Sequence record: LC667451.1
DNA length: 64,000 bases
Reading direction: 5' to 3' (one strand)
Shown: in pieces, positions 1 through 64,000 of the stretch
Position numbering within the stretch: position 1 is the stretch's first letter
Layout of the letters: every line of letters begins with the position of its first letter
Position numbers and translations under genes: made by a program
Notes under the pieces: generated by a model
What the model was told of the DNA's origin: nothing
Database searches by the model: none
What the model saw: the letters and a program-made list of their open reading frames with translations, nothing else

Positions 1-29
1 CTTCCCCAGGGGCAGGCTCCTATGCCGCA

Positions 30-311
30 CTAGCGTGCGCAGCGAGTGACGTTACCGCGCAAGCGGCGTTCTTTCACGGCCATGTGAAGGATTTCGATGC
101 CGACGATCTTCTTACAGTACAGTTGCTGTCCTGCAAACGTCGCTGCGATGAAATCACCTTCACCACCGTAGGCAATCTGGGTCAGAAAACCCGCACGGAT
201 CAACTCGTCCTTTGCTAGACGATCTTCAATATCGTCTTTATGCAACGGTCCCTCTTCGACGAGCCTTACCATGCACTGGATATGGTTGGTCTCCAGCTTC
301 AAATCACTCAT
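30..311 (-). CDS. Hypothetical protein (93 aa)
   Basis: Co-directional with the DNA polymerase; GGGG SD-like motif upstream; a hairpin/TATGCC element lies just past its stop (1-26). Confidence 0.7.
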   Translation of the reverse strand: MSDLKLETNHIQCMVRLVEEGPLHKDDIEDRLAKDELIRAGFLTQIAYGGEGDFIAATFAGQQLYCKKIVGIEILHMAVKERRLRGNVTRCAR

Positions 312-578
312 TGTAACCCCAAGTAGTAGTACCCTTTGTATTTGCCAAGCACCCCATTACAATCCGAAGCACTCATATCATTCGACGGCATATGGGGTCG
401 ATCACCAGCCTGTCCGCTCTGGACTTAGCCGGTGATCTCTTGGCACCCTCTCCGTCAATACGTGAGAAGCGTGTTCGCCCAAAATGTGGTAGATTGGCAC
501 TACTAAAGGAACCTACTTCCAGGCAGATAGACCGACGCGAATGTCCAACCTTTTGGTCTATCTGCCTAGCAATCACGC

Positions 579-2708
579 TTAGTGCGTGTCGCTTACAAGT
601 CTCGTAAGCTTGTCGTTTTGCATGTAAATGCCTAACGTTTCCAGGATGATGTAAAAGACCTTGGTCGCATCGGCGACGATCTTTCGCACCCCTGCCACCT
701 GCAGGATCTCTTTCGGAATACCGTTGGTTTGCAGGTTCTGCTCCGGTAGCTGCACGGCACCCAGGTAGCGCTTGTTCATGCGCTTCATGTAGTTTTCCAT
801 GCGCTCGGCCAACTGACGGTCTTCCAGACCATCCAGCCATTCCTTGGTCTTGGTCGGCGTGTCGAGATCGGTGGCGATCTTAACGCAAGTATAGGGGACC
901 GGGGGAGCCACGCCATACTTGGGACCGAAGACTTCATTCCACATCACGTACTGCTGGTACGGCGACTCGTGTGCTTCCTTCGCATATGACTCGGGTGGTT
1001 TGATCTGACCCATGCGGAAGAAGTGATATCCACCTTCGCCAATCGCTTCGAAGATCTGACGCTCGATGTCGCCGATCGTCTTCAGGATCTGCTGGATCTT
1101 GATCTTCTCGCCACGCAGTACCGAATTCATGATAAAGAGCATCATCTTCTCCGCTTCCTTCATCACGAAGCGCGGCGCATTGGACGCCTTCAAGTGCACG
1201 CCCTTGATCTCTTTCTTGTAATCCTTAAACAGGTTCCCTTCCTGGCAACCTATCAGTGCAAAGTAGTGCTTGGCCACCTGTGTCGGAATGAACACATCGA
1301 ACTTGAACTCGTTCTTCATCGCCACCTTGTGGATATACTTCTCGACGATCCCGAAGTTCGCACTCATACGTGCCAGCACGTGAATGATGGTCTGGGCTGC
1401 CAGGAACACCATCGATGCAGCCACTGCATTGCACTTCTCATCAAAACCCAGCCAACCCTGATGCCAAAGCACCCAGTCTTGCACGGTAAAGATGGTGGAA
1501 TCCGTATCCGAAGTCAACGCTGAACGACGGATCGAATCCGGGAAGAAGGCCAAAGACGCCGGAACGTTGGTCGTCACCCAGAAGGCGCGAATCAGGTCCC
1601 GATACTCTTCACCCACATCCCCAATGTTCTTGGCGGTTGCCGCCACAATCCCACGTGCTTCACCTTGAATCTCGTGCAGCTGCAAACCCTTGGTGTAGCG
1701 TTCGCAAATCTGACACGCCAGGTGCACGTGTTCTTCCATCACCTTCTTGATGATGCTATCCGGGTCCGGATGCGGCGTTTCCACCATCATCGAGAGCTTG
1801 GTCACGTACTCACGCACCACAGCTTCGTTGAACTTCATCAGGTGGTACAGATCCCCGGTGTAGACGAAGGCCGAGCGTTGTTCCGGCGTCAACGTCTTGA
1901 CCAGTCGATACACACGCAACAGTTGGAACTTGTCGCGCCAGTACAGATTGGTCGAGTAGGCGATGCACTCCATCGTCTCTTCCACTGTCGGATGACGAAT
2001 GCCGAACTTCTGCATGGCGTGCGCTTGCGCTTCGTAGTCCGTGTGGTTACAGATCGAGATGATGTTGTTCATCGTGATCTCGGGTGACCAGTAATGCCGA
2101 TTGCCTGAGAGGAACTTCTCGTTATTCGCGTTCCCGAACCCCGAGGTCGAGCGGCAGTTCGAGGTGAGCGTCGAGTGGGCTGTCTTGTTGTACAACGGCG
2201 TCGACGGGGAAACGTGGGCACCTGAGATGGAGTTGTTCGCCAGCTTCTTGTTGGTCTGCTCGTTATCCTTGATTTGCATCAGGACAATGTCGCCTTCCAT
2301 TTCCGCCTTGAACTTCGCCTTCTTGGCTACGCCCCGTGCCTTCACGTTGGCCTCGATGTAATCCACCAGAGGCGATTGCAAGACATCCGGGTGCAAGTAC
2401 GTGGTCAGCGTAGGTGCAATCAGTTCCCGGTTGCGAATCGAATCATTCAGGTAAGCACCCAGAGTGCCTTCCATGCGAACTCGATCCCCGTTGTCCCCGC
2501 GCTCCAGGTAAATGATCTTGGGGTCCTTGAACTCGAACTGACCACCAGGCTGCATCCCTGTCTTCACGAAGGTGATACATTCCTCACGGGTACTACCTGG
2601 CGACATCTGGTGCATGTATGCCGCCACATCCTGAACGTAGTCGCGCAACGGATTAATATCGCGCTTATAACTACTACTGGGCAAAACGAAGGGATTATCA
2701 GCTTCCAC
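579..2708 (-). CDS. Family-B DNA polymerase, catalytic subunit of the split phiKZ-type polymerase
   Basis: 709 aa. PolB motif C 'LTSDTDSTIF', motif-B-like 'KKLANNSISG' and 'KEIKGVHLK'. GTG start with AAGGAG SD (complement at 2718-2723). Confidence 0.9.
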   Translation of the reverse strand: MEADNPFVLPSSSYKRDINPLRDYVQDVAAYMHQMSPGSTREECITFVKTGMQPGGQFEFKDPKIIYLERGDNGDRVRMEGTLGAYLNDSIRNRELIAPTLTTYLHPDVLQSPLVDYIEANVKARGVAKKAKFKAEMEGDIVLMQIKDNEQTNKKLANNSISGAHVSPSTPLYNKTAHSTLTSNCRSTSGFGNANNEKFLSGNRHYWSPEITMNNIISICNHTDYEAQAHAMQKFGIRHPTVEETMECIAYSTNLYWRDKFQLLRVYRLVKTLTPEQRSAFVYTGDLYHLMKFNEAVVREYVTKLSMMVETPHPDPDSIIKKVMEEHVHLACQICERYTKGLQLHEIQGEARGIVAATAKNIGDVGEEYRDLIRAFWVTTNVPASLAFFPDSIRRSALTSDTDSTIFTVQDWVLWHQGWLGFDEKCNAVAASMVFLAAQTIIHVLARMSANFGIVEKYIHKVAMKNEFKFDVFIPTQVAKHYFALIGCQEGNLFKDYKKEIKGVHLKASNAPRFVMKEAEKMMLFIMNSVLRGEKIKIQQILKTIGDIERQIFEAIGEGGYHFFRMGQIKPPESYAKEAHESPYQQYVMWNEVFGPKYGVAPPVPYTCVKIATDLDTPTKTKEWLDGLEDRQLAERMENYMKRMNKRYLGAVQLPEQNLQTNGIPKEILQVAGVRKIVADATKVFYIILETLGIYMQNDKLTRLVSDTH

Positions 2709-2766
2709 TTATTGTCACTCCTTGTCGACCTACAGGATCACGCAAGGGGATAAAAAACAAATCGAC

Positions 2767-2818
2767 GGCATAAAAAGGAAAAAGGAGAGGGACGATTCGG
2801 GCCGTCCCTCTCTAAGAC
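2767..2818 (-). terminator. Intrinsic terminator hairpin with TATGCC tail
   Basis: Stem GAGAGGGACG (2785-2794) / CGTCCCTCTC (2803-2812); on the minus strand followed by T-tracts and TATGCCG. Confidence 0.7.
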
Positions 2819-2895
2819 TACAGGTCGTTACAAAGCAAAGCTTACAGCATTCAACCGCTTGGTCGCGAAACCAACTTCCAGCTACCATCCAACTG

Positions 2896-3231
2896 AAATC
2901 GGGGTAGACCATTGGGGCTGACCCATTCTTAGTTCGCCACTCGACCGTTTTGGCAGGGAGACTCCCGATTAATGCGGCCATTGCGGGTGCGGAACCGCTC
3001 AAGCTGCAATCAGGACAGGGTCGAGCACGTGGCGAGCGCGTCACATCAGGGAAACAAGGAAGAAACCCAAAGTAACGGAATGAATCAGCCCCGGCCTAGG
3101 CAATGGCGCGGTGGCTCTTGCGAGCTCGCGCAGGAGTTCTCGATCATTTGCAGGCGGGAGGAGGAACCGCATGGATAATCGAGCACGGGCTTGCCGGGCC
3201 CTTCTCTTCAGAACATTACGGAACCCCGATA
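2896..3231 (+). ncRNA. Putative structured non-coding RNA A (~335 nt), family unknown
   Basis: No credible ORF. Nested helices 2898-2905/3223-3230, 2913-2921/3085-3093, 2932-2946/3019-3037, 2981-2986/3004-3009 and 3113-3122/3129-3138. G-U wobbles form only on the + strand. Confidence 0.6.
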
Positions 3232-3244
3232 AATTTAACTGAGG

Positions 3245-3646
3245 TTACGCTATTGTCAGTGCCACATTGTTGTAACCATTGGCTACCAGCGCCGCCTGGA
3301 TCTTCGGGATGTCCTGCGGTGTAACACCGCTGATGGTTGCCGTCACGGTCTGGGCCGTCACAAGCGTCACCGAGCTATCGACAATCCAGGGTACCCCCAG
3401 GATCGTGTATGCGCCACTTTGCGTCTTGACCTTGATGTACAGGTACGAAGACGGGTCATTCGGTGTGTTGGTCTGTGGACCAAACGAGGGGAAAAACTTG
3501 ATGTGCAGCGACGTGACGTCCTTCTGCTTCATCGCGTCTTCATACGACATCACCGAGGTGACCTTGACGTTGTTCCAGTCATTGCCGAGCAGGCTCGGGT
3601 ACACCTGGAAGTTGTACGTCTGCCCGATTTGGAAGTTATAAGCCAT
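3245..3646 (-). CDS. Conserved jumbo-phage protein, probably virion structural (133 aa; start re-assigned to MAYNFQ)
   Basis: Strong host-like codon bias from 3646; beta-rich sequence; position next to the polymerase resembles phiKZ-like phages as I recall it. Confidence 0.75.
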   Translation of the reverse strand: MAYNFQIGQTYNFQVYPSLLGNDWNNVKVTSVMSYEDAMKQKDVTSLHIKFFPSFGPQTNTPNDPSSYLYIKVKTQSGAYTILGVPWIVDSSVTLVTAQTVTATISGVTPQDIPKIQAALVANGYNNVALTIA

Positions 3647-3677
3647 GGTTCCCGTGCCCAAATGAACAAAAAAAAGA

Positions 3678-4097
3678 TCAGAAGGGCATGTGGTCCAGGA
3701 TGACATCGTTACCGAGGAAACGATGGACATAGTACGGGAAGCCGTAGCCGCTACCGGCTGCGCCCGCACGAAGTCCACCAATCTCCACGAGACGATTGTG
3801 AATGTTACTCACCAAGTCCTGAACCGCTGCCCGCAATCGCTGATACTCCACAGACTCGCGGTTTTCATAAACCGGGTCTACTATACGATTGGTGATGGGC
3901 AGGGCTTGGAGCTTGGCTGGACCATTGGCTGAATAGTCCATGTAGCAATCAAAGATCTGCGTGATAATCTCATGCCGATCGTTGAAGTGAATCGGCAAAC
4001 CTTGCGTTTGCGCGACGAACTGCGCCCAAAAGTCATCCAGCTGCACGATGATCTGTTTGGAGTAACCGCCTCGGTCTGCCGTATCCATAATGTTCAC
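3678..4097 (-). CDS. Hypothetical protein, member of tandem paralog-like array
   Basis: 139 aa; overlaps the upstream gene stop; C-terminal 'FPYYVHRFLGNDVIL'. Confidence 0.75.
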   Translation of the reverse strand: MNIMDTADRGGYSKQIIVQLDDFWAQFVAQTQGLPIHFNDRHEIITQIFDCYMDYSANGPAKLQALPITNRIVDPVYENRESVEYQRLRAAVQDLVSNIHNRLVEIGGLRAGAAGSGYGFPYYVHRFLGNDVILDHMPF

Positions 4098-4495
4098 AAG
4101 TTCGGGTTGATGTTATCCACGATCAGGCGCTGCAAGACCAAGTCATTGCCGTACCAATCGTGGAACTGGTAATACAGGTAGCCGTTTTGGTAGGCGCGCA
4201 GATACTTCAGCTTTTGCAAGACATCTTCGCCAAAGCTGTGAATCAAACGCGCCAACTTGATGTACGCTGTTTCATGAGCGTCGCCGAGTTCGTTCCGGAT
4301 CAGTTCGAGCGCCGCGTATTGCAACTCCATGCGGGCATGCTGCTCGTACATGATTGAGTCGAGCACAATCTGGGCGATCGTGTTCGGCATCAGGAAGTCA
4401 AACTCGCCAGCGCCTTTGATAAGCTCGCGCAAACCCGCATCTGTATCCAACACCAGGAGCGTCGGATAGTGTTGGGCCTGAACCGAAGCCCTCAA
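4094..4495 (-). CDS. Hypothetical protein, array member (likely TTG start at 4495)
   Basis: Coding-like from 'LRASVQAQHYPTLLVLD'; C-terminal 'YLYYQFHDWYGNDLVL'. The upstream part of track ORF 4094-4756 lies within the next gene. Confidence 0.7.
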   Translation of the reverse strand: MRASVQAQHYPTLLVLDTDAGLRELIKGAGEFDFLMPNTIAQIVLDSIMYEQHARMELQYAALELIRNELGDAHETAYIKLARLIHSFGEDVLQKLKYLRAYQNGYLYYQFHDWYGNDLVLQRLIVDNINPNL

Positions 4496-4928
4496 AATCG
4501 GCTTTGGTGAGCCGGACAAGATGATCACTGTGGACCTCCGCAAACAGGTAAGGGAAGAAGCCGTCAGGCGGCAGGTAAGCGTGCAACTCGGTGACGAGGC
4601 GCTGATAGATCCCGAGGCCCAGTCGCATGACCGCTTCAAAGCGATCCCGATGTGGACCTCGAGGTATGTCGGCCTCTTCAATGCGCACATCACCCTGAAT
4701 GGCATCGTAAGCGAAGCTGATCGCATACTCGACCAGATTCTCCTCAGCGAATTCATTCACGGTAATGGCGGAGAACACGTTATCCAAAACTTCCCGCAAA
4801 TCAAAAGGAGGCATGAAAGGCAGTGTGGTCACTTGCAGGAAACCACCGATCTCAGCCGTCAAATCAATAAGCAGGTTTTCAGATAGCACGCCGTCTTCCC
4901 CACTGCGAAGTGAGTGTTTCCACTCCAA
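4398..4928 (-). CDS. Hypothetical protein, array member (alternative GTG start at 4889)
   Basis: N-terminal 'NLLIDLT' and C-terminal 'GFFPYLFAEVHSDHLVRL' pattern. Confidence 0.7.
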   Translation of the reverse strand: MEWKHSLRSGEDGVLSENLLIDLTAEIGGFLQVTTLPFMPPFDLREVLDNVFSAITVNEFAEENLVEYAISFAYDAIQGDVRIEEADIPRGPHRDRFEAVMRLGLGIYQRLVTELHAYLPPDGFFPYLFAEVHSDHLVRLTKADFEGFGSGPTLSDAPGVGYRCGFARAYQRRWRV

Positions 4929-5367
4929 TGATCAAATCCCGATCCTGCCAACGCGTTTGCTGATCGTCGATGTGATAGAGCCGGGTCCGAAAGAGATCCT
5001 CCATCATCACGAGGACTGCTTCCTCGATCGTCTGGGTGATCAATTCCAACTCACCGATGCGGCTCATGTACTCGCTCAGGTCCACGGGCTTGGGGCGATA
5101 CTCACCCGTATTCTCGTTGATCTGGATATGAGACCGATTGGTGTAGTCGTCGAACTTCTTCAAGACAAAGTCCACGAGTGCGCTGTGATGATGTTGCAAC
5201 GAGCGCTGATAGTCGACGTAGGGGGATCGCTCCTGAAACGACGTGGACAAGACTGCATTCTTTACGACGGACCGCACGCCGCCTCGCAGAAAGAGCTTGT
5301 ACAGATCATCGTACGCCAACGACTCGGTGACCAGGTCAAATGTCGGTAAGATGACAAGCTTTGACAT
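4879..5367 (-). CDS. Hypothetical protein, array member (162 aa)
   Basis: ATG with AAGGA SD; 'WQDRDLIIGV' C-terminus. Confidence 0.75.
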   Translation of the reverse strand: MSKLVILPTFDLVTESLAYDDLYKLFLRGGVRSVVKNAVLSTSFQERSPYVDYQRSLQHHHSALVDFVLKKFDDYTNRSHIQINENTGEYRPKPVDLSEYMSRIGELELITQTIEEAVLVMMEDLFRTRLYHIDDQQTRWQDRDLIIGVETLTSQWGRRRAI

Positions 5368-5401
5368 GATGCTTTCCTTGTTTATAACGACCTAGTTGTA
5401 C

Positions 5402-5809
5402 TTAACTGTATTCCGTCACCACGACGTCCCACGTGTTGAGCAAGTCAGCAGTAATGCGCTGGCTTGTATCGTGAAACACCAGATGCGGCAGTTGCGCGGA
5501 GATGTAAATGACGACCATATCGAACGTCCGGTTACAGAGCTCATGCGCTGCACGCGGGTCCATGCCCGCGTTTTGTAAGATTGCCTTGGCTTGCACCAAG
5601 TATTCTGTCGGATAATCTTCGCACGTGTTGTCGAACACGTCACGCAGAATGGCCAACAGAAAGTTGCTGCTATCGTAGTTGCGCCAACCAGGGTCGAGCA
5701 CGACTTCGGGATTGCGAGGGTTGCGCTTGCGAGCTTTGTACAAAGCCAACTCGCGTTGCACGAACAACGCCACATCCAACAGCGAGATCAGAGTACTGCT
5801 CGCGGCCAT
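5402..5809 (-). CDS. Hypothetical protein, array member (start MAASST)
   Basis: GAGG SD before 5809; 'LISLLDVALF' N-terminus and 'LLNTWDVVV' C-terminus. Confidence 0.7.
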   Translation of the reverse strand: MAASSTLISLLDVALFVQRELALYKARKRNPRNPEVVLDPGWRNYDSSNFLLAILRDVFDNTCEDYPTEYLVQAKAILQNAGMDPRAAHELCNRTFDMVVIYISAQLPHLVFHDTSQRITADLLNTWDVVVTEYS

Positions 5810-5832
5810 CTTCTTTGCCTCAGTCTCCAGCG

Positions 5833-6624
5833 TTAATCGTCGTAACCGCGACCATGCTCGAGCATCCACGAGTAAATCCGATAATCGATGGTTTTCTCCA
5901 CCGTCATCTGCGTGTTGCTCACTTTTGAGAAGTGCATGATCCAGCGATCCGTGCCCAGGAACTCCAGCAGCTGTTGGAACAAGTCATTCAGCTGCAAGAG
6001 TATCGAGTCACAGATGTCGATACCCATGTAGAAAAATTGCTTTTCCTGCTCCGACACCAGATCGATTTCAACATGGTGCTTGTGCTTCATGGTTCGCGCC
6101 CGGCCACGGACGTACTCGATCTCTTGGGTATTAACCGCGCCCTCGATACTGATGCCTGAGCGTTGGAACTGCTCGAGCAGAAACGGCCTGATCACCCCGT
6201 ACAGATTGGTCTGCTTGGGACCGACCTTGGGCATCTGCTGGCTGCCTGACCAGCGCGCATGATTCTGCACGATATGGTCAATCAAGTCGACAATCATGTT
6301 CCGACTGCGCAGCGACCACAGCGGCTTGTCGCTTAAGAGCGAGGCTTGTTTGTGTACGAGTACGAGGTCGCCCTTGTGGTCGAGCACGTCACCCAGAATA
6401 GGCTGATTCCAGTTAAAGGGAATCGCTTCCGCAACATCGCCAGTCGGACCTGTTGCGCGACCAGCGTAAAAGTACTTGCGGTCCCGATACAACACAGGCT
6501 CACATTGGCCCGCCATAAACAAACCTTCCGGATTCGGCAGCATGAACGATCCGGCAGCAGCTTCGACTGCCTGGATGTAGTCTGCGAGTTCCAGCATTAG
6601 CGTTCCTGCGATTTTCAGTTCCAT
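5833..6624 (-). CDS. Hypothetical protein (263 aa), enlarged array member
   Basis: 'TLMLELADY' N-terminus; long open frame; coupled overlap with the upstream gene. Confidence 0.75.
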   Translation of the reverse strand: MELKIAGTLMLELADYIQAVEAAAGSFMLPNPEGLFMAGQCEPVLYRDRKYFYAGRATGPTGDVAEAIPFNWNQPILGDVLDHKGDLVLVHKQASLLSDKPLWSLRSRNMIVDLIDHIVQNHARWSGSQQMPKVGPKQTNLYGVIRPFLLEQFQRSGISIEGAVNTQEIEYVRGRARTMKHKHHVEIDLVSEQEKQFFYMGIDICDSILLQLNDLFQQLLEFLGTDRWIMHFSKVSNTQMTVEKTIDYRIYSWMLEHGRGYDD

Positions 6625-7019
6625 TTTCTTTCGTAGCTGTAGTTAGAGGCCCAGTGGGTTTGCTTGAAATACCACAAGTACAGATCAATCCCACGAACGT
6701 CCAAGTCGATGTAACAATGCTCCCCGTACAACTGTGGAACTTTGATGTATAGTCCTGTCAGATGGTCCAGATCTATCATGTTGCGCACACGATCGTACAG
6801 GCGACGATACTTCCAGTCACGGGAGTCGTGACGCGTGCTCAACAGATAATAGACCCGTTCAACGGTTTCTTTCACGATCCATTCGACCACCTGCTCCTCG
6901 GTCAGTCCCTGATCCGAGATTTCATCCGCAATGCCCCTGACCGCCTTTCGCAGGATGGTCAGGAAGTCGTTAGCATCCTGAATCAGCAAAGCCTGTGGGG
7001 TGACGGTAAGTAGGTCCAT
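6615..7019 (-). CDS. Hypothetical protein (134 aa), first array member
   Basis: AAGGAG SD; 'ALLIQDANDF' N-terminus and 'VRGIDLYLWY' C-terminus. Confidence 0.75.
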   Translation of the reverse strand: MDLLTVTPQALLIQDANDFLTILRKAVRGIADEISDQGLTEEQVVEWIVKETVERVYYLLSTRHDSRDWKYRRLYDRVRNMIDLDHLTGLYIKVPQLYGEHCYIDLDVRGIDLYLWYFKQTHWASNYSYERKWN

Positions 7020-7079
7020 AATAGCTCCTTATACAAACCATACGCCGGTTACGTTTGTTTTACCTTCGCATGGTCCAAC

Positions 7080-7139
7080 GGCATAAAAAAATAATCAGTC
7101 CCATTTGTACCCTCTTTTGGAGAAGGCATAAATGGGACT
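7080..7139 (-). terminator. Intrinsic terminator with TATGCC tail
   Basis: 10-bp stem AGTCCCATTT (7097-7106) / AAATGGGACT (7130-7139); on the minus strand followed by a T-rich tract and TATGCCG. Confidence 0.75.
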
Positions 7140-7140
7140 C

Positions 7141-7789
7141 GGCTCCCCCCACGAATTACCGTAATCAGACACTGGATGATCCAGGCTGAACGGAGTTACT
7201 GGGCAGGAGCCGGTCGGGACATCTCAAACACGAGCCAAGGGTTAGGTCCTAGTGCGATCTTCCAGACAGTCTGCAGACCATCTTTTTACCCGTCCCGTAG
7301 GCGGTGGACAGAAGCTTCGGATACTCCCTTGAAAACTGGCGTGTTTATTGCCTACTGCGCACCGGTGGTGGCAGTCTACTTGGTCTAACAGGTATCAAAG
7401 ACTTCCTAGCGCCTGAATGCACCCCCTACGCCTAATGCGCGGTTCGGCTGGTATGGAGCTAGGAGTCCGCGCATGGCCAAATCATCGGTCCGAATCAACA
7501 AGCCATGCGCGTCGCCTCAATGGCTGAAGGTACTACGGAGTCCCTTACCCCGCGTTGCCTTCCCCAGTCGGGGACGTCGCGCATGATGTCTATTCACCCC
7601 CAGACGCGCCTCCGGGAGTGAGGACCGATGAACTTTACGGTCAGCGGCGGCTTGAATCGACGGAAACCACGAAAAATCGTGATAGACAAACCGTGCGAAA
7701 TCACTCCACCACCACCTGGCCAACGATCTAAATTGGCCAAACATCGGTTCTTATTGCCTTTGTATCGTGGTTGGTCCGCTAACCCCGTG
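7141..7789 (+). ncRNA. Putative large structured non-coding RNA B (~650 nt), family unknown
   Basis: Gene-free. Helices 7141-7146/7206-7211, 7275-7280/7381-7386, 7297-7304/7348-7355, 7469-7477/7502-7510 and 7717-7723/7733-7739. Perfect 10-bp pairing 7482-7491/7622-7631 starts from a hairpin loop (pseudoknot). G-U wobbles favour the + strand. Confidence 0.6.
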
Positions 7790-8797
7790 TTACAGGATCA
7801 GGCCCGATTCTTCGTCCGCCTTGTCGCCGGAGCCCAGGAAGTTCTTCGGGCCACGACGAGCACCCTGGTCTTCCGTCAGCTGGGCGATCAGCTTCGTGAT
7901 GCGTTCGACCGCCTCGTGCAGCACGCCGTCGCTGGTCACGAAATGCACCGGCGATTGCTTGGCCACCGCCTCGTTGAGGTCCGCGGGCAGCAGGCCGAGG
8001 AAGCGCACTTCCGGCACCACCGGGAAGGTTGCATCCGCACCCGGCTTGGCGAGCGTCGCCACGCTGATGACATTGCCGATACCGTTGGGCGATTCGCCGC
8101 CGTTCAGGATCGTCAGTGCTGCCAGCATCGGCTGGTCGAACGTCGTGACCTTGTCGAAGCGCAACCAGTTGTACAGGTCGCGCGAATCGAGTTCGGCGTT
8201 TTCACGACTGAAGAGCACTGCCAGGCCTTCGACGAGCGCTTCGACGTTCTGGTCGACTTCGGCACGGGAAGCATCGCCGCTGTTTTCCAGGTACGCGATC
8301 ACGATCGGTGCCTTGACCGACTTGCGGGCGATGTGCTCGTACGATTTGAACGTGTTGAGCGTGTTCATCGCGTGCAGACGCGTCGATGCATCGCCGATCA
8401 TGATCACGATCGTCGGTTGATCGCGAGTGATCAGTTCTTCGACCAGCAGCGGACCGATAGCCGAACCCGAACCACCACCCGCCGTGTGAATGACGACGTT
8501 GATGGTGCCCGGCTTGTGGGCGTGCAGGATTTCCGGCAGACGCGGCTTGACTTCCGGCGCGATCTCGCGACGAATCTGGCCAGCGCCGTCCTTGCCTTCG
8601 ATCAGATAGATCGCATCGGCAGGCAGACCTTCGCGCAGGTTCGACTTCGACGAATCGATATACGAGATCGCCACGTTCGCGTAACCGGGGTCACGACGCG
8701 CGCGGAACTGCTCGAGGCGGCTGGCGATGTTGATGCCACCGCCGCCCGTTGCGTACACTTGCAACAGGCCTTTCACTTTCTCGATGTTTGCGGACAT
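7790..8797 (-). CDS. phuZ: PhuZ/TubZ phage tubulin (335 aa; start MSANIEK)
   Basis: 'ATGGGGINIA' N-terminal loop, tubulin signature 'TAGGGSGS', 'YIDSS', and an acidic C-terminal tail ending 'SGLIL'. AAGGAAAGGA SD upstream. Confidence 0.93.
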   Translation of the reverse strand: MSANIEKVKGLLQVYATGGGGINIASRLEQFRARRDPGYANVAISYIDSSKSNLREGLPADAIYLIEGKDGAGQIRREIAPEVKPRLPEILHAHKPGTINVVIHTAGGGSGSAIGPLLVEELITRDQPTIVIMIGDASTRLHAMNTLNTFKSYEHIARKSVKAPIVIAYLENSGDASRAEVDQNVEALVEGLAVLFSRENAELDSRDLYNWLRFDKVTTFDQPMLAALTILNGGESPNGIGNVISVATLAKPGADATFPVVPEVRFLGLLPADLNEAVAKQSPVHFVTSDGVLHEAVERITKLIAQLTEDQGARRGPKNFLGSGDKADEESGLIL

Positions 8798-8882
8798 GTT
8801 CCTTTCCTTGTTTTTAAACGGAGCATCACTCCTACATAGTAGGCTATGCTCGGGTAAAAAATGCCCAGCGTAAGCCGGGCAC

Positions 8883-9287
8883 TTATGCTGCAACTTCCTC
8901 CAGTTCGACAGCCTTCACCACACGCGTGAAGAGCGGCTTGGCTTCAGCGATAAAGAACTCTTCGTACTTCGAATCCATGAACGGCATCACGAGCGGGCTG
9001 AGTTCCGTCGAAGCACGGTCCTTAGCCGACAGGTAGTCGAACACGCGACGCTTGCTGCCGACCCAGAGGTTGCCCTCAGCGAGTTCAGCTTCAAAGGTCT
9101 TGTAGTCGCCGTCTGCCATCGAAGCACGGAAGCCTTCGATAACAAAATCGCCATTGGCATCAGCGTGCACACGATAGAGAACCGTGTCGCCGTTGTTAGC
9201 CGTTTCGTCCACGACGAAGTGTTTGTTCATGTAGACCACTGCCGAGAGGTTAGCAGCGAAAGCCTTGATGTTTGCGACGTTCTTCAT
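8883..9287 (-). CDS. Hypothetical protein (134 aa; start MKNVAN)
   Basis: AAGGAG SD and strong codon bias from 9287. Confidence 0.75.
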   Translation of the reverse strand: MKNVANIKAFAANLSAVVYMNKHFVVDETANNGDTVLYRVHADANGDFVIEGFRASMADGDYKTFEAELAEGNLWVGSKRRVFDYLSAKDRASTELSPLVMPFMDSKYEEFFIAEAKPLFTRVVKAVELEEVAA

Positions 9288-9428
9288 GATAACTCCTTGG
9301 AGTGTTCTAGGGATAAAGGTAGAAGCTTTCTGCTTCAATTCAAGGACGTAATATAGGTCTGAAATCCGTTTCAATCGACTTTTTACACGCGATCCTATGT
9401 AGATTCTTTTTTTAACTGGAGGACCATA

Positions 9429-10232
9429 GTGAACGCTATCACACGCGCTGTGGATGTGGCGATGCGTATCATCCCTCGCCGCGTTCTTGAAGAGGTGTTT
9501 GTCGAACGCACGGCTCAGTGGCGTCAAGCGCCCAAGAGCATCAGCGAATGCATCATGGAACAGGTGATCCGCCCGCGCGTGTTGGTGGACTGTAACCTGG
9601 TAGGCGGCACGGAAGCGTTCATCTACCTGGACGATATTCCCTACGAACGCATGAACGACTACACGTCAGTCTATCGGATTCCCAAGACCAAGACACAAGG
9701 TCGTTCGATTCTCTCCGCCCTGAATATCACCTTTGCGGACCCGACCAAAGTCTCGTCTTACGGTGTCGCAGCCGGTGCCCAGAACACCACGCTCTTGCAG
9801 GCTGGTCAGGCCGTGATGGACGCCTACGGTGCATTGCCTGTCACGTCGACACACCGTGTGCAGTTGATCGGCGAGAACACGATCATGGTGCGCGATACCA
9901 TCGTGCTACCACCGGACGTGTATCTGCGCTGTATTTTGGCGAACGACGAGAACATGTCGCACCTGCAGCTGCGCAGCTACCAGCCGTTCTGCAAGTTGGT
10001 GGAACTGGCGATCAAGGCCTACATCTACTGGGATCAAGTGATCGAGGTGGACATCGGTAAGATCCGAGGCGGTCAGGAAATCGGCAAGTTCAAGGAAATC
10101 GTCGACGGGTACTCGGAAGCTGAAGAGCAATATCAGGAGTTCCTCGCCAACACCTGGCAGAAGGTGGCGTACATGCAGGACAACGAAACGATGACGCGCT
10201 TCATCCGCTCGCTGGTGGGCGGCTACCGTTAA
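9429..10232 (+). CDS. Conserved phiKZ-like protein, possibly virion-associated (267 aa)
   Basis: GGAGG SD, GTG start, biased codons; 'RPRVLVDCNLVGG' recalled as a jumbo-phage core gene motif. Confidence 0.8.
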   Translation: MNAITRAVDVAMRIIPRRVLEEVFVERTAQWRQAPKSISECIMEQVIRPRVLVDCNLVGGTEAFIYLDDIPYERMNDYTSVYRIPKTKTQGRSILSALNITFADPTKVSSYGVAAGAQNTTLLQAGQAVMDAYGALPVTSTHRVQLIGENTIMVRDTIVLPPDVYLRCILANDENMSHLQLRSYQPFCKLVELAIKAYIYWDQVIEVDIGKIRGGQEIGKFKEIVDGYSEAEEQYQEFLANTWQKVAYMQDNETMTRFIRSLVGGYR

Positions 10233-10235
10233 TCG

Positions 10236-10270
10236 GTCATACGAGGCAGGGGTGACCCTGCCTCTATGCC
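10236..10270. terminator. Bidirectional hairpin GTCATA-stem-TATGCC between convergent genes
   Basis: GAGGCAGGG-GTGA-CCCTGCCTC stem. Confidence 0.75.
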
Positions 10271-10278
10271 GTTGTGGC

Positions 10279-10893
10279 TTAGATCAGCGGATTACGCAGC
10301 TGGATCTTGATAAACGTACCGGTCGATTCCGGTTCCTTGCCTTCGAAGGCTTCTTGCTGATACTTCTGCAGGCCTTCGGTGAGCGGCATGATCGTGAGTG
10401 TAAAGCCCGCGTGATCTTCTTCGACCTTGTAGACGCACTTGTCCGACAACTGGCTCACCAGATTGCGAATCTGGCTAAAGCAGAACATGTAGTCCAGACC
10501 ACCCTTGCCTTCGCCAAAGCGCTTGCCCTGGAAGTCTTCTGAGGCGGCGGCGAGCAACACGTACGCCGCCGGAGCCACATCGTAGGTGCCAGCATCTTCA
10601 CCCATTTCGATATTGATCTTCAGGACCGGCGAGCCGTCGACGTTCACACGGTAAGCTTCCTTGCGGCGCCACATGCCTTCATGAGCACCTGCGTCGAAGT
10701 AGAAGTCCGTTTGCACCTTCGGATGGCTCGAGAGCTCGCGCACGAAGCGACGCACCAAGCGCAGGATGGGACGCTCGTCGACAGCGTACTGGGTGTTGAT
10801 GTGATTCTCGACAAAACCCTGGTCGGCGTTGGTGGCCTCGAAGTTCTTGAAGTCGTAATCGGAAAAGAAGAAGGAAAGCGGTTTCTGGTTCAT
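10279..10893 (-). CDS. Hypothetical protein (204 aa)
   Basis: Long ORF with host-like codon bias. Confidence 0.75.
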   Translation of the reverse strand: MNQKPLSFFFSDYDFKNFEATNADQGFVENHINTQYAVDERPILRLVRRFVRELSSHPKVQTDFYFDAGAHEGMWRRKEAYRVNVDGSPVLKINIEMGEDAGTYDVAPAAYVLLAAASEDFQGKRFGEGKGGLDYMFCFSQIRNLVSQLSDKCVYKVEEDHAGFTLTIMPLTEGLQKYQQEAFEGKEPESTGTFIKIQLRNPLI

Positions 10894-10943
10894 GTAAGAC
10901 TCAATGGGCGGGTGGTGCGGGGTGATTCGAAGTTCACCCTTCG

Positions 10944-11216
10944 TTAGAACAAAGCGAGTAGCTCGTGTGCGCGTTGAAACTGATCTGCTGCAATGCCGAA
11001 CAAGTTGTACTTTTGCAAGATGATCCCAGCACGAAAGTGAGTGGCCGCTAAGCCCAATACATCGTTCTTCACTTTCAACATACCACGGGACTCGAGACGG
11101 TGCTGTTGCTCCTTAACAAGTACGTAGGTATCCTGACAGCGTTGCTTGTCCGCTTTCTGAAAACGAGCCAGATTGTAACGCGTCAGTGCGATCGAATGCA
11201 TAGTCGTACTCCTCAA
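10944..11216 (-). CDS. Hypothetical protein (90 aa)
   Basis: 4-nt ATGA overlap with the upstream gene; GAGGAG SD. Confidence 0.6.
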   Translation of the reverse strand: MRSTTMHSIALTRYNLARFQKADKQRCQDTYVLVKEQQHRLESRGMLKVKNDVLGLAATHFRAGIILQKYNLFGIAADQFQRAHELLALF

Positions 11217-11491
11217 GCTGCCATCCGGTTCTCCTCTGCCGCAGTCAGATAACCCGTCACTTCGTTCAACATGAGTTGGTACGTGTTGAGCTTGTGCACG
11301 GTGTCCCCGCCGACTATGGCATCAGGATTTTTCAAGGCCTGTTCCATGCCTGCAAGCTTGATGCGTTGCCCCAGATTGGAGGTCAGCCGCTTGCATTCTT
11401 GGATCTTCCCATACAGGGTGATTTTCAGCTTTGACAGGATGTCCTGAAGCTGCTCTTCGGTAAAGCGCGCGTTCGGCATGCTAGTTCTCAC
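11213..11491 (-). CDS. Hypothetical protein (92 aa, helical)
   Basis: ORF in a co-directional cluster; true start may be MPNARF. Confidence 0.6.
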   Translation of the reverse strand: MRTSMPNARFTEEQLQDILSKLKITLYGKIQECKRLTSNLGQRIKLAGMEQALKNPDAIVGGDTVHKLNTYQLMLNEVTGYLTAAEENRMAA

Positions 11492-11543
11492 GCGGGTAGT
11501 TAAGGGAAATAAAAGAGGACTCTGGTTCCTCTCTCATATCTAA

Positions 11544-11753
11544 TCAGGACATCCGATTAGCACCCGCCTTAACATTTGCCGTGAAGCTCAAGGGCATGCC
11601 CGGCCAGGGTACCGAATCAGTCGGCGTGTTGTCGTGTTTGGGCGATTCTGGATTGATCGCATTCAGGTTGTACAGACAGTTCGGACTGAAGAATGCGCCG
11701 ATTTCACCATGGGGAAGATGTACCAGCGGTACCAACTTTTCTTGCTTAGCCAC
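11544..11753 (-). CDS. Small hypothetical protein (69 aa; GTG start, MAKQEKL)
   Basis: GGAG SD immediately upstream of GTG at 11753, downstream of a terminator hairpin. Confidence 0.45.
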   Translation of the reverse strand: MAKQEKLVPLVHLPHGEIGAFFSPNCLYNLNAINPESPKHDNTPTDSVPWPGMPLSFTANVKAGANRMS

Positions 11754-11820
11754 ACAAACTCCGAAATAGAACCAAAAAAAAGAGGATCGATGAAGGGGTG
11801 CCCGAAGGCACCCCCACACA

Positions 11821-12282
11821 TTACAGCGCAAACTCGTCGCAGTAATAATCTACGTGCAGAAGTTCTTCGCCAACTTCAGTTACCACGAATGGGTCGTTAT
11901 CGAGCACGAAGCCGATCTGGCTGCTGAGCAGAATCTTCAGGGCCGCACGACTGATGATCCATTCGTCATCCGTATCCACCATGATGGCCAGGAAACGGTC
12001 ATCGACGACTTCGTTCATGTCGTCCCAGAGTTCCTCCAGAAACTGGCTATGTTTCTGGAGTTCCGGGAAGCCAATCTCGCGATGATTGTGGATCAGAGAA
12101 AACAACCTGATGCGCCCTGCGATGAGTTCCAGACCACGATAGGCGCCGATATGGGTATCCTGCGGCTGGCTGTCGTAATGATCGAAGATCTTCTTGATCG
12201 CGACGAGCAGTGATTCATTGGCGCGGACGCGATTGAAGATGTTGATAATGGCGAGGAGGTATTCGGCTTGTTGGCGACGCAT
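11821..12282 (-). CDS. Hypothetical protein (153 aa; start MRRQQAE)
   Basis: AAGGA SD at the re-assigned start. Confidence 0.7.
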   Translation of the reverse strand: MRRQQAEYLLAIINIFNRVRANESLLVAIKKIFDHYDSQPQDTHIGAYRGLELIAGRIRLFSLIHNHREIGFPELQKHSQFLEELWDDMNEVVDDRFLAIMVDTDDEWIISRAALKILLSSQIGFVLDNDPFVVTEVGEELLHVDYYCDEFAL

Positions 12283-12371
12283 GATAAATCCTTGTAAGTA
12301 AGCTGTAAAAAGAAGGGAGCCCGAAGGCTCCCTCGAACCCACCCCTCGAGTGATAGGCAGGGGAGTGTTGC

Positions 12372-12893
12372 TTAGCTGCCGTAGCGCGAACGATCGATCA
12401 GCTGGATGTCGTACTGACCATCGAAGCGGATGCAGATGCGCTCGTAGAGCGGAAACTGACCCGTCTCTACCTTCGCCTTCACGAAACGAATCTTGCAGCG
12501 CATCTCACCACGATCGTGGATGATGTTGCAGTTCGCCTGCAGAAGTTCTGCGAAGCCGCGCTCCAGCGCAAAGGCGAAGTCAAACTCTTCACCCATGCGA
12601 ATGATCATCGGGTTCTCGAACAGGCTGCGCAGAGCGTCGACTGCGACCGTGTAGATCCGCATACGGCGCAGTTCACTCGGCTTCACGCCGCCCTTCTTCG
12701 CAAGCAGCACCAGTTCCGCAATTGCCTGGAGTGCGTTGCGCGTTGCCCCTGCCCACAGTGATTCATCAAGACGTATCACCGTACCGATGAACATCTTGAA
12801 CTGCTTCGAAATCAACCGATCGATTTCAGCGGGACTGAGGGCCTGCTTCTCAGTTGCGTTATCGACGAGGGCGGAGGTGGTTTGCTTGGCCAT
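12372..12893 (-). CDS. Hypothetical protein (173 aa)
   Basis: AAGGAG SD; biased codons. Confidence 0.75.
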   Translation of the reverse strand: MAKQTTSALVDNATEKQALSPAEIDRLISKQFKMFIGTVIRLDESLWAGATRNALQAIAELVLLAKKGGVKPSELRRMRIYTVAVDALRSLFENPMIIRMGEEFDFAFALERGFAELLQANCNIIHDRGEMRCKIRFVKAKVETGQFPLYERICIRFDGQYDIQLIDRSRYGS

Positions 12894-12990
12894 TGTAGGC
12901 TCCTTATAGCAAGTTGTAGTCTGTATCCGACAGACGGCGGCTACGGCATGAAACGAATACTACGGGGTCAGACACTGCTTGTCAAGCAGC

Positions 12991-13173
12991 TTATTCACTT
13001 TGCGACGAGGCTGCTGCAATGCGCTCCATCTGCATCACGTGGCCGACTTCCATGGTCGTGGCCAGAATGCCAGCGAACGTAGCGAAGCACAGGCAGACAA
13101 AGGCGACGCCCTTGATCTTCGTCACGAGGCTGCTTTTACCGGAATGATAGTTCTTGATGGCGTGGTCGTTCAT
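12991..13173 (-). CDS. Small membrane protein (60 aa; start MNDHAIK)
   Basis: AGGAG SD; one hydrophobic helix 'GVAFVCLCFATFAGILATTM'. Confidence 0.6.
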   Translation of the reverse strand: MNDHAIKNYHSGKSSLVTKIKGVAFVCLCFATFAGILATTMEVGHVMQMERIAAASSQSE

Positions 13174-13259
13174 GATGTTAGGCTCCTGAATCAGAATTGG
13201 AAAGAATGGTAAAGACGGCATACTGGCTAAGGGTTGCCCCCTAGCCGCTAGGTCGTCGA

Positions 13260-13751
13260 TTAGCGCGGACGACGCGAAGGCGAGACACGGACGGTCACGC
13301 GTTCACGCATCGTCGGCCGGGTCGGTTGCGCTGCTGCTTGTTCGGCTTCGGTAGCGATGAACACTTCCGTCACGATGTGCTTACCGAAGACCGTATCCTT
13401 TTCGGTGGTCTTGGTCGTGACAGCCAGGTCCAGATGGTCCAGATTCTCGATCACCACTGTCGTGATCTTCGAACCAAACACCGTCGGTTCCACTTCTGAC
13501 TTGGCGAGCTTCAAACCCGGCACGAGCTTGATAACCGCAGTGCGGGTACGCTCTTGCGTGTCGCGACCGAACACGGTGTCTTCTTCGACCGTGGTGCGAA
13601 CGGTCACCGGCACTTCCTTCGGCATGCCACCGAAGAGTGTGCGCAGCAGATCTTCCGTGCGCTCTTGTGCGCGTTCACGGCGTTCACGTTCCACACGTGC
13701 CGAGATGGTTTCACGACGGCTGCCGAACGAGAATTCGAAATTGTCAAACAT
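13260..13751 (-). CDS. Hypothetical protein with three internal TVFG repeats (163 aa)
   Basis: AGGAG SD; repeats 'EEDTVFGRD', 'VEPTVFGSK', 'EKDTVFGKH'. Confidence 0.8.
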   Translation of the reverse strand: MFDNFEFSFGSRRETISARVERERRERAQERTEDLLRTLFGGMPKEVPVTVRTTVEEDTVFGRDTQERTRTAVIKLVPGLKLAKSEVEPTVFGSKITTVVIENLDHLDLAVTTKTTEKDTVFGKHIVTEVFIATEAEQAAAQPTRPTMRERVTVRVSPSRRPR

Positions 13752-13820
13752 GGTACTCTCCTAGTTTCCAGTGTTGGTTAAGGTAACTCAAGCGACTCTA
13801 TTGGCTTGATGTCACCCCAA

Positions 13821-13842
13821 GAATATATGTTTGAAATATTTT
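13821..13842 (-). promoter_or_regulatory. Candidate early (virion RNAP) promoter, ACATATATT in AT-rich context
   Basis: Minus strand reads AAAATATTTCAAACATATATTC, similar to the phiKZ early TATATTAC consensus. The same ACATATAT occurs at 32280-32287. Confidence 0.45.
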
Positions 13843-13889
13843 TGAATCGAGATTTGACGGCATAAAGGCCAGGATCGACCCCGGCCCAA

Positions 13890-14280
13890 TTTTTCGCTAG
13901 TTCTACTTCAAGTAAGAAAATATCTTAATCTTACATGATACGATTCCAAGCGATATCCTCTCTAGGAGTATAATAAAGAGGGGGCTTCCGCCCCCTCTAC
14001 GCTATTCTCTTCTACTCCGCTTCGCTCCGCGTCGCTCTGCTCCTTGACACATAAGTGATTAGCTATGCAGTATTTTTTTACTAGAATAGAGAAATAGTCT
14101 TTAGAATCAATGACTTAGAACTGCGTAGCAAATAGCCGGGGGAGGGCTTGTCCCCTCCCCCTCTTTTTAAAAAGTTCTAGGTAGCTGAACGCAAAGGAAG
14201 ATCGAGCGCTGGCGCGAGGGGGAAGGAAAAGACCAGCGTAGCGACAGAGAGTGTACGGACAGGCATTGGTTTGTATAGTA
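13890..14280. other. AT-rich divergent intergenic region with hairpins and (T/G)CGCTC(C/T)GC-like repeats; possible origin or regulatory hub
   Basis: Strand switch point; low GC; hairpins at 13979-13998 and 14137-14162; iterated CTCCGC/TTCGCT/GTCGCT at 14012-14044. Confidence 0.35.
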
Positions 14281-14470
14281 CGTGAATGACACCGCATGGC
14301 CGAAAACCCGTCCAGCGTTGCAAACCTTTCTTAGGGGCGCGGCGGGCGGCGGGAATTTATCGTGCTCCTCAATCATGTTAGGACCTGCAGGCGCCAGTGT
14401 TCTTTTATCCTGTAGGCTCAAATATTGTGAGCACCTTTTTTCCGTTCCTACACCCCTAGAGGAAGAACCC

Positions 14471-15550
14471 ATGAGCAAAAGCATGTTCCGTATGGCCTTG
14501 GAGGGCGAGCAGATTCAAGAGATGCGTCGCCCCAACGAGCCGACCATTGTCATGAGTGGTCCGCTCTCCGAGATCTTCACCAAGGCGCTGGACGTCGCGT
14601 ATGCCAAGGCACCGGCCGAGGGTCAGGGCGTCGTGGCCACCGAATCACAAGCACAGGACGTCACGATCATGCAGAAGATCGTCGAGTCCATCAACAACAA
14701 CGCAACGCAAGCGACCGAACCGGTCAGCACCGACAGCGGCTCTGGCGCAGACCTGCAAGTCTACGGCGTAGCCAAGCAAGACATCCAGGATTCGGACGTG
14801 GTCGACGTGGCCGATGCGCTGATGAACGAAGACGTCGAAACCAAGCCGAAGGAATTCGTCGTGGTCGTCGACTCGACGCTGCCGGGTGCCAATGGTGCTG
14901 GCTCGGCGCCGCAAGAAGAAGTCGAGTACCTCAGCGAAGCGATGGAAGCCTTGACCAAGCGTCTGGGCGGCAAGTTCTATCGTTCGTTCGAAGAATTCGT
15001 CGAAGCGCGCGTCAATCCGGAAACCGATCTCGGCAACGGCGGCAATCCGGGTGCCGATGGTGTCGGTACGCTGGGTGATGTCGAAGACCAGCAAGGCGGT
15101 GGTGGTTCGGAAGGTGATCCGGCAACCACGGGTGAAGCGAAAGATCCATCGATCACGGCGGCTGTCGTAAACATCGCGCGTATCGCGCGTGAAGAAGCAG
15201 CCGTCGACGATGGCGCGGCGGGTTCGGGCGAAGCCCCGGATGGTGACGCAACCGGTGTGGCGCCTGCTCTCGAGAACGGCACGAGCGATGGCAACAGTGA
15301 CACGGGCCAACCCGTCGTGCAACCGGTGCAAGGTCTGCCCAACGATCCGGGTGCGCTGAGCCCGGAAGCGGCTGCAGCAATCGGCGCAGGTGACGACAAG
15401 GTCCCGCTGCCCAAGAAGGAAGGTCAGATCAACCCGGCGGATTCCGTCGCGGGTGACCCGACTGAGCCGATCGCTGGCTCGGCACTGGAAAGCTACACCG
15501 TACGTGTGGTGACTCTGGCGCCGCGTCAACGCGTGCGCGCACGCAAGTAA
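14471..15550 (+). CDS. Acidic, low-complexity putative head/inner-body protein (359 aa; start MSKSMF)
   Basis: GAGG SD; several [SAG]-x-E sites (MALE, ATE, PALE, SALE) matching the phiKZ prohead protease cleavage consensus; G/D/P-rich linker. Confidence 0.75.
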   Translation: MSKSMFRMALEGEQIQEMRRPNEPTIVMSGPLSEIFTKALDVAYAKAPAEGQGVVATESQAQDVTIMQKIVESINNNATQATEPVSTDSGSGADLQVYGVAKQDIQDSDVVDVADALMNEDVETKPKEFVVVVDSTLPGANGAGSAPQEEVEYLSEAMEALTKRLGGKFYRSFEEFVEARVNPETDLGNGGNPGADGVGTLGDVEDQQGGGGSEGDPATTGEAKDPSITAAVVNIARIAREEAAVDDGAAGSGEAPDGDATGVAPALENGTSDGNSDTGQPVVQPVQGLPNDPGALSPEAAAAIGAGDDKVPLPKKEGQINPADSVAGDPTEPIAGSALESYTVRVVTLAPRQRVRARK

Positions 15551-15570
15551 TCTCATCCCAGGAACGGATG

Positions 15571-15606
15571 GTCATACGGCGGAGGCTCCGGCCTCCGCTT
15601 TATGCC
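15571..15606. terminator. GTCATA-hairpin-TATGCC element
   Basis: GCGGAGGC-TCCG-GCCTCCGC stem followed by TTTATGCCG. Confidence 0.7.
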
Positions 15607-15649
15607 GCTCGGCTTATTCTGTGTATCCGTAGCCCACAGAGGACCCTAA

Positions 15650-16909
15650 ATGGACGTTTCTATCAAGGGCGTATTTGAGAGCGAGTGTGCCGACCTTGCC
15701 ATCGATGCGCAACTGGCCAAACGCCTCCATTTGTATACCGTTGGTTTCGCCCACAAAAACCAGGACCACATCGAGTTCTTTGGCGGGAACCTGACCGGTG
15801 TGCAAGTGGTGCGATTTACCGACGCTGATCGGGACCAATGGTTCCACGAAATTCTGAAAGCCGATGAAGGTGCATTGGAAGAACGGCTGCTCGCGCTGCC
15901 GACCGTGAACGCAGACTTTAACGTCTCGTCGGACACGATGAACCTTTCATGCGCCTGGCTCATGCATGCGCTGCTCATCTCCAAGAAGCTCTCCGATCAT
16001 CAGCGTCATGAAGCAATGATGGACGTCGCGCTGGTGCTTCAGTACAAGTTTCTCACATCCCGCCTGTACCGACATTTCAAGTACCCAGCGGATCGTGCGA
16101 CTGCGGAAGCCACCTACGCCCAATTGACGTACAAGTACGCCATCAAGCAGTACGGTAGTTGGGCAGCCGTACTCAATGCGCGTGCCGAGGAGATCATTTC
16201 TCCAACTGGGCTGCACCACAATGCTGTGGAGACGATGAACCCGGACAGTTCCGTGGTTTATCTGCTCAACGACACGCAGGGTCGTATTCGTGACATGTTG
16301 AAGAACATTTACGATGTGTTCTTGCAGGTGCACCGCCAGGGTATCAAGATCAGTTCGACTAGTAGCATGGTCGAGCACGATGGGGTCGAGATCTTGAAGG
16401 ATAAGTCCAAGAACCTCTTGGCATACACGCGTTATATCAACTCCATTATCACGGATCGCAACTCGTTCATTCGCGAGGAGCTCGTGACGGTCATTGAAAA
16501 GCAAATGAAGACGATGCCACCGCGTCTGTTTCGGGAGTCTCTCGAATGGATGTCGGACAACTATCGTCAGGCAGGCGCTTCAATGATCGAGGAACTGTTG
16601 AACGAGACCCTCATCCATAGCTTCGACTATCTCGCAGAGAATCGGAGTCTGGTGAGGAATTCCACGGATTTGGCCAGCCTACTCACACGTCTGCGCGGAG
16701 TTTACATGAGCTCACGATCGACCGATCCGGCTCTGTTCTCGTTGCGTGAGAAAGCAGAAAAGATCGTGAAGCTCGCGACACAAAACAAAAACACCAGTGT
16801 GATTGCCTCGGTTCGAACCGGCTTGCTACTGTACCTGATTGCACGAGCGTATTCCATGCGCTACTACGCACAGAGCGCAGTGGGCTATCCGACGAAGATC
16901 GCGGCATAG
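15650..16909 (+). CDS. Conserved phiKZ-like core protein, probable virion structural protein (419 aa)
   Basis: GAGGA SD; long ORF next to the terminase; 'FFGGNLTGV' resembles a conserved jumbo-phage family as I recall it. Confidence 0.8.
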   Translation: MDVSIKGVFESECADLAIDAQLAKRLHLYTVGFAHKNQDHIEFFGGNLTGVQVVRFTDADRDQWFHEILKADEGALEERLLALPTVNADFNVSSDTMNLSCAWLMHALLISKKLSDHQRHEAMMDVALVLQYKFLTSRLYRHFKYPADRATAEATYAQLTYKYAIKQYGSWAAVLNARAEEIISPTGLHHNAVETMNPDSSVVYLLNDTQGRIRDMLKNIYDVFLQVHRQGIKISSTSSMVEHDGVEILKDKSKNLLAYTRYINSIITDRNSFIREELVTVIEKQMKTMPPRLFRESLEWMSDNYRQAGASMIEELLNETLIHSFDYLAENRSLVRNSTDLASLLTRLRGVYMSSRSTDPALFSLREKAEKIVKLATQNKNTSVIASVRTGLLLYLIARAYSMRYYAQSAVGYPTKIAA

Positions 16910-16936
16910 GCTTGGTCCCTTCGACCAGGTTCAACG

Positions 16937-17344
16937 ATGTCTGTCTTAAAGCGTTTACTCACTCGAGGGTACTTGTGGATCGAGCGCGTTAAAGGCCCCA
17001 AGAAGGTCAGCCAGACCGTCGTGATCCAGACCGAGCGTGCGAATACGTTACGCGTGATTCACCAATCTGGTTACGACATCACCATCTACTGCCAGCGCAA
17101 GGAGTTCCTGAAAGAGTACGAGTGGGAGGTGGTGCCAACACGGACCTACACCGTCTATTACGTTTTCTCGCGTGCCACTTACGACGCCCCGGAACTGATT
17201 AAGCAGGCATGTCGACTGGAGGTGACTTTCCCGCCTTTGATCCCTGAGTTCGCCGACGAAGAGATCCAAAAACGAGCCGCTATTGATGCGTACGTAGACT
17301 TACTCACGGACAAGTTACTGGTGCTCAAAGAAGAACTGGTGTAG
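16937..17344 (+). CDS. Hypothetical protein (135 aa)
   Basis: AGG SD; followed by a hairpin-TATGCC terminator at 17359-17396. Confidence 0.7.
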   Translation: MSVLKRLLTRGYLWIERVKGPKKVSQTVVIQTERANTLRVIHQSGYDITIYCQRKEFLKEYEWEVVPTRTYTVYYVFSRATYDAPELIKQACRLEVTFPPLIPEFADEEIQKRAAIDAYVDLLTDKLLVLKEELV

Positions 17345-17494
17345 CTGCTGCTTGAATTCCCCCAGCGGTCCTTTGGGATTGCTGGGGGTTTATGCCCTAC
17401 TTGTTATGACACGTATAATGCGGTTTAAGATACGGAGTCATGTCCGGTTTTATGATCTTAGACCATTTGTCCAACCACACGTAGGGGATAAACC

Positions 17495-19765
17495 ATGATT
17501 CTCTTTGAAGAAGATTGGTTCAAATATCCGACCGCGATCATTGACACCCAGACCACGAATCGATCGTGGGTACGTCTGGCATCGGTGTATCGCAGCATGG
17601 GTATCAAGAATCACGCGTTCCTTTTGGCACTCGTGAATCCGAAGTTGCAAGGCGTTGATCCATTCAGCAAACACCTCACAGTCGATCAGATGTACATGAT
17701 CGCCGCCGAGTGCAAGGTCAATCCTTGGTACTTCTTCCGAGAGATTGCGCGCGCCCCAGGTAACTCGGGTAGCGACGCAGTCCCGCTCGAAGCGAACCGT
17801 GCGAATATCGCACTGTACTGGTCGTTCTTTAACCACGTATTCTTCACGTTGATTCAGCCACGTCAGACGGGTAAGTCCTTCTCGACTGATACGCTGATGA
17901 ACTACTTGATGAACGTGGTCTGTACCGACACCAGCATCAACCTGTTGACGAAGGACGATAACCTGCGCCGCAAGAACATCGAGCGGATCAAGGAAATCAT
18001 GGCGGAGCTCCCGCCGTATCTGAGTCAACGTACGAAGGACGATGCGCAAAACGGTGAAGAAGTGACCGTGAAGGCGCTGGGTAACTCGTACAACACGCAC
18101 GTGCCTCAGTCGAGTCCGAAGCGCGCGTACAACATGGGTCGGGGTTTGACGACCGCGATCTTCCACATCGACGAGCCGCCGTTCCAGCCAAACATCGCGA
18201 TTGCGTTGCCTGCTGCTCTGGCTGCAACCGGTGCTGCTGTGGAACGTGCAAAGGCCGCAGGCGCCCCGTACGGTACCATCCTGACGACCACCGCGGGCAA
18301 GAAGGACGACAAGGACGGTCGCTTTATCTACAAGCTCATCGAAGAGTCCTCGACCTGGACCGAGAAGTTCTTCGACTGCCGCAACTGGGCTGAGCTCGAC
18401 AAGATGGTGCGTCAGAACAACCGTGCAGGCAAGTTCCGGATCAATGGGACGTTCAGCCATCGCCAGTTGGGCAAGAGCGACGAATGGTTGCGCCAGAAGA
18501 TCGAAGAATCGCTGCAAACGGGCGACGATGCGAATCGAGATTACTTCAACCTGTGGACTTCGGGTACGGAAAGCTCGCCGCTCTCCACCGCCACGGCCGA
18601 GATGATTGCGGCATCCCGTCTGGACGAGATGTACACTTCGATCAGCGATCCGGACGGCTACATCACGCGCTGGTACATCCCGCAGGAAGAGATCGAAATG
18701 CGCATGGCACAGGGCAAGTTCGTCCTGGGCATGGATACCTCCGAAGCCGGAGGCGGCGACGACATCTCGCTGGTGTTGATGGACGTCGAAACGCTCGATG
18801 TGGTCGCGGCGGGTTCGTACAACGAGACCAACCTGATTACGTTCTCGAAGTGGGTGTGCGATACACTGGTGCGTTACCAGAATATCACCGCCGTGATTGA
18901 ACGTCGCTCAACGGGTGCGATGCTACTGGATTACCTGTTGCTGATGATGCCGAACTATGGCGAAGATCCGTTCAAGCGTATCTTCAACAAGGTGGTGCAG
19001 GATTACGACGAGTATCCGGATCGCTACAAGGAAATCAAGGTGCCAATGGGTCGTCGTCCGACCGACATCTTCGTGCGCTATAAGACGACCTTCGGTTACG
19101 CCACGTCAGGCTCGGGTGCCAATAGCCGTAATGCACTGTATGGCCAGGTGCTGCAGGCTGCTGCACAACGCGCGGGGATGAAGGTGCATGACAAGATGCT
19201 GGCCGGTCAGATCCTCGGTCTTGTGTACAAGAATGGTCGTATCGACCACGAAGACGGCGAACACGATGACTTGGTCATTGGCTGGCTGCTGTGCCACTGG
19301 TTCCTCATGCATGGCAAGAACCTGTCGCACTATGGCATCGATCCGCGTCAGGTTATGTGCGCCGTCAAGACGCCGCAGCAAGAGTCTGCTTCCGACTTCT
19401 ACCACCGGATGGAGCAACAGGCCTTCCGTAGTCGGATCGAAGAGATCTACAATGAACTCACGGGTGAGCACGACGACTTTGTTGCGCAACGCCTGGAACA
19501 AGAGTTGCGTTTGCTGGACCGGAAGATCATTCTGGAACAGGACGAGATCTATTCGGTGGATGAACTGATTCGTTCGGCTCGGGAAACCAAGAAGAACAAG
19601 GTTCGCCATTTGAACCTGTATCAGCAACAGCAGAACAACACGTTCCTGGGGCATAACACCGGCATGCTCACCACGAGTGATGTGCCGATTACGCATCGTG
19701 ACGTGTTCGGCGCGCCGAGTGGTTACGGCGTGTACGGTACTGCTGCTAACCGACCCTGGCGTTAA
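17495..19765 (+). CDS. terL: Terminase large subunit
   Basis: Walker A 'QPRQTGKS', Walker B 'FHIDE', coupling motif 'TTTAG', nuclease 'LGMDTS' and 'HDDLVIGW'; phiKZ-type length of 756 aa. Confidence 0.93.
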   Translation: MILFEEDWFKYPTAIIDTQTTNRSWVRLASVYRSMGIKNHAFLLALVNPKLQGVDPFSKHLTVDQMYMIAAECKVNPWYFFREIARAPGNSGSDAVPLEANRANIALYWSFFNHVFFTLIQPRQTGKSFSTDTLMNYLMNVVCTDTSINLLTKDDNLRRKNIERIKEIMAELPPYLSQRTKDDAQNGEEVTVKALGNSYNTHVPQSSPKRAYNMGRGLTTAIFHIDEPPFQPNIAIALPAALAATGAAVERAKAAGAPYGTILTTTAGKKDDKDGRFIYKLIEESSTWTEKFFDCRNWAELDKMVRQNNRAGKFRINGTFSHRQLGKSDEWLRQKIEESLQTGDDANRDYFNLWTSGTESSPLSTATAEMIAASRLDEMYTSISDPDGYITRWYIPQEEIEMRMAQGKFVLGMDTSEAGGGDDISLVLMDVETLDVVAAGSYNETNLITFSKWVCDTLVRYQNITAVIERRSTGAMLLDYLLLMMPNYGEDPFKRIFNKVVQDYDEYPDRYKEIKVPMGRRPTDIFVRYKTTFGYATSGSGANSRNALYGQVLQAAAQRAGMKVHDKMLAGQILGLVYKNGRIDHEDGEHDDLVIGWLLCHWFLMHGKNLSHYGIDPRQVMCAVKTPQQESASDFYHRMEQQAFRSRIEEIYNELTGEHDDFVAQRLEQELRLLDRKIILEQDEIYSVDELIRSARETKKNKVRHLNLYQQQQNNTFLGHNTGMLTTSDVPITHRDVFGAPSGYGVYGTAANRPWR

Positions 19766-19768
19766 AAG

Positions 19769-19803
19769 GGCATAGGAGCCGGGGGTGACCCCGGCTCTAT
19801 GAC
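19769..19803. terminator. GGCATA-hairpin-TATGAC bidirectional element
   Basis: GAGCCGGGG-GTGA-CCCCGGCTC stem between convergent genes. Confidence 0.75.
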
Positions 19804-19812
19804 GCCGAAGCG

Positions 19813-21504
19813 TTAGTTGGATTGCCAGACCGGCATCGGGCAGAGCGCCAACTCGAGGTCATTCTCCGACGTGCGGAGGAAGAACTTCACGAGCAACGTG
19901 CCGCCGTTTGCGACCACTGAGGAAAGCGCCAGTTGGCTATTCCACTGCGAGATCGGGAACTCGACATCCCCAGACGGCAGGACGAACGAGAACATGTTCG
20001 GGACCGGCGGCATCGTTTCCTGGGTCGGATCGGTGAGCGGCTTGGCCGGATAGTAGACCTGATCGAGCCAGGCTTCCTGATCCGTCAGACCCTGATCGAT
20101 CTTCACCTGCATCAGGTTCTGATTCACGAACGTCGTCACCGCATGGGTGTTGGCACCGTACGCCGGTGTCTGACCCGGATCGTACGAGATCGTCCAGTTG
20201 GTCCCGGTTTGATCCGTGCCATCGCGGTTCAGGATGATGCCGATCGTTTCGGTGAACTGCACATTCTTGAAGGACGGGTTGACGTCCGAGAGCGTGAGTT
20301 GGACCTGGATCTGCTGGTTCACCCCGTAGCCCTTCGGCAGGAATGCCGGAGAGTTGGTCGCGAACTTCACATACGGCGTGACCAACTGAGCCACATTGCG
20401 ATCCAGATTGAAGAGATACCAATCCAGACGCCAGCCGTTGACCGAGTCGATGAACACCGGTACACAGAAGAGTTTCACCGTGTACGCGCCGTCCATGTTC
20501 AGGGTGGTGGCCTTGAACGATTCGGTGATGAAGGCTGCGCCACCTGAGCCATCGGTATTCGCCGATGCGCCGTACACGATCTCGTTGGCCGAGAGGCTGT
20601 ACTTGAGCACCAGCGGGAACTTCTGACCGACGATGGTAGCCACATAGTTGTCCAGTCCCATGAGACTGAACTTCGTCCCATCGACCGGCATCTGCGCCGT
20701 GGTCCCGTCGCTGTACTCGACGATACCCATCAGGTTCAGACCCGCCTTCGGTACGTTGATCGGATACTGCAACGTGGTCGGATCGCTCGAGGAGAGGAAC
20801 GGTGAACTCATCGCAATACCCGTCACGTACTTCTCGGATGCATCCGTCGTGCGGATATACGCCGTGTTCTCTACGAGCAGCTGACGCTTGGAGAGCACCG
20901 TACCGTCCGCTGCATAAATCACTACCGTGATGATCTCGCCATCCACCATCGCGACCTTGGTGTAAAACGGCTTGACCACCTTGATCGACACGTTGGCGAC
21001 ATTATCGGTCGCGACCAGTTCCAGCGGTACGTTCTCGCCCAGCAGGTTACCCGACTGATCGTAGAAGGCCGAGATCACCTGACCCGAGGTCCCGAGGATG
21101 GCGCCTCGGAACACCTTGGCATAGGACGCCATTGTCCCGGCAACTTGCAAGCGCACGTCCACAGCAGCCCGATACGGCATGACGCTCGTGTCGAGATAGC
21201 AGCGATACGTGTCGGACTGTGTGCCCGGACCGACGCCCATCAAGAGGTCCGATGGATCGAACGCGCCGATGGCGGTACTGGAGAGCGGTACCAGCGTACT
21301 AAGCAGCGTGGTCTGATCGACCGCCGCGACTTTGTACCATTCGTTGGTGTCCGGGTTGACCACGTAGTCCTTGGGATTGGGGACGTACATATTCGTCCCC
21401 GGACCGCCGACGAAGATTTGCTCGAGGGACCACGTCTGCCACCGACCATCCGGATCGTAAATCGGCACGACGCCATCGGTCCCTGTTACTTGTGCTGTTG
21501 ACAT
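19813..21504 (-). CDS. Virion structural protein, likely baseplate/tail (563 aa)
   Basis: Beta-rich; lies between terminase and sheath on the opposite strand, as in phiKZ gp26-28. Confidence 0.75.
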   Translation of the reverse strand: MSTAQVTGTDGVVPIYDPDGRWQTWSLEQIFVGGPGTNMYVPNPKDYVVNPDTNEWYKVAAVDQTTLLSTLVPLSSTAIGAFDPSDLLMGVGPGTQSDTYRCYLDTSVMPYRAAVDVRLQVAGTMASYAKVFRGAILGTSGQVISAFYDQSGNLLGENVPLELVATDNVANVSIKVVKPFYTKVAMVDGEIITVVIYAADGTVLSKRQLLVENTAYIRTTDASEKYVTGIAMSSPFLSSSDPTTLQYPINVPKAGLNLMGIVEYSDGTTAQMPVDGTKFSLMGLDNYVATIVGQKFPLVLKYSLSANEIVYGASANTDGSGGAAFITESFKATTLNMDGAYTVKLFCVPVFIDSVNGWRLDWYLFNLDRNVAQLVTPYVKFATNSPAFLPKGYGVNQQIQVQLTLSDVNPSFKNVQFTETIGIILNRDGTDQTGTNWTISYDPGQTPAYGANTHAVTTFVNQNLMQVKIDQGLTDQEAWLDQVYYPAKPLTDPTQETMPPVPNMFSFVLPSGDVEFPISQWNSQLALSSVVANGGTLLVKFFLRTSENDLELALCPMPVWQSN

Positions 21505-24074
21505 CAGGTTCCACCCGTGTAAGTTTCAATCGAGACAGCGCCGGAGAGATTCACCAGGCCGTTCAGATAAAGGTTGACCGCACGCTGCAAGAACCGGTAA
21601 TGGTAGATCGACATCGGGATCACCGTGTTCAGGTTATGCGGCTGAATGACGACGAAGTTCGGGTCCACAGCACACGCCGGTTGTGTCGGGTCCATCTTCA
21701 GCAGGTACTCGTACGGGGCACACAGACTCCTCACCACCGCATCGCTATACTGCTGATACATGCGCGGATCGTCCAACGTGCCCGCATTCATGTCGTAGAT
21801 CAACTTGCAGCAAAACGGACTGAAGATCTGGTACAGCTGTTCGATCTGGTCTTCGCCGTCATTGCCCGGCATGTCGAAATACTGCGACATGTATGCGCTG
21901 ACCGCTTCATCGATCACAATCGACGCTGCGCGCATGGTGTACGTGGGTGTCGTCGTCAGGCCTCGCAAAGGCACTACGATGTCGCGTACGAGGTAGGGCG
22001 TGCCGTTCAGGGCATTGGGTACACTCACCCCTGCCGTGCCTTCCTGGAACGTTAGAGCACTGCGGGGGAGCGTTTTACCGTTCACCTGAATCCGCAGTAC
22101 CTTGTCATCCCGGATGTCGAACCGGTTATTGTTCGACAGCGTGCCCCATTGCACGAAGCCCTTGTCGTCCTGCGGAGTGCGAGTGAAGTCGCTGTTGCAG
22201 AACCCCGTGAAGCGAACCACCACGTGCTGCGTTGGTGAGCCTACATTCAGGAACGACTTGTTGACGATCATCACCTGCGGGAAGTTGACGAAGTAATCGA
22301 CACGTTCCACCAGTGACTTGCCATTCACCCACAGATCGAGCTCCCCCATCGGGATCTGCATGATCCAGTTCGATGTCACGCCGTTACGCGTTTGACGATG
22401 CGAGAGACTGAATTCCAGCAGACCGTCCGTGGTCGTCAAATCCAGGCTATAGCCGAGGAAGTAACGATCCCCGCGCACCAGGGTGTAGAACTTGGTGGTG
22501 TCGATCAGCCACGTCAGCACGTTGTTTTGCACGGCGTACTGAGCACTGCCTGTCACATCCGTCCAGACGTTCGTGGGTTGACCATTGGTGATCGGACACA
22601 CGTACATCCGGTAATCCACCGCTGGATCAAGCGTGGTGGTCCTGGCCCCGTACACTTCGTCGAGCGCGTTGTTCGCAATCCCCGAGATCATTTCCACCAT
22701 CGTGGCACCCGTCTGGGAGCACACGTAGGTCGAGCCCACCTGATGAGACGCGTAGCCGAGCAGATAGCCGTTGGCGTCGTACTCGTAACCTGTCGACTTG
22801 GCTTGCAAGCCATACGGTGCCGTTGCGACCAGCTGGTTCGACGACATGAACGTCGGCACGGGCGTATCGCCCAACACCTTGCTGATGGCGTTGTAACCCA
22901 GCGCGCTTTCTACCGTCGCCTTATCAAGCACCGGGACTTGTGCACCCATGATCGCGGCGTAGGTTGATGCTTCGAGCGTGTCGGCACGGAAGTTCGACAG
23001 GTTTGAATTCACCCCCAGCATCGCTCCCAGGATGTTCGCATCAGAGAGCTTGTACAGTTCGTGGATTCGGTTATTCTCGAAGACGAGGCTGCGCTCCCAA
23101 CCGCCGTTACGGATGTGCAGGCGCAATGAGCAGGCCATCGGGTCCCAGCCTTGATCCTGACAGAACGCATTGATGTACGCCGGAACCACCGAATAGTCCT
23201 TGTGCGTCACATTGCGCAGACTGTCACCCGCGTTGCGGTGATAGTACACACCCGTCCACCGGCCCGTACCCGTCGGATTCATCACGAAGACGTCGATGTC
23301 ATCTTCGTAATCGATCTCGTTCACATTGCCCGGATAATGCAGCAGGTACTTCGCCTTGATGTCCAGCAACGAAGTGAACGAACGCAGGTCTGTCATCTTG
23401 AAATCGACGACCTTGTAGATCGAGGCATCGTAGACGAACTCGACCACATCTCCCACGTTTACCGTGTAGGGATCGATCTGACTCACCTTGTAGCCGTTCA
23501 CAAACGCATACGCTACCCCCGGCTTGGCTTGATAGTTAATCAGGTCTTGCTGGAGCGCGATGATCTGGTCCGAGTTCAGCGGCGTGCGGCCCTCGACGTA
23601 GACGATCGAGCTATTGGTCGTGGCGGCTTGCGAGCGATAGTACGCGTTGCTGTACACTCGCAGGAACAGCGGATCGGTGTCCAGATTGATAGCGATACGC
23701 GACAGTTGCGGCACTGCCACGATCAGGTTGTGATTCTCCGTGACCATGTACCAGCTTTGCGTGCGCGGCATTTGCAAGCCGCTATTTGCATACAGGTCAC
23801 AGATGAAGTTCTTCTTGTTGCATGCGTCTGCAAACGTGTTCCAGGTCCACTTCGGTACGATCCCGAGCAGCAACGGGTCAACTTGACCGATCGAGTACAC
23901 GTGCATGCGTGTCTTGGCGAGCGGTAGGTTGACCGTGGTGTTCTGAACCTTGAAGTAGTTGAACGCTCCCCCCACAGGCGTCATGCGAGCCAGTTCCAGG
24001 ATCGCTTGTCGGTCTTGGTAGGGAGCGCACCAGATGTTTGACAGGGCATAAGCTTCGAGGTAATCGTAAGCCAT
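21504..24074 (-). CDS. Virion structural protein, likely baseplate (856 aa)
   Basis: Synteny with phiKZ gp27-like genes; 'NIWCAPYQDRQ' N-terminus; 1-nt coupled overlap with the downstream gene. Confidence 0.78.
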   Translation of the reverse strand: MAYDYLEAYALSNIWCAPYQDRQAILELARMTPVGGAFNYFKVQNTTVNLPLAKTRMHVYSIGQVDPLLLGIVPKWTWNTFADACNKKNFICDLYANSGLQMPRTQSWYMVTENHNLIVAVPQLSRIAINLDTDPLFLRVYSNAYYRSQAATTNSSIVYVEGRTPLNSDQIIALQQDLINYQAKPGVAYAFVNGYKVSQIDPYTVNVGDVVEFVYDASIYKVVDFKMTDLRSFTSLLDIKAKYLLHYPGNVNEIDYEDDIDVFVMNPTGTGRWTGVYYHRNAGDSLRNVTHKDYSVVPAYINAFCQDQGWDPMACSLRLHIRNGGWERSLVFENNRIHELYKLSDANILGAMLGVNSNLSNFRADTLEASTYAAIMGAQVPVLDKATVESALGYNAISKVLGDTPVPTFMSSNQLVATAPYGLQAKSTGYEYDANGYLLGYASHQVGSTYVCSQTGATMVEMISGIANNALDEVYGARTTTLDPAVDYRMYVCPITNGQPTNVWTDVTGSAQYAVQNNVLTWLIDTTKFYTLVRGDRYFLGYSLDLTTTDGLLEFSLSHRQTRNGVTSNWIMQIPMGELDLWVNGKSLVERVDYFVNFPQVMIVNKSFLNVGSPTQHVVVRFTGFCNSDFTRTPQDDKGFVQWGTLSNNNRFDIRDDKVLRIQVNGKTLPRSALTFQEGTAGVSVPNALNGTPYLVRDIVVPLRGLTTTPTYTMRAASIVIDEAVSAYMSQYFDMPGNDGEDQIEQLYQIFSPFCCKLIYDMNAGTLDDPRMYQQYSDAVVRSLCAPYEYLLKMDPTQPACAVDPNFVVIQPHNLNTVIPMSIYHYRFLQRAVNLYLNGLVNLSGAVSIETYTGGT

Positions 24075-24116
24075 ATCTGCCTCAGGTGGCTCGCTGCCCG
24101 TAGGCAGCGAAAGTTC

Positions 24117-25049
24117 TTACTTGCCCGACGTCACGTTGACCAGATTCACCAACGCAGTCGAAAACTGCTTGTTGGCAGCAGCGGACTGACGCTCAGCGAT
24201 CTTCGTGATCTGCGAGTTCTTGAAGGTACGCTCTTGGGCCGCAGCCAGCATGATGGCGAGCCAGGTCGGCGGATGTTCCAACGCTACGAAAAGCAGTTCC
24301 GCCGCGCTGGCGCTGTACCAGGTCTTGCCCAGAATGCCAACCAGAACGCCGATGTTCAGGTCATGCAGACGAACCGAACCGGTGATTTCCTGAGCACGCT
24401 CACAGAACTCCTTGATACCGGAAATCGGCGCGGTGAACTGATCCACCACATCCAGCACGTCTTGTGCGTTGGTGCGTGTCGCTTTCACGATGGCCTGCAC
24501 CATGCGCAGCTTGTCGCGCTCGATCAGGTCCTTCATGTCAGTGAAGTTCGACTGATAGAGCAGCCCGGCGAGGATGGCCAGCTTCATCTGTTCAGCCGGA
24601 TCGAGCGCGAAGCGTCGTGCCACGTTCTCGCTGATCCACGAACAGAACACGCTCATCGGCAGCGGCGACACATCGCGCAGGATCTGCGCCGGATGGCTGA
24701 TCCAGATCGAATTCAGTTTGGCACGGAACACGAGCAAGTCGTACTCGATGCCGTTACGCACTGCGAACTGACGTTGATGTTGGTCCCACTTACCGTAGGG
24801 CCGCGCATCGATGACCAGTTGCAACGACGGCGAAGCCATGCCTTCGAAGTGGTTCTCCAGCACGATCGGGTGCATGAAGGCCGGGATATTCGAGGAGAGC
24901 GTATCGCTGCCATCCACGCGCAAAATCGAGGTGTCGGGTACCGGGTTGAGCCACCCTACCGTCATTGACTTCTTGATTTCAGCGAGCAGCTTGTCGACCG
25001 CAAAACCTTCGCAGGCCTTGGTGTCGTAGGCCGAACGGAAAATACTCAT
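24117..25049 (-). CDS. Virion structural protein (310 aa), phiKZ gp28-like by synteny
   Basis: Divergent from the sheath gene; 'ALEHPPTW' motif. Confidence 0.72.
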   Translation of the reverse strand: MSIFRSAYDTKACEGFAVDKLLAEIKKSMTVGWLNPVPDTSILRVDGSDTLSSNIPAFMHPIVLENHFEGMASPSLQLVIDARPYGKWDQHQRQFAVRNGIEYDLLVFRAKLNSIWISHPAQILRDVSPLPMSVFCSWISENVARRFALDPAEQMKLAILAGLLYQSNFTDMKDLIERDKLRMVQAIVKATRTNAQDVLDVVDQFTAPISGIKEFCERAQEITGSVRLHDLNIGVLVGILGKTWYSASAAELLFVALEHPPTWLAIMLAAAQERTFKNSQITKIAERQSAAANKQFSTALVNLVNVTSGK

Positions 25050-25345
25050 GGTTCATCCCAGGTAGTTGGGTCCTAAGACCGGAAGAATGTGTGTGATTCG
25101 TGTGAAAACTTACTGCCATCCTATGGCGATTTTCACTCGAGCAGCTACATGCTGTTTCTCAGCGCTCTTGTTGACCTCGCGTAGCAACCCTCGGCGCAAT
25201 AAATTTTAAATACTTATGACTGACATTTTCCTGCAAGCTGGTGTTTTGACCAACTGAATGGAGGGATAGGGTCAGCCTCACCAGAGGACGCCAGGATGTT
25301 TAGCATCGTCTTCGAAACCATACCATTCAACTAAGGAATCGCGAA

Positions 25346-27481
25346 ATGGCGAATGCAATTATCAACGCCGCTCCGATGACGAACTTTCTGGGCGTGCAGG
25401 ACAACAGCACGCGTGCCCTGGTTCCGACTCCGGAGAACCTTCCGACCCACCTGGCGAAGGTCTATCTGTACGCACAGACTGGCCCTGGCCCGAACCAGCC
25501 TCAGCTGGTAGTCGGTGATTCGGCAACCCAGATGTTCGGCGCTGACACGTTCGATCCGCTCAAGCCGTACTTCAATCACCAGACCGCTCTGGTGGTGAAT
25601 GCGCTGAATCCGGCAGCGAACCAGTACATGGTGGAGCGTGTGGTCCCGACCGACGCTGCGCCGCGCGCGAACCTGCGGATTTACCTCGACGTGCTGTCGA
25701 CGGCTGTGCCCGATTACGTGCGCAATGCCGACGGCTCGATCAAGACCGACCCGACCACGGGCGATCCGATTCAAGTGACCGGTCAGGGCGCTACGCTGCC
25801 AGGCTTCCAGGTCAAGTGGGTCACGCAGTACATCCAGCCGGATGAAGACGGCAACTCGCAAGTCGGTGCCGGTACGCAAGTCGTGGGTGACCTGACCGAC
25901 GGTCAAGGCGGCCAGTCGACGCGTTACCCGATCATGGATCTGCAAGTGTCGCACGTCGGTGCGGCAGGCAACTGGAACGGCTTCCGCATGTGGGCGCCGA
26001 CCTCGGCGTCGAGCACGCCGATCGACGACTCGTTCATCACGGACGAAGGCGTGTATCCGTTCCGCTTCGCGTTCGCGCGCAAGCCGAGCGATAACGGCAC
26101 GGCTGCTGTGGTGGCTGGTAACGATGGGTCGCAGTACTACGATCTGACGTTCAAGCCGAACACGACCAACGTGAATACGACGCAACAGCTGTACGTCGGC
26201 GATCGTCTGATCCAGGCTTACCAGAACCTGAATCCGAAGGCTGGTGTCGTGCCGACCTGGGGTCCGTTCGGTGTGCTGAAGGTCTACGACGCGAATATCG
26301 CGCAGTTGGTCGAACAGTTCTACGAAGCGGAATTCCCGCACGCCGATTCGTTCAGCGACTTCACGGGCGCTGCCAACGAACAGTGGCTGTTCAACTTCCT
26401 GTCGGGCGTGAGCTCGCAGAACGTGCCGTACCACACCTACCAGGTGATCACGGCCGCAGGCAACGCTACGCGCTTCACCGAGAACACCACGGTGTACGCA
26501 TCGGGCGGTTCCGACGGTACGATGAACGACACGGACTTCGCGACGCTGGTGTCGGCTGCAGTGGCTCAGTACGCCGATCCGAACTCGTACCTGCAGGACA
26601 TGGCGACGTATCCCGAGTCGATCATCTACGACACGGGCTTCCCGTTGCAAACGAAGTACGATCTGTGCCAGTTCATCTCGGTGCGTAAGGATACGTTCGT
26701 CGTCCTCGGCACCCACGACGTGGCAGCCGGTACGGTGCTCACCGCGGCAGCTGAATCGGCGCTGGCCATCGCACTGCGTACGCGTCTGCAGATGTATCCG
26801 GAGTCGGACTACTTCGGTACGGCTACGATGCGCGGCATGATCGTGGGTCGCTCGGGCACGCTGATCAGCAGCACGTACACGAAGCGCCTGCCGATGACGC
26901 TGGAGTTCGCAGCGAAGGCTGCAGCTTACATGGGTTCGGGCGACGGTGTGTGGAAGTCGGCGAATTCGTTCGACGAAGATCCGCTGAACCAGGTCACGCT
27001 GATGACCAACATCAACGTCGTGTTCACGCCTGCTTCGGTTCGCAACACGGACTGGGACAACGGTCTCGTCTGGGTGGAAGCGTACGGCCGCGGCTCGTAC
27101 TACTTCCCGGCGTTCAAGACGGTGTACAACAACGACACGTCGGTGCTCACCAGCTTCTTCACGGCCATGGGCTGCGTGGAACTGGAAAAGGTCGGCGAGC
27201 GCATCCGCAAGAAGTTCTCCGGTAACAGCAAGCTCAAGCAGAGCCAGCTGGTGGACCGCGTGAACAAGGAAGCGATCAAGCAGACCAACCAGCGCTTCGA
27301 CGGCCGTTTCACGATCATCCCGAAGACGTACTTCACGGATGCGGATGCGGCGCGTGGCTACAGCTGGACGCTGATGCTGCAGATCTACGCGAACAACATG
27401 CCGACGGTGCAGACGCTCATCATCCAGGCTAACCGTTCGTCGGATCTCCAGACCACGACCGGCCAGCAAGTGGCGACCTAA
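25346..27481 (+). CDS. Tail sheath protein
   Basis: 711 aa with extreme codon bias; C-terminal sheath-type motifs 'YPESIIYDTGF' and 'PAFKTVY'; directly followed by the tube gene; AAGGA SD. Confidence 0.88.
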   Translation: MANAIINAAPMTNFLGVQDNSTRALVPTPENLPTHLAKVYLYAQTGPGPNQPQLVVGDSATQMFGADTFDPLKPYFNHQTALVVNALNPAANQYMVERVVPTDAAPRANLRIYLDVLSTAVPDYVRNADGSIKTDPTTGDPIQVTGQGATLPGFQVKWVTQYIQPDEDGNSQVGAGTQVVGDLTDGQGGQSTRYPIMDLQVSHVGAAGNWNGFRMWAPTSASSTPIDDSFITDEGVYPFRFAFARKPSDNGTAAVVAGNDGSQYYDLTFKPNTTNVNTTQQLYVGDRLIQAYQNLNPKAGVVPTWGPFGVLKVYDANIAQLVEQFYEAEFPHADSFSDFTGAANEQWLFNFLSGVSSQNVPYHTYQVITAAGNATRFTENTTVYASGGSDGTMNDTDFATLVSAAVAQYADPNSYLQDMATYPESIIYDTGFPLQTKYDLCQFISVRKDTFVVLGTHDVAAGTVLTAAAESALAIALRTRLQMYPESDYFGTATMRGMIVGRSGTLISSTYTKRLPMTLEFAAKAAAYMGSGDGVWKSANSFDEDPLNQVTLMTNINVVFTPASVRNTDWDNGLVWVEAYGRGSYYFPAFKTVYNNDTSVLTSFFTAMGCVELEKVGERIRKKFSGNSKLKQSQLVDRVNKEAIKQTNQRFDGRFTIIPKTYFTDADAARGYSWTLMLQIYANNMPTVQTLIIQANRSSDLQTTTGQQVAT

Positions 27482-27562
27482 GGGCATAGGACGCGAGGGG
27501 TTTCGGCCCCTCGCGCTGTCACCATCCATTCAGCTGTTAGCCTTTAAGAACAGGAGTTTTAC

Positions 27563-28480
27563 ATGAGCCGTATCGCACAAACGCTGATGCCCGATGGCTA
27601 TGCGTTCGGGCAAGGCGTGAACATTCCCATCGCGGACCTGCAGTACTCGGGTCAGATGGGTTACGCACCGGATCTGACCGAATGGGTCGGTAACCAGGCG
27701 TACGTTCGACGCAACCTGATCGCGTTGCTGGTCGAGGCCCCGACTGCGTTCTCGGATCTGCCGGACCCGGATTACTGGGTCGGTACGCTGCGCGCGCTGG
27801 TCGAACTGCACCCGCTCTCGATCACGGGTCTGCAATCCACCCTCACGGTGGACACGGTCGACGGCAACCCCGTCGGCGGTGGTGGTCAAGTCCAGGAAGA
27901 ATTCACGGACGTCAAGGAAGGTCGCAGCCAGCCGCAGTTCCGCTGGAACGAAAAGTACGGTATGCCGATCAACCGCTTCCTGCGCGGTTGGATTCAGTAC
28001 TGTATCATGGACCCGAACAGCAAGGTCGCCTCGATCAACACGATCGCGGGCAACGCTGTCACGGACATGCTGCCGGACCGTTACACGATGACCGTCGCGT
28101 TCCTGGAACCGGACCCGACCCACACGAAGATCAACAAGTCATGGCTGGTCACGAACATGTTCCCGAAGAGCTCGGGCGAAGTCACGGGTCAGCGCGACCT
28201 GACGGCGGGCGGCGAAATCGTGGCGTACGACGTGGAATTCGCAGGCATTGCCCAGTTCGGTCTGGGTGTCGACGCGTTCTGCCAGATGCTGCTGAACGGC
28301 ATCAACATCACGGGTGCGAATCCGTACGAGCGTGCACCGTTCGTCGACCAGATCGCTGCTGACGTGCAAGCGGCTGGCTCGAGCTATCAGCAAAACATCG
28401 CTGACCTCGCGGCTGGTGCTGCTGCAGTTCAATCCGGTCTGACCGGCTCGGACTCGATCAGCGCGACCGTTACGTTCTAA
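27563..28480 (+). CDS. Tail tube protein
   Basis: 305 aa downstream of the sheath; CAGGAG SD; 'WLVTNMFPKSSGE' tube-like motif. Confidence 0.85.
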   Translation: MSRIAQTLMPDGYAFGQGVNIPIADLQYSGQMGYAPDLTEWVGNQAYVRRNLIALLVEAPTAFSDLPDPDYWVGTLRALVELHPLSITGLQSTLTVDTVDGNPVGGGGQVQEEFTDVKEGRSQPQFRWNEKYGMPINRFLRGWIQYCIMDPNSKVASINTIAGNAVTDMLPDRYTMTVAFLEPDPTHTKINKSWLVTNMFPKSSGEVTGQRDLTAGGEIVAYDVEFAGIAQFGLGVDAFCQMLLNGINITGANPYERAPFVDQIAADVQAAGSSYQQNIADLAAGAAAVQSGLTGSDSISATVTF

Positions 28481-28508
28481 GCCTAGTTTAGGCCAAAGAA
28501 AAAAGAAC

Positions 28509-28545
28509 GTCATAGACGGGGACCCGAAGGTCCCCGTCTTATGCC
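28509..28545. terminator. GTCATA-hairpin-TATGCC bidirectional element
   Basis: GACGGGGAC-CCGAAG-GTCCCCGTC stem (UUCG loop on the minus strand); A-tract on the left. Confidence 0.78.
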
Positions 28546-28553
28546 GTCGATAA

Positions 28554-29891
28554 TTACATCGCGGTTTCAGCCAGTGCCTGCTCCAGCGCGGCTTCTTCCT
28601 TGTCCTTCTTTTCCAGCCAGGCGTTCGAGATCACCTTAGCTGATTGGCCGGTACGGTTGTTCTTGATCACCAGACCTTCACGCTTGCGCTTCGGATCGAA
28701 GTGACCCGGACCATCAGCCATCTTGAGCAGATCCTTCAGTTCAGCAGGCAACTTCAGGTTGGCATCCACCACGGGGATGTAGTTGACCTTCAGTGCCGCT
28801 GCGATCTGCCGGGCTTCTTCCGGCGGGAACTCGTACGAGCCATTGCCATACGCACGGTACATGTAGAAGGCGTTGTCCTTCAGACCTTCTGCATTGCGAT
28901 TGAAGTTCGGCCCGACCATCTCGCCTTGAATCGCTACAATCTTGCCTGCGGTGAACGGCAGGTCGTTGTAGTGATTGAAGTCCTGCAGGCGATCGATGAT
29001 ACCAAGCTTCTTCATCATCCGGACCAGCGGCACACCTTCGGCCGAATACGCTTTGAGCCAGGTCGGGAACGGACAGGCACCGCCGCGCAGACGTCGCGGA
29101 ATAAAGCGCATCCATGCCGCGATGTAAACCAGCAGCGATTCCTTGAAGGTGTACGGCACGTCTTCCGTGCGCAGCGAGAAATTGCGCTGGGCTACGCCCG
29201 GTCGCTTCGTTGCCAGATCCTGGTAGACCGTGGTCGATTCCCCGTCGAGCTTGATGGTCGCTTCGTAGGTGTCACCTTCTGCTACCCACTTGTCGTACTG
29301 CTTGCCGAGGTTCTGCACGCGTTCTTCGTCGGACTTGACGTGACCTTCGGGCCAGGGTTGCAGGCCGTCGATCAGAATGCCTTTGACGAGCCACATGCGC
29401 AGCTTCCACCACAGACTATTCGTGCCGCGTTGACCTTCCCCGCTGGCTTCACGCAGGCGTGCCTGGTAGAGCTTCCACTCTTCCGGCGACACGTATTTCA
29501 GCGCTTCGAGATTGTCGGTCAGATTCAGCCCGTCTTGCAAGCCCACGAGACCCAGATAGTTCAGGTGATCGACCGTAAGCAGCAGTCCTTGCGAGAGCAC
29601 GCCACGCAGGCGAATCGACTTGATGACCACGTACTGACGTTTGGTGTCACTGTCCGTACGGATCAGCATGCGCTTCATGTCGAAATCACCCCATGCCGGA
29701 CTGTCGACTGGAATGGATGCATCGATTTCGAAATAGAGCGCGAGGTCGCCCGGTTTGTACTGGTCCTTCAGGACGATACATTCCCAACCCCCTACGACGG
29801 CAATCTCCAAGAGGTCAGCCTTGGGGATCGGCTTGATGGCATCGACCGTCACGATCCGTGCCAGCTTGCGCGTTTCTTCTTTTACGAACAT
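28554..29891 (-). CDS. RNA ligase, DRB0094/Rnl2-like, with N-terminal OB-fold
   Basis: N-terminal 'RKLARIVTVDAIKPIPKADLLE..VGGW'; motif I 'IKLDGES', 'IQGEMVGP', 'REGLVIK' and 'KVISNAWL'. Confidence 0.88.
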   Translation of the reverse strand: MFVKEETRKLARIVTVDAIKPIPKADLLEIAVVGGWECIVLKDQYKPGDLALYFEIDASIPVDSPAWGDFDMKRMLIRTDSDTKRQYVVIKSIRLRGVLSQGLLLTVDHLNYLGLVGLQDGLNLTDNLEALKYVSPEEWKLYQARLREASGEGQRGTNSLWWKLRMWLVKGILIDGLQPWPEGHVKSDEERVQNLGKQYDKWVAEGDTYEATIKLDGESTTVYQDLATKRPGVAQRNFSLRTEDVPYTFKESLLVYIAAWMRFIPRRLRGGACPFPTWLKAYSAEGVPLVRMMKKLGIIDRLQDFNHYNDLPFTAGKIVAIQGEMVGPNFNRNAEGLKDNAFYMYRAYGNGSYEFPPEEARQIAAALKVNYIPVVDANLKLPAELKDLLKMADGPGHFDPKRKREGLVIKNNRTGQSAKVISNAWLEKKDKEEAALEQALAETAM

Positions 29892-29899
29892 ATTCTTCT

Positions 29900-30490
29900 C
29901 TAAGGTTTATCGAAGTGGTCTTTGGTGATCTCACCCATGAGCCGTACTCGCCAGCCCATGGACTCCAGATGGCTCTTGGCATGTTGCACAAAGAGATGTC
30001 GGTGACAGAACACGCCGTCCGGACAGTAGCAACCATAGGCCGCGTACGGATAGATCGACAGACGATCCCACACGGCCCGATGCATGTCACGGGACTCCAC
30101 CATCTTGTCTTCGTACAGTTCGGTGTAGGACTGCTCGCTTAACCGCCCTGCCTTGTACGCCTTCACATTCTCCCAATCGGGAGCAAACGCTGCGACCCCA
30201 GACTTCGCTGTCGTATCGATTAGCTTGATGTGGTCGACATCACGCCCAATTCGGACGTCGATAGCCGGTGTGGGAGTCGAGTTGTTCTTCGACGCTGGGT
30301 CGCTTGGAGTCGACGACGACGGGCTTGGGCTGGGGGACTTTGAGCTCTTGTCCGCGCTTGGCGAGGTCGCGTTGAGTAGACGCCACTGGCCAAGTTGTAT
30401 TGTCCACAAGAAAAAGTGGAACGGGCGCTCCAATGGACTTGTGTCGGTAGACGAGGTGTCGGAATTTGGCAAGGGTCGGTCCTCCAGCAC
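29900..30490 (-). CDS. DUF488-like conserved jumbo-phage protein with a Ser/Pro-rich insertion
   Basis: 'WTIQLGQWR', 'IDTTAKSG..FAPDW' and 'CYCPDGVFCHRHL' (CxC..CHR motif typical of DUF488-like proteins). Confidence 0.7.
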   Translation of the reverse strand: MLEDRPLPNSDTSSTDTSPLERPFHFFLWTIQLGQWRLLNATSPSADKSSKSPSPSPSSSTPSDPASKNNSTPTPAIDVRIGRDVDHIKLIDTTAKSGVAAFAPDWENVKAYKAGRLSEQSYTELYEDKMVESRDMHRAVWDRLSIYPYAAYGCYCPDGVFCHRHLFVQHAKSHLESMGWRVRLMGEITKDHFDKP

Positions 30491-31022
30491 GATGGTTCAG
30501 CGTTTCCCACTCGGACGATTCCAGCACGTAACCCGCTGCATGTAGCGTATCGTCGGTGAGCGGTTTGTTGTTCGGCGTACCAGTGAAGGTCACTTCTTCG
30601 GCACGGGTTGCCGGAGCCTGCACGTCGTGGTACTGCGCGATGTGAATCTTGCTCACGAAGTTACGCTGGAAGAACTGCGCGTTCAGACCGTACAGGTTGA
30701 TGATGCTACCTGCGTAGTCGACCATGAAGTGGCCGATCTCGTACTCGTTCTCGCCCTTGATGTAATCCCAGTTGTCTTCGCGGTACGCTTTCGAGATGTC
30801 GTCGATGTGGCTGCCGTTCATATCGAGCCGATGCGGCGCAGCATGGAACGCTTTACAGAGGCTATACGCCTCGTCTTCACAGTGCAGCACCTGACCCTCC
30901 AGGATGTTGCGCAAACGGCGCAGAGAGGCCTCTAATAAGGCCGGAGCACCATTCACGTAGACCGGTTCGCCGCGCTGGTTCAAAGTGACGATCATCTGCA
31001 CGTTTTCTTTACGAATATTCAC
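30240..31022 (-). CDS. Hypothetical protein (260 aa) overlapping the next gene by about 250 nt
   Basis: Long ORF with good codon bias, including in the overlap. Confidence 0.7.
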   Translation of the reverse strand: MNIRKENVQMIVTLNQRGEPVYVNGAPALLEASLRRLRNILEGQVLHCEDEAYSLCKAFHAAPHRLDMNGSHIDDISKAYREDNWDYIKGENEYEIGHFMVDYAGSIINLYGLNAQFFQRNFVSKIHIAQYHDVQAPATRAEEVTFTGTPNNKPLTDDTLHAAGYVLESSEWETLNHRAGGPTLAKFRHLVYRHKSIGAPVPLFLVDNTTWPVASTQRDLAKRGQELKVPQPKPVVVDSKRPSVEEQLDSHTGYRRPNWA

Positions 31023-31121
31023 GGTAGTTCTCTGTAACGACGGAAAAAAAGAAAGGAAAACCTCCTGGGACCCAAAGGCCCCAGGAGTACTACCACAACG
31101 CCCCCGTAGCGACAGCGGTGG

Positions 31122-31583
31122 TTAGTCGGCCAGCAGCGATGCTGCTTGGTCCGTCAGGTGATCGCGAACCTTCTTGAATTCGCCGCGGTGCTGAGCGCCG
31201 CCGTAGAAGTCGAGCTTCATCGCGCCCGTGCCGTACTTCGTGGTCGATTCGGTCGCGCCCGGTGCGCGCACTTGCGACGAGTGCTCGAACACGCCCTTGA
31301 ACGCCGACTTGCCGACCGTCGGGATCGAGATGTTGACTTCCTTCAGGTCCTTGTGCTTCTTCATCTGCGGCAGCGAGGCTTCGCCGAGCGCGAGGTAGGC
31401 GGCCGCGCCGAACAGCGTGTTGTGGTCGTCGATCGCTTGCACGACTTCCTTCGTCACGCCTTCGGGCAGCAGCGTCACGTACAGTTCGTCGGGTACGGTA
31501 GCCTGGCCGGTCTTCGCGTCGATCTTGATTTCCTTCTTGATCTTGGCTGCCAGATCAGTCGTTGCTTGCTTGATGTCGCTCAT
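31122..31583 (-). CDS. Abundant conserved hypothetical protein (153 aa)
   Basis: AAGGAAG SD; extreme G/C-ending codon bias; own terminator hairpin (about 31062-31087). Confidence 0.85.
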   Translation of the reverse strand: MSDIKQATTDLAAKIKKEIKIDAKTGQATVPDELYVTLLPEGVTKEVVQAIDDHNTLFGAAAYLALGEASLPQMKKHKDLKEVNISIPTVGKSAFKGVFEHSSQVRAPGATESTTKYGTGAMKLDFYGGAQHRGEFKKVRDHLTDQAASLLAD

Positions 31584-31654
31584 GATGCTTCCTTGTTTAT
31601 CAGTTTAGAAAGTGGGTCTGTACTGCGTGAGGTTTACAACAAAAGTCCTTGAGC

Positions 31655-32164
31655 TCAAGAACCGCTGCGGTTACCACCACTTCGGGCATGCAGCGTGTTT
31701 CCCGAAGCTTGTCGCGGAGCCGTACGGTTATTGCTTCCGTAGGTCCGCGGCGTTTTGGTGTCGTACGTCCGAGGAGCCGGACGCGACGACGAGAACTTGT
31801 TGGCCAGTTGCGTGACCGCTTCGACCTTGGCCGATTCCGCAATCGGCTTTTCGATGCGCACGCTCTTGAGCGCGGGCGTGCTGAGCAGATAGCCCTTGAG
31901 AACGACGGCGCCTTTTGCCAGCTTCTCGAGCGCGTTTTCTTTGCCACCGAAGACGATGTACTTGCCTTCGTGCTTGAAGAAGATGATCGGGCCGTTGTCG
32001 TACTCTGCACATTCCTTCGACAGCTTGACCAGGTCAATCATCCCCTCGTTGAAGTGATGCAATTCCGAGAGCTTGACTTCAACGGGCGGACCCGACTTGC
32101 CTTTGGCTGCAACCTTGGCCAGCGGGAACTGCTGATCCTTGAACGTCAGAATGATGTTGTCCAT
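31655..32164 (-). CDS. Hypothetical protein with basic disordered C-terminus (169 aa)
   Basis: GAAGG SD; R/S/G-rich tail. Confidence 0.75.
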   Translation of the reverse strand: MDNIILTFKDQQFPLAKVAAKGKSGPPVEVKLSELHHFNEGMIDLVKLSKECAEYDNGPIIFFKHEGKYIVFGGKENALEKLAKGAVVLKGYLLSTPALKSVRIEKPIAESAKVEAVTQLANKFSSSRPAPRTYDTKTPRTYGSNNRTAPRQASGNTLHARSGGNRSGS

Positions 32165-32359
32165 GATACCTTCGAAAGTTTCCTTGTTTAAAAGCGCGAT
32201 TTACGTATCGCATAGCAGTAGGTACGCGCGTAATTATTTTACGCGTTTGAGCGGTTTTCGTTTCTAGCTCTGGTTAGTGATATATGTCTAACTAATCTTT
32301 GAATCGTGCGAATTTCGGGCATAGACCCCAGGGTTTCCCCCTGGGGCTACGCGAATGGC

Positions 32360-33145
32360 TTACCACTCCAGGAATGCAGGCTTCTTCATGCCCTTGGTTT
32401 CCGACAGATCCCAACCCATTGACTGGAACAGTTCCTGTCCCGTCAACACAGCGGCGGATTCCATCGCGAAACGTGAGTTCTGACGCATCGAGCGCTCCAG
32501 CGTCCCGCGGCTGAAGAGGTGATCGAACTCGGCGGTATTCCGATCCGATGCACTTTCCAGCGCAGGTGCCTTGAACTTCTCGGCAACGGCCAGACCCGGT
32601 TCCAGCACCTGGTCCCACGTGACGATGGTGCGCAGAATGCGCTTGCATACACCACGATCCATGAAGTCGTCGGTGAAGGCCCGGATCGAGAAGCAGACGT
32701 TCTCGTTCGGGTTCTCCAGCGAGCGACGCAGCTGTTCACCTTGCGGACCACTCGGATAGACTTTCGAGATGATGGCCACAACAGGATTGCCCTGCTCGTC
32801 CTTCACCCGATCGAAATCCAGGTAGACCTCTTTGTGATGGCAGCACACGTTGTCTTCGTAGATCGACATCACGCGTTGTGCGAATTGTTCCTCGCTCATG
32901 CCAGGCAGCGGCTTGGGGTGACCCAGTTCGCCACGCAGCACACCGCGTTTGACACGTCGCATGAACGTGCTCGAGCTCTCGAACAGATCGCGGGCCTGCT
33001 CGTACACGTAGTACTGGCCGACCGAGTTGAAGATGTTCAGAGCACCGACCACTAGCTCGTAGTAGCCCGACTCGTCCTTCTTCAAGACCCCTGCTTTGTT
33101 CGACGCAGCGAGCGACGTACACGCGAATCGAATTTGATTGCCCAT
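32360..33145 (-). CDS. Prohead (head maturation) serine protease, phiKZ gp175-like
   Basis: 'LRGELGHP' (His), 'FSIRAFT' (Ser) and 'IVTWD.V.EPG'; C-terminal self-cleavage-type sites 'ALES' and 'AMES'. Confidence 0.88.
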   Translation of the reverse strand: MGNQIRFACTSLAASNKAGVLKKDESGYYELVVGALNIFNSVGQYYVYEQARDLFESSSTFMRRVKRGVLRGELGHPKPLPGMSEEQFAQRVMSIYEDNVCCHHKEVYLDFDRVKDEQGNPVVAIISKVYPSGPQGEQLRRSLENPNENVCFSIRAFTDDFMDRGVCKRILRTIVTWDQVLEPGLAVAEKFKAPALESASDRNTAEFDHLFSRGTLERSMRQNSRFAMESAAVLTGQELFQSMGWDLSETKGMKKPAFLEW

Positions 33146-33170
33146 ACTGGTTCTCGTTCGTTGGTTCTGC

Positions 33171-33896
33171 TCACGCTCTCAACAGTGACTCAATGCGCTC
33201 GACCCGATCGCTCGGATTCACGAGTGCACTGACCAACGCGTCACCGAAGTACGACCCTGCGAGCTTATTGGTCGTATTGGTCGCTGCAAACTGGACGGAG
33301 CGCAGCGGGATAAAGGCTGGACGATTGGTCTGGAGTTGATCCAGCGCCGTCACCGTCATTCGGTAGTTCTTGTTCCGATCCTTCTCATCGCGCGCGATCA
33401 TCGAAATGATCAGCTCCGTGACTTCCTGGTTCGCCCCGATGTTCGCACCGGCGTGGTACTTGGCCGTGTCGAAGATTTTCGCGAGTTCGAGGTAGCCGAG
33501 ATACCAGGGTACCCGGCCTTTCGAGATGACCTCGTCGTAGATTTTGTACACCAGCACGTCGTTCTTCACCAGATCTACACTGGGGCAGATAACGCTACCG
33601 GCTTCAAAACTGAACTCGTAATAGTCGTCGCCTTCGATTTGCACCTTCAGCGTTGACGTGGGATTGATCGGCAACATGGCGTTGACAATCGAGACCCCGT
33701 AGTACGTGTCCTCTACGACGATGGCATAAACACCCACGATGTAGGTGTCGATGCCAATCTGTGCGAGTGCTCGTTCTTCAAAGCGGGCGGGGATGTAGAT
33801 CTTCACCAGCTTCTTGCAAACGAGGCTTCCGTCGGGAAGCTCTTCGAGGTAAGCCTGTACGCGCTTGGGATCACGAATGAGCTTGCTCACGTCCAT
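33171..33896 (-). CDS. Conserved virion protein (241 aa), phiKZ gp176-like by synteny
   Basis: GGAGG SD; lies between the protease and RNAP genes; 'TTNKLAGSYF'. Confidence 0.72.
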   Translation of the reverse strand: MDVSKLIRDPKRVQAYLEELPDGSLVCKKLVKIYIPARFEERALAQIGIDTYIVGVYAIVVEDTYYGVSIVNAMLPINPTSTLKVQIEGDDYYEFSFEAGSVICPSVDLVKNDVLVYKIYDEVISKGRVPWYLGYLELAKIFDTAKYHAGANIGANQEVTELIISMIARDEKDRNKNYRMTVTALDQLQTNRPAFIPLRSVQFAATNTTNKLAGSYFGDALVSALVNPSDRVERIESLLRA

Positions 33897-33910
33897 GACT
33901 TACCTCCGGC

Positions 33911-35398
33911 TTAACCAGCGACAACGACAGGCGCGGCTTGTTGCTCAGCCGCCTTCATGGTCTTGGCGTCGACCACGTACACCTGCGTCGCCACCCACCA
34001 GGCCACATATTCGATCACCGAGATTTCCGCGGCTTCACGAATGTCGAGTTCCGGGTTCTTCTTCTTGATCCGGTCGATGCCGCCGAGGATACGTTCGGCT
34101 TCGGTACGGATAAAGCGCGAGCGGCACACCAGGCGCAGCGCGAGCGAGTACAGGCATTCCAGATCCGACTCGACGACATCATCAAGCAGCACGTCGAAAC
34201 GGTTGATCGCCTTTTCGACATCGATGTTCGCACGTTCTGCGTCATCCATGTCGCGCATTTGCGTGCGGAACACCGATGCGAGGGCTTCCTTGGTGCGGGC
34301 GAAACGCTTGTTCTGCTCGACCGTGGTGACCAGCGCCGAATGGTTCGCCCAGGCGCGCTTGAGCGCTTGTGCGTTTTCTTCGATGTCCGCCAGCATCACG
34401 TACGGATTGCTTTGCAGCAGGTTGCCGAACAGCACATCGTTCTCGCCACCCTCGTCCAGCCACTTGCGGTAGAGGTTGTCGTTCACGACGATGTTGTTGG
34501 TGGTGAACTTGACCACCAGTGCGCCGGAGCGTTCTGCTTGATCGATCGCGTCCAGTTCACGGCACAAATGGGCCGCTGCCTGGTCACGGAAGTCCGCCAT
34601 CAGCGTCTCGTACGACTGCAGGCTCATGGTGATGCCGTCGAGCGGGTTGTCCACCAGCTTGCGCGCGAGCAGGAAGATCACCAGCGCGTTGTCCAGACCG
34701 CATTCCGAATCTTGCAGGAAGTCGACGAAGCGCTTGGGGCGCGTATCGACGATGTCGGCTTGCGTTTGCTGGAACAGATCACGCCAGATGCCCATCAGGC
34801 AACCGTCACCCAGCGTCGAGGCGAACTGTTCGATGTCGCCATCGATCGAGCCCGAACCGGTCTTCATCAGTTCGACGATTTCGTCGCCGGTCTGATCCGG
34901 CAGATCGAACGAGAGCGCGGGGCTGTTCAGCGGCGTTTCTTCGTACTTGCGCACCATCGCATCGAACGAGGGGTTCGACAACGGAGCGGGGACTTCTTCG
35001 ACCGTGACTTCCATGCCGAGCAGCTTGTCCGGCGTCTGGTGTGACAGCAGTTCCGTGGTCCGGGTGACGAGTTCGTCGACTGCCGGTGCCACGACTTCAC
35101 GGGCGTGCTTGATGTGGCCTTGCACGGCCGGAATGCACACCCCCGAGATGTCGTCGAGTGCTTCGTCGTGTTGGCTTTCACCGAACACGGGGTCCTTGGC
35201 CGCTGCCGACAGGGCCATTTGCTGCACGTCGACCTTGATGGTCACGCCGTCGGTCGCCGAGACGACTTCTTCGCCGCTACGCGTGCGGGCGCACAGAATC
35301 TCGAGCGGGGTATCCGGACGGGCCAGGGCGACGAAGCCGCGCTGATCCAGACGCTCGGCCAGCGGCAGTGCACTTTGCAGTGCTTCGATGGTCAACAT
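33911..35398 (-). CDS. Conserved hypothetical/virion protein (495 aa), phiKZ gp177-like by synteny
   Basis: Long biased ORF in the RNAP-protease operon. Confidence 0.75.
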   Translation of the reverse strand: MLTIEALQSALPLAERLDQRGFVALARPDTPLEILCARTRSGEEVVSATDGVTIKVDVQQMALSAAAKDPVFGESQHDEALDDISGVCIPAVQGHIKHAREVVAPAVDELVTRTTELLSHQTPDKLLGMEVTVEEVPAPLSNPSFDAMVRKYEETPLNSPALSFDLPDQTGDEIVELMKTGSGSIDGDIEQFASTLGDGCLMGIWRDLFQQTQADIVDTRPKRFVDFLQDSECGLDNALVIFLLARKLVDNPLDGITMSLQSYETLMADFRDQAAAHLCRELDAIDQAERSGALVVKFTTNNIVVNDNLYRKWLDEGGENDVLFGNLLQSNPYVMLADIEENAQALKRAWANHSALVTTVEQNKRFARTKEALASVFRTQMRDMDDAERANIDVEKAINRFDVLLDDVVESDLECLYSLALRLVCRSRFIRTEAERILGGIDRIKKKNPELDIREAAEISVIEYVAWWVATQVYVVDAKTMKAAEQQAAPVVVAG

Positions 35399-35399
35399 G

Positions 35400-35597
35400 T
35401 TATTCGCCCCCGAGGTACTTACCCACAGCTTCCTGGAACTTCAGCTGCGCGAGATTGAAAATGGTGCTGCGCGTGAGAGGCGAGCCGTTGATGGTGTCCG
35501 CTACGTCGTTGCCGACGACTCCCAGGACAATGGCTGCGACCAGCTCGGCACCGTTGCCGAGGGTGCAGACAGTCCGATGCGAATCTTGCAATTGCAT
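35400..35597 (-). CDS. Small hypothetical protein (65 aa)
   Basis: Stop abuts the next start; TAGGA SD; biased codons. Confidence 0.65.
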   Translation of the reverse strand: MQLQDSHRTVCTLGNGAELVAAIVLGVVGNDVADTINGSPLTRSTIFNLAQLKFQEAVGKYLGGE

Positions 35598-35686
35598 GAT
35601 TTTTCCTATCTAGTGGACGGAATTGAAAGGACGTGAATAAAGGCAAAGTAGACTGCTGAGGCTTACACCCCAGCAGCCCGCTTTCG

Positions 35687-38600
35687 TTAGCTCTTGTAGG
35701 CAGCGACTGCTCGCTTCGCAATCACGTCCAACAGCGTGGTGGTCGTGCCAATAATCGCAGGGCTATTCACAATACGATCGTAGACACTCTTGTAACCGAA
35801 GACACAATCAATGATCGTGCCAGACTCCGTCTTCAGTTCCCGCTCCATCACCTTGCCGAACACCGTCTTCATCTGGTTGGCAAACACGCCCTTATCGCCC
35901 ACACCTGCGCCCACGTCGGCCGTGATGTAGATCTGGATCGCCATGGTATCCAACGCCAAGGGTTCCCCGTCTACCCGGAAGCCCTCGTCGGTGCTCCCAG
36001 TAAAGCTCTTACGTCCCGCAGAACGGTGACGTTTAGCCAATTCACGATCCGATGCATTCGCCAGGTTGCGAAGCGATTCCGACATGTCTTCCTTGTCGCC
36101 ATGATAGAAGACTTCGATGCGTTCAACCACACCCTTCGACTTCGATTGCGGAGCCTGCGCAGACAACAAACGCAGAGTATCCAACGACTCTTCATCGAAG
36201 AGGTTATTGTTCGCGGTGACCGCGTCCTCGATTATGCATAAGATGTCCTCGCTTGCCACGCTCTGGCCCAGTTTTACCAGGCGCCGAACCGACTGATCGA
36301 AGTTCACCACGATCTTGCGAACCTTGGTGGTCTTCGTCATCAACAAGCCCGAGACACGCTTACTAATCGCCGAGGAGTCTTCCAGTGTATCGGTTGACTC
36401 CATCAGGACCGTTTTGACGATCGCACCTGCTTTCCACACCACGCCATTCGGATTCAACGTATCCCGCTCGAAGAACCCTGTGTTGTGGCAGAGCAAATCC
36501 CCCGCCTTAAACTCCTGCCCTTCCTTGACATCCGCCACGACCATGTGAGCGACCGTGAGACCTGCTGCGTTACCGTAGCGACGTCCCAGGTCAATCCCCT
36601 TACGGGTGCCGTCCGCGTACTCGATGATCATGCCGGTGTCCGACACACTGATCACCTTGCCGTCCTTCTTAGCCGTATAGGCGTAGAGATCCGACGTACG
36701 ATGGGCCAACACTTGCTCGTACCCGGTACGCACCGACATCTGGGTATAGCCTTCGCACGCGATCGCGTGTGAGTGCTGAATGCCCACGAAGTTCACCCGC
36801 TTCGCGTCGTCCTTGTCCGAACCTGGTGAGAGGAGCGCCGCTGTCGACAGCAACGCCGTCGCACCGGTTTCACCAATCACGTAAGGCTTGGACGTCCCAC
36901 GCAGCGAATCAAACTGCGGGTCAGCCGACAGATACGTATTGATGGCCACATCCGAGGAGTCCTTCGTCGACTCGGAGATGGTCCCCATGTCGTTACGATG
37001 GTACACCCGCGTGCGCTTGGTCATCGAGCGTGAACCACGTCCACCCGTCCCCGAGAACGTTACGGCTTCCACGTCCTTCAGGTTTTCCACCGGGTTGATG
37101 TCCGACACCTGGTTCTTGGCCGGGTCCGTCTGAATTGCCGTCCAGACCGCGTACGGGTTCAGATCGATCGGATGCTTGTTCTTACCCGGACGACCGTTGT
37201 GAATCCGGATCGAACGAATCAGTTCCGCATACACGGCACCTGCCATCCGCTCGTAGCCCTTGATCCGCATGTACTTCGGATCGAGTTCATCCGGGTGGTG
37301 ATCGCTCAGCAGCATCTGCACTGAACGCAACAGCAAGCCCTGGAACTTGACCGGTTCATGCATAGCCAACAACAGTTCCTTGGTGATCGGATCGATAAAC
37401 ATCTGGTACATCAAGTCGATCTCGCGCAGATACCGCTCGCTGCGTCCACCCGCTTCCAGGATGTTCAGATACACCCCACGTCGGTCGAACTCGTAGACGC
37501 TGTAGTTGCGAATCCCGCGGTGATACTCATTGAAGCCCGCGAGGATCATCGAGGCAAACGTATCGCGACGATCAAAGATGAGCGTCTCATCCGCAAACTG
37601 GATGGCGTATTCGAAGTCTTCCAGATTCAGACGCTGTCCGGCGTGCACACGACGTGCCGTCACCTTCAGTGCCTTCATGAGCTTTTCCAAGCCCAGCTGG
37701 TAACCGAGAATCACCCCCAGCGGAATGGTGCGACCCAGGACCTTCAGTTCCGCAAACTCCACCGGTGCTTTCTTCGCATCCAGATCGAGCAGCTTCTCGA
37801 AGTCCGGCACGATGTCACCGTTATCCACCTGACCGTCGTCACGCGGCGTGATGAGCATCATGATGCCGTCTTTGTTCATCACGATGTACTCGCCACCTTC
37901 GGCTTGCCCGCAGACGATGCTGCCATTCTGTTCCAGACGTTGCAGCACGGCCGGACCATACAGGCCTTCACGCTTCGAGTGATCGAAGAGGAAGTTCAGC
38001 TTCTTCGGGAAATGCGCCGAATCAATGGTGAAGCCACGGAAGCCCATCGCCATCGTCGAATACAGACGCGGACATTCGAAGAGGTTATCGAACATGTCAC
38101 CCGGATGCAGATTCACCACCGTGGTGTTCTCGTTGTCGAGCCCCATGGCCATGATCGCATTGCGCAACCAGGCGGCCTTATCATTCACCCGCTTCTCACT
38201 CCGGCTCACAAAGAGCTTACCGTAGTAGGACGTCAATGCCACGCGGTCCGGTGCGATCTTGCGGATCGGCAAATCACCCTTTTGCTTACGGATGCGATAA
38301 CGCGTACCGTTCGCCATGTAGGTGCCGTCATCACTCAAGAGCGGCAGCTTGAAGTGCAGTGTCGAAGCCGTGCCTTGCACCGGTACGATCCGGACATGGT
38401 ACATGACGTACGAACCCATCACGTCGTGCACTTCTTCCCGTTCGTAGGACGTTACGCAGATACCGGCGTTCTGCAAGGCCAGCACCATCGCGGCCACGTC
38501 CTTCTCCAGCAGTTCTTCGATATAGCGCTGATCGAACTCCAGCAGCGACGACTTGAGCATCGTCTTGTCGAGCACCGTGGGAATGTCCTTGATCGCCTTG

Positions 38601-40231
38601 GATTCGGTGATCTTGGTCTGGTGCGGTTCGATGACGGTAAAGTCAGCGAGGTTCGACTTGTTGTCCGGTGCCGTGATCGACTTCGGGGCTTGCGCCAGTT
38701 GCGACAGACGACGGTATTCGGCTGCTGACACCATCCCTTCATCGGCCAGACGGTTGAGCATGGCAATCACGCCATCTTCCGGCTGGGCAATGTCGTTGAT
38801 GTCCATCGTGTCGACCTTCTCCTCCTGATCGTGCACATGGCGCGAAAGGCGATCGAGTTCCGCCAGATCTTTTTCAATCTGTGCGTCTTCGTTCGGGTCG
38901 ATCTTGAAGTCTTCAGCGAGTTCCGTTTCCACCAACGTTTTGCCATCGTCGAACGTTTCGTCGTACGACTTGATGGTGTCGGGCTTGAGCAGCGTCTGAC
39001 CCGTCTTGGGGTCGACCTTGGGATTGGTCGCAGGCAACGTAACCACGCCGCTGTGCTCCTCTTCCTCATCGGCTTGTTCAGCGTCGAACTGCTCGCCCGG
39101 ATCACCTTCCTCGTAGATCGAGTCCGGGGTGTCCGGATGGCCCTGCTCCGCTTCGCTCTGTTCGACCTGCCCGTCTGCCGCCTGAACCGGTTCTTCGGCA
39201 TTGGCTGCCAGTTGCACTTCTGGACCCACGTCGGTGCGCACCTGGAACAGCGACATCGTCATACGCAGCAGGCGGCGCTGCATCTGTACCGGGTCGATCC
39301 CCTTGGTGTTCGCTTGCGGATTCGCGGCGAGTTCTTCTTCCGTCGCCACGCGCCAGCGGTTGATCACACCCAGGTTCACCACAAACCAACGACCCGATTC
39401 CACGAAGAGCAGATTGATGCGATCGAGGTACTTGTCGTCGACGTGCGAGATCAGTGACGAGTGGCGGTTCGGACCTGCCCACTTCCACAGTTCCAACAAC
39501 ATCAGCGTTTCCGGCGTGTGGAACACGCGCAGCGTACGCTGGTTCATTGCTTCCATCGCGACACTGTCCACCATGTTCGGGTAGACGTCCATCGAACGCA
39601 ACCACTCGGCGTCGGCCGATTCCACCGCCATCTTCATGCCTTCGGTGGCGTAACTCAGCACTTCGCCATCTTGCAGCGATTCCGACGCAATGCGCAGATC
39701 CGTCAGACCGGGCAACACGCGCGGCAAACGAATCTGGATAAACTGGTGGCGATCGGTCTTCTCGGCCAGCTTGCCGATGGTTTGCCACACCGTCGAGGCG
39801 ATGTTGTACCAGCGGTTGTACTCGGTGAACATCGAGCGCTGGTAGCGGTACAGACCGGTGATGAAACCGTAGTTCATCACAAACGGAACGTTCTGATCCC
39901 GCAAGCCTGCCTGCAGGTTGATCTGGCGACGATACCGGCGGTGATGTTGGTGATACTTACGGATCTCGGTTTCGATCGGCTGAGCGATCCGACGCGGCAT
40001 GCCTTTGTCGGAGAGCAACTCAGTGACGTGCGACATCGGAATCGGGCGTGCCACGTGACGGAACAGATACTCATCCGAGCGAGGACCGATGTCAACAGCC
40101 GACTCACTCACGTAGTGGTACATCGAGTTACGCGGGAGTTCCAGCTTGTCGAGCTTCGGCATCGGCGGATTGGTTAGCTGTCCCGACGTGCGGACACCAA
40201 AACTCCGAAAGAAGTTGTTAAAGAAAATCAT
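35687..40231 (-). CDS. rpoB: Virion RNA polymerase beta subunit, large N-terminal fragment (phiKZ gp178-like)
   Basis: 1514 aa; beta motifs 'DDAKRVNF..IQHSH', 'RRYG', 'EDSSAIS' and 'GVGDKGVFANQMKTV'. Confidence 0.92.
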   Translation of the reverse strand: MIFFNNFFRSFGVRTSGQLTNPPMPKLDKLELPRNSMYHYVSESAVDIGPRSDEYLFRHVARPIPMSHVTELLSDKGMPRRIAQPIETEIRKYHQHHRRYRRQINLQAGLRDQNVPFVMNYGFITGLYRYQRSMFTEYNRWYNIASTVWQTIGKLAEKTDRHQFIQIRLPRVLPGLTDLRIASESLQDGEVLSYATEGMKMAVESADAEWLRSMDVYPNMVDSVAMEAMNQRTLRVFHTPETLMLLELWKWAGPNRHSSLISHVDDKYLDRINLLFVESGRWFVVNLGVINRWRVATEEELAANPQANTKGIDPVQMQRRLLRMTMSLFQVRTDVGPEVQLAANAEEPVQAADGQVEQSEAEQGHPDTPDSIYEEGDPGEQFDAEQADEEEEHSGVVTLPATNPKVDPKTGQTLLKPDTIKSYDETFDDGKTLVETELAEDFKIDPNEDAQIEKDLAELDRLSRHVHDQEEKVDTMDINDIAQPEDGVIAMLNRLADEGMVSAAEYRRLSQLAQAPKSITAPDNKSNLADFTVIEPHQTKITESKAIKDIPTVLDKTMLKSSLLEFDQRYIEELLEKDVAAMVLALQNAGICVTSYEREEVHDVMGSYVMYHVRIVPVQGTASTLHFKLPLLSDDGTYMANGTRYRIRKQKGDLPIRKIAPDRVALTSYYGKLFVSRSEKRVNDKAAWLRNAIMAMGLDNENTTVVNLHPGDMFDNLFECPRLYSTMAMGFRGFTIDSAHFPKKLNFLFDHSKREGLYGPAVLQRLEQNGSIVCGQAEGGEYIVMNKDGIMMLITPRDDGQVDNGDIVPDFEKLLDLDAKKAPVEFAELKVLGRTIPLGVILGYQLGLEKLMKALKVTARRVHAGQRLNLEDFEYAIQFADETLIFDRRDTFASMILAGFNEYHRGIRNYSVYEFDRRGVYLNILEAGGRSERYLREIDLMYQMFIDPITKELLLAMHEPVKFQGLLLRSVQMLLSDHHPDELDPKYMRIKGYERMAGAVYAELIRSIRIHNGRPGKNKHPIDLNPYAVWTAIQTDPAKNQVSDINPVENLKDVEAVTFSGTGGRGSRSMTKRTRVYHRNDMGTISESTKDSSDVAINTYLSADPQFDSLRGTSKPYVIGETGATALLSTAALLSPGSDKDDAKRVNFVGIQHSHAIACEGYTQMSVRTGYEQVLAHRTSDLYAYTAKKDGKVISVSDTGMIIEYADGTRKGIDLGRRYGNAAGLTVAHMVVADVKEGQEFKAGDLLCHNTGFFERDTLNPNGVVWKAGAIVKTVLMESTDTLEDSSAISKRVSGLLMTKTTKVRKIVVNFDQSVRRLVKLGQSVASEDILCIIEDAVTANNNLFDEESLDTLRLLSAQAPQSKSKGVVERIEVFYHGDKEDMSESLRNLANASDRELAKRHRSAGRKSFTGSTDEGFRVDGEPLALDTMAIQIYITADVGAGVGDKGVFANQMKTVFGKVMERELKTESGTIIDCVFGYKSVYDRIVNSPAIIGTTTTLLDVIAKRAVAAYKS

Positions 40232-41856
40232 GAATCGTAACCTGTCAGATTGTGCATGACCAGCGCCACAGTCGCGACGTTGATACTGGAGATGAACGAA
40301 CCGTCGGTACCGACGTAAGCGCGCTTCTTCGTCAAGTGTTCCTTCACTTCCTTGATCGATTCGTCGGAGTACGTCACGTTAGCCGAGGCCGTGTCTCCGT
40401 CAAAGTCAGCGCCGAGCTTACCCAGCTTGGCTGAGTGCGGCACAAGCGAATTGATGAACGCCCCGCCCGTCACCGGGAACTGATAAGCGATCTTCGACTC
40501 GGACGAGAGCTGCCAGTTATCATCCAGTTCCCTCCGCACCTCCGAGATGATGGTCGTCTTCACGTACGACAATGACGGATAGATGGAACCCACACCGGTC
40601 ACCGGATACCGCGTCACGAAGAGCGGCAGGTTGTTGATGTAGGGGAACGTGGAAAGATACAGTAGCTGAACAAACGTCAGCGGCGTGACGTCCTTGCGGC
40701 TGCGGTCGATCGGTACGTCGCCAATGTCCTGGAAGATCTTGTACGTACCGTCCGGGCCCTTATACATCAGACCCAGATAGTAGCCTTCAATCTCCAGTGG
40801 CTTGTGACGCATGTCCTCGTCACCGAAACTGGTGATGACCTTTTCAATGCCTTCGTTGGTCATCCAGCGATCGTACGACTGCGGCTTGAGCGTCACTTCC
40901 ACAGGCCGCAACGTCTTCTTGTCGATGAGCTTCACCGGACGGCCCACTTCGAAGAACACCTTCGAGAGGAAACCATTGCGCAGGTGATACATCGCAATCG
41001 GTCGCGCCGCTTTCATCAGCTGGTACAAACCGATCACGGTGTTATTAAAGCCCACGGAGTCCGGTGCTCCCAAATACGGCGTGGACGTATCCATGGCCGT
41101 AATGACGTTACGTGTGCCGTCCTGAATCCGTCGCGAAGCCCACTTACCGAGCAGCAGCTTCTTCTTACCCTCGACCATGCTTTCGAGCATGTCGTAGAGT
41201 TGATTGAACGAAAGCTGCAAATTGAAACGCGCTGTGTTGATCACTTCCGGTGAGGACTTCACGGCACTTTCCGGCACCGTGTTGGCAATGGCGAGCAGCT
41301 TCCGATAGAAGCCATTGATCTCGTCCATCTGCACGCGACCCCCGTCGAGCTCCACGTCGCGCATCCCAGCAGGCATCACGATGACCTTGCTGGTCAGCGC
41401 AATCGACTGGAACTTCAGAATCAGCTGCTGGTTCTGGTCGCGGGTGACCGACTTGGTTTCACCGTACTCGATGAACTTCCAGTATTCCAGGAAGAACGCG
41501 TAGCCCGTACGACCCACGACTGGATTGGCGCGTTCGAAGTCCTTGATCTCCGGATTCCAGATGGCGTACTCAGTGCCTGCCATGATACCGGCATAAAGGC
41601 GCTTCATGGCCACCAGTGCACGATAGATCACTGGGTGAAAGATCGGGGCTTTGATGTCAATGAACGAAAAGCGACGTGAGCGTTTCTCATCGCCGACTTT
41701 GCCGAAGATGGAAACCGAGAACAGACCGCTCTCATCGAAGTTGCGCGTCGCGCCATCGAAGATGTCCTGCTTGGTGACAGGCTTCACCCCGACGAGCTTT
41801 TTCTCCGTGAGCTGCAAGATGCTCACGTTAAACGGCACGTTGGAATTTTGAGGCAT
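40228..41856 (-). CDS. rpoC: Virion RNA polymerase beta' subunit fragment carrying the catalytic loop (phiKZ gp180-like)
   Basis: 'LGADFDGDT' catalytic motif, 'GLFSVSIFG', 'VTRYPV' and 'GTRNVIT'. Confidence 0.92.
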   Translation of the reverse strand: MPQNSNVPFNVSILQLTEKKLVGVKPVTKQDIFDGATRNFDESGLFSVSIFGKVGDEKRSRRFSFIDIKAPIFHPVIYRALVAMKRLYAGIMAGTEYAIWNPEIKDFERANPVVGRTGYAFFLEYWKFIEYGETKSVTRDQNQQLILKFQSIALTSKVIVMPAGMRDVELDGGRVQMDEINGFYRKLLAIANTVPESAVKSSPEVINTARFNLQLSFNQLYDMLESMVEGKKKLLLGKWASRRIQDGTRNVITAMDTSTPYLGAPDSVGFNNTVIGLYQLMKAARPIAMYHLRNGFLSKVFFEVGRPVKLIDKKTLRPVEVTLKPQSYDRWMTNEGIEKVITSFGDEDMRHKPLEIEGYYLGLMYKGPDGTYKIFQDIGDVPIDRSRKDVTPLTFVQLLYLSTFPYINNLPLFVTRYPVTGVGSIYPSLSYVKTTIISEVRRELDDNWQLSSESKIAYQFPVTGGAFINSLVPHSAKLGKLGADFDGDTASANVTYSDESIKEVKEHLTKKRAYVGTDGSFISSINVATVALVMHNLTGYDS

Positions 41857-41930
41857 ATCTTATCCTGCGGATTTTTAGACTGAAATTATGAGGGAGTACA
41901 AGACGCCCAAATAAATGGAGCCTGTGATTT

Positions 41931-44900
41931 ATGGCCAAACAGCAGAAGTTTACGTTGGATGATTTCTCATTCGACAAGAACTTGGATGTGCCTGATTTCG
42001 ATTTCGACATCAAGCCGCCCAAGGACACACGCAAACCGATCATGAAGGTGGCGTCTGGCTTGAAGTCCGGCTTCTCGGCCGTTGCGTTGAGCAACGACTT
42101 TGCGCGGGACATGGTCAAGAAGGCGTTGCCCAAAGGGTTCGGTTCGGTGTATGACATCACCGAAAAGTCTGCGTCAAACCTGAAGAGTCTATACGATGAC
42201 ACGACCCGAGAGATCCGGCCGTTCATGAACGACTTGAAGCGCACCACGGCTCGTCTGCTTCCGAAAGTGGAAGAGGCGATGCCGAAGAAGGTGGCGCAGA
42301 TGGTGAAAGACTGGACTGCGACGGCGGATCAGAACCCGAGTTCCCCCAACTACGACCCGCGCGAAGCTGAGATCAGCGCGCAGCTTGCCGGGATGGTGAA
42401 AGCCACTGCTTTGCTGCAACAAAAGCAAAGCGAAGACAACGATCAAAAGGACCGACTTCGTGAAGGCCTCGAACAAGTACGCCATCGGGACAAGCTTAAG
42501 CAGCTTGACCAAATGCGCCTTGGTATTATTCAGCTTGTGGATTACCAGGCCAACGTTACCGCTAACTACCACCGCAAGTCGCTCGAACTTCAGTACCGCC
42601 ACTACTTTGTTGCTGTAGACGCGCTGGAGGAATCCAAGCGCAGCAATGCCGAGATGAAGGCAGCGCTCGCGGCGATCGTGCACAACACGGCTTTGCCGGA
42701 ACAAGTCAAGCTGCATGCATCCGACACATTCAAGCAACTGGCCAAGAAGCAGATCGGCTCAGTGATTGGTAACACGATCTTCGGCCGTTCGAGCAACTTC
42801 ATCGATACCCTCACCGGGAACCTGAAGAAGACCGCCTCGGCGCGCGTGAAGAACGCCGTGGGGCTTGGTCGAGGCGCACTGGGTGATGTGAATGCCGCGC
42901 TGGACGACATGGACCTGGCTGAGGCCATGGGCATGAAGACCGATCCGTACCATGCGGGTGGTCTGGCAGCAGGCGCGTTTGGTACCTCAGTGATTGGTGA
43001 CTGGTTGGCCTCGAAGCTTAATCCGCACCTGGCCAAGATTCCGGGTCTGAAGAAGGCGGGTAACCGTCTCCAGTACGGGGCAGAGAATCTGCCGCAGATC
43101 CTGGATCAGTGGGCCCGCTCGAACAAGCATGAAACGGGTGGGATGACCGATGGCCTGGTGCGGTTCCTGAAGGCTAACGTCCGCTCGGCTTCCAAGCTGC
43201 AAACGGGTGTGATCAAGGACGCGGTTCAAGGCATGAACGAGCCGTCGTACTTCAGCCGTCAGAGTTCCAAGACCCTGAATGAGATCATTCCGGGTTATCT
43301 GGCTCGTATGCTGCGTGAACTGCAGATCATCCGTACGGGTGACCAGAACACGGAGATGGTCCATTACGACTTCACCAAGAATCGTTTCGATACGCATTCG
43401 AACGTGAAGAAGAATGCCTTCGGTGCTCTGGTGGATAAAGACCAGAAGGGCTGGACGCGTGACCAGGTGGAGCAGCTGCTTGATCAGGTGGATGGCAAGA
43501 AGACGCTCTCGCCTGAGCAACGTCGGATCTTGGGCCAGCAACTCTTGCGTAACAACGTCCGGGGTCGACTGGGTGGTGTGGAAGTGCTGGGTAAGACCAA
43601 TCGTTACGACGGTGAAGCCCAGCAGCACGGCGAGCAGTTCTCCAAGCTCTTCCGTGACTACTTCAAGAACGATGCGGATTCGTCCAAGAAGCACGGCTTT
43701 GCTAATGCCTACAACGCACTCGGTCAGTTTGCGACTGCGTCGCGTGACTCGGTCCAGGACTTCTCTAACCTGGGCATGAATGACTTCTTGCAGGAGTCGG
43801 GCATTCTGAATGAGAAGGGTGATGCCGTGGATCTCGAGAAGTTCTTCGAGTATTACTACGGTAGCGAATACAATCCTGGTGGTAATCCGGCTGTGCCGGG
43901 TCAGCACACGTTCAGCGGCCAGCCCATCGGTGGCCGAAGCCGACCGCGTCGTCGGCAGCGCAGCACAGCCCGGCCGCAACGTCCGGCACGTCCGCAGATC
44001 TTCATGGGCGGCAAAGCACCGGAGACTGGCTTGGGTGGCAACGATGTCCAGACACTGTTGGGTGCGATTCATGGCGCGGTGTTGCGCGTCGATGATGGCG
44101 TCAAGGGTCTGTCGGGCATGATCCAATCGCCGGACAAGGAACACTCAGTCTTCTCCCAGATGCTCGAGAAGCTCACCAGCATGGAGCAACGTATTCAGGC
44201 CGGTGTGCCGACGATGATCGTAGGCAACGTCGCTGATGGTAGCATTCCGGCTGGCGCGGCGGACGTAGGTGGCCAGAAGGGCAAGGGCTGGTGGTGGAAC
44301 CGTTCGATCAAGGATGCTGCCAAGGGTGTCGCCGGTGGTATCTGGGGCGGTGCCCGTAAGGCAGGTCAGTTCGGTAACTGGTTGGTCGGTGGCGGCTTTG
44401 GTTCGGTCAATAAGGTCACGCGCTTTACGGCGGGCCTGATTGGTGGCCAGTTGGGTCGTGTCGCAGACAAGATGCGCGGCTTTAAGGACGTGTACTCGGA
44501 ATCAACCGGTCGCAAGGTACTGCTCTATGGCCAGCGTCTGAAGGCGGGTGAGTACTTCGATGTCAAGACGGGCAAGCCCATCAAGACGTGGAAGGACATC
44601 CAGGGTGCGGTCGCCGATGAGTCTGGCATCGTCATGACCGAGGAACAGGCCGCGACGGCTTATGTCCGTGAAGGACTGGGCAAGAAGGCGCTGCGGGGGA
44701 TGGGTGCGATCATCAAGACCGGTGCTAAGATTGGTAATAGCATTGGGGGGAGCATCTTCAACGCCCTCCCTCGTGGCTGGAAACTGGTCTCGGGTGCGGG
44801 TGGAATGGTGCTCAAGGCCGCCACTTCGTACATGAACGGTCCGCAAGACGTGTATGTGCACGATGCCTCGAATCCGAAGAAGCTGCGTAAGGCGCTCGAC

Positions 44901-47900
44901 GCTAAGACCATGCGTGCAGGCGGTTACAAGTCTGCGGTGAGCGATCACCCCATCAAGAACCCCAAGGACATTGACGGCGCTGTTGTCAATTACAAGGGTG
45001 TCGAAGTCCTGACGGACGACGAATTCAAGATGGGCCTGTATAACAAACAGGGCGACCCGATCAAGACCGGCGTGAGTCGTCTCTTGGGTGGCGTGGGCAG
45101 GATTGCAGGTGCTGGCGTAGGCGCGCTGAAGTGGTTGGCAGGCGGCATTAACCAAGGTATCGGCAACATGTTCGGACTGGGCAAGGGATTCCTCTCAGGA
45201 CTCTCCGGCATCTTCGGCCGACATGGGATCTTCTTTGGGGGCGGTAAGAAACTGATGGATACCGTCAGTGAAATCCGTGACCTCTTGAAAGAGCGCCTGC
45301 CGCAACAGCGCAAGATCCGTAAGGGTTCGATTGAGGATCAGCACAACCAACGCCGGGAGGCGGAAGAAGAAGCACGGCGCAATGCCAAGGATGGTGATGG
45401 CGACGGCAAGAAGCGAGGCGGGATTCTCAGTCTGCTCTCAGGCCTCTTTGGCAAGAAGAAAAAGAAGGACGATGAAGACAAGGATGGTAAGGGCGGTCTC
45501 GTAGACGATATCGAATCCGGTGTCGGCCAAGCGATTGGCGAACGTATCCTCGGGAAGATTCCGGGTGGTAAGTATCTGCGTAAGATCCCTGGTCTGGGTC
45601 GTCTGTTTGGCAAGGGTGGCGCGTCCGCTGCCGCTGGGGCTGCAGAAGGTGCAGTGGCTGGTGCGGCCAAGCGCGGATTGGGCTCGCGGCTCTTGGGTGG
45701 ATTGAAGTGGGGCAAGGGTCTCGGTGCGGGTCTCGCACTGGGTGGTGCTTCGGCACTGGCAAACGCCACGGGTCATACGACCATTGGATCGGGGTTGGGT
45801 TATGCAGGCGATGCTGCGACTGGCTGGTCTGTTGCTTCTGGGGCTGCTAGTCTACTCGGTATTGAGGGTGGAGCACTGGGTCTTGCAGGCGCTGCAGGAG
45901 GGGCGCTCCTTACTGGACTTGGTGCGATCATTTCTTCACCTGTGCTCCTACCTGCTCTCGGTATTGCAGCAACTGGGGCTGCGCTGTACGGGGGCTACAA
46001 GTTCCTGACGCGCAACAAGCTGGATGCACTCTCGAAGATCCGTTATGCGCAGTACGGCTGGAAGGCGGAGGACAACGACTACGTCAGCAAGGTCTTCGGA
46101 CTGGAAAGTACGCTGATGCCGGGCGTGGTCTATCAGGGCGGCATGGCGCAGATTGATCCCAAGAAGGTCGATCTGAAGAAGGCCGTGGAAAGCTTCGGAG
46201 TGGATCTGCACGATAAGGACCAGGTGGCGGCATTTACCACGTGGTACCTGAAGCGCTTTAAGCCGGTGTTTATCACACACCTGACGATCCTGAACGGGAT
46301 CAAGCCAGGGGTGTCGTTGGGAGATGTGGATAGCAAGCTGAATGCTCAGGAGAAACAGAAGTATCTCGCTGGGATTCAGATGCCGTCTGATCCGTACAAC
46401 GTGATGGTTTCACCGGTGCCGGGCGGGAAACTGAGTGCGGGTCCGGATGACGTCAAGGCAGCGATCGATGACGCGAAGAAGTCGATCGATAAGGACAGCA
46501 AGGACGACAAGGACAAGAAGCCGACCGACGCGTTGACGAAGGCGGGGCAAGTCGCCGGTGCAACGGCGGGACTGGCAGCAGCTGGTGCGGTGGCAGGGGA
46601 TGCAGTTAAGAACCTGAACGCCGCGGCGAGCGCCAACCAGCCGACACTGGCCAAGCCCTCGGGCGCAGGTGGGGCAATGGGCGCATCGGTCGCTTCGGCG
46701 ATTTCACCGATGAACAACGCCCAGGTGGACGCCATGGAGGCCATTCGTTTCAAGACGTATGGCCTTAAGGAAATGGACAGCGATAAGGTTCACTCCTTGC
46801 GTCAATTGGAAGCGCTGGTACAGAAGGACGTCAAAGTCTCTAAGGGTAAAGCCGACTGGGGTGGCGATGTCTCGGAGCTGACCGCAAAGATCGCACCGCA
46901 GTTTGGCTTCTCGGGCAACCGGAGCAATCGCGCGTACGATTGGATGGCCTGGTTCCACAAGCGTTTCTTGCCGACCTACCTGACCTACGTGTCAGCGGTG
47001 TGTTCGGTCACCAACCAATCTGATCCGGCCGGGGCGATGAAGGCAATCAAACCGGATGACCTGCTTAATGCAGCCAAGCAAGTGGTCAGTGCCTCGACGA
47101 CGGCTTACGGCATGGCGACCTCGGTCTGGCAGATTCCGACTTCACCGTGGGAAAACTACGAGTTGAATAAGGAGTCGGCCTCAACCGACGGTAACATGGC
47201 GAGCCTGAAGCAAGCGCAAAAGGCACCGGCGCTGCCGGAGCAGGCGGCCTTCCAAAAGAAGACGTCGGCTGCCAATGACTCGAAGAACACGAGTCAGGAT
47301 GCCGGTCCCTCCGCACAATCGAGTTGGTTGGACAAGCTGAAGTCAGGCGTGTCGAATGCGTGGGATGCGACCAAAGCCTTTGCAGGTAAGGCCTGGGATG
47401 CGACCAAGTCGGCAGCAGGGGCGGTGGGGAGCGCGGTAGCGGGTGCAGGTGCCGCTGTCGGGAACTTTGCGTCCAATGTGGTGTCGGGCGCGGGCGATGC
47501 CCTGAAGTCGGGCTACAATGCGGCTAAGGGGGCAGCAGGCAGGATCGGTGCGACGATTTCGGCTTCGGCCAGTGCAATCAAGAATGCCTTGATTAGCGCG
47601 ATGAAGACGTCGGGCATTACCGATCCGAAAGAGCAGGCGATGTTCATGGCACAGATGGACCATGAGAGTGGGGGTTTTAAGTCACTCTCGGAAAATCTGA
47701 ACTACCGACCCTCAGTACTGATGAGTCTCTTCAAGGGACACTTCAGTGGTCAACAGGATGCCCAGCAGGTGGCCTCGGAAGGTCCGGAAGCGATTGCTAA
47801 CCGGATTTACGGCGGTCGCATGGGGAACAAAGATCCGGGTGACGGTTGGAAGTATCGGGGACGTGGTGTGGTGCAATTGACCGGTAAGGACAACTACATC

Positions 47901-48650
47901 AAGTTCGGTAAGCTGACGGGGTTGGATCTGGTGAATAACCCGGACCTCGCCAGCGATCCGATGAACGCGGCCAAGATTGCCATTGCGTACTGGAAGAACC
48001 GAGTCAGTTCGGCAGCCGCCAAGAACGGTGACGTGGCAGCCGTCACGAAGGCCATCAATGGCGGTTACAACGGCTTGCAGGATCGGGCCGCGAAATTCCA
48101 GACGTACCTGTCTCAGGCAGCCAGTGGTGCATTGGGTGGTAAGCCTGATCCGAATGCCGCGACGCAAACGGCAGAGGGTGGCGCACCTGGTGCATCGGGT
48201 AGCACAAGCGGTGGCGTGATCAAGGTGGCGGATCAAACCCCTGGGCCGGCTCCGGCCACCAAGGGCACGACGCCGACGCCGTCATCCACCGCGTCCAGCG
48301 ACGCGAGTGCAGCTGTCAGTGCGCAGCCGGACTCTATCGCGTCTCAGACTCAGGCCGTGACGGGCTTCCAGAATCGCAACAAGGATCTGGCTGCACAGAA
48401 CGACTATCAGAATGAGAGCCTGGCCAAGTCGTTGGGTCCGGTGACAGATGTGCTCAAGCAATCACTGACGGTGCAACAGGGCATGCTGCAAGCTCTGCAA
48501 CAGTTGGTGAAGATGGGTGGGATCATGCCGGGCCAAAAGCCTAGCAATACTCCGACGCCGTCTGGCGGTAGCGCTTCGCCTGATGCTATGCAACGCAAGA
48601 ACCCGCAGTCCATGCCGACGCCTCCGGTGTCGATGAGCAAAATGGTCTAA
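41931..48650 (+). CDS. Giant tail-associated lysin/tape-measure-like protein with a GH19 lysozyme domain (phiKZ gp181 position)
   Basis: 2239 aa divergent from the RNAP genes; Gly/Ala-rich hydrophobic segment; GH19 motifs 'AQMDHESGGF..LSENLNY', 'GDGWKYRGRG..QLTGKDNY' and 'TKAINGGYNGL.DR'. Confidence 0.88.
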   Translation: MAKQQKFTLDDFSFDKNLDVPDFDFDIKPPKDTRKPIMKVASGLKSGFSAVALSNDFARDMVKKALPKGFGSVYDITEKSASNLKSLYDDTTREIRPFMNDLKRTTARLLPKVEEAMPKKVAQMVKDWTATADQNPSSPNYDPREAEISAQLAGMVKATALLQQKQSEDNDQKDRLREGLEQVRHRDKLKQLDQMRLGIIQLVDYQANVTANYHRKSLELQYRHYFVAVDALEESKRSNAEMKAALAAIVHNTALPEQVKLHASDTFKQLAKKQIGSVIGNTIFGRSSNFIDTLTGNLKKTASARVKNAVGLGRGALGDVNAALDDMDLAEAMGMKTDPYHAGGLAAGAFGTSVIGDWLASKLNPHLAKIPGLKKAGNRLQYGAENLPQILDQWARSNKHETGGMTDGLVRFLKANVRSASKLQTGVIKDAVQGMNEPSYFSRQSSKTLNEIIPGYLARMLRELQIIRTGDQNTEMVHYDFTKNRFDTHSNVKKNAFGALVDKDQKGWTRDQVEQLLDQVDGKKTLSPEQRRILGQQLLRNNVRGRLGGVEVLGKTNRYDGEAQQHGEQFSKLFRDYFKNDADSSKKHGFANAYNALGQFATASRDSVQDFSNLGMNDFLQESGILNEKGDAVDLEKFFEYYYGSEYNPGGNPAVPGQHTFSGQPIGGRSRPRRRQRSTARPQRPARPQIFMGGKAPETGLGGNDVQTLLGAIHGAVLRVDDGVKGLSGMIQSPDKEHSVFSQMLEKLTSMEQRIQAGVPTMIVGNVADGSIPAGAADVGGQKGKGWWWNRSIKDAAKGVAGGIWGGARKAGQFGNWLVGGGFGSVNKVTRFTAGLIGGQLGRVADKMRGFKDVYSESTGRKVLLYGQRLKAGEYFDVKTGKPIKTWKDIQGAVADESGIVMTEEQAATAYVREGLGKKALRGMGAIIKTGAKIGNSIGGSIFNALPRGWKLVSGAGGMVLKAATSYMNGPQDVYVHDASNPKKLRKALDAKTMRAGGYKSAVSDHPIKNPKDIDGAVVNYKGVEVLTDDEFKMGLYNKQGDPIKTGVSRLLGGVGRIAGAGVGALKWLAGGINQGIGNMFGLGKGFLSGLSGIFGRHGIFFGGGKKLMDTVSEIRDLLKERLPQQRKIRKGSIEDQHNQRREAEEEARRNAKDGDGDGKKRGGILSLLSGLFGKKKKKDDEDKDGKGGLVDDIESGVGQAIGERILGKIPGGKYLRKIPGLGRLFGKGGASAAAGAAEGAVAGAAKRGLGSRLLGGLKWGKGLGAGLALGGASALANATGHTTIGSGLGYAGDAATGWSVASGAASLLGIEGGALGLAGAAGGALLTGLGAIISSPVLLPALGIAATGAALYGGYKFLTRNKLDALSKIRYAQYGWKAEDNDYVSKVFGLESTLMPGVVYQGGMAQIDPKKVDLKKAVESFGVDLHDKDQVAAFTTWYLKRFKPVFITHLTILNGIKPGVSLGDVDSKLNAQEKQKYLAGIQMPSDPYNVMVSPVPGGKLSAGPDDVKAAIDDAKKSIDKDSKDDKDKKPTDALTKAGQVAGATAGLAAAGAVAGDAVKNLNAAASANQPTLAKPSGAGGAMGASVASAISPMNNAQVDAMEAIRFKTYGLKEMDSDKVHSLRQLEALVQKDVKVSKGKADWGGDVSELTAKIAPQFGFSGNRSNRAYDWMAWFHKRFLPTYLTYVSAVCSVTNQSDPAGAMKAIKPDDLLNAAKQVVSASTTAYGMATSVWQIPTSPWENYELNKESASTDGNMASLKQAQKAPALPEQAAFQKKTSAANDSKNTSQDAGPSAQSSWLDKLKSGVSNAWDATKAFAGKAWDATKSAAGAVGSAVAGAGAAVGNFASNVVSGAGDALKSGYNAAKGAAGRIGATISASASAIKNALISAMKTSGITDPKEQAMFMAQMDHESGGFKSLSENLNYRPSVLMSLFKGHFSGQQDAQQVASEGPEAIANRIYGGRMGNKDPGDGWKYRGRGVVQLTGKDNYIKFGKLTGLDLVNNPDLASDPMNAAKIAIAYWKNRVSSAAAKNGDVAAVTKAINGGYNGLQDRAAKFQTYLSQAASGALGGKPDPNAATQTAEGGAPGASGSTSGGVIKVADQTPGPAPATKGTTPTPSSTASSDASAAVSAQPDSIASQTQAVTGFQNRNKDLAAQNDYQNESLAKSLGPVTDVLKQSLTVQQGMLQALQQLVKMGGIMPGQKPSNTPTPSGGSASPDAMQRKNPQSMPTPPVSMSKMV

Positions 48651-48698
48651 TTGAAGGGGGGCTTCGGCTCCCCTTTTTATTTTGTCACAGGAGTAGAC

Positions 48699-50804
48699 GT
48701 GAGCTCCCAGAATAATGTCAACAACCTCAACAAAGACTCCAGTTGGGTGCGACAGTCTTTCCTGGTCCAAGTGAAAGACCTGCAAACGGTCGATCAGGAG
48801 AACCGCACCTTTACGCCGGTGAGTTTCAGCTTTACCGATACTGCACCGGGCGGCAGTCTGTGTATTAACCCGCCTCCTCAGTTTACTCGCTACGCGGACC
48901 TGAAACCGCGTAGCGCCTTTGGTGCCGACACAGGGAAAAACCGTGCAGGCAATGTCGGGATTGGTCGCTACTATGGCGAAGCGATTGAAGCGCACTCGCA
49001 GGTGATTAACATCCGCTGTGGTGTACCTTCCTTTAACTCGCTGACGACCTTCTTCTCGGGTTTCTATAACACAAGCGCAGGCACCTTGGCACGTACGGGC
49101 CGTGCACCGTCCGCCTTTTATGAACTCGGTCGCGCCGCTGGATTCGTGGTGTCGATCCTGTCGTGGAAGTTGCTGGCGGTGACGCTGCTGGGCAATGCGG
49201 CCCGCTTCTTCCTGCAAAAGCCATCGAGCAAGTTCTACTACTCGAAACCGGCGATGCCACTGTACTGGAACGCGGTGCAAACCATCGTCAACCAGATTGC
49301 GGTGAACATGGGGGTGGTGCCGCGCATTGGTGGTACGTCCTTGGCACAGACGCTGACCAACGGTTATCAGTTCGATGCCAATGCGCAAACGCAGTTGCAT
49401 CAGTTGCTCCCGGACATCATCAACCCCGGTGGCTCGATCGACGTCTATGCGATGGCAAACCGGGCCCAGCGTCTGAATAGCCTGCACCATGCGAATCTGG
49501 AGCAAAGCTATAACTCGGACAACCTGAACCTCACGCAAGCGATTCAGCAAGCCTATACCAAGCAGTTAACGGATAACGGCGGCGGTGGCTGGACCGGTTA
49601 CTTGCAGAAGTGGTTGGGCTCGTCTCAGTCCAAGACGCAAGGGTCGGGTTCGGATGGTAGTAGCTCGACCACGGAATCATTGAACAATGACGCAAGTGGT
49701 ACGCAGCAACCAGCACAAGCTTACGACTCGGGTTTCTTCGATTTCCTGGGGGCAGAACTGAACGATGGTTCGGCCTTTGTGTCGTTCCGTGTCAATGCCA
49801 CCGGCCAAGTTGGTGAGAGTTTCTCGAACTCCTTCCAGGAATCGGAAATCAAGCAGAAGATCAATGGCATCTCTTCCCAGGCACGCTCGGCGGAGTTCGA
49901 CCTGGCCAATGGCAACATCTTGGGTGGTGTCGCGGGTCAGACGCTGGGTGCCGCCATCGGCGCCGTCGGCGACTTGGTCAAGGGTGCATTGGATTCAGTG
50001 TCGCTCTCGGGCCTGGCTGCGTTGGGCGGGTCGGCCTTCGTGGATATCCCGCGTAACTGGCAGGATTCGGTGGCCCAGTTACCGCGCATGAACTACACCA
50101 TCAACTTGGTGAGTCCGTACGGCAATCGCGTCTCACAGTTGCTGAACCTGTACGTGCCGCTGGCGATGCTCTTGGCGATGTCCTTACCAATTGCCACTGG
50201 TAAGCAGTCCTACACCAGTCCGTTCCTGTGTGAAGTGTTCGATCGTGGTCGCTGTCAGTCGCGGCTGGCGATGGTGGAATCTCTTAGCATCTCACGTGGT
50301 ACCGGCAATACAGGCTGGAATAAGGAAGGCCATGCGATGGGGATTGAGGTGAGCATCTCGTTTGCCGATATGTCCACCGTACTGGCCATGCCGATCAGCC
50401 AGGGCTTTACCGGCAATGCCGCGTCGACCGGGGCTGAGATCGGTGGGATTGGGGGTGCGGTGATCGGTGCCGCTGGTGGTCCCGTGACAGCCGCAGGTGG
50501 AGCAGCAGTAGGTGCGGCAGCACTGGGTACAGCCGGTGCGGTGTTGGACGCAGCCAGTAATGCAGCAGCCACCATCGGGTCGATCTTCGATGATGACAAC
50601 ACCTTCACGGACTACATGGCTGTGCTATCGGGGATGGGTCTGACGGACCAGATCTACTCGATGAACAAGTTCAAGCTTAACTTGACACGTGCCATGACCA
50701 CCTGGAAGACCTGGTACAGCACGGCCCACTTCGCCTCCTTCATGGGCGATACGTTGCCGGGCCATGTCGTCTCAGCCATCTTCCGCGGAACCGTACGTCA
50801 GTAA
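48699..50804 (+). CDS. Tail/baseplate hub-associated virion protein (phiKZ gp182-like by synteny; GTG start)
   Basis: AGGAG SD before GTG at 48699; follows the tail lysin; 'SYTSPFLCE' motif. Confidence 0.75.
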   Translation: MSSQNNVNNLNKDSSWVRQSFLVQVKDLQTVDQENRTFTPVSFSFTDTAPGGSLCINPPPQFTRYADLKPRSAFGADTGKNRAGNVGIGRYYGEAIEAHSQVINIRCGVPSFNSLTTFFSGFYNTSAGTLARTGRAPSAFYELGRAAGFVVSILSWKLLAVTLLGNAARFFLQKPSSKFYYSKPAMPLYWNAVQTIVNQIAVNMGVVPRIGGTSLAQTLTNGYQFDANAQTQLHQLLPDIINPGGSIDVYAMANRAQRLNSLHHANLEQSYNSDNLNLTQAIQQAYTKQLTDNGGGGWTGYLQKWLGSSQSKTQGSGSDGSSSTTESLNNDASGTQQPAQAYDSGFFDFLGAELNDGSAFVSFRVNATGQVGESFSNSFQESEIKQKINGISSQARSAEFDLANGNILGGVAGQTLGAAIGAVGDLVKGALDSVSLSGLAALGGSAFVDIPRNWQDSVAQLPRMNYTINLVSPYGNRVSQLLNLYVPLAMLLAMSLPIATGKQSYTSPFLCEVFDRGRCQSRLAMVESLSISRGTGNTGWNKEGHAMGIEVSISFADMSTVLAMPISQGFTGNAASTGAEIGGIGGAVIGAAGGPVTAAGGAAVGAAALGTAGAVLDAASNAAATIGSIFDDDNTFTDYMAVLSGMGLTDQIYSMNKFKLNLTRAMTTWKTWYSTAHFASFMGDTLPGHVVSAIFRGTVRQ

Positions 50805-50808
50805 TGAC

Positions 50809-50845
50809 GGCATAGCGCCCAGGGGTGACCCTGGGCGTCTATGAC
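50809..50845. terminator. GGCATA-hairpin-TATGAC bidirectional element
   Basis: GCGCCCAGG-GGTGA-CCCTGGGCGT stem between convergent genes. Confidence 0.75.
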
Positions 50846-50846
50846 C

Positions 50847-52301
50847 TTAATTAAACGTAATACCCTTGGAAACGTAACCCTCACCATCGGCGCCCTGATG
50901 GGTCGCGCCGACTTGGAAGTAACCGTCCGGCCATACGTAAATGCCATTCTCCAGCTTGGCGTCCTTGATGTCGTGAATGCCATCCGGCTGGATGTCGTAG
51001 TTCGGCTTGTTGGTGTTCGGTGCAATGTTCGAGTAACCCGACGGGGCGGTCGGTGTCGTCGTACCCATTGCGATCACTTGCGGATCTTGCGTATCCGAAG
51101 AGATCTGGCTATTGCCATTGAACACGGTCTGCGGGAACTGCGCAGCCAGTTTGCTCGCCACCGTGGTCTGTTGCACCTGGTTAGCCAGCAACATCAACTT
51201 GTCGCTCGGATCAGTCGAGGCCATCGCACCTTGCTGAACCATCTTCTGGAAATCCGTCGAACCGTTCGAGATTGCATTCAGATTGAACGCAGGATCATTC
51301 TGCGTCACATCGTTCCCGTTCTCGTCCGTGATGGTCGTCTGACGATTGAGTGTCGACCAGTCGGAGTCGATAGCGTTGTAGGCGTCCATGGTGTCCTGGA
51401 ATTGTGAAGCATAGTCCACATTCCCCGAACTGCTCGTACCCAACGGTGTCGTGTATTGCGCACTGAAGTTCGACAACAGATTGGGCGAGTAGGCATAGGC
51501 TTGACGCGAACCCAAGGTCAGACCGATCTGGAGCAGGCTCTTCACGTCCGAACCATTCACGATCGACGGAATTACCCGCATCGTTACTGCGCCCAGAATG
51601 TTGCGATCCGTCACGGTTGCCATCAGACTGCCGAAGGTGCCTTGCATGCCGTAGCCGCACGACGTCTGGATCAAGCCTGCGTAGAGGCCGATCTTCGCAC
51701 CGCTGTCTGCGATGGAGAACGACCCGTTCACTCCCAGGGTATTGATACAGGCACCCACAGCCGCCAGACCTTCCGCTGCGGCCGAACTGATCTGTTGGAC
51801 CACGCCGTTCAAATCAGCGTAGACTTCACCCGCCACTGTGCCGACCGCATCTCCAATGGCACCTTCAGCCATTGAGATCCCGCTATTGACGGAATCCACG
51901 ATATTGCCCAGACCTGCTGCCCCGAGTCCATTGAGCAAGGTTTTGGTCAGCAATGACGCGCCGAGAATTCGAGCCGTGATGTCGCCGGAGGTGAGCATCT
52001 TCACATCACGGGCAATGCCGAGTGCCTGCGCGGCGACGTATTTACCACCGCGCAGTACGTCAGTAATCGTGAAGTCGAACTTCTGGAAGAGGTTCTGGAC
52101 GTCGGTGATAACTGACGGCCCGTTAGGCGGATTATACGGGTCCGCAGTGGCCAGCTTATTGTCGGCAGCACCAACCCACACGTTTGGGGCGAGCGCGGCT
52201 TGTGCGGCCTGTACGGAGCCACTGACACCAGTCAACGCCGCGCTGGAAGCGGCGGCCGCAGCATTCGTGGCGCTCTGTACAGCATCGGTAATTGACGGCA
52301 T
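50847..52301 (-). CDS. Putative virion structural protein (484 aa, Ala/Gly/Ser-rich)
   Basis: GAGG SD; composition typical of tail proteins. Confidence 0.7.
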   Translation of the reverse strand: MPSITDAVQSATNAAAAASSAALTGVSGSVQAAQAALAPNVWVGAADNKLATADPYNPPNGPSVITDVQNLFQKFDFTITDVLRGGKYVAAQALGIARDVKMLTSGDITARILGASLLTKTLLNGLGAAGLGNIVDSVNSGISMAEGAIGDAVGTVAGEVYADLNGVVQQISSAAAEGLAAVGACINTLGVNGSFSIADSGAKIGLYAGLIQTSCGYGMQGTFGSLMATVTDRNILGAVTMRVIPSIVNGSDVKSLLQIGLTLGSRQAYAYSPNLLSNFSAQYTTPLGTSSSGNVDYASQFQDTMDAYNAIDSDWSTLNRQTTITDENGNDVTQNDPAFNLNAISNGSTDFQKMVQQGAMASTDPSDKLMLLANQVQQTTVASKLAAQFPQTVFNGNSQISSDTQDPQVIAMGTTTPTAPSGYSNIAPNTNKPNYDIQPDGIHDIKDAKLENGIYVWPDGYFQVGATHQGADGEGYVSKGITFN

Positions 52302-52379
52302 GTTGACCTCGAAAGCAAAAAAAAAAGAGAGAAGAGCATACGGGGAGCCCGAAGGCTCCCCGCAGACGCACTACATCAG

Positions 52380-53099
52380 TTAGCGATGAATGACTTCGTT
52401 ATCGCCCAGGTACACATCCTCGTAGTCAGGGACTTCGGGTTGCTTACCTTCACGCAGCAGGCGACGGATGTCTTCAAAGCCTTCGCACAGCCAGCTTGCA
52501 ATCTGCGGGCGGGTCGGCAGGCCCGGATCGTCCGGTTTCATCTGCTCGCTACGGAAGATGTAGTAGTGATCGAACGGGAGCGTTGAAGCCAACATCAACT
52601 TCTTGATGTCTTCGTTCTGATTCACCTTGTGGAAGTTGGCCTCCATAATGATCTGGTGAAAATTCTTGATCCAACGCTTGTCCAAGTTGCGAGTTTCGCG
52701 CTTGGCAGGCATACCGGACAGATAACGCCAACGATCTTCACGGGCCCCCGTCCGGATGTAACCCCAGAAACCTTCGACCGAACGGAAGCGGCCGAACTTG
52801 GGATGTTCAAACGGTGCGGGATACTTGTGAACCAACATCTTCCCCAGGTCCGTCTTGGCATAGGTGTCGATGTTGATATGCTTCACGCCATCTTCCAAGA
52901 CCAGGGGATGAACCGGTACGTGCACTTGCTGGTCGTTGCTTTCAATGACAGTGTTCATGGATTTCTCCGCGGGCTTTTCGCCCGACTTTGTTCTAGTGTT
53001 GGTACGCTCGCGCGGCTGCGCATGTTCAACGTCCAGCTGGTGCTGTTCACTGACCATACGTCGGCGCGTGCGCAACTTCTTTTCGCGATCATTCAACAT
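52380..53099 (-). CDS. NADAR-superfamily-like protein (T4 gp30.3-like)
   Basis: 'KHINI...TDLGKML', 'FRSVEGFW' and 'EANFHKVNQNEDIKKLML' parallel the NADAR 'SxE.yy' and 'AKF.QN..L...LL' motifs. Confidence 0.55.
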   Translation of the reverse strand: MLNDREKKLRTRRRMVSEQHQLDVEHAQPRERTNTRTKSGEKPAEKSMNTVIESNDQQVHVPVHPLVLEDGVKHINIDTYAKTDLGKMLVHKYPAPFEHPKFGRFRSVEGFWGYIRTGAREDRWRYLSGMPAKRETRNLDKRWIKNFHQIIMEANFHKVNQNEDIKKLMLASTLPFDHYYIFRSEQMKPDDPGLPTRPQIASWLCEGFEDIRRLLREGKQPEVPDYEDVYLGDNEVIHR

Positions 53100-53171
53100 C
53101 TCGCTTTCCTCGCGATAGTTCAGTCCGCCCGAGTCCAGCAGCTCGGGAAATAATGGAGCGGGTTCAAGTTT

Positions 53172-53603
53172 TCACTCGTCCTTGTCTCCTTTCTCGGGCT
53201 CGGCCAGGGTTTGAAGTGTGCCGCTGCTACGGTCGCCGAGGTTCACCTCAGTGCTGAACGCCACTTCCTTGCCGGAAGCGGTGCGCGCAATGATGCACAC
53301 CTCGAAACGCGTGAACTGCATGAACATCATGGCCTTGCAAAATACCTTCCACGTCATCTGAGGACGGGCAAACTCCTTCGTGAGGTTACCTCGCATGCTG
53401 GTCTGATCCTTGCGAGTCTGAGGCACGCCATTACGAGGATCATTCAGGAACGCATGCATCAGCAGGTTCCAACGATTCTCGTTGACGTTCATCGTCATCA
53501 GCATTTTGCGGAACAGGCGCGAGAGGACCCCGTTTGCCATCGACGTTCCACCGACGTCTTTGTCCGTTTTGGCGAGAATATTCGCCATTTGGTTTTTAGC
53601 CAT
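53172..53603 (-). CDS. Conserved hypothetical protein (143 aa; start MAKNQM)
   Basis: GAGG SD; 'RGNLTKE..RPQMTWKVF.K' recalled as a jumbo-phage family pattern. Confidence 0.72.
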   Translation of the reverse strand: MAKNQMANILAKTDKDVGGTSMANGVLSRLFRKMLMTMNVNENRWNLLMHAFLNDPRNGVPQTRKDQTSMRGNLTKEFARPQMTWKVFCKAMMFMQFTRFEVCIIARTASGKEVAFSTEVNLGDRSSGTLQTLAEPEKGDKDE

Positions 53604-53646
53604 TGTAGCCTCGCTTGTAACAACTGTTGTAAGTCTTGCTTGTAAA

Positions 53647-54192
53647 CTACTGCTGTAAGGAAACCTCCACCATCGAGGTCGTGACATCGCGCAATTGGAC
53701 AAACAGCCTTGAGAGCATGCGCAAGTTGTGCTCATGGATGCCGTGCGTCGCATCGTCCGAGGCTTCCATCAGTTCACACAGGCGAGAGGCTGCGGTCTTA
53801 AACTTCGAGACAGCTTGTGTGAAGTCCGTGATGTAGAAACCACCACTGTCGATGAAAAGCTTGTCAAACGGTACCACCACTTCATCTGTCCGCACCCAGT
53901 CGTTGGGAATCCGATAGTCCCGGATCACCATCGCTGAGGCATCTTGAAGCTTCTTAGTGAAGGCTTCGAGATTCGAGATCTCCGCACTGAGCGTAACGGT
54001 ACGTCCGTAATGCGGATCGTATTTCTTGTACTGCTGTGGATCAAGCAACACCAGCAATTCCGCACACAGCTTGCGGTTAGGCTTGACCACAGACTGATCC
54101 TTGTACTTCAACTGCAGGGCAGCGTAGTGATCTTGGGGACCAGGTGCAGGCTTCTTATCGAAGAATGCTAACAACCAATCGAGCCACTTCAT
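53647..54192 (-). CDS. Hypothetical protein (181 aa; start MKWLDW)
   Basis: GAGGAA SD; upstream TATATTAC promoter-like motif. Confidence 0.7.
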   Translation of the reverse strand: MKWLDWLLAFFDKKPAPGPQDHYAALQLKYKDQSVVKPNRKLCAELLVLLDPQQYKKYDPHYGRTVTLSAEISNLEAFTKKLQDASAMVIRDYRIPNDWVRTDEVVVPFDKLFIDSGGFYITDFTQAVSKFKTAASRLCELMEASDDATHGIHEHNLRMLSRLFVQLRDVTTSMVEVSLQQ

Positions 54193-54308
54193 GGTTTCCT
54201 CTTGTTGTAAAACGTCGTATATGCGTGGATTCTTACCGGATACTATGACACCGCCCCTGTTTGGCTGGGGCATCTGATAAGGCCAGATTTACCAACTGTC
54301 TCAAGTTA

Positions 54309-54316
54309 GTAATATA
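54309..54316 (-). promoter_or_regulatory. phiKZ-type early promoter core TATATTAC
   Basis: Exact match to the published phiKZ early consensus on the minus strand, in an AT-rich divergent gap. Confidence 0.5.
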
Positions 54317-54344
54317 TGGCTATTTTTATTCTGAGGACTCGATC

Positions 54345-54794
54345 ATGTCTCAACAGACCGAAGTCGAAGTGGTCGGGCGTCAGGATGCTGACGAAGCCGT
54401 CCTCGACTACACGCAGGGTATGCGTAAGCAGATTGTTGGCGAGCTCACCAAAGAACTCAACAATCTGAAAGACCCCAAGATCGTCTCGACCATCAGCCAG
54501 GTGTTGGACGGCATGGACCGTCAGGCACTGGGCAAGATGAAGATCCGTGTCGAAGAACAACAGACACAAAACCAGGAAGGCATGGCAGCAAACATCGCCG
54601 AGCTCCTGCGTCAAATGGGCTCTGGCGGCAGTAACTTCCAAGCCTCTGTGCCTGTCCCGAGGGACGTGCCAGCGCTTGGAAGCGATGTGCCTGATCCTGA
54701 CTTAGTCGAAGGCGAGGTCGCTACCAACCCCGCTCAGCAAGACTTCGATTCGTTCCATGCCCAGTTCGCTCCCGTAGAAGGCGAAACCAGCTGA
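54345..54794 (+). CDS. Hypothetical protein (149 aa; start MSQQTE)
   Basis: GAGGA SD; followed by a hairpin at about 54821-54860. Confidence 0.72.
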   Translation: MSQQTEVEVVGRQDADEAVLDYTQGMRKQIVGELTKELNNLKDPKIVSTISQVLDGMDRQALGKMKIRVEEQQTQNQEGMAANIAELLRQMGSGGSNFQASVPVPRDVPALGSDVPDPDLVEGEVATNPAQQDFDSFHAQFAPVEGETS

Positions 54795-54850
54795 AACCCA
54801 TCCGCAGACCTTTACGGTGCTCCGTACACTAGACCGCTCAAGAGTGGGGT

Positions 54851-55591
54851 CTAGTGTACGGGGCCTTGTGTCGGTCCGGAAGGTCGAATTATGCTGAAGT
54901 ATTCGACATCAATCAAGTTGAGACCCACGAGGGATCTCGCCAAGATTTCAACAGCTTGCAGTGGATGGGCTGCAACGTCGATAGCATGTTGAATTTGTTC
55001 GTCGCTAGGCTTATCCGCGAAGTATATCGCTGGTGCGAATATAGAAACGTCTTGGATCGGCTTTGCAAACTTGTTGTCGGCAGCGTAGTGCAGACTCATC
55101 CATTCATCGTACTCGTACATCAACATACTCGAATACGACTGCTGTTTGATAAAGAGAGGAGTAAGCTCCTGTGGGCGCATATGTACGAGCTCAACCGGTG
55201 CGAGCCCTGAAATCCAGGTCGCAATGACCGTGCCCAACTCAGCCTCTTCTTCCCTGTCCAGCGTGTACGGGAACGTGTTGATGACGACTTTGGTAGTCTC
55301 GTGATACGGACGTACAGTCGCCTGTTCCTTCAAGTACCGGACTAGCGCGCCCAGTAACAGCAGCGCTTTGGTCGGCCGTGACGCCTGAAGCGTTTCGACG
55401 TTCCGTTTCGCATAAAGGTCCCGGTAGGCCTTCATGTCCACACCCGCGAACTGGTCCGAATCGCGTTTGTGGTAATTCCCGCGCAGCACTTCGGCTGCTA
55501 TTTCCTGGCTCAGTCGAGCCAGCGTTCCTGCGCGTGTGTCTAGCAAAGCGTCTAGCTCTGCGTAAACCACGGCAACTGCTTTCTGACTCAT
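54851..55591 (-). CDS. HAD-fold-like conserved jumbo-phage protein (246 aa)
   Basis: N-terminal strand followed by 'ELDALLDTR', resembling a degenerate HAD motif I. Confidence 0.6.
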   Translation of the reverse strand: MSQKAVAVVYAELDALLDTRAGTLARLSQEIAAEVLRGNYHKRDSDQFAGVDMKAYRDLYAKRNVETLQASRPTKALLLLGALVRYLKEQATVRPYHETTKVVINTFPYTLDREEEAELGTVIATWISGLAPVELVHMRPQELTPLFIKQQSYSSMLMYEYDEWMSLHYAADNKFAKPIQDVSIFAPAIYFADKPSDEQIQHAIDVAAHPLQAVEILARSLVGLNLIDVEYFSIIRPSGPTQGPVH

Positions 55592-55631
55592 TCATCAAGC
55601 CCAGCCATTAGTGGTTCGGCTGGACCCCCGG

Positions 55632-56207
55632 TTACTGTTGTTGAAAACCTGTTATGGTCTGTTGTTTCCTGCGACTGGGCTGTTCGTCTTGGCCCTCGGG
55701 AATGACGAACAACTTGATCAGCAGAAGGGTTACTATCCACTTATTAGCAGCCAGGTATTTTTTCACATCAGGCTGCTGGGTCAAACGTGAGTTGATGACC
55801 TCCGGCATGAGCACCAGTTGTCGATCATCTCCGTTATCGTTATCAGCTGACGTACCCCAGCTCAATGCATCAGTCAACCCAGTAAATTTAACACTTGCCT
55901 CGCCCCAGCGTGCGAAGAAAGTGAAGGTCAGGGTCATGACAAAGTCGCGGATCAGTTCGTCGACCATCACCAGATCCAGCAGATGATCTACGCCCTCCGG
56001 AGATGACCACATCCAGGGCTTCTCTTCCACCACGACACGAGTCACAAAGGTCTTGACCGCCAAGATCTGCTCGTCGTTCAGGTACTGTGCCAGTACCGTC
56101 TTGAAGGCTTCCTGAAAAGCCCCCGCTACTGTCTCCATATCGTCATTGACGAAGATGGTCGGGTCCAAGGGCAACTCGCGTTGACTGCGTGATGCAAACG
56201 TATTCAC
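55632..56207 (-). CDS. Hypothetical protein (191 aa)
   Basis: 4-nt overlap with the upstream gene; GGGG SD. Confidence 0.72.
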   Translation of the reverse strand: MNTFASRSQRELPLDPTIFVNDDMETVAGAFQEAFKTVLAQYLNDEQILAVKTFVTRVVVEEKPWMWSSPEGVDHLLDLVMVDELIRDFVMTLTFTFFARWGEASVKFTGLTDALSWGTSADNDNGDDRQLVLMPEVINSRLTQQPDVKKYLAANKWIVTLLLIKLFVIPEGQDEQPSRRKQQTITGFQQQ

Positions 56208-56587
56208 TTCATACCCCCATTCAAAAGCTTCTCTTGCCCTTCGTAGGCCTTTAGAAATTGCTCGAGAATCCGCCGTCCTGTTTCACGAGTTTGCGTAGGA
56301 ATCGTGAAGAAGAGGACCTTACCTTGCGGATCATCGTTATAAGCCTGCTGTAGTTCCGGCTGATCATGTCGGTTGCATCTTAGCTTGTACAGGTGATTCG
56401 CTTTAGCAAAAGCCAAGTCACCAGCCTCGCCAAAGTACACATAGTCATGCTCAGGAAAGTGAAGGGCATAAAAACCCATCTCTTTCGGTGGAGGATCAAA
56501 GGGCTGAACTGGCGCAGGCTCTGCTGAGAGCACCGCGGCCAGTTCGAGCGTGATCCATTTGTCGACAAACGCGACGTCGATGTTCAC
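56204..56587 (-). CDS. GIY-YIG-like nuclease domain protein (127 aa), possibly degenerate
   Basis: 'GFYALHF...YVYFGEAGDL....NHLYKLRCNRHDQPELQQAYN' follows the GIY-YIG layout. Confidence 0.55.
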   Translation of the reverse strand: MNIDVAFVDKWITLELAAVLSAEPAPVQPFDPPPKEMGFYALHFPEHDYVYFGEAGDLAFAKANHLYKLRCNRHDQPELQQAYNDDPQGKVLFFTIPTQTRETGRRILEQFLKAYEGQEKLLNGGMK

Positions 56588-57252
56588 AGGGTGTTCTCAA
56601 GGTGCATGCAAGTGAGAATGATGCTAAGGGTCTGCGTGGACTTCACTTGGGTACCGAGCTTCTCGATCGATTGGAGCGACACCCCGCCAGTCTTGCTGAT
56701 GGAGGAGTTGAGGGCATCAAAGCCCTTCTCGTCACCGCCGCGATACTTGAGCATCTCAGTGAGGTTGGCATCCAGATTAAGTGCAGCCATGATCTGGGTC
56801 TCCGGGTAGGAGATCTTCGAGCCCTTGGACTTGCCGGTCGGCTGGCCGGTAAAGTCGTCCACGGACTTAGTGTCCTCAGGAATCGAGATCTTCTTGACCA
56901 AGAGCTGCGCTTGACGGCGCAGGGGGAGATCAACCACCAGGTAGCGAATCGGTGAGAGATACGGCGGAATATCGTTGCCATTGTCGATCAGAATCCGTTC
57001 GAAGAAGTTATGGCCCAGTTCGTCAGCCAGCTTCAGATTCCGATCGATATCCAGCGATGATTTCGCCAGGTTCGGCGCCACCACTGCCAACCGAATCTCC
57101 TGTCGCTCGAGCTTTTCCATCCACACAGCAAACGCTGCGTCATCCATTCCCGCGAAGAGATTCACGTACAGTTCTCGGTTACCCGAGTCTGGGATCAATT
57201 TCTCGATCCATTCGAGAATTACAGCTTCTGCGGCTTTGCGGTTGCCTGCCAT
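56584..57252 (-). CDS. rpoB: Virion RNA polymerase beta subunit, C-terminal fragment (phiKZ gp149-like)
   Basis: 'KGSKISYPETQIMAALNLDANLTEMLKYRGGD' aligns by eye with the beta C-terminal '[32 protein letters not shown]'. Confidence 0.8.
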   Translation of the reverse strand: MAGNRKAAEAVILEWIEKLIPDSGNRELYVNLFAGMDDAAFAVWMEKLERQEIRLAVVAPNLAKSSLDIDRNLKLADELGHNFFERILIDNGNDIPPYLSPIRYLVVDLPLRRQAQLLVKKISIPEDTKSVDDFTGQPTGKSKGSKISYPETQIMAALNLDANLTEMLKYRGGDEKGFDALNSSISKTGGVSLQSIEKLGTQVKSTQTLSIILTCMHLENTL

Positions 57253-57770
57253 GGTATCGTGGTCCTTTCTTGCCAGTCAGGGTCCGGGTCCACGAGATTG
57301 ACCGTCACAGCTAAGCCCTGTTTTTCACAGAGCTTGAACATGTGGCGTGTCACACGCGAATCACCGTCCCAGAAGGCGATGAGATGGGTTCCCACTCGTG
57401 CTGTCTGAGCATTACGCGCAAACTCTGCGCTACGGCCTTGATCCCGATCGGCAGGAAACTCTGCCCAGGGGAAGCCGTTCTCTCGGCACCAGCGGATAAT
57501 CATATCATCAGCGCCCTTACTGGCTCGACCGGTCACAAAACAGATCAGAGGCAGGTCGACGAGATCCTCGCGCAGCAGCCGTTCCTCCAGACACTCCACG
57601 AACAAATCGTAGTTGTTGAAGTTCAGACTGCCAGTCACGATAATGATCGCATCGTAAATCTCAGTGGTGCAGGCTTTCTGGCTCAGACGCCAGCCCTCAT
57701 CACCGCTGTACGTGAGCCGCGGATGCGTCAGTTCACGGTTTCCGAACGGGGTGCGTTTTTGATCATGCAC
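57219..57770 (-). CDS. SLOG/YspA-like (DUF2493) nucleotide-binding protein (probable GTG start at 57770)
   Basis: 'IIVTGS..F.NY', 'GADDM...W', 'RN' and 'LIAFWDGDSR.T.HM' pattern. Confidence 0.72.
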   Translation of the reverse strand: MHDQKRTPFGNRELTHPRLTYSGDEGWRLSQKACTTEIYDAIIIVTGSLNFNNYDLFVECLEERLLREDLVDLPLICFVTGRASKGADDMIIRWCRENGFPWAEFPADRDQGRSAEFARNAQTARVGTHLIAFWDGDSRVTRHMFKLCEKQGLAVTVNLVDPDPDWQERTTIPWQATAKPQKL

Positions 57771-58102
57771 GGCAGAACTTTGTCCTCGAACAGACGCTTC
57801 CAGTCTTCGGCCGTGCCACCGTCGACCAGACAGAAACGTTCCTGGGTCGTGTTGGTGTCCAGATTGCCCAGCACCAGGCGCAATTGACGATTCACGAGGA
57901 AACGATGGATGCTGAAGTCCGTCGTCGTGAGTGCATCGGGGTGCAGGCCGCCGGTCCATTTCTGCGGAGCCGGGTGACCCTGCTCGGCCAGACGATCGCT
58001 CACGTACTCGACCAGATTGGCTTCAAGCTTCGATTGCGGTTGCTCGACGACTTGTGCTTCTGCTGCTTGTGCTTCAGGGTTCAAAGCGATTGCGGTGTTC
58101 AT
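57728..58102 (-). CDS. Hypothetical protein (124 aa)
   Basis: AGGAA SD; biased codons. Confidence 0.72.
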   Translation of the reverse strand: MNTAIALNPEAQAAEAQVVEQPQSKLEANLVEYVSDRLAEQGHPAPQKWTGGLHPDALTTTDFSIHRFLVNRQLRLVLGNLDTNTTQERFCLVDGGTAEDWKRLFEDKVLPCMIKNAPRSETVN

Positions 58103-58110
58103 GATGGTTC

Positions 58111-58401
58111 CTACGCGCGGCCTTTGACCGCAGAATGGGTTTCAATGGGATACCCGAGGTTCTCCGCCCGACCACGATAGACGAAACGTCCGTCTTCGAA
58201 TTCCGACTGACAGCGCACGCAGATGCGGCCGTCCTTCATGCGGTAGGCGTAAGCGGGTTCCCGTGTGGCTTCGATCACGTATTCCGTGGGCAGGCCAGCG
58301 ACGACGTACATGCCACCTGACTTGACGTGCTCCACAACATCGTTGATCACAAACTTGACCGGGGTGACGACAGCGACTTCTTGTTGTTCACTTGCGCTCA
58401 T
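58111..58401 (-). CDS. DUF1653-like small SH3-fold protein (96 aa)
   Basis: 'HVKSGGMYVV...EATREPAYAY...GRICVR..SEF.DGRF' matches the DUF1653 pattern. Confidence 0.6.
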   Translation of the reverse strand: MSASEQQEVAVVTPVKFVINDVVEHVKSGGMYVVAGLPTEYVIEATREPAYAYRMKDGRICVRCQSEFEDGRFVYRGRAENLGYPIETHSAVKGRA

Positions 58402-58551
58402 ATTGACTCAAGGCTTTAAAGCCGTTGTAGGGTTCGACGATGCTCTTGCCGCACCCCTCACAGACGTGTTGCACCAACACCAGGTCAGTGCGAATCATCT
58501 TCTTGGAGGGATGCTTGCAAAGCGCTTCTTTCAGGAGGCGCCGCAGATACT

Positions 58552-59982
58552 TCATGCAGCAGCCTTCAGCGCGTCCAGAGCGACCGGGTACCAGTAGGGA
58601 TGGTACAGGCCCTTACGCATACGCAAGAGATCCATGGTCGAGAGGAACGGTTGCGGGTGGTTTTCGTCCGTGGTCCACCAGCCGCGCGTGTTCAGCAGCA
58701 GATCCCAGTCGTAACCTTTCGCCTTCAGATCGGCGTAGAGTTCTTCCGGCGTACACATCAGGTCGTCGAGGTGATGCCACATGTAAGACATCTGGCACAG
58801 TTCGGACGTGATGTTCAGCGCTCGGCGCAGCTTCGGATCTTCGTCGATCTTCGAGCGCACGGTGGTGCGCTGAAGCTTGACGTCAGGATAGATAGCCAGC
58901 GCGTAGGTGATCTTGCTGCCCACCAGACCGTAGTAATCCTGCTCACGGATATGGTGGAATTCCGTGAGTGAAGGCAGCACACCTTCAGTCTGCGAAACGA
59001 TCAGCGTAATGGCCATGCCCGACGGACCCGACTTCGAACGCAGGTTGCGCAACTGGACCGTATTCAAGTCCGTGTCGAGCTTCATCTTGTCGTCCGAATC
59101 ACGCGGGTATTCCGGTCCGTTCTTGTCCGCCGCGATCAACGGACTCGCGTTGTACGCGTGCCAGCAGTTGTGCGTGATGAAGGTGAACTTGTCGGTCGTG
59201 CCCTTGATCTTGTCGCCGTTCTTCAGGTGCTTGAGCTTGACGATCGGGACCTGACCAGCAGGTCCGGCGTTTTGCATCGTCGACTCCTTGCCGATGTGAG
59301 CCGTCATCAACGAGTAGTTGTTCGCCTGACCGTTCAGACGCGGTGCTTCCATCAGCAGACGCAGTTTCGCCAGACCCTGACGCATGTGGATGGTGTTACC
59401 ACCCGATTCGCCCAGATCGTTCTTGTCTTGCATGTCCATCACGTCCGAGGTCTCGAATTCCGTGAAGGAGTCGATCTCGTTGAACGTCGGGATGATCATC
59501 TTCAGCGGACCGGAACGATCGCGATTCCAGAACGGCGTGTCGACCGACCACTTGGCCGCATTCTTCGCCTTGTCTTCCAGGAACTCGCGTTGCTTGGCGT
59601 ACCAGTCGTCACCCGTATGCATCGTCTTGTCGGTGATAATCCAGCGACCCGTTTGCAGCACGTCTTCTTCGTGCAGGCCTTCGACGCGACGGATCATTTC
59701 CGCCAAGTGCCATTCCTGGATGTTGACTTCGGTGTCGTAGGTGGACGCCGAACCGCGCTCAAAGCGCGACATCGCCGTGAGCATCTGGTAGTGCATCACC
59801 GTCGACTTGAAGTTGTTACCAATCCCCACGACCCCCGTGAGTGTTGCCAGGCCGCCGTTCAGGATGTGCTCACCCCGACGACCTTCGATGTACGTCCCAG
59901 TCGGGATGTCCATCAGCGCCCCGATGTTGATCATCAACTTCACCGGGGGCGCAGCAGTAATTTTAGGTTGAAGAAATTCCAT
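58552..59982 (-). CDS. uvsX: UvsX/RecA-like recombinase (476 aa; start MEFLQP)
   Basis: P-loop variant 'GIGNNFKST', 'YDTE', 'EIDSFT', 'TAHIG' and 'RSKSGPSG', as in phiKZ-family RecA homologues. Confidence 0.85.
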   Translation of the reverse strand: MEFLQPKITAAPPVKLMINIGALMDIPTGTYIEGRRGEHILNGGLATLTGVVGIGNNFKSTVMHYQMLTAMSRFERGSASTYDTEVNIQEWHLAEMIRRVEGLHEEDVLQTGRWIITDKTMHTGDDWYAKQREFLEDKAKNAAKWSVDTPFWNRDRSGPLKMIIPTFNEIDSFTEFETSDVMDMQDKNDLGESGGNTIHMRQGLAKLRLLMEAPRLNGQANNYSLMTAHIGKESTMQNAGPAGQVPIVKLKHLKNGDKIKGTTDKFTFITHNCWHAYNASPLIAADKNGPEYPRDSDDKMKLDTDLNTVQLRNLRSKSGPSGMAITLIVSQTEGVLPSLTEFHHIREQDYYGLVGSKITYALAIYPDVKLQRTTVRSKIDEDPKLRRALNITSELCQMSYMWHHLDDLMCTPEELYADLKAKGYDWDLLLNTRGWWTTDENHPQPFLSTMDLLRMRKGLYHPYWYPVALDALKAAA

Positions 59983-60119
59983 TGCCTTGACTTTTGTTAG
60001 AGAGACGAAGAAACACAGCCTTACAAATGATGGCGTTTGACGGTGAAATTTACCACTCACCCGTAAGGTGTCGCGCATGTTATGGCAAACACACGTACTC
60101 TTTCACCTGAAGGACAACT

Positions 60120-60944
60120 ATGGACTCGCTTCAAACTCTGCGTCACCATCGTGACGTCGTGGCGCTGGAGACTTTCAGCGTCCAGACCCTCGATGTTACC
60201 AGCATGCTCAAGAAGGTCATGCCGGACATCAAGTCACACTTCAGTAACTTCGTCGCTCGCTTCTCCGCCAACGATAAACCGATCCCGCTCTCGCGCGATC
60301 AACGCAATTTCATCAAGCTGGTCGAGAAGCACAACTTCGTCGACATCAGCCCGCTGGCCGTGGTCGTACCCGAAGGCTTCGATGCCGACTTCGTCGTGCT
60401 TGGCAACGTGCTGCATCAGGCAGCGGACCATGCACTGAAGGTGCGTGACCTCCTGAATACGTACACCACGTATCTGGCGATGCTCATCACCAACGAGTTC
60501 CAGCGCTTCGAGACGAAGAACAGTGTACAGGTCTATCAGGGCATGCAAACCGAGCGTGAACAGGTCCTCAAGGAACTGGGTGCACTCTTCAAGCCGGGTA
60601 GCCACGAAACCAAGCGTCAGTACGGTCAGGTCGTCACCCGCAACAAGGACTGGGAAATCGTCTTCGGTGAAGTCGACACCCTCTCCAAGCAGATGAACTC
60701 CGTCGATCGCACCGCCCTGAACCACAAGGTGAAGGAAGCCGGTCAGTTGATGGACAAGGTCATCGGCATGCTCAAGGATGGCAAGCTGGAATCGAGCGCG
60801 CCCGAAGTCGCCCAGGAACTTGCCGAAGGTGCGTTCCAGATCGCGAGCGAGCTCGAGTTCTTCTCCGTCATTTACTACCGCGTGATGGCCTACGTCACGT
60901 CGGTGAACACCACCGTCGACAAGATCACCGAGATCCTGAAGTAA
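60120..60944 (+). CDS. Putative virion head protein (274 aa)
   Basis: GAAGGA SD; N-terminal 'VVALE' protease-type site; strong codon bias; divergent from uvsX. Confidence 0.72.
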   Translation: MDSLQTLRHHRDVVALETFSVQTLDVTSMLKKVMPDIKSHFSNFVARFSANDKPIPLSRDQRNFIKLVEKHNFVDISPLAVVVPEGFDADFVVLGNVLHQAADHALKVRDLLNTYTTYLAMLITNEFQRFETKNSVQVYQGMQTEREQVLKELGALFKPGSHETKRQYGQVVTRNKDWEIVFGEVDTLSKQMNSVDRTALNHKVKEAGQLMDKVIGMLKDGKLESSAPEVAQELAEGAFQIASELEFFSVIYYRVMAYVTSVNTTVDKITEILK

Positions 60945-60945
60945 C

Positions 60946-60998
60946 GGCATAAACCCACTAGCTCACCCAATGGACCGGGTAGGCTAGTGGGTTATGAC
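60946..60998. terminator. GGCATA-hairpin-TATGAC bidirectional element
   Basis: AACCCACTAGC ... GCTAGTGGGTT stem between convergent genes. Confidence 0.75.
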
Positions 60999-61017
60999 CT
61001 GCTGGGTGTCGGTGGGA

Positions 61018-61431
61018 TTAGCCCAGGACTTCCGACTTGTGGTGCACGAACTTCTCGAGATCTGCATCCAGATCACCTTCTCGACCGTAACGCAAACAGC
61101 GAGGAATGCAGGCTTTGATCTGTTGGACAAGATCTCGGATCGTGGCCTCGGGGAGGGGACCCCCCTTGCCAAGCAATTCAATCGCATCGACCGAGCGCTT
61201 GCCGTCCCAAATCGCACGAGAAAGCGATGCTGGCCATTTCATCGCGTCCTCCGAGCCCGCCAGATCCATAAGACTGTTGAGCTTGCGAAGTGTCGTAACA
61301 TCCAGATCTTGCGTCTCCTTGGCCCGCGCCGCCAACGACGTGAACAGGATCAGTCGCTTGGTACGACCAGGCAGTGACGTTTCCAGGAGACTTGCAAATC
61401 CGGACTTCAGACGTGCAGTTAACCGTTGCAT
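61018..61431 (-). CDS. Hypothetical protein (137 aa; start MQRLTA)
   Basis: GGAG SD at the re-assigned start. Confidence 0.65.
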   Translation of the reverse strand: MQRLTARLKSGFASLLETSLPGRTKRLILFTSLAARAKETQDLDVTTLRKLNSLMDLAGSEDAMKWPASLSRAIWDGKRSVDAIELLGKGGPLPEATIRDLVQQIKACIPRCLRYGREGDLDADLEKFVHHKSEVLG

Positions 61432-61487
61432 AGGGCAGAACTCCAATAGAGCTACACCTGACGGTAAAAAGATGCAGCCCTTACAGG

Positions 61488-63596
61488 TTAGCGGGATTGC
61501 GGTGTCACAATTCGCACGTTGGAATACAGTCCCGCCCAAATCCCGACACAGCCGTCGATCTCGATGATCGTGGCGTAGCGAAAGATGTGCGGGGCCTCGA
61601 GCCAGCTGATGAGGCTGACTTTCGGATGAGACGTCTCGAGTCGCTTCAGAGCGTTCCGATCGATGAGGTCAATGCCAAGTGTCAGGGTCACTGGCGCAGA
61701 GCCGACACCTTCGTCGGTCTTATAATTGGCATTGACTTCGAGTGCCGCGTAGCCGACGTTATACTTCGGATTCAGCGTGCAGATGTCGACCGTCTCTTTC
61801 TTGACGAGCTTTTGACTCTTCTCATAAAGTATGTCAGTGAGATCCGTGACAACGATTTCCGGGTCCTTCGACAGATAGGCGTTGAGCTTGTGCGTCAAGA
61901 GCTCAACGTTCTCTACCGCACGCATGGCCAGGTGCGGCGGCCTCAACTCACGAGTGATCGGCTCCTTCTGCTTATCCTTGTCGAGGCTGTGCAGATCGTA
62001 GGTATCCAGTCGCGACGGGTCATCCTGCACCATCACGAGCGGACCATGATCCGTCAGCTTCTTATGGATGTCCGGACGATAGATAAAGTCCAGACGTGCT
62101 TGAGCGAGAGCCATAACGTTATCGGCCAACTTGCTCTGGTACCGGCGAACCAGTTCCAGAACCGTGTCCGGTTCCGCGAGTTTAATCACAGCGAATGCAC
62201 CGTCAGAGATTCGCTTACCCGGATGTTCTTCTTCCTTGCCGTTGCCGAGATAGTACACACCCGGAATGCAATACTCTTCACAGGTGTTGAAATACATCCG
62301 CGGCATGGAAATAAACGGATGTCTTTCCGTGTCGTATTTCCAGTAGCCCTCGGCCTCATCCACAGTCAGATCCGAATAGGCCACAACTGCAGGACCATCC
62401 GGATTGAACTGCCATGGCTTGCCGTAGAGCGCCTGCTGGGCCTTCATCACACCGATCGTTGCTGCCTGATCCGCCAACTCGTTGCCGAGATGGTCGTTGT
62501 GACCCTTGATCCAGTCGACACGAACTATCACGCCCCGATTCACCAGCACATCACGAGCACTTACCAGCTTCTTCCAGTACTCGCTATTCTTGACCGGAAA
62601 TCCGTCGACCTTGATCCAGTTGTTACGAATCCAAGTCGGGACATACTCAGCCAAGCCTTTGCAGACGTATTGGCTGTCCGCTCGAACCTGGACAACCTTG
62701 ACGTCGAATTGCGCAGCATGTTCTAGTGCCGCGCTCGCAGCAACGAGCTCTGCGATGTTGTTCGTCACGGGTTCGGCAAACCAACCAAAACCATCGACGT
62801 AATTGACCGGGGTCACTTCCAGATACTTCTTCTTGCCCAACGGATTGTCGAGCCAGTGCTGGAAGTCCTCAGGACCCCAGTCCTGATCCTTCTGTTTGTT
62901 GTAGTCTGCCTTGGTGTGATACCCGTCGACAGTCAATACATGATCAGGGTTGCCGGAGCCCTTTTTCGGTTTGACAGCACGATAGAGGAAACCATGAATG
63001 CCCCAACCACCAGGGCCGGGATTGGGTCGCGCACCACCGTCGGTGTGGTAAACGATCCCTAGTGGGGCATCGGTGAGCAACTGCGGTTGCTTGCTGACTT
63101 TAGCGAGTTCACCTGGCACGGTGACCGCTTCTTCGTTACTGGACATACGCTGTAATCCTTTCTTTTCTAATCTTACCGAATCAGGCTTGTTCGGACTCGT
63201 CAGACTATCCGCCAGTGCGGTAGAATGTACTTTGCGAACCTGGTTGGCCCTGACCTCATTCAGTAGGTAAGGTTGATCGTGGTGCAGGTCAATGTATTCC
63301 TGCGCGACCTCCTTCGAGACTTGCTGAGGGAGGTTGATGTAGTAGAAATCAAAGGCTCGCTTACCTTCTTTAAATGCACGTTGCAAACCCTTGTTTTCGG
63401 CTACACCCCGTTTCAAAGCACGTAGGTGTTTAAGACGACCTCGGTACAGGTGCTTAGTCTGTCCGAAGAAGACTTCATCAGTCCCAGGGAAGTAAATCGC
63501 GTACACACCCGGCAAAGGAATCCGCTTGCGCAAATCTCCATGGGCATAAAGCGACAGATTGGATTGGAGCCAATCTCGTATCGATGAAGTAGTCAT
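61488..63596 (-). CDS. rnh: RNase HI with C-terminal extension, in frame with an N-terminal GIY-YIG-like domain (internal start likely at 63146)
   Basis: RNase H motifs 'YHTDGGARPNPGPGGWG', 'TNNIAEL', 'VRADSQYV' and 'WIKGH....GNELADQAA'; N-terminal 'GVYAIYF....FFGQTKHL..R'. Confidence 0.85.
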   Translation of the reverse strand: MTTSSIRDWLQSNLSLYAHGDLRKRIPLPGVYAIYFPGTDEVFFGQTKHLYRGRLKHLRALKRGVAENKGLQRAFKEGKRAFDFYYINLPQQVSKEVAQEYIDLHHDQPYLLNEVRANQVRKVHSTALADSLTSPNKPDSVRLEKKGLQRMSSNEEAVTVPGELAKVSKQPQLLTDAPLGIVYHTDGGARPNPGPGGWGIHGFLYRAVKPKKGSGNPDHVLTVDGYHTKADYNKQKDQDWGPEDFQHWLDNPLGKKKYLEVTPVNYVDGFGWFAEPVTNNIAELVAASAALEHAAQFDVKVVQVRADSQYVCKGLAEYVPTWIRNNWIKVDGFPVKNSEYWKKLVSARDVLVNRGVIVRVDWIKGHNDHLGNELADQAATIGVMKAQQALYGKPWQFNPDGPAVVAYSDLTVDEAEGYWKYDTERHPFISMPRMYFNTCEEYCIPGVYYLGNGKEEEHPGKRISDGAFAVIKLAEPDTVLELVRRYQSKLADNVMALAQARLDFIYRPDIHKKLTDHGPLVMVQDDPSRLDTYDLHSLDKDKQKEPITRELRPPHLAMRAVENVELLTHKLNAYLSKDPEIVVTDLTDILYEKSQKLVKKETVDICTLNPKYNVGYAALEVNANYKTDEGVGSAPVTLTLGIDLIDRNALKRLETSHPKVSLISWLEAPHIFRYATIIEIDGCVGIWAGLYSNVRIVTPQSR

Positions 63597-63652
63597 GGTT
63601 AAGGGGCGGGCATGTTACAGAACATGACCCTACCCCGTCAAAAAAGCATTTT

Positions 63653-64000
63653 TTACTGCTGATGCTGCCTGACCCAGCGACTGCACTCGGTCATGTAGCG
63701 ACTGCGTTCAGCGTTCTTCTGATCCCGAACTTTGTTGCCGTAAGTGCGCAACTCATCAATGTGGTTGGTTAGCAACGTGATGAGGGCGTCCTTATCTTTC
63801 GGACTCAGCTGCTTCAGCTGATCTGAAGGCAACGCCGGGAGCTCGGGCACCGCCGCCAGTTTTCCCATCGGACACAAGAGTTGCCCCTTCTCATCTCGTG
63901 TCGCGACACCCGGATTGGGATTGACCGTTTCGATCACTTGCGGTTCGGGAGGCGGTGGATCGTCACCAAAGATGCGCTGAAAGAAACCCCGGTCATCTTT
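63653..64000 (-). CDS. Hypothetical protein truncated by the window edge; Pro-rich, weakly spanin/lipoprotein-like
   Basis: Frame stays open to 64000 (KDDRGFFQRIFGDDPPPPEPQ...); helical C-terminus. Confidence 0.55.
   Translation of the reverse strand, partial: KDDRGFFQRIFGDDPPPPEPQVIETVNPNPGVATRDEKGQLLCPMGKLAAVPELPALPSDQLKQLSPKDKDALITLLTNHIDELRTYGNKVRDQKNAERSRYMTECSRWVRQHQQ

Follow-up and report, generated by a model that had tools for sequence, protein, structure and literature searches.

A conserved structured RNA beside the DNA polymerase gene of Burkholderia phage FLC9 and its uncultured relatives

The interval between gp3 and the DNA polymerase gene (gp2) of Burkholderia phage FLC9 very likely harbors a conserved structured RNA, which, with high probability, is encoded on the minus strand like the genes on either side. 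The same element was found in 13 uncultured relatives, all of them IMG/VR contigs, with 68-88% identity to the FLC9 gap. The FLC9-type gp3/polymerase intergenic RNA is a new, previously undescribed RNA family, and a literature search found no published description of it. As an overall explanation we favor a conserved, structured, minus-strand non-coding RNA that would act by pairing with ribosome-binding sites, a proposal that we hold tentatively, as possible rather than probable.

In bacteria and phages, few non-coding RNAs exceed about 300 nt and are strongly supported by covariation, and most of those that have been solved are ribozymes or components of ribonucleoproteins. Gene expression in phiKZ-like jumbo phages is unusual, as they use RNA polymerases of their own and the well-studied members form a nucleus-like compartment; to our knowledge, their RNA biology has hardly been explored. 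The RNA described here would be the first well-supported large RNA family of these phages. One of its carriers, FLC9, is in culture and has a tractable host, Burkholderia glumae. The element keeps a fixed place beside the DNA polymerase gene in several lineages, and its two invariant loops, which resemble the anti-Shine-Dalgarno (anti-SD) sequence, offer two experimental handles. Published FLC9-type genomes are, in this respect, under-annotated.

The window, that is, the whole stretch of DNA analyzed, comprises bases 1-64000 of FLC9 (LC667451.1, 321.8 kb). As the window codes for a divergent family-B DNA polymerase and a phiKZ gp29-type protein, FLC9 is classified from its sequence as a phiKZ-like jumbo phage. 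The element sits in a 536-nt unannotated, ORF-free gap (2709-3244), and all clearly real neighboring genes lie on the minus strand (Table 1). The product of gp3 matches the solved structures of the baseplate ring protein PHIKZ049 (E = 5e-10); gp3, annotated by similarity as homologous to this phiKZ protein (gp49), is the last gene of a structural operon. Hence, the RNA is located where a structural operon meets a replication gene.

Table 1. Features of the gp3/gp2 interval in FLC9 (window coordinates)
Feature	Position	Strand	Basis or remark
gp3	3245-3646	-	Pfam 'SH3DP'
AT-rich spacer from the gp3 stop to the core, AGUUAAAUUUAU running into the CG of P1	3232..3244	-	conserved block
Structured core, ~335 nt	2897..3231	-	covariance models R1 (2897-3101) and R2 (3099-3231)
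Invariant 5' segment UUCCGUAAUG and putative hairpin H1 (UUCU-GAAG-AGAA)	3202..3222	-	invariant columns
Hairpin H2 (RGGC-CCGGCAA-GCCY)	3187..3201	-	pair switches
Hairpin H3, apical loop with invariant CCUCCUCC at 3158-3166	3139..3183	-	covarying stem
Hairpin H4 (GCGCG...CGCGC, variable tip; GCAA tetraloop in FLC9)	3106..3131	-	
5' arms of P5 (UAGGC) and P6	3078..3098	-	partners at 2905-2928
Hairpin P6a, 14-nt apical loop	3048..3072	-	loop invariant, stem covaries
Inner domain: P7 (interrupted stem), P8, P9, P10	2929..3047	-	helices 79-100% paired
Variable 3' tail, one or two small hairpins, final invariant UUGUAACGACCUGUAG (2818-2833)	2813..2896	-	
Intrinsic terminator, 11-bp G+C-rich stem (2785-2812) and U-tract	2775..2812	-	terminator scan
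CTTTTTATGCCG, promoter-like motif of the polymerase gene (neighboring unit, not part of the RNA)	2766..2777	-	directly after the terminator
AGGUCGACAA	2731-2722	-	complementary to UUGUAACGACCU (2833-2822)
gp2, DNA polymerase	579-2708	-	Pfam 'divDNApol', E = 1.6e-240

Folding of positions 2896-3231 from FLC9 gave a minimum free energy (MFE) of -138.8 kcal/mol on the plus strand (z = -3.56) and of -140.0 kcal/mol on the minus strand (z = -5.12), and on either strand none of 100 shuffles folded as well. Structure is thus present, and the strand is undecidable from one sequence. The initial annotation of this DNA had proposed a closed, multi-branched non-coding element at 2896-3231, and its outline has held: the extent was delimited correctly (the conserved core spans 2897-3231), the ends pair (ATCGGGGT, 2898-2905, with ACCCCGAT, 3223-3230), the first domain consists of a long stem (2913-2928/3078-3093) around an inner three-way domain, the hairpins of the second domain lie where they had been placed, and a purine-rich stretch is present at 3048-3078 if the plus strand is read. 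An Rfam search and a covariation analysis of the homologous gaps had also been proposed. Both were carried out: the window yielded no family match, and compensatory changes support the fold, whose structure is conserved in the relatives.

In the 13 close contigs the polymerase is 85-92% identical to that of FLC9 and the gap measures 530-580 nt. Together with FLC9 they form four groups (FLC9 and L007; L008, L009 and L040; L017; L010-L016 and L032) with 10 distinct sequences. RNAalifold yielded, for the gene-sense strand, a consensus of -92.2 kcal/mol (covariation term, -9.95) with 80 pairs, 23 of them compensatory, and single-sequence folds of ten homologs displayed one shared architecture on this strand. 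When the alignment was divided between two covariance models, double changes were found in 42 of the 93 modeled pairs: the 3' domain (R1) is 94.8% paired, with double changes in 27 of its 63 pairs, and the 5' domain (R2) is 90.2% paired, with double changes in 15 of 30. For both domains, none of 500 shuffles matched the observed percentage of pairing, the number of double changes or the covariation score; further pair types in the 5' domain were no higher than in its own shuffles. Sliding the partners by 1-3 columns made pairing fall to 37-46%. Between clades, no ORF keeps its position or length, and the element is predicted to be non-coding.

When the same alignment columns were read on the plus strand of the window, the consensus dropped to -62.9 kcal/mol (covariation term, -4.5), with 72 pairs, 14 of them compensatory. 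The long stem collapses in that reading because positions that form G-U pairs on the minus strand turn into A-C. Among pairs predicted for both strands in the homologs, the ratio of G-U to A-C is 29:3 in the minus reading; realignment to the two covariance models raises it to 80:7, with the proviso that this alignment leans towards the model. FLC9 alone, if only the helices kept across homologs are considered, gives 10:1 in the minus reading. In L019, a more distant contig, a U10 tract follows directly after the 3' arm of P6, which is further evidence for the minus strand.

The plus strand had been the choice of the initial annotation, which envisaged an independent small RNA, antisense to the genes, such as an RNAP decoy, a protein sponge or an RNP scaffold; as a sponge or decoy, it would act through purine-rich, SD-like or GGA-rich single strands. 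The G-U pairs adduced for it do exist: the plus-strand MFE structure of FLC9 contains 14 of them, against 9 on the minus strand, and this excess explains why the first reading went astray on the strand. The plus-only pairs are, however, not the conserved ones, and the helices of the homologs favor the minus strand. Besides beating its shuffles, the plus-strand fold has one helix of its own that can always form, in which two invariant blocks pair (GGGAGGAGG with CCUUCUCUU, three G-U pairs); this pairing could be an alternative reason for the conservation of the blocks. Yet the plus consensus is weaker than the minus consensus by 29 kcal/mol, A-C mismatches break its long stem, the asymmetries of 80:7 and 29:3 point the other way, and the plus strand lacks promoter- or terminator-like signals, whereas a conserved terminator lies downstream on the minus strand. 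Covariation, pair asymmetry, consensus energies and the terminator therefore speak against a plus-strand RNA, which we regard as very unlikely.

The sponge hypothesis falls with the strand on which it rested. A GGA-motif or SD-like sponge needed the plus strand, and the motifs exposed on the true strand are pyrimidine-rich and anti-SD-like; a CsrB/RsmZ-type sponge was discarded on the same grounds, its GGA-rich stretches being on the plus strand and the transcribed strand being minus, and also for want of an Rfam match. A resemblance to tmRNA had been noted as well, and shared traits are the presence of GGGGCUGA near one end (on the plus strand) and a similar overall length. This motif turned out to be one arm of the long stem P6, on the non-transcribed strand. 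The accompanying remark that tmRNA features are absent was confirmed by ARAGORN, which detected no tRNA or tmRNA in the 64 kb, and by Rfam: the element has no tRNA-like domain, CCA end or tag frame.

Strand-asymmetric compensatory changes in 42 of 93 modeled pairs are not predicted if the conserved sequence is no functional RNA at all, be it a DNA-level element (a replication origin or an array of protein sites) or a decayed mobile insertion in a hotspot. The variability of the locus might be invoked for such an origin, as the gp3-polymerase interval ranges from 19 to about 890 nt among jumbo phages, some of which carry small ORFs there, and the element is absent from RP12, FLC6 and phiKZ. On the other hand, neither internal repeats nor extra copies of the element were found in the window and the related loci, an exact-pattern scan with the invariant 5' block gave 0 matches in 185,579 bacterial and archaeal genomes, and there is no GC-skew feature at the position of the element. 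Small ORFs in the same gap of other contigs showed no Pfam domain, and thus provide no evidence for a homing-endonuclease remnant. We consider this explanation hardly credible. Two mobile or toxin-related candidates were discarded separately. A group I intron conflicts with the stop codon at which gp3 ends, with a polymerase gene that has its own SD and start and aligns to Pfam from residue 11, with the intervening terminator and promoter motif, with the separate genes found in all relatives, and with the lack of an Rfam intron match. ToxI-like RNAs of type III toxin-antitoxin systems consist of tandem repeats, each about 36 nt long, that precede the gene for an endoribonuclease toxin; here there are no repeats, and the neighbors are a PHIKZ049-like baseplate protein and a DNA polymerase.

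Read 5' to 3' on the minus strand, the core begins with P1, continues with the 5' domain (H1-H4), and ends with P5 and P6, which surround the three-way domain (P6a, P7-P10). The closing stem P1 has 8 bp only in FLC9 and L007 and shrinks to 4 bp (AUCG/CGAU) in the more distant clade; these four are conserved, with one U-A to C-G switch. A 35-nt block at the 5' end, which includes H1 and H2, is identical in 14 of 14 homologs and recognizable in L019, and matches to the invariant 5' segment in a pattern scan came from the FLC9-type family alone. No covariation of H1 was seen in the homolog alignment, and its pairing is only putative. H2 shows a switch between G-C and A-U (4 and 4 sequences) and another double change in L019. 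In H3, nearly the whole stem is replaced between clades, with double changes in 8 of 13 pairs, while the loop remains unchanged. In the G+C-rich H4, pairing is 100%, and 5 of the 9 pairs carry double changes.

P6 comprises 15-16 bp; its 15 modeled pairs are 100% paired. Double changes are seen in 6 of them, and numerous switches from G-C to G-U or from U-A to U-G preserve pairing on the minus strand only. P6a corresponds to the stretch described initially as purine-rich and unpaired, read on the other strand, and its loop is UUUCUUCCUUGUUU in FLC9 and UUUCCUCCUUGUUU in all relatives. Within the inner domain, P7 leads to P8-P10; P9 spans 2983-2998 with a UCCGCA loop, and P10 is a small hairpin. 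Double changes occur in P7, P8 and P9, and the junction UUAAGA is invariant. The 3' tail varies in length (85-120 nt, with indels between homologs), and the invariant 16-mer that closes it is single-copy in the window.

Core, tail and terminator would together make a transcript of about 450 nt, extending to about position 2775, and a full-length fold with tail and terminator retains the core. The RNA likely ends at this strong terminator. All close relatives retain it, and its stem differs in sequence between clades yet still pairs (GAGAGGGACG/CGTCCCTCTC, CCAGGGGTGG/CCACCCCTGG and GCGAGG-GGCGG/CCGCTCCTCGC). The 5' end is less clear-cut. Motifs of the type TTTATGCC(G/C) lie upstream of gp1, 2, 10, 19, 20, 21, 23 and 25, and they match the core of phiKZ late promoters, TATG with G as +1 (PMC4666361). 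No promoter of this TATG type precedes the RNA in FLC9, where TTTATCG is found instead; the spacer resembles the recurrent motif TTTATGCCGT without equaling it, and could be a variant promoter or a processing site. In more distant relatives, TATG(T/C)AG lies directly after the gp3 stop codon. An own promoter is therefore plausible in those relatives and uncertain in FLC9, where, for lack of a TATG promoter upstream, the RNA may instead derive from the 3' end of the gp10-gp3 operon transcript, either directly or by processing. A sigma-70-like promoter at 3259-3232 was disregarded, as its -35 element is not conserved in the distant clade and phiKZ infection is rifampicin-resistant, that is, host RNA polymerase is dispensable (PMC4666361).

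Such an origin raises the question of a cis role, either as a long structured 3' UTR that would shield the gp10-gp3 late operon transcript from 3' exonucleases and insulate it from the polymerase unit, or as a long polymerase leader with a terminator that only a part of the transcripts would pass. With no TATG promoter directly upstream in FLC9, co-transcription with gp3 is the simplest scenario, and the terminator at the end of the RNA agrees with it. So does a 10-bp complementarity between UUGUAACGACCU and AGGUCGACAA, which brackets the terminator and is invariant in both arms in all homologs: AGGUCGACAA runs into the polymerase SD (AAGGAG, 2723-2718), and in read-through transcripts the stem would partly cover this SD. 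Conditional termination is known in phiKZ 5' UTRs (PMC10914365), and another conserved structured stretch at 7085-7515, with the same terminator-plus-promoter ending, suggests a general architecture in this phage. For protection from exonucleases, however, the terminator hairpin would suffice, and 335 nt with invariant single-stranded loops are not needed; a promoter-like motif dedicated to the polymerase gene lies beyond the terminator; no antiterminator pairing was found between core and terminator, which are separated by the variable 85-120-nt tail; the terminator stem covaries independently; and RP12, FLC6 and phiKZ-type phages do with 100-270 nt at this place. On balance, a cis function seems somewhat unlikely. 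The translational operator of T4/RB69 gp43, a hairpin of about 36 nt within the initiation region of its own mRNA, is a related case in that an RNA element lies just upstream of a phage family-B polymerase gene, near its ribosome-binding site. It differs in that a terminator and a promoter-like motif separate the FLC9 RNA from the polymerase gene.

In descriptive terms, the RNA comes closest to the class of terminator-bounded short non-coding RNAs found upstream of genes in phiKZ, which derive from 5' UTRs or intergenic regions, measure 71-196 nt and are candidates from ONT-cappable-seq and Grad-seq (PMC10914365; see also the review PMC13282480). Like them, the FLC9 RNA belongs to a phiKZ-like phage, is intergenic, would run in the sense of the downstream gene and has a terminator just upstream of that gene. 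The comparison is one of description, and the class is not a homology family: the FLC9 RNA has a core of about 335 nt and a total of about 450 nt, the genome positions differ, the homologous gap of phiKZ-type phages measures only about 200 nt, and no covariation support has been reported for the phiKZ RNAs.

Searches for further members yielded a narrow distribution. The window scores 139.9 bits with R1 and 121.6 bits with R2, and the 13 close contigs score 117-235 bits. Beyond them, R1 matches the 3' domain in L018 (E = 3e-5), where the inner domain is far shorter, and R2 picks up L022 (E = 1e-4) and L019/L020 (E = 3e-3) by their 5' domain. These copies lie in the same gap, on the gene-sense strand, at 34-54% G+C; L019 preserves the 5' motif nearly letter for letter, and the apical loops of L018, L019 and L022 carry CCUCC, CCUUCC or CUCCUU. 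Many of the more distant jumbo-phage contigs, with polymerases 50-59% identical to that of FLC9, have ORF-poor gaps of 430-700 nt at this position. Adding L019 and L022 to the alignment behind a third model, R3, brought in no further members; ORF-free gaps of similar size in L021, L027, L031, L034 and L042 showed no demonstrable homology with the element.

A blastn search (65-70% sensitivity) of 50,697 phage records retrieved FLC9 itself only. The published relatives RP12, RP31, FLC1-1B, FLC6, RSL2, the phiKZ-type phage SL2 and LucasX have about 100-350 nt in the gap, with no similar sequence. A metagenome scan with the invariant 5' block returned only a duplicate of L017. Eight additional viral matches to an 18-mer from the P6a loop lie inside ORFs without flanking similarity and were attributed to chance. 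Rfam 15, which covers 6S, CsrB/Rsm, RNase P, SRP, group I/II introns and riboswitches among others, gave 0 matches at gathering threshold in the window and 0 in 14 related loci; when E values up to 10 were admitted for 2650-3350, four chance-level matches of 13-16 bits appeared (a miRNA, a plant-virus pseudoknot, a lncRNA and malK-III). GOLLD, ROOL and HEARO/omega RNA are comparable in that they are phage-borne, several hundred nt long and endowed with an elaborate fold backed by covariation. Their covariance models gave no match even at E up to 10, and the FLC9 element, unlike them, has no neighboring tRNAs or IscB/TnpB-type genes and keeps a fixed synteny beside the DNA polymerase gene.

The most constrained single-stranded parts of the RNA are the H3 loop (CCUCCUCC) and the P6a loop (UUUCCUCCUUGUUU). 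Both resemble the 16S anti-SD core, are unpaired in the fold of every homolog, and show complementarity to ACAAGGA(G/A) sites. The P6a loop complements AAACAAGGAAGAAA exactly; it is also complementary to a recurrent ribosome-binding motif of FLC9, AAACAAGGA, and to a shorter form of it, ACAAGGAG, which is the site of the polymerase gene. ACAAGGA occurs in the -22 to -1 region of 5 of 43 genes (gp2, 7, 11, 18 and 34), against 0.13 expected, and slightly further upstream than the ribosome-binding region in gp35; half of the AAGGA-type sites of FLC9 carry the extra AC. Of the 8 relatives that have a gp7 ortholog, 7 keep the gp7 site, AAACAAGGAA, and the homologs show no change in the polymerase site, GACAAGGAG.

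A mechanism can be proposed from these complementarities. The RNA would be supplied either by the 3' end of the upstream operon transcript or by a weak promoter of its own, and would be released at the terminator. Its H3 and P6a loops would then base-pair with purine-rich ribosome-binding sites, the main candidate targets being the AAACAAGGA(A/G)-type sites of gp7, gp11, gp34 and gp35; the shorter form ACAAGGA would add gp18 and the adjacent polymerase gene (ACAAGGAG). Pairing may lower or time the translation of these targets. The closest functional analogy is provided by riboregulators in which several hairpins expose C/U-rich apical loops for pairing with Shine-Dalgarno sequences, such as RNAIII of Staphylococcus (about 500 nt) and the RsaE/RoxS class, which work in Gram-positive bacteria. 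Similarities are the presence of several stable hairpins, pyrimidine-rich loops complementary to GGAGG or AAGGAG, and a size in the range of RNAIII. In contrast, the FLC9 RNA is Rfam-negative, is encoded by a phage of a Gram-negative host, encodes no peptide, and has a target pairing that we infer from complementarity.

Several observations make this mechanism, taken by itself, doubtful. SD-like complementarity arises easily by chance from any CU-rich loop and is mostly generic to the SD: only one of seven window matches to the loop complement is a ribosome-binding site, and the loops of L018, L019 and L022 match the local polymerase site over the SD core only. The P6a loop did not covary in trans with the initiation sites of gp7, gp11 or gp2, loops and proposed targets all being (nearly) invariant; where the loop has CUUCC in FLC9 and CCUCC elsewhere, the gp7 and polymerase sites are unchanged. 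Over 9 nt, the region upstream of gp7 also matches the invariant 16-mer in reverse complement, a match that was put down to chance.

A closed multi-domain fold of 335 nt also exceeds the needs of a pairing regulator, and hints at a protein partner or another activity. The boldest reading is a dedicated anti-SD mimic encoded by the phage and conserved in several lineages of phiKZ-like jumbo phages, whose 16S-like CCUCCUU loops would compete with ribosomes, or with a factor reading the 16S 3' end, for a particular class of initiation sites; alternatively, the RNA may have a ribonucleoprotein or catalytic role of a kind not yet known from phages. We view this reading as quite unlikely. If real, the mimic would serve as an RNA-level switch for translating the replication genes of the phage, or as a decoy for a host factor or defense directed at the anti-SD region.

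More generally, the RNA may bind protein, either as the scaffold of a phage ribonucleoprotein or as a decoy that titrates a host or phage protein able to read pyrimidine-rich or anti-SD-like loops. The partner could be ribosomal protein S1, a defense nuclease that targets RNA, or one of the factors working at the 16S 3' end. Large RNAs with protein partners typically show this kind of size, closed architecture and invariant loops and junctions, and the element combines its size and closed multi-domain build with the invariant segments UUAAGA, UGCCUAG and UCCGCA; besides, its loops are conserved as sequence, beyond what complementarity demands, across clades of 30-57% G+C. Against this, no partner could be singled out, there is no consistent linkage to an RNA-binding gene, the neighbor gp3 is a baseplate homolog, and relatives retain gp3 and the polymerase without the RNA. 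A protein-binding role, inferential as it is, thus appears unlikely, and ribosome-binding-site pairing by a minus-strand RNA remains the reading that we prefer.

Two other conserved features were observed about 4 kb from the RNA: a small conserved ORF, and a second conserved structured stretch (7085-7515) that also ends in a terminator and a promoter motif.

Besides the structured RNA that lies between gp3 and the divergent family-B DNA polymerase gene gp2, FLC9 harbors another conserved stretch devoid of open reading frames, located between gp11 and gp10. Identity to seven relatives ranges from 73 to 86%, and the consensus fold is more stable on the minus strand (-126 kcal/mol) than on the plus strand (-106 kcal/mol). 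The fold comprises 116 pairs, 25 of which present double changes, and the stretch yields counts of 94 for G-U against 9 for A-C. A terminator, followed by TTTTTTATGCCG, marks its end. Comparison with Rfam produced no match for this stretch, and the two elements are unrelated. The gp11-gp10 stretch is probably a further large structured RNA. An open frame close to this element is maintained in FLC9 and in all six aligned relatives, and is likely to be a small gene missed by annotation.

Features detected in the FLC9 window and in the phages RP12 and FLC1-1B
Feature	Position	Strand	Evidence
Conserved gp11-gp10 stretch without ORFs	7085-7515	minus	conservation, consensus fold, G-U/A-C counts
ORF of ~75 aa, without annotation	7517-7744	minus	open frame in relatives
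Recurrent motif TTTATGCCGT	2766-2777, 7079-7090; also upstream of gp1, 19, 20, 21, 23, 25
Inverted repeat arms UUGUAACGACCU and AGGUCGACAA	2822-2833 and 2722-2731	minus	identical arms in homologs
ORF-free gap of ~430 nt upstream of gp3-like gene	L002 2016-2452 (RP12); L004 1788-2213 (FLC1-1B)

The motif TTTATGCCGT is often found directly 3' of a terminator in FLC9, and it looks like the FLC9 equivalent of the phiKZ TATG promoter. Most of the distant jumbo-phage contigs read (L018, L021, L022, L031, L034 and L042, not L019) carry the same TTATGCC motif upstream of the polymerase gene. In RP12, the motif follows a terminator-like hairpin and lies ahead of ORF004.

Upstream of gp2, the inverted repeat UUGUAACGACCU/AGGUCGACAA flanks a terminator and the promoter-like motif, and adjoins the polymerase Shine-Dalgarno sequence. 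Judging from the fact that both arms are unchanged in 14 of 14 homologs (FLC9 and 13 IMG/VR contigs that carry the RNA), the repeat is under selection. As the arms are identical, covariation is uninformative on their candidate pairing.

RP12 and FLC1-1B lack the RNA in the interval that separates the gp3-like gene from the polymerase gene. Both phages possess an ORF-free gap upstream of the gp3-like gene, without sequence similarity to the FLC9 element; that of RP12, the one read of the two, ends in a terminator-like hairpin and TTATGCCG. In five distant contigs (L021, L027, L031, L034 and L042), the gp3-like and polymerase genes are separated by gaps of 480-710 nt, either ORF-free or with short open frames only, for which there is no evidence of conservation. 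Long hairpins are predicted in these gaps, and that of L034 also shows a CU-rich loop (UUUCUUUCCUUU). The covariance models of the RNA family detected none of the five, which may be highly diverged family members or analogous RNAs. A large unannotated gap of 719 nt (13752-14470) is also found in FLC9 between the divergently transcribed genes gp21 and gp22.

The neighboring gene gp3 (3245-3646, minus strand) belongs to the Pfam family 'SH3 fold domain associated with phage DNA polymerases'. Solved chains bearing the name PHIKZ049 match this family (E = 5e-10), and so does a further 'SH3 fold domain-containing protein' (E = 2e-17; 28 chains, 2 entries). Because of the PHIKZ049 match, and because phiKZ gp49 is assigned to a baseplate ring in a cryo-EM atlas of 2026, gp3 is probably a structural protein and not a subunit of the polymerase, and the family name may be misleading (PMC7824862).

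The same extended motif for ribosome binding, (A)AACAAGGA(A/G), recurs in a subset of FLC9 genes (gp2, 7, 11, 18, 34 and 35); base-pairing to the usual 16S 3' end does not account for its ACA part.

Follow-up and report, generated by a model that had tools for sequence, protein, structure and literature searches.

Two mutually unrelated large structured RNA elements between phuZ and the DNA polymerase gene in Burkholderia phage FLC9 and its relatives

The 64,000-nucleotide stretch of DNA analysed here (the window) is 100% identical to bases 1-64000 of Burkholderia phage FLC9 (LC667451.1). From phuZ to the DNA polymerase gene (pol), every gene lies on the minus strand. The polymerase, encoded by FLC9_gp2 (579..2708), is of a divergent family B (PF20286, E 1.6e-240; phrog_2927), and phuZ, the phage tubulin gene, is FLC9_gp11 (7790..8797; phrog_4733, E 7.7e-79). 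Between them lie gp3 (3245..3646), whose 133-aa product is an SH3-fold domain associated with phage DNA polymerases (SH3DP; PF20287, E 2.6e-32; phrog_3235), and an array of seven small genes (3678..7019): gp4 (3678-4088), gp5 (4094-4528), gp6' (4398-4877, replacing the annotated plus-strand gp6), gp7 (4879-5367), gp8 (5402-5809), gp9 (5833-6597) and gp10 (6615-7019). Two gaps separate these genes from their neighbours, gap A (2709-3244, 536 bp) between pol and gp3, and gap B (7020-7789, 770 bp) between gp10 and phuZ. The gene and family assignments agree with the order given in a preliminary description of this DNA (pol, gap, 133-aa gene, seven small genes, terminator, gap, phuZ). Its statement that the window has no other comparably long, densely paired gene-free tract is contradicted by a third long tract (13752-14470, 719 bp), which is gene-free, 72-87% conserved and moderately structured.

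Gap A holds a structured element of ~470 nt, RNA-A (2777..3244), and gap B one of ~700 nt, RNA-B (7085..7789), both on the minus strand. Judged from sequence signals, each makes up the 3' end of its transcription unit, the first unit being phuZ–RNA-B–terminator and the second gp10…gp3(SH3DP)–RNA-A–terminator. RNA-B starts directly after the phuZ stop codon and RNA-A directly after that of gp3, the final gene of the array unit. Each is closed by a strong intrinsic terminator (hairpin at 2785-2812 in RNA-A; hairpin and U-run at 7097-7139 in RNA-B), and directly behind it stands the promoter-like box of the next unit, TTTTTATGCCG, at 2766-2776 in the leader (2709..2776) of pol, which opens the unit downstream of RNA-A, and at 7079-7089 in the gp10 leader (7020..7089). 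In the alignment, the 3' part of the pol leader beyond this box is invariant, with a GTCGAC palindrome, AAGGAG and a GTG start codon. Motif scans placed 10 of the 15 TATGCCG boxes in the window between genes, mostly 49-115 nt upstream of a start codon. A terminator-like hairpin after gp12 and a conserved leader (CTACTATGTAGGAG...) precede phuZ (8798..8882), which suggests that phuZ and RNA-B form a separate unit.

The two RNAs had been called antisense, and antisense regulation of the array, pol or phuZ had been offered as one possible role. Neither proposal stands. Consensus fold energies favour the minus strand for both RNA-A (-103.9 versus -74.4 on the plus strand) and RNA-B (-210.2 versus -174.9), G·U pairs make up 12-15% of paired cells when the tracts are read as minus strand, and both intrinsic terminators read on that strand, with compensatory changes; the RNAs are therefore placed on the gene-sense strand. 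No gene lies opposite either of them, which excludes antisense regulation of the array, pol or phuZ.

We are highly confident that RNA-A and RNA-B are real sense-strand structured RNAs. Single-sequence folds of both gaps gave z-scores of -3.6 to -5.5 against shuffled sequence, and alignment-level z-scores reached -8.2 for RNA-A and -13.1 for RNA-B. Overall, 25-32 pairs in RNA-A and 43-60 in RNA-B had changed on both sides, as opposed to 2-21 in controls. In the RNA-A core domain (2903-3100) 97.1% of cells were paired and 32 of 51 pairs were double-changed, while none of 500 shuffles did as well and slid controls had 5-11 such pairs. The corresponding counts were 28 of 71 pairs for full-length RNA-A (slid controls, 3-6) and 60 of 165 for RNA-B (13-21). 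Variable columns were spread evenly over the three codon phases in gap A (80/73/79) and gap B (100/96/110), in contrast to phuZ (135/88/238), and the majority of indels in both gaps were not multiples of three, which together point to non-coding tracts. The predicted folds comprise 16 helices in RNA-A and 31 in RNA-B, with many invariant unpaired bases. Folding, conservation and covariation thus uphold the earlier view of two structured RNAs flanking the array of small genes that lies between phuZ and pol. The two elements are mutually unrelated and confined to one phage clade, and no RNA-A:RNA-B complementarity of at least 8 nt is conserved across it. Of 4227 Rfam families, none matched either element even at E values as high as 10, and a tRNA and tmRNA search found none; the two match no described RNA family.

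Given that the tracts adjoin pol and phuZ and contain long inverted repeats, they might instead function as DNA, as a replication origin, packaging or partition site beside these genes. We regard this as very improbable. On the opposite strand the G·U cells (132 in A, 199 in B) would become C·A mismatches, the better fold is that of the minus strand, and RNA-type pairs are preserved by compensatory changes; moreover, the elements are bounded by terminators and contain no direct-repeat arrays.

Both tracts are present, in single copy and at the same positions, in ~20 related uncultivated phage contigs drawn from IMG/VR, JGI and Logan, and all relatives found carry both gaps. At the DNA level gap B is 72-75% identical, compared with 66-68% for phuZ and 62% for gp10. 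The RNAs occur together with array homologues in every member, as far as the distant relative L046 (pol 59% and gp9 30% identical), but these members make up one vertically related clade only, and co-occurrence of this kind is no more than common descent alone would produce. Neither RNA was seen in the phuZ-pol regions of RP12 and FLC1-1B, which are close relatives of Ralstonia phage RP31.

These distributions bear on the proposal, made in the preliminary description, that RNA-A, RNA-B and the seven small proteins make up a single ribonucleoprotein system with a role in nucleus assembly, RNA export or counter-defence. On the one hand, the promoter and terminator layout suggests that RNA-A and the array are co-transcribed, and the RNAs and array homologues stay together out to L046. 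On the other hand, nothing beyond shared descent ties the RNAs to the array proteins. The seven array products (gp6' reading included) had no Pfam or NCBIfam match above threshold; none matched a known RNA-binding family; gp4, gp5, gp7, gp8, gp9 and gp10 matched no PHROG family; and the gp9 model (pLDDT 80) had no relative among solved structures, its top fold match being an uncharacterized 272-aa protein of phage RP31. A gp9 fold relative in RP31, alongside phuZ-pol regions without either RNA in RP12 and FLC1-1B, argues, by the yardstick of the preliminary description itself, against an obligatory RNA-protein module, and neither RNA is antisense to anything. We therefore find the proposal unsupported and consider such a system improbable.

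Regulatory RNAs with C-rich or anti-Shine-Dalgarno loops, such as the Staphylococcus small RNAs that carry UCCC loops, bind ribosome-binding sites. RNA-A is similar in having two hairpins (~3152-3170 and ~3042-3072) with CU-rich, CCUCC-type loops, whose core looks anti-Shine-Dalgarno-like and is complementary to the phage's AAGGAG ribosome-binding sites. The loops hardly vary among 10 genomes and can still be recognised in L046, one position of the second being U in FLC9, and in our model RNA-A would be a domain for binding RNA that is purine-rich and resembles a ribosome-binding site. Unlike those of the small RNAs, however, they sit within a 470-nt body and no specific target co-varies with them; they could make contacts inside RNA-A itself instead. 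The H8 loop of RNA-A showed no covariation with the phuZ leader. In addition, a segment in the 3' part of RNA-A is complementary, across the terminator, to the unchanging leader of pol, with 13 predicted pairs, each of them invariant, and on read-through transcripts RNA-A might mask the ribosome-binding region of pol.

RNA-B may, according to structure modelling, be a two-state switch. In its core a single CAUCGGU (7624-7630) is the sole partner of two ACCGAUG boxes (7742-7748 and 7483-7489) and would pair with either at near-equal predicted energy; boxes of CAUGCGCG type near 7578-7584 and 7470-7476 have their partner at 7503-7511, and a mid domain spans 7350-7515. A 17-nt box repeat is confined to RNA-B. 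The two alternative folds lie 0.2-7 kcal/mol apart in nine homologues, and the winner varies by genome. The ACCGAUG/CAUCGGU helix contains the AUG of a 75-codon minus-strand frame (7744-7517), and since the first ACCGAUG box holds this AUG, we interpret RNA-B as a switch between conformations, which would hide or expose the start codon of the embedded frame. As in riboswitches and translational switches, one strand would have two partners of near-equal energy, one of them covering a start codon. The would-be sensor, however, lies downstream of the regulated start, the element exceeds known switches several-fold in size, no ligand or aptamer family can be recognised, and the switch boxes are all invariant.

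The frame itself makes the term 'gene-free', used earlier for both tracts, doubtful for gap B. It has a conserved ATG and is open in 15 of 15 close homologues (74-94 codons) despite indels, and its codons 1-38 are coding-like: the synonymous fraction reaches 0.63 in frame versus 0.22 and 0.06 out of frame, alongside 0.71 versus 0.19 and 0.06 in phuZ. In L048, gene callers place an ORF at about this position, with AAGGAG upstream of the ATG. Gap B could thus be in part an unannotated gene for a small aromatic, basic protein, the other ~430 nt being non-coding RNA. We consider this possible but less than probable, as genomes other than L048 have no Shine-Dalgarno sequence before the frame, codons 39-75 carry no coding signal and contain hairpins that co-vary, the C-terminal third differs among sub-clades, and variable columns fall evenly by codon phase (54/53/58 in 15 sequences). 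The product has no Pfam match, homologues were found neither in L046 nor among 5.8 billion proteins, and the triplet-periodic UGG/GCC helix arms could imitate a coding signal.

Non-coding RNAs derived from 3' UTRs are known from virulent phages, namely 3'UTR_PHIKZ298 of phiKZ and ncRNA1 and ncRNA2 of PAK_P3, which are ~90-210 nt long with one or two hairpins (PMC8545117, PMC10914365). The FLC9 RNAs likewise sit between the stop codon of a unit and its intrinsic terminator, lack an evident promoter of their own and are conserved in close relatives, but at ~470 and ~700 nt, with their many predicted helices, they are far larger and show no sequence relation; in phiKZ only 54 nt follow phuZ. In size (400-800 nt), complex multi-junction folds and conserved unpaired nucleotides they resemble GOLLD, ROOL, OLE and raiA, large ornate RNAs of unknown function, of which GOLLD and ROOL are phage-associated (PMC12286853, PMC5737381). 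They differ from these in lacking any Rfam match and in forming the 3' tails of units that encode proteins, in a phiKZ-like jumbo phage; their known distribution is confined to a single narrow clade.

Such comparisons raise the alternative that both are stable large RNAs acting freely, either excised from mRNA tails or as tails working in trans, which could serve as protein-binding scaffolds, sponges, self-assembling RNA particles or ribozymes. Because their sizes and invariant unpaired bases go beyond known leader and 3'-UTR switches, a trans-acting RNA or ribozyme fits at least equally well. The multi-junction architecture, the conservation of RNA-B above that of flanking protein genes, and the predicted closure of 5' and 3' ends, as is typical for stable RNAs, are consistent with this, as are the repeated self-complementary RNA-B boxes, which could equally pair between molecules, and the precedent of phiKZ and PAK_P3. 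Nonetheless, neither RNA has a visible promoter box of its own, their location behind the same genes is fixed in all ~20 genomes, no known large RNA family was matched, and a search for a partner protein or target identified none. We would give free action a minor share of the probability.

The best explanation overall, which we favour tentatively, is that these are sense-strand structured RNAs on 3' tails with regulatory roles. RNA-B would be produced as a long tail of the phuZ mRNA and RNA-A of the gp10-gp3 operon mRNA, each folding to a compact multi-helix body closed by pairing of a 5'-side purine tract (3198-3206 in RNA-A, 7751-7761 in RNA-B) with the terminator U-run. The end-closing helices, like the switch boxes and the RNA-A/pol-leader pairing, are all invariant and hence give no covariation signal. 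The functions that we infer for RNA-A and RNA-B are accordingly put forward with reserve, and we consider the regulatory mechanism proposed for them possible but less than probable. Closure of the body would shield the 3' end, and the tail could then persist as a stable RNA.

In Burkholderia phage FLC9 (LC667451.1; genome 321,833 bp, of which the window covers bases 1–64000; host B. glumae), the minus strand carries every gene of the region from phuZ to the DNA polymerase gene, pol. In the direction of transcription, phuZ (8797 to 7790; phrog_4733, E 7.7e-79) is followed by a gene-free gap of 770 bp (gap B, 7789 to 7020), an array of seven small genes (gp10, gp9, gp8, gp7, gp6', gp5, gp4), a gene for a 133-aa protein with the SH3 fold associated with phage DNA polymerases (gp3, SH3DP; PF20287, E 2.6e-32), a second gap of 536 bp (gap A, 3244 to 2709), and pol, which encodes a divergent family B DNA polymerase (2708 to 579; PF20286, E 1.6e-240). 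The family profiles of PhuZ, the polymerase and SH3DP were matched over their full length. Since this order agrees with the gene map in the preliminary description, that map is correct.

Relatives of FLC9 comprised ~13 IMG/VR contigs from protein-anchored searches and a further seven obtained by a gp9 protein search followed by contig look-ups. In all of them the gene order is identical and both sites have a long gap, which can be aligned end to end across the set. Compared with the more distant members of this clade, DNA identity in gap B is 72–75%, which exceeds that of phuZ (66–68%), gp10 (62–65%) and gp9 (61–63%), while gap A, at 67–81%, is comparable to the small genes. Both alignments alternate between invariant blocks and variable, indel-rich blocks, with most indels of a length not divisible by three, and the variable columns lack codon periodicity (80/73/79 per codon phase in gap A and 100/96/110 in gap B, versus 135/88/238 in phuZ).

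Both gaps beat dinucleotide shuffles on both strands (fold z −3.6 to −5.5), and RNAalifold with column-shuffle controls gave z = −8.2 for gap A and −13.1 for gap B on the minus strand. Changes on both sides of a predicted pair were found in the first alignments at 25 of 91 pairs (A) and 43 of 190 (B), with 97–98% of cells paired and only 2–9 such pairs in slid controls. The full-length alignments gave 28 of 71 pairs for RNA-A, the RNA of gap A (16 sequences; slid controls 3–6), and 60 of 165 for RNA-B, that of gap B (15 sequences; slid controls 13–21). When the RNA-A core was aligned to a covariance model (14 distinct sequences), 97.1% of cells paired and 32 of 51 pairs had changed on both sides, a count reached by none of 500 shuffles. 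Both RNAs therefore carry compensatory changes beyond those of controls, as expected of a conserved structured RNA, and, judged from the alignments, this comparative evidence is decisive for both gaps being more than chance.

The preliminary description took the two RNAs to be antisense, a claim that the data contradict. No gene lies opposite either tract, and fold energy, G·U pairs and minus-strand terminators argue that the RNAs are sense to the genes. On the plus strand, the RNAalifold z-scores were −4.0 (A) and −11.5 (B), with energies clearly worse than on the minus strand. Of the paired cells in the minus-strand fold, 132 in gap A and 199 in gap B are G·U, which on the opposite strand become C·A mismatches.

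Searches for known families returned little. The whole window gave no match at gathering thresholds to any of the 4227 models of Rfam 15, a set that includes group I and II introns, RNase P, 6S, tmRNA, GOLLD, ROOL, OLE, raiA, HEARO and small ribozymes, and when both gaps were searched at E-values up to 10 only chance hairpin matches of at most 25 bits appeared. ARAGORN found no tRNA or tmRNA gene in the window; the exclusion of tmRNA draws on ARAGORN and Rfam only. Each RNA is single-copy, as nhmmer finds no second copy in the window, and the same program detected no homology between RNA-A and RNA-B. Conservation, covariation and the lack of an Rfam match thus bear out the earlier proposal of two unknown structured RNAs flanking the array: the observation is real, and its support is stronger than could have been known from the sequence by itself.

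The distribution of these RNAs is narrow. Megablast and blastn searches of both gaps against 50,697 cultured-phage records recovered FLC9 itself only; an exact-motif scan of IMG/VR recovered the same clade only, and one further contig came from a metagenome collection. The RNA-B motif had no exact match in GTDB genomes, and three GTDB matches to the RNA-A motif were dismissed as chance seeds, nhmmer aligning two at the seed only and failing to align the third. Of the relatives found, the most distant is a 70-kb contig (L046, Logan SRR29078115), which shares 59% identity with FLC9 in pol, 42% in PhuZ, 42% in gp10 and 30% in gp9. It has long gaps at both sites (6662–7632, 971 bp; 11573–12024, 452 bp), so strongly diverged that covariance models alone detect them, with weak but independent matches to the RNA-A core (E 0.001) and to the middle domain of RNA-B (E 8e-4). 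CU-rich loops and an ending of terminator plus promoter-like box (described below) are recognizable in this contig, and its tracts would be valuable for refining both RNA structures.

Beyond this clade, the phuZ…pol neighbourhood is preserved in RP12, FLC1-1B, RSL2, LucasX and phiKZ, and neither RNA was matched in the regions examined with covariance models of RNA sub-domains of up to 200 nt. At the two tract positions RP12 has only 124 and 100 bp, and phiKZ has 54 nt after phuZ. The Ralstonia jumbo phages RP12 (3907–4343) and FLC1-1B (3035–3460) do have a gene-free, strongly structured tract of ~430 bp (z −7.3) between SH3DP and pol, with a 605-aa gene on one side and the gene upstream of pol on the other. 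It contains a 15-nt CU-rich hairpin loop and ends with a terminator plus TTATGCCG, the same ending as RNA-A. As a homologue of RNA-A it was rejected: two covariance models gave no match, and switching the filters off yielded only noise from terminator hairpins. Also rejected was the phiKZ non-coding RNA ‘5'UTR_gp40’ as a positional analogue, there being just those 54 nt between phuZ and gene 40; the ‘p40’ of the phiKZ non-coding RNA paper appears to name another locus than gene 40.

The RNAs had also been proposed to form a ribonucleoprotein module with the array proteins. Co-occurrence of the RNAs and the array does hold throughout the clade, but it does not extend beyond that single clade, within which shared descent predicts the same pattern. 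The small genes have sequence relatives inside the clade only. None of their products scored above threshold against Pfam, NCBIfam or PADLOC, none matched an RNA-binding family, and gp4, gp5, gp7, gp8, gp9 and gp10 matched no PHROG family; gp10 has only three relatives in a large protein collection. No solved structure is related to the predicted model of gp9 (5833–6597; pLDDT 80, pTM 0.70; best E-value 0.13). Among predicted structures it is best matched by a 272-aa protein of Ralstonia phage RP31 (E 3.6e-5, TM 0.42), which is uncharacterized and equal in length to RP12 ORF012; ORF012, like gp9, is encoded two genes after phuZ. Weaker fold matches occur in other jumbo phages (Eowyn, PhiPA3 gp039), and profile comparison supported a C-terminal motif only. 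The models suggest that gp9 has a jumbo-phage-specific fold encoded next to phuZ. Close relatives of RP31 show neither RNA in their phuZ–pol regions. Because gp9 has this fold relative in RP31, it is probable that one array protein or more arose before the RNAs or occurs in their absence. With no RNA-binding family matched and a fold relative of gp9 in a phage whose close relatives show neither RNA between phuZ and pol, the module is unsupported.

One array gene calls for re-annotation. FLC9_gp6, annotated on the plus strand at 4521–4886 (in the region 4398–4928), is probably a mis-call. The minus-strand frame 4398–4877, here gp6', has homologues at 58–91% protein identity in all clade members, with third-position variation. 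Its overlap with the start of gp5 is ~130 nt long, and there constraint follows the gp5 frame.

Both RNAs end in what has the form of an intrinsic terminator on the minus strand, 11 pairs followed by CTTTTTCC in RNA-A (2812–2785) and 18 pairs followed by U7 in RNA-B (7139–7097), and both stems carry compensatory changes. Directly after each lies a promoter-like box, TTTTTATGCCG (2766–2776 and 7079–7089). Its TATGCCG core occurs 15 times in the window, and most of the 10 intergenic copies lie 49–115 nt before a start codon. Copies of (T)TATGCCG are also seen at 13858–13865, 15600, 13222, 392 and elsewhere, often directly after a terminator hairpin. The hairpin-plus-box arrangement recurs in RP12, FLC1-1B and the L046 contig, and LucasX has the box, which is likely to be a promoter element of this phage group. 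Upstream of phuZ are a terminator-like hairpin after gp12 and a conserved leader. From this layout of terminators and boxes we infer the transcription units phuZ–RNA-B–terminator, promoter–gp10…gp3–RNA-A–terminator, and promoter–pol.

In RNA-A the conserved blocks start no more than ~10 nt past the gp3 stop codon, in RNA-B ~20 nt past the phuZ stop, with no terminator or TATGCCG box in between. Both RNAs thus span the interval from stop codon to terminator of their unit, the position of a 3'-UTR-derived non-coding RNA. Near the 5' side of each, a purine tract (3198–3206 in RNA-A, 7751–7761 in RNA-B) would, by prediction, close the molecule through pairing with the terminator U-run, and these pairs are almost invariant in both RNAs. 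The best reading is that RNA-A and RNA-B are the 3'-terminal structured domains of two mRNAs, with regulatory roles; that they are instead stable large RNAs acting in trans is a nearly equal alternative.

If RNA-A is such an mRNA domain, it could act as an anti-Shine–Dalgarno-like element and mask the pol leader on read-through transcripts. Two of its hairpins, one with compensatory changes in its stem, have conserved loops (~3157–3164 and 3051–3065) with a CCUCC core complementary to the AAGGAG ribosome-binding sites of the phage, and an invariant 3' segment (~2819–2833) is complementary, across the terminator, to the invariant pol leader. No target was found that co-varies with the CCUCC-core loops. 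Pairing of an RNA-A loop with the phuZ leader was rejected: its 10 complementary nucleotides in FLC9 show no co-variation in relatives. Between RNA-A and RNA-B, no conserved complementary run of at least 8 nt is common to all sub-clades, and prediction of a full-length duplex was uninformative. The 3' part of the pol leader (2709–2745), which holds a GTCGAC palindrome, AAGGAG and the GTG start codon, is invariant across 10 genomes though their polymerase proteins differ by up to ~14%; it may be a translational operator.

RNA-B, by comparison, would be bistable and gate a start codon embedded in it. A 17-nt box is present twice (7733–7750 and 7474–7491), and the ACCGAUG core of either copy is able to pair with a single CAUCGGU at 7624–7630; a CAUGCGCG-type box shows the same arrangement, with two copies around a single partner. 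Forcing one or the other ACCGAUG/CAUCGGU pairing gave states 0.2–7 kcal/mol apart in nine homologues, the preferred state varying by genome. The first box contains a conserved AUG, and from this codon, at 7744, all 15 close homologues have an open frame of 74–94 codons. In FLC9 the frame (7744–7517) has 75 codons, a basic tail and no annotation, and in one relative (L048) an ORF is predicted by gene callers at roughly the same place.

The evidence for this frame as a gene is divided. On the one hand, the synonymous fraction over codons 1–38 is 0.63 in frame versus 0.22 and 0.06 out of frame (from pair counts that are not phylogenetically independent), near the values for phuZ (0.71, 0.19, 0.06). 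On the other hand, codons 39–75 give nothing similar (0.38, 0.25, 0.41), the variable columns per codon phase are flat over 15 sequences (54/53/58), and helix arms with UGG/GCC periodicity could contribute to the coding-like signal. A Shine–Dalgarno sequence before the AUG is absent except in L048. The C-terminal third differs among sub-clades and contains co-varying hairpins, and no homologue was found in the L046 contig, in Pfam or among 5.8 billion proteins. Weighing these patterns, we consider it possible but doubtful that the frame is a real protein-coding gene.

A third gene-free tract, of 719 bp (13752–14470), separates the divergent genes gp21 and gp22 and is 72–87% identical in four relatives. 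Its alignment fold z is −4.2 on the minus strand and −6.5 on the plus strand, and it has several bidirectional terminator-like hairpins as well as a hairpin plus TTTATGCCG before gp21. This tract may hold further small RNAs.

For the annotation of FLC9, these results mean that two or three RNA elements should be added, along with one possible small gene within RNA-B, and that the strand of gp6 is wrong; the TATGCCG promoter-like box helps to delimit transcription units. More broadly, RNA-A and RNA-B are two new candidates for large RNAs, of ~470 and ~700 nt, with strong covariation support, from a tubulin-encoding jumbo phage of plant-pathogenic Burkholderia; because the phage is cultured, their expression and structure are directly measurable. 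To our knowledge, few large non-coding RNAs with complex folds exist in the literature, and nearly all that have been solved proved to be ribozymes, guide RNAs or RNA assemblies of an unexpected kind. We know of no comparable RNA reported from phiKZ-like phages, whose non-coding RNAs known to us are short UTR fragments. A bolder and rather unlikely proposal is that RNA-A and RNA-B each represent a new class of large ornate RNA restricted to this phiKZ-like, tubulin-encoding lineage, stable molecules that are released from mRNA tails and act as ribozymes, self-assembling particles or scaffolds for proteins, with RNA-B perhaps also a bistable sensor; they might then take part in the control of phage translation or in RNA handling during nucleus-based infection.

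What the first reader, a model, noticed from the sequence alone, without database searches (positions are those of the whole stretch)
7141..7789. ~650-nt pseudoknotted ncRNA candidate, antisense between PhuZ and the paralog array
Seen in sequence: a 650-nt gap in an otherwise densely packed genome, full of nested helices (7141-7146/7206-7211, 7275-7280/7381-7386, 7297-7304/7348-7355, 7437-7449/7457-7472, 7469-7477/7502-7510, 7717-7723/7733-7739). The loop of the 7469-7510 hairpin contains TCATCGGTCC (7482-7491), the perfect complement of GGACCGATGA (7622-7631), giving a long-range pseudoknot. Several helices need G-U pairs that exist only on the + strand, so the RNA would be antisense to both neighbours and not merely a UTR. 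Segment 7469-7472 has two mutually exclusive partners, which hints at a switch. I found no hallmark motifs of tmRNA, RNase P, or group I/II introns. Inference: a large ornate phage RNA (GOLLD/ROOL size class, possibly new) in a nucleus-forming phage.
Basis: partly seen in the sequence, partly recalled or inferred. Interest (0 to 1): 0.85.

Follow-up and report, generated by a model that had tools for sequence, protein, structure and literature searches.

The report
Structured phage RNA overlapping a hidden small gene
The "empty" 770 bases after the tubulin gene of Burkholderia jumbo phage FLC9 hold, on the same strand as the neighbouring genes, an unannotated 75-codon gene fused to a conserved, elaborately folded RNA of about 650 bases that matches no known RNA family.

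Summary
The gap is real, and it is more conserved at the nucleotide level than the flanking genes. It folds better than shuffled controls. In 15-17 related phage contigs it shows strong compensatory base-pair changes: 85 of 205 pairs full-length, and 26 of 42 in the core.

- **Strand.** The RNA is on the minus strand, co-oriented with phuZ. It ends in an intrinsic terminator at 7139-7097 plus a U-tract. It is not antisense.
- **Coding.** The gap is not purely non-coding. A 74-85-codon ORF (7744-7517, minus) is open in 17 of 17 relatives. Its first ~40 codons change almost only synonymously. Its second half is frozen or compensated at the RNA level.
- **Family.** No Rfam family matches, including GOLLD and ROOL.

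One arm sits in the loop of a covarying hairpin. The other can also pair with the small gene's start codon.

Best reading: a phuZ-linked dual-function transcript, in which a small-protein mRNA is merged with a new large structured RNA whose fold probably gates translation or forms an RNP. The function is untested. The element is new and clade-restricted, and a ~47-base core is weakly detectable in more distant relatives.

The parts
7790..8797 (-). phuZ (FLC9 gp11), the upstream neighbour. The element probably sits on the 3' part of its transcript.
   Evidence: PHROG 4733 tubulin PhuZ, E=7.7e-79. Annotated only as hypothetical protein.
7745..7789 (-). Spacer between the phuZ stop and the small ORF. 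It carries an SD-like AAAGG/AAGGA/AGGAG 9-17 nt upstream of the ATG. I saw no terminator-like hairpin and neither candidate promoter motif.
   Evidence: Alignments. Upstream-region comparison.
7517..7744 (-). Unannotated small ORF of 75 codons plus TGA: MFGQFRSLARWWWSDFARFVYHDFSWFPSIQAAADRKVHRSS...STFSH. The N-terminal ~40 codons are under protein-level purifying selection. The C-terminal half overlaps the RNA core.
   Evidence: Open for 74-85 codons in 17 of 17 relatives. pN/pS is 0.24 in frame against 1.08 and 3.23 out of frame. The 25 lowest 111-nt windows of both strands and all phases are all in this frame. Per-codon table. With 16 sequences the ratio is 0.27-0.42 N-terminally and 0.77-0.89 C-terminally.
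7742..7748 (-). Box X1: ACCGAUG, containing the small ORF's start codon. It is complementary to CAUCGGU of the anti-box.
   Evidence: Invariant in 16 of 17. L097 has C->U, which keeps a G.U pair (helix 2).
7622..7632 (-). Anti-box: UUCAUCGGUCC, in the junction before hairpin P-D. It can pair with X1 (7 bp) or with X2 (10 bp).
   Evidence: Invariant in 17 of 17 although it spans the codons VHRS, with no synonymous change.
7594..7621 (-). Hairpin P-D.
   Evidence: 8 of 10 pairs have compensatory changes in the 17-sequence core alignment (helix 1).
7526..7572 (-). Core hairpins P-E (CCC/GGG) and P-F (GAAGG...CCUUC with a conserved UAAGGG loop and GUAGUA bulge). This is the most deeply conserved part.
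   Evidence: helices 3-4 (7 of 13 pairs compensatory). It is the only part found by model R1 in the PhuZ-47% group: L111 E=0.0023 and L101 E=0.08.
7514..7524 (-). Small hairpin P-G. Its loop holds the small ORF's stop codon, TGA 7519-7517.
   Evidence: (helix 5).
7468..7511 (-). Hairpin P-H. The 10-bp stem covaries. The ~22-nt loop carries box X2, GGACCGAUGA (7491-7482), the candidate pseudoknot partner of the anti-box.
   Evidence: helix 6 (6 of 10 pairs compensatory). X2 is invariant except for A->G in L100, which keeps a U.G pair.
7354..7464 (-). Middle domain: long hairpin 7464-7404 with inner helices, then hairpins 7394-7377 and 7375-7354.
   Evidence: helices 14-18; 13 pairs with compensatory changes.
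7225..7347 (-). Three-tier stem domain: 7347-7335/7235-7225, 7331-7319/7249-7236, and distal helices. It includes an FLC9-only insertion at about 7302-7280.
   Evidence: helices 20-24 (25 pairs with compensatory changes). Insertion seen.
7140..7212 (-). Variable 3' hairpin domain with a closing stem that covaries. It occurs in three sequence versions across relatives.
   Evidence: helix 25 (6 of 10 compensatory). FLC9 against L009 is 90% identical here, against L004-L008 only 37-41%.
7082..7139 (-). Intrinsic terminator: 18-bp hairpin 7139-7097 followed by GAUUAUUUUUUUAUG. This is the 3' end of the element.
   Evidence: hairpin picked up as a pseudo-miRNA hit; helix 28, with G.U pairs that would be A.C on the plus strand.
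7078..7085 (-). TATGCCGT, a candidate phiKZ-type late promoter / transcription start for gp10. It is not part of the RNA but explains the invariant bases after the terminator.
   Evidence: 9 copies in the window against 1.34 expected. Positions upstream of genes. The phiKZ late-promoter consensus is TATG with transcription starting at the G (PMC4666361).

Best explanation
**Shown**
- The element is a minus-strand unit of about 650-700 nt, running from about 7760 to about 7085.
- It lies directly downstream of phuZ and ends at an intrinsic terminator.
- Its 5' third is a genuine but unannotated small gene of 75 codons.
- From codon ~38 onward, and for ~430 nt beyond the stop codon, the sequence is constrained as RNA: a set of covarying hairpins and multi-tier stems.
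- Three short boxes are almost invariant:
  - the start-codon box ACCGAUG;
  - the anti-box UCAUCGGUCC inside the ORF;
  - GGACCGAUGA in the loop of a covarying hairpin downstream of the stop.

**Inferred**
- The unit is co-transcribed with phuZ.
- The anti-box either occludes the start codon (7 bp) or is captured by the hairpin loop in a 10-bp pseudoknot. The fold of the RNA would thereby gate translation of the small protein.
- Conversely, ribosomes reading the ORF must melt the core, so 'translated' and 'folded' states exclude each other.
- The invariant loops and junctions suggest that the folded RNA also binds a partner. One candidate is the Arg-rich tail of its own product, which would make an autoregulatory RNP.

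The downstream biological role in the nucleus-forming phage's infection cycle is unknown.
For: **Conservation**
- The gap is 73-84% identical at the nucleotide level in relatives whose PhuZ protein is only 59-61% identical.
- Segment identities to FLC9 are 77-86% for 7517-7633 and 87-88% for the terminator. They are 66-68% for phuZ and 63-64% for gp10.

**Structure**
- With 8 sequences, 96.1% of cells are paired. 48 pairs show double changes, against 26.6 in shuffles (0 of 500 reach it) and 3-11 when partners are slid.
- In the 17-sequence core, 26 of 42 pairs are compensatory. The covariation score is 0.45, against 0.17 shuffled and 0.03-0.08 slid.
- With 15 full-length sequences, 85 of 205 pairs are compensatory, against 46.7 shuffled and 29-43 slid.

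**Strand**
- MFE is -266.6 (z -5.7) on minus and -241.3 (z -3.4) on plus.
- Alifold energy is -408 on minus and -377 on plus.
- G-U to A-C cells are 141:40 in WC-supported pairs.
- The terminator and U-run exist on minus only.

**Small ORF**

**Boxes**
- Invariance and wobble-preserving single changes are seen.
- In L101, 10-bp complementary boxes of different sequence lie 112 nt apart, comparable to the 140 nt between anti-box and X2 in FLC9. The upstream box is followed by a hairpin, as P-D follows the anti-box.

**Transcription context**
- I saw no terminator-like hairpin and neither candidate promoter motif between phuZ and the ORF.
Against: - There are no expression data, so transcription, RNA ends and translation are all inferred.
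- The three boxes are invariant, so pairing among them has no true covariation support. There are only two wobble-compatible changes and one possible compensated version in a distant, weakly supported relative.
- The SD-like element is 14-17 nt from the AUG in most members, which is long.
- Most gene calls on the fetched contigs skipped the ORF. No protein homologue exists in 1.8 to 5.8 billion sequences.
- The AlphaFold2 model is low-confidence, with pLDDT 59.
- The alignments hold only about 12 clearly distinct lineages, and related sequences inflate shuffle-based statistics.
- Long-range closing helices (for example 7590-7585/7223-7218) never vary and are unproven.
Confidence: 0.6

Rival explanations
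1. A stand-alone, trans-acting large structured RNA: an RNP scaffold, ribozyme or decoy. It would be processed from, or transcribed independently of, the phuZ message. The small ORF would be a secondary passenger and the invariant boxes would be tertiary contacts or partner-binding sites.
For: - Loops and junctions are conserved absolutely while stems covary.
- The P-E/P-F core persists in lineages where the overlapping ORF has a different sequence.
- The C-terminal half of the ORF shows no protein-level constraint.
Against: - The N-terminal 40 codons are clearly under protein selection.
- In all three lineage groups an ORF starts just after phuZ, runs through the core and stops just after it. 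This looks like a maintained coupling.
- I saw neither candidate promoter motif upstream of the element.
Confidence: 0.25
2. One reading: a plus-strand ~650-nt ncRNA, antisense to both neighbours, of the GOLLD/ROOL size class.
For: - Most helices are Watson-Crick and would also form on the plus strand.
- The plus strand also folds better than shuffles, with z -3.4 and -2.7.
Against: - Energies are lower on minus in every homologue tested.
- G-U to A-C cells are 141:40 in favour of minus.
- The terminator hairpin has four G.U positions and a U-run only on minus.
- The coding signal is on minus.
- The L100 and L097 box changes are wobble pairs on minus but A.C mismatches on plus.
- The only plus-specific G-U helix lies in an FLC9-only insertion.
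- There is no Rfam match.
Confidence: 0.04
3. A hok-like type I toxin arrangement. A small toxic peptide's mRNA would be kept silent by fold-back structures that hide its start codon, and activated by processing or refolding.
For: - It has a small ORF inside a long, highly structured mRNA.
- The start codon is complementary to a conserved internal box, with a competing third box.
Against: - The peptide is not a hydrophobic membrane-spanning helix. It is charged and aromatic N-terminally with a basic tail.
- No antisense RNA gene or promoter was detected.
- There was no hit when the ORF product was scanned against Pfam.
- The RNA is far larger than such mRNAs, and the host is a strictly lytic jumbo phage.
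Confidence: 0.06
4. There is no functional RNA. The conservation would reflect DNA-level signals such as promoters, a terminator, or a replication or packaging site, plus an ordinary small gene.
For: - The terminator and the TATGCCGT promoter motif are DNA/RNA signals and are invariant.
- The small gene is real.
Against: DNA-level sites do not predict 85 base pairs with compensatory double changes, 90-96% pairing, and slid-partner controls at one third to one half of that.
Confidence: 0.04

Closest known systems
GOLLD and ROOL large 'ornate' bacterial and phage RNAs (Rfam families; comparison from general knowledge plus the cmscan test)
   Same: It is several hundred nucleotides long, multi-domain and phage-associated. 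Its loops and junctions are conserved and its function is unknown.
   Different: There is no covariance-model match even at E<=10. It overlaps a translated-looking ORF. It sits on an mRNA 3' of phuZ rather than near tRNA genes. It is restricted to one clade of nucleus-forming phages.
Dual-function (coding plus structural or regulatory) RNAs such as RNAIII/hld, SgrS/SgrT and SR1/SR1P (from general knowledge)
   Same: One transcript carries both a small ORF and a conserved RNA structure.
   Different: Here the ORF physically overlaps the most conserved structured core over ~115 nt. The RNA part is much larger. No base-pairing target is known.
Long-range RNA-RNA control of translation: hok mRNA fold-back inhibition and the MS2 long-distance interaction (from general knowledge)
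   Same: The start-codon region is complementary to a distant conserved segment, and a third segment can compete for that partner.
   Different: There is no antisense RNA, no hydrophobic toxin and no homology. The pairings are inferred from invariance only.
Small RNAs described in giant Pseudomonas phages phiKZ and 201phi2-1 by ONT-cappable-seq (PMC11512511)
   Same: They are non-coding RNA elements in chimalliviruses that are conserved by genomic position.
   Different: Those candidates were filtered to under 250 bp and are mostly derived from 5' UTRs, for example upstream of a tail-protein gene. None is reported downstream of phuZ, and none is of this size or overlaps an ORF.
Lambda N/nut and HK022 put antitermination RNAs (from general knowledge)
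   Same: A small, basic, largely disordered phage protein and/or a structured RNA lies upstream of a terminator.
   Different: There is no sequence or structural similarity. FLC9-type phages transcribe with their own non-canonical RNA polymerases. Nothing here tests antitermination.

Membership tests
GOLLD / ROOL / other Rfam large RNAs (OLE, HEARO, raiA and others) | A match to the family covariance model at or near the gathering score. | tested here: not met
   cmscan against 4227 Rfam 15 families gave no gathering-level hit in the 64-kb window or in L009, L029, L030 or L043. At E<=10 on 6500-8500 and E<=5 on L003 and L043, only pseudo-miRNA or lncRNA noise appeared.
Group I / group II introns, RNase P RNA | A covariance-model match to the catalytic core. 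| tested here: not met
   Same cmscan runs.
tmRNA / tRNA | A tRNA-like domain, detected by ARAGORN. | tested here: not met
   0 genes in the window.
Conserved structured RNA (generic criterion) | Compensatory base-pair changes beyond controls in independent homologues. | tested here: met
   All covariation measures beat 500 of 500 shuffles, except the count of further pair types (46 and 3 of 500 shuffles reach it). All measures beat all slid-partner controls.
Conserved structured RNA (generic criterion) | Folding energy below dinucleotide shuffles. | tested here: met
   z = -5.7 (20 shuffles) and -3.75 (100 shuffles) on the minus strand.
Protein-coding gene (small ORF 7744-7517) | The frame is kept open in relatives, and substitutions are frame-specific and synonymous. 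| tested here: met
   The frame is open in 17 of 17. pN/pS is 0.24 in frame against 1.08 and 3.23 out of frame. The lowest windows of the whole region are all in this frame. This holds for the N-terminal ~40 codons only. For the C-terminal half the ratio is 0.77-0.89.
Protein-coding gene (small ORF 7744-7517) | Homologues in protein databases or a known domain. | tested here: not met
   No hit in the 5.8-billion word-indexed search, the 1.84-billion HMM search, or Pfam.
Type I toxin-antitoxin (hok/sok-like) | A hydrophobic membrane-spanning peptide and a cis-antisense RNA. | tested here: not met
   The peptide has charged residues throughout helices 2-24 and 28-41, plus a basic tail. No antisense promoter or terminator was found. 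Toxicity was not tested.
Intrinsic (rho-independent) terminator at 7139-7082 | A G+C-containing hairpin immediately followed by a U-run on the transcribed strand. | tested here: met
   There is an 18-bp hairpin with covarying and wobble pairs, followed by GAUUAUUUUUUUAUG, invariant in all relatives. The simple scanner missed it because the U-run starts 5 nt after the stem.
H-type pseudoknot / loop-junction tertiary helix (anti-box with X2) | Complementarity between a hairpin loop and an outside segment, supported by covariation. | tested here: inconclusive
   There are 10 perfect base pairs and both arms are invariant in 17 sequences. One A->G change keeps a U.G pair. L101 has a 10-bp complement of different sequence at a comparable spacing, but its homology is only weakly supported.

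The most novel reading that the evidence does not exclude
The element may be the best-preserved representative of a wider, unrecognised class of large structured RNAs encoded directly downstream of phuZ in many nucleus-forming (chimalli-) phages.

In this reading, an RNP is built on the P-E/P-F core. Translation of an overlapping short ORF is mechanistically coupled to RNA folding. The RNP would serve a step specific to the phage-nucleus lifestyle, such as control of early cytoskeleton expression or mRNA handling.

Several other lineages also carry 450-870-nt non-coding gaps after phuZ. These are L030, L101, L104-L108, L110 and L111. In two of them (L101 and L111) the ~47-nt core is weakly detectable.
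Probability: 0.25. Interest if true: 0.85.

Novelty: new variant of a known kind. Interest (0 to 1): 0.72.

Why it matters
- **A new RNA class.** Large, covariation-supported structured RNAs are rare and have repeatedly led to new biochemistry. This one is found in nucleus-forming jumbo phages. The RNA biology of these phages, covering transcription by phage polymerases and mRNA export from the phage nucleus, is almost unexplored.
- **An unusual overlap.** About 115 nt serve at once as the tail of a reading frame and as the most conserved RNA core. The start codon, an internal box and a hairpin loop form an invariant three-way complementarity. That gives a compact system for studying how translation and RNA folding exclude or control each other.
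- **Annotation.** FLC9 and its metagenomic relatives lack an annotation for a real small gene, and automatic gene callers place spurious antisense ORFs here.

Tried and rejected
- **Rfam scans.** Gathering and permissive scans of the window and relatives gave only noise. ARAGORN found nothing.
- **INPHARED blastn.** Only FLC9 itself matched. The nearest isolate PhuZ is 37% identical.
- **LucasX and RP12.** They keep the synteny but have no gap. Their downstream small proteins showed no evident resemblance to the ORF product by eye.
- **Collection scans with conserved motifs.**
  - IMG/VR returned only the 8 contigs already found through PhuZ.
  - The metagenome 17-mer scan gave 43 loci, of which only L043 was real.
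  - The genome collection gave 0 and then 15 hits. The 15 is about the number expected by chance, and I did not check them further.
- **Model R1.** It found nothing in L029, L030, L032, LucasX or RP12, and no second copy in the window.
- **Strand test by projection.** Projecting single-sequence MFE structures onto the alignment did not separate the strands, because most helices are Watson-Crick. I replaced it with alifold energies and G-U/A-C counts.
- **Alternative global fold.** The FLC9 MFE pairs 7585-7578 with 7511-7504. I rejected it because most lineages have a central mismatch there, whereas hairpin 7511-7501/7478-7468 is compensated.
- **5'-3' closing helix.** The pairing GCAAUAAGA/UUUUUAUGC was rejected because its 3' arm lies in or beyond the terminator U-tract and is explained by the TATG promoter.
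- **Readthrough of the phuZ stop.** Rejected because the ORF is in frame with phuZ in only some lineages (alignment).
- **Sigma-70 promoter scan.** Uninformative, as expected for a phage with its own RNA polymerases.
- **Literature.** Nothing on FLC9 and no description of a phuZ-downstream RNA.

Full report
**Identity and setting**

The window is the first 64 kb of Burkholderia glumae jumbo phage FLC9, LC667451.1, 321,833 bp. The finding lies between gp11 (7790-8797, minus) and gp10 (6615-7019, minus). Gp11 is the tubulin PhuZ by PHROG 4733, E=7.7e-79. No feature is annotated in 7020-7789. No tRNA or tmRNA is present in the window. No Rfam family matches at gathering thresholds or at E<=10.

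**The observation**

The region folds better than dinucleotide shuffles, and more so on the minus strand:

| Region | Strand | MFE (kcal/mol) | z-score |
|---|---|---|---|
| 7141-7789 | minus | -266.6 | -5.7 |
| 7141-7789 | plus | -241.3 | -3.4 |
| 7140-7640 | minus | -207 | -3.75 |
| 7140-7640 | plus | -193.5 | -2.7 |

Of the six ungapped segment pairs I tested, only one needs plus-strand G-U pairs. It lies in a 23-nt insertion unique to FLC9. A perfect 10-mer complement occurs in 18% of shuffles, so alone it is not remarkable.

**Relatives**

- PhuZ-based searches of IMG/VR gave 8 contigs with the downstream region.
- One metagenome contig, L043, came from a motif scan.
- A protein search with PhuZ, followed by contig look-ups, gave 9 more loci: L093-L100 and L103.
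- In all of these, PhuZ is 56-88% identical to FLC9 and the gap is present and alignable end to end.
- Some members are highly divergent. Core model scores are 61-106 bits, against 189-225 bits for the first set.
- The gap is more conserved than its neighbours:

| Segment | Nucleotide identity to FLC9 |
|---|---|
| 7517-7633 | 77-86% |
| Terminator | 87-88% |
| phuZ | 66-68% |
| gp10 | 63-64% |

**Structure**

Consensus folding gives about 30 helices. The pairing counts on three alignments are:

| Alignment | Cells paired | Pairs with double-sided changes | Shuffled mean (shuffles reaching observed) | Slid partners |
|---|---|---|---|---|
| 8 sequences | 96.1% | 48 | 26.6 (0 of 500) | 3-11 |
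| 17-sequence core, aligned to model R1 | 96.3% | 26 of 42 | 14.5 (0 of 500) | 3-9 |
| 15 full-length sequences | 89.9% | 85 of 205 | 46.7 (0 of 500) | 29-43 |

- The core covariation score is 0.45, against 0.17 shuffled and 0.03-0.08 slid.
- Well-supported elements are hairpins P-D (7621-7594), P-F (7562-7526) and P-H (7511-7468). The 7464-7404 domain, hairpin 7375-7354, the three-tier stem 7347-7225, the variable domain 7212-7140 and the terminator hairpin 7139-7097 are also supported.
- Long-range closing helices never vary and remain unproven.

**Strand**

The following all point to the minus strand:
- lower MFE in every homologue tested;
- lower alifold energy, -408 against -377;
- a G-U to A-C ratio of 141:40 in pairs selected by a strand-neutral criterion;
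- a hairpin plus U-run only on minus;
- the coding signal described next.

**A hidden gene**

On the minus strand an ORF runs from ATG 7744 to TGA 7519-7517 (75 codons).
- It is open in 17 of 17 relatives at 74-85 codons. The other two frames carry 39 and 69 stops in total.
- Codons 8-12 and 21-37 (LARWW, YHDFSWFPSIQAAA-RK) vary almost only synonymously.
- For codons 1-37, pN/pS is 0.24 in frame against 1.08 and 3.23 out of frame.
- The 25 lowest 111-nt windows, over both strands and all phases of the whole region, are all in this frame.
- From codon 38 on, invariant codons show no synonymous change at all, and the variable codons are the two arms of covarying stems. There the ratio is 0.77-0.89.
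- So the N-terminal ~40 residues are a selected peptide. AlphaFold2 predicts two helices at low confidence, pLDDT 59. The basic tail is dictated by RNA structure.
- No protein homologue exists.
- Most gene calls on the fetched contigs skipped the ORF. One called a spurious antisense ORF instead.

**The three boxes**

- UUCAUCGGUCC (7632-7622) is invariant in 17 of 17.
- GGACCGAUGA (7491-7482) sits in the loop of covarying hairpin P-H. It is invariant except for one A->G that keeps a U.G pair.
- ACCGAUG (7748-7742) contains the start codon. It is invariant except for one C->U that keeps a G.U pair.
- Both exceptions would be A.C mismatches on the plus strand.
The G/A change at 7468 is compensated in P-H only.

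**Boundaries and transcription**

- Between the phuZ stop and the ORF I saw no terminator-like hairpin plus U-run and neither candidate promoter motif.
- Elsewhere in the window, TATGCCGT occurs 9 times against 1.34 expected. It typically lies ~55-65 nt upstream of start codons.
- TATGCCGT matches the phiKZ late-promoter TATG, with transcription starting at the G (PMC4666361).
- One copy overlaps the U-tract at 7085-7078 and explains the invariant bases after the terminator.
- I therefore infer co-transcription of the element with phuZ and termination near 7085.

**Distribution**

- Loci with PhuZ at 27-46% identity (L029, L030, L032) and the isolates LucasX and RP12 give no model hit.
- In the PhuZ-47% group the gap is 680-870 nt. 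Model R1, run without filters, finds only the P-E/P-F core: L111 E=0.0023 and L101 E=0.08.
- In those loci too, an ORF starts just after phuZ, runs through the core and stops just after it.
- L101 has its own 10-bp complementary boxes 112 nt apart, comparable to the 140 nt in FLC9.
- This hints at a wider family but is not established.

**Interpretation**

- **Shown:** a minus-strand, conserved, covarying structured RNA of about 650 nt, fused to and overlapping a real small gene, ending at an intrinsic terminator, and belonging to no known family.
- **Inferred:** co-transcription with phuZ; gating of the start codon by the anti-box against capture of the anti-box by the P-H loop; mutual exclusion of translation and core folding; and possible binding of a protein partner.
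- **Literature:** small RNAs reported in giant phages are candidates under 250 bp, mostly from 5' UTRs (PMC11512511). Nothing like this element has been described.
- **Verdict:** The finding is real, new and interesting. Its function is open.

Noticed in passing
window 385-392, 2765-2772, 7078-7085, 13215-13222, 13857-13864, 50807-50814, 60944-60951 (minus); 10265-10272, 28540-28547 (plus): TATGCCGT occurs 9 times against 1.34 expected. It usually lies just after a terminator hairpin and about 55-65 nt upstream of a start codon. It is a likely phiKZ-type late (TATG) promoter / transcription-start motif for FLC9.
   Followed up: partly
window 9348-9355 (minus), upstream of gp12; also 54309-54316 (minus): TATATTAC resembles the AT-rich early-promoter motif of phiKZ-like phages as I recall it from memory. 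It would place gp12 and phuZ in an early transcription unit. There are 2 copies against 0.23 expected.
   Followed up: no
window 7140-7212 and the matching part of L003-L100: The 3' variable hairpin domain comes in three unrelated sequence versions. Their distribution does not follow the rest of the RNA: FLC9 against L009 is 90% identical here but 61-77% elsewhere. This suggests exchange of an RNA module by recombination.
   Followed up: partly
window 7475-7489 versus 7734-7747 (minus): The X2 loop and the 3' arm of hairpin P-H (CCGAUGAUUUGGCCA) are a near copy of the small ORF's initiation region (CCGAUGUUUGGCCA). This may be mimicry of the translation-initiation site.
   Followed up: no
L030 5018-5576; L110 about 2497-3170; L104-L108 downstream of phuZ; L101 3000-3680; L111 2497-3369: Several other chimallivirus lineages also have 450-870-nt stretches without convincing genes directly after phuZ. 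L030 folds only modestly better than shuffles (z -2.1). Only L101 and L111 show a weak match to the P-E/P-F core.
   Followed up: partly
window 7280-7302: A 23-nt insertion is present only in FLC9, inside the three-tier stem domain.
   Followed up: yes
L093 2852-3493 (minus); L097 1950-2204 (plus): Automatic gene calls on public contigs are inconsistent here. One contig has a spurious 213-aa antisense ORF across the element. One has an 84-aa call that corresponds to the small ORF. The other seven full-length contigs fetched with gene calls have none here.
   Followed up: yes
window 4398-4928: Annotated gp6 (4521-4886, plus) is the only plus-strand gene in a run of minus-strand genes. It is overlapped by a longer minus-strand ORF (4398-4928, 176 aa, TTG start), so the strand of this annotation may deserve a check.
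   Followed up: no
window 8850-8882 (minus): A second terminator-like hairpin (GCCCGGC...GCUGGGC followed by UUUUUU) lies between gp12 and phuZ. Short single-gene transcription units may therefore be typical of this region.
   Followed up: no
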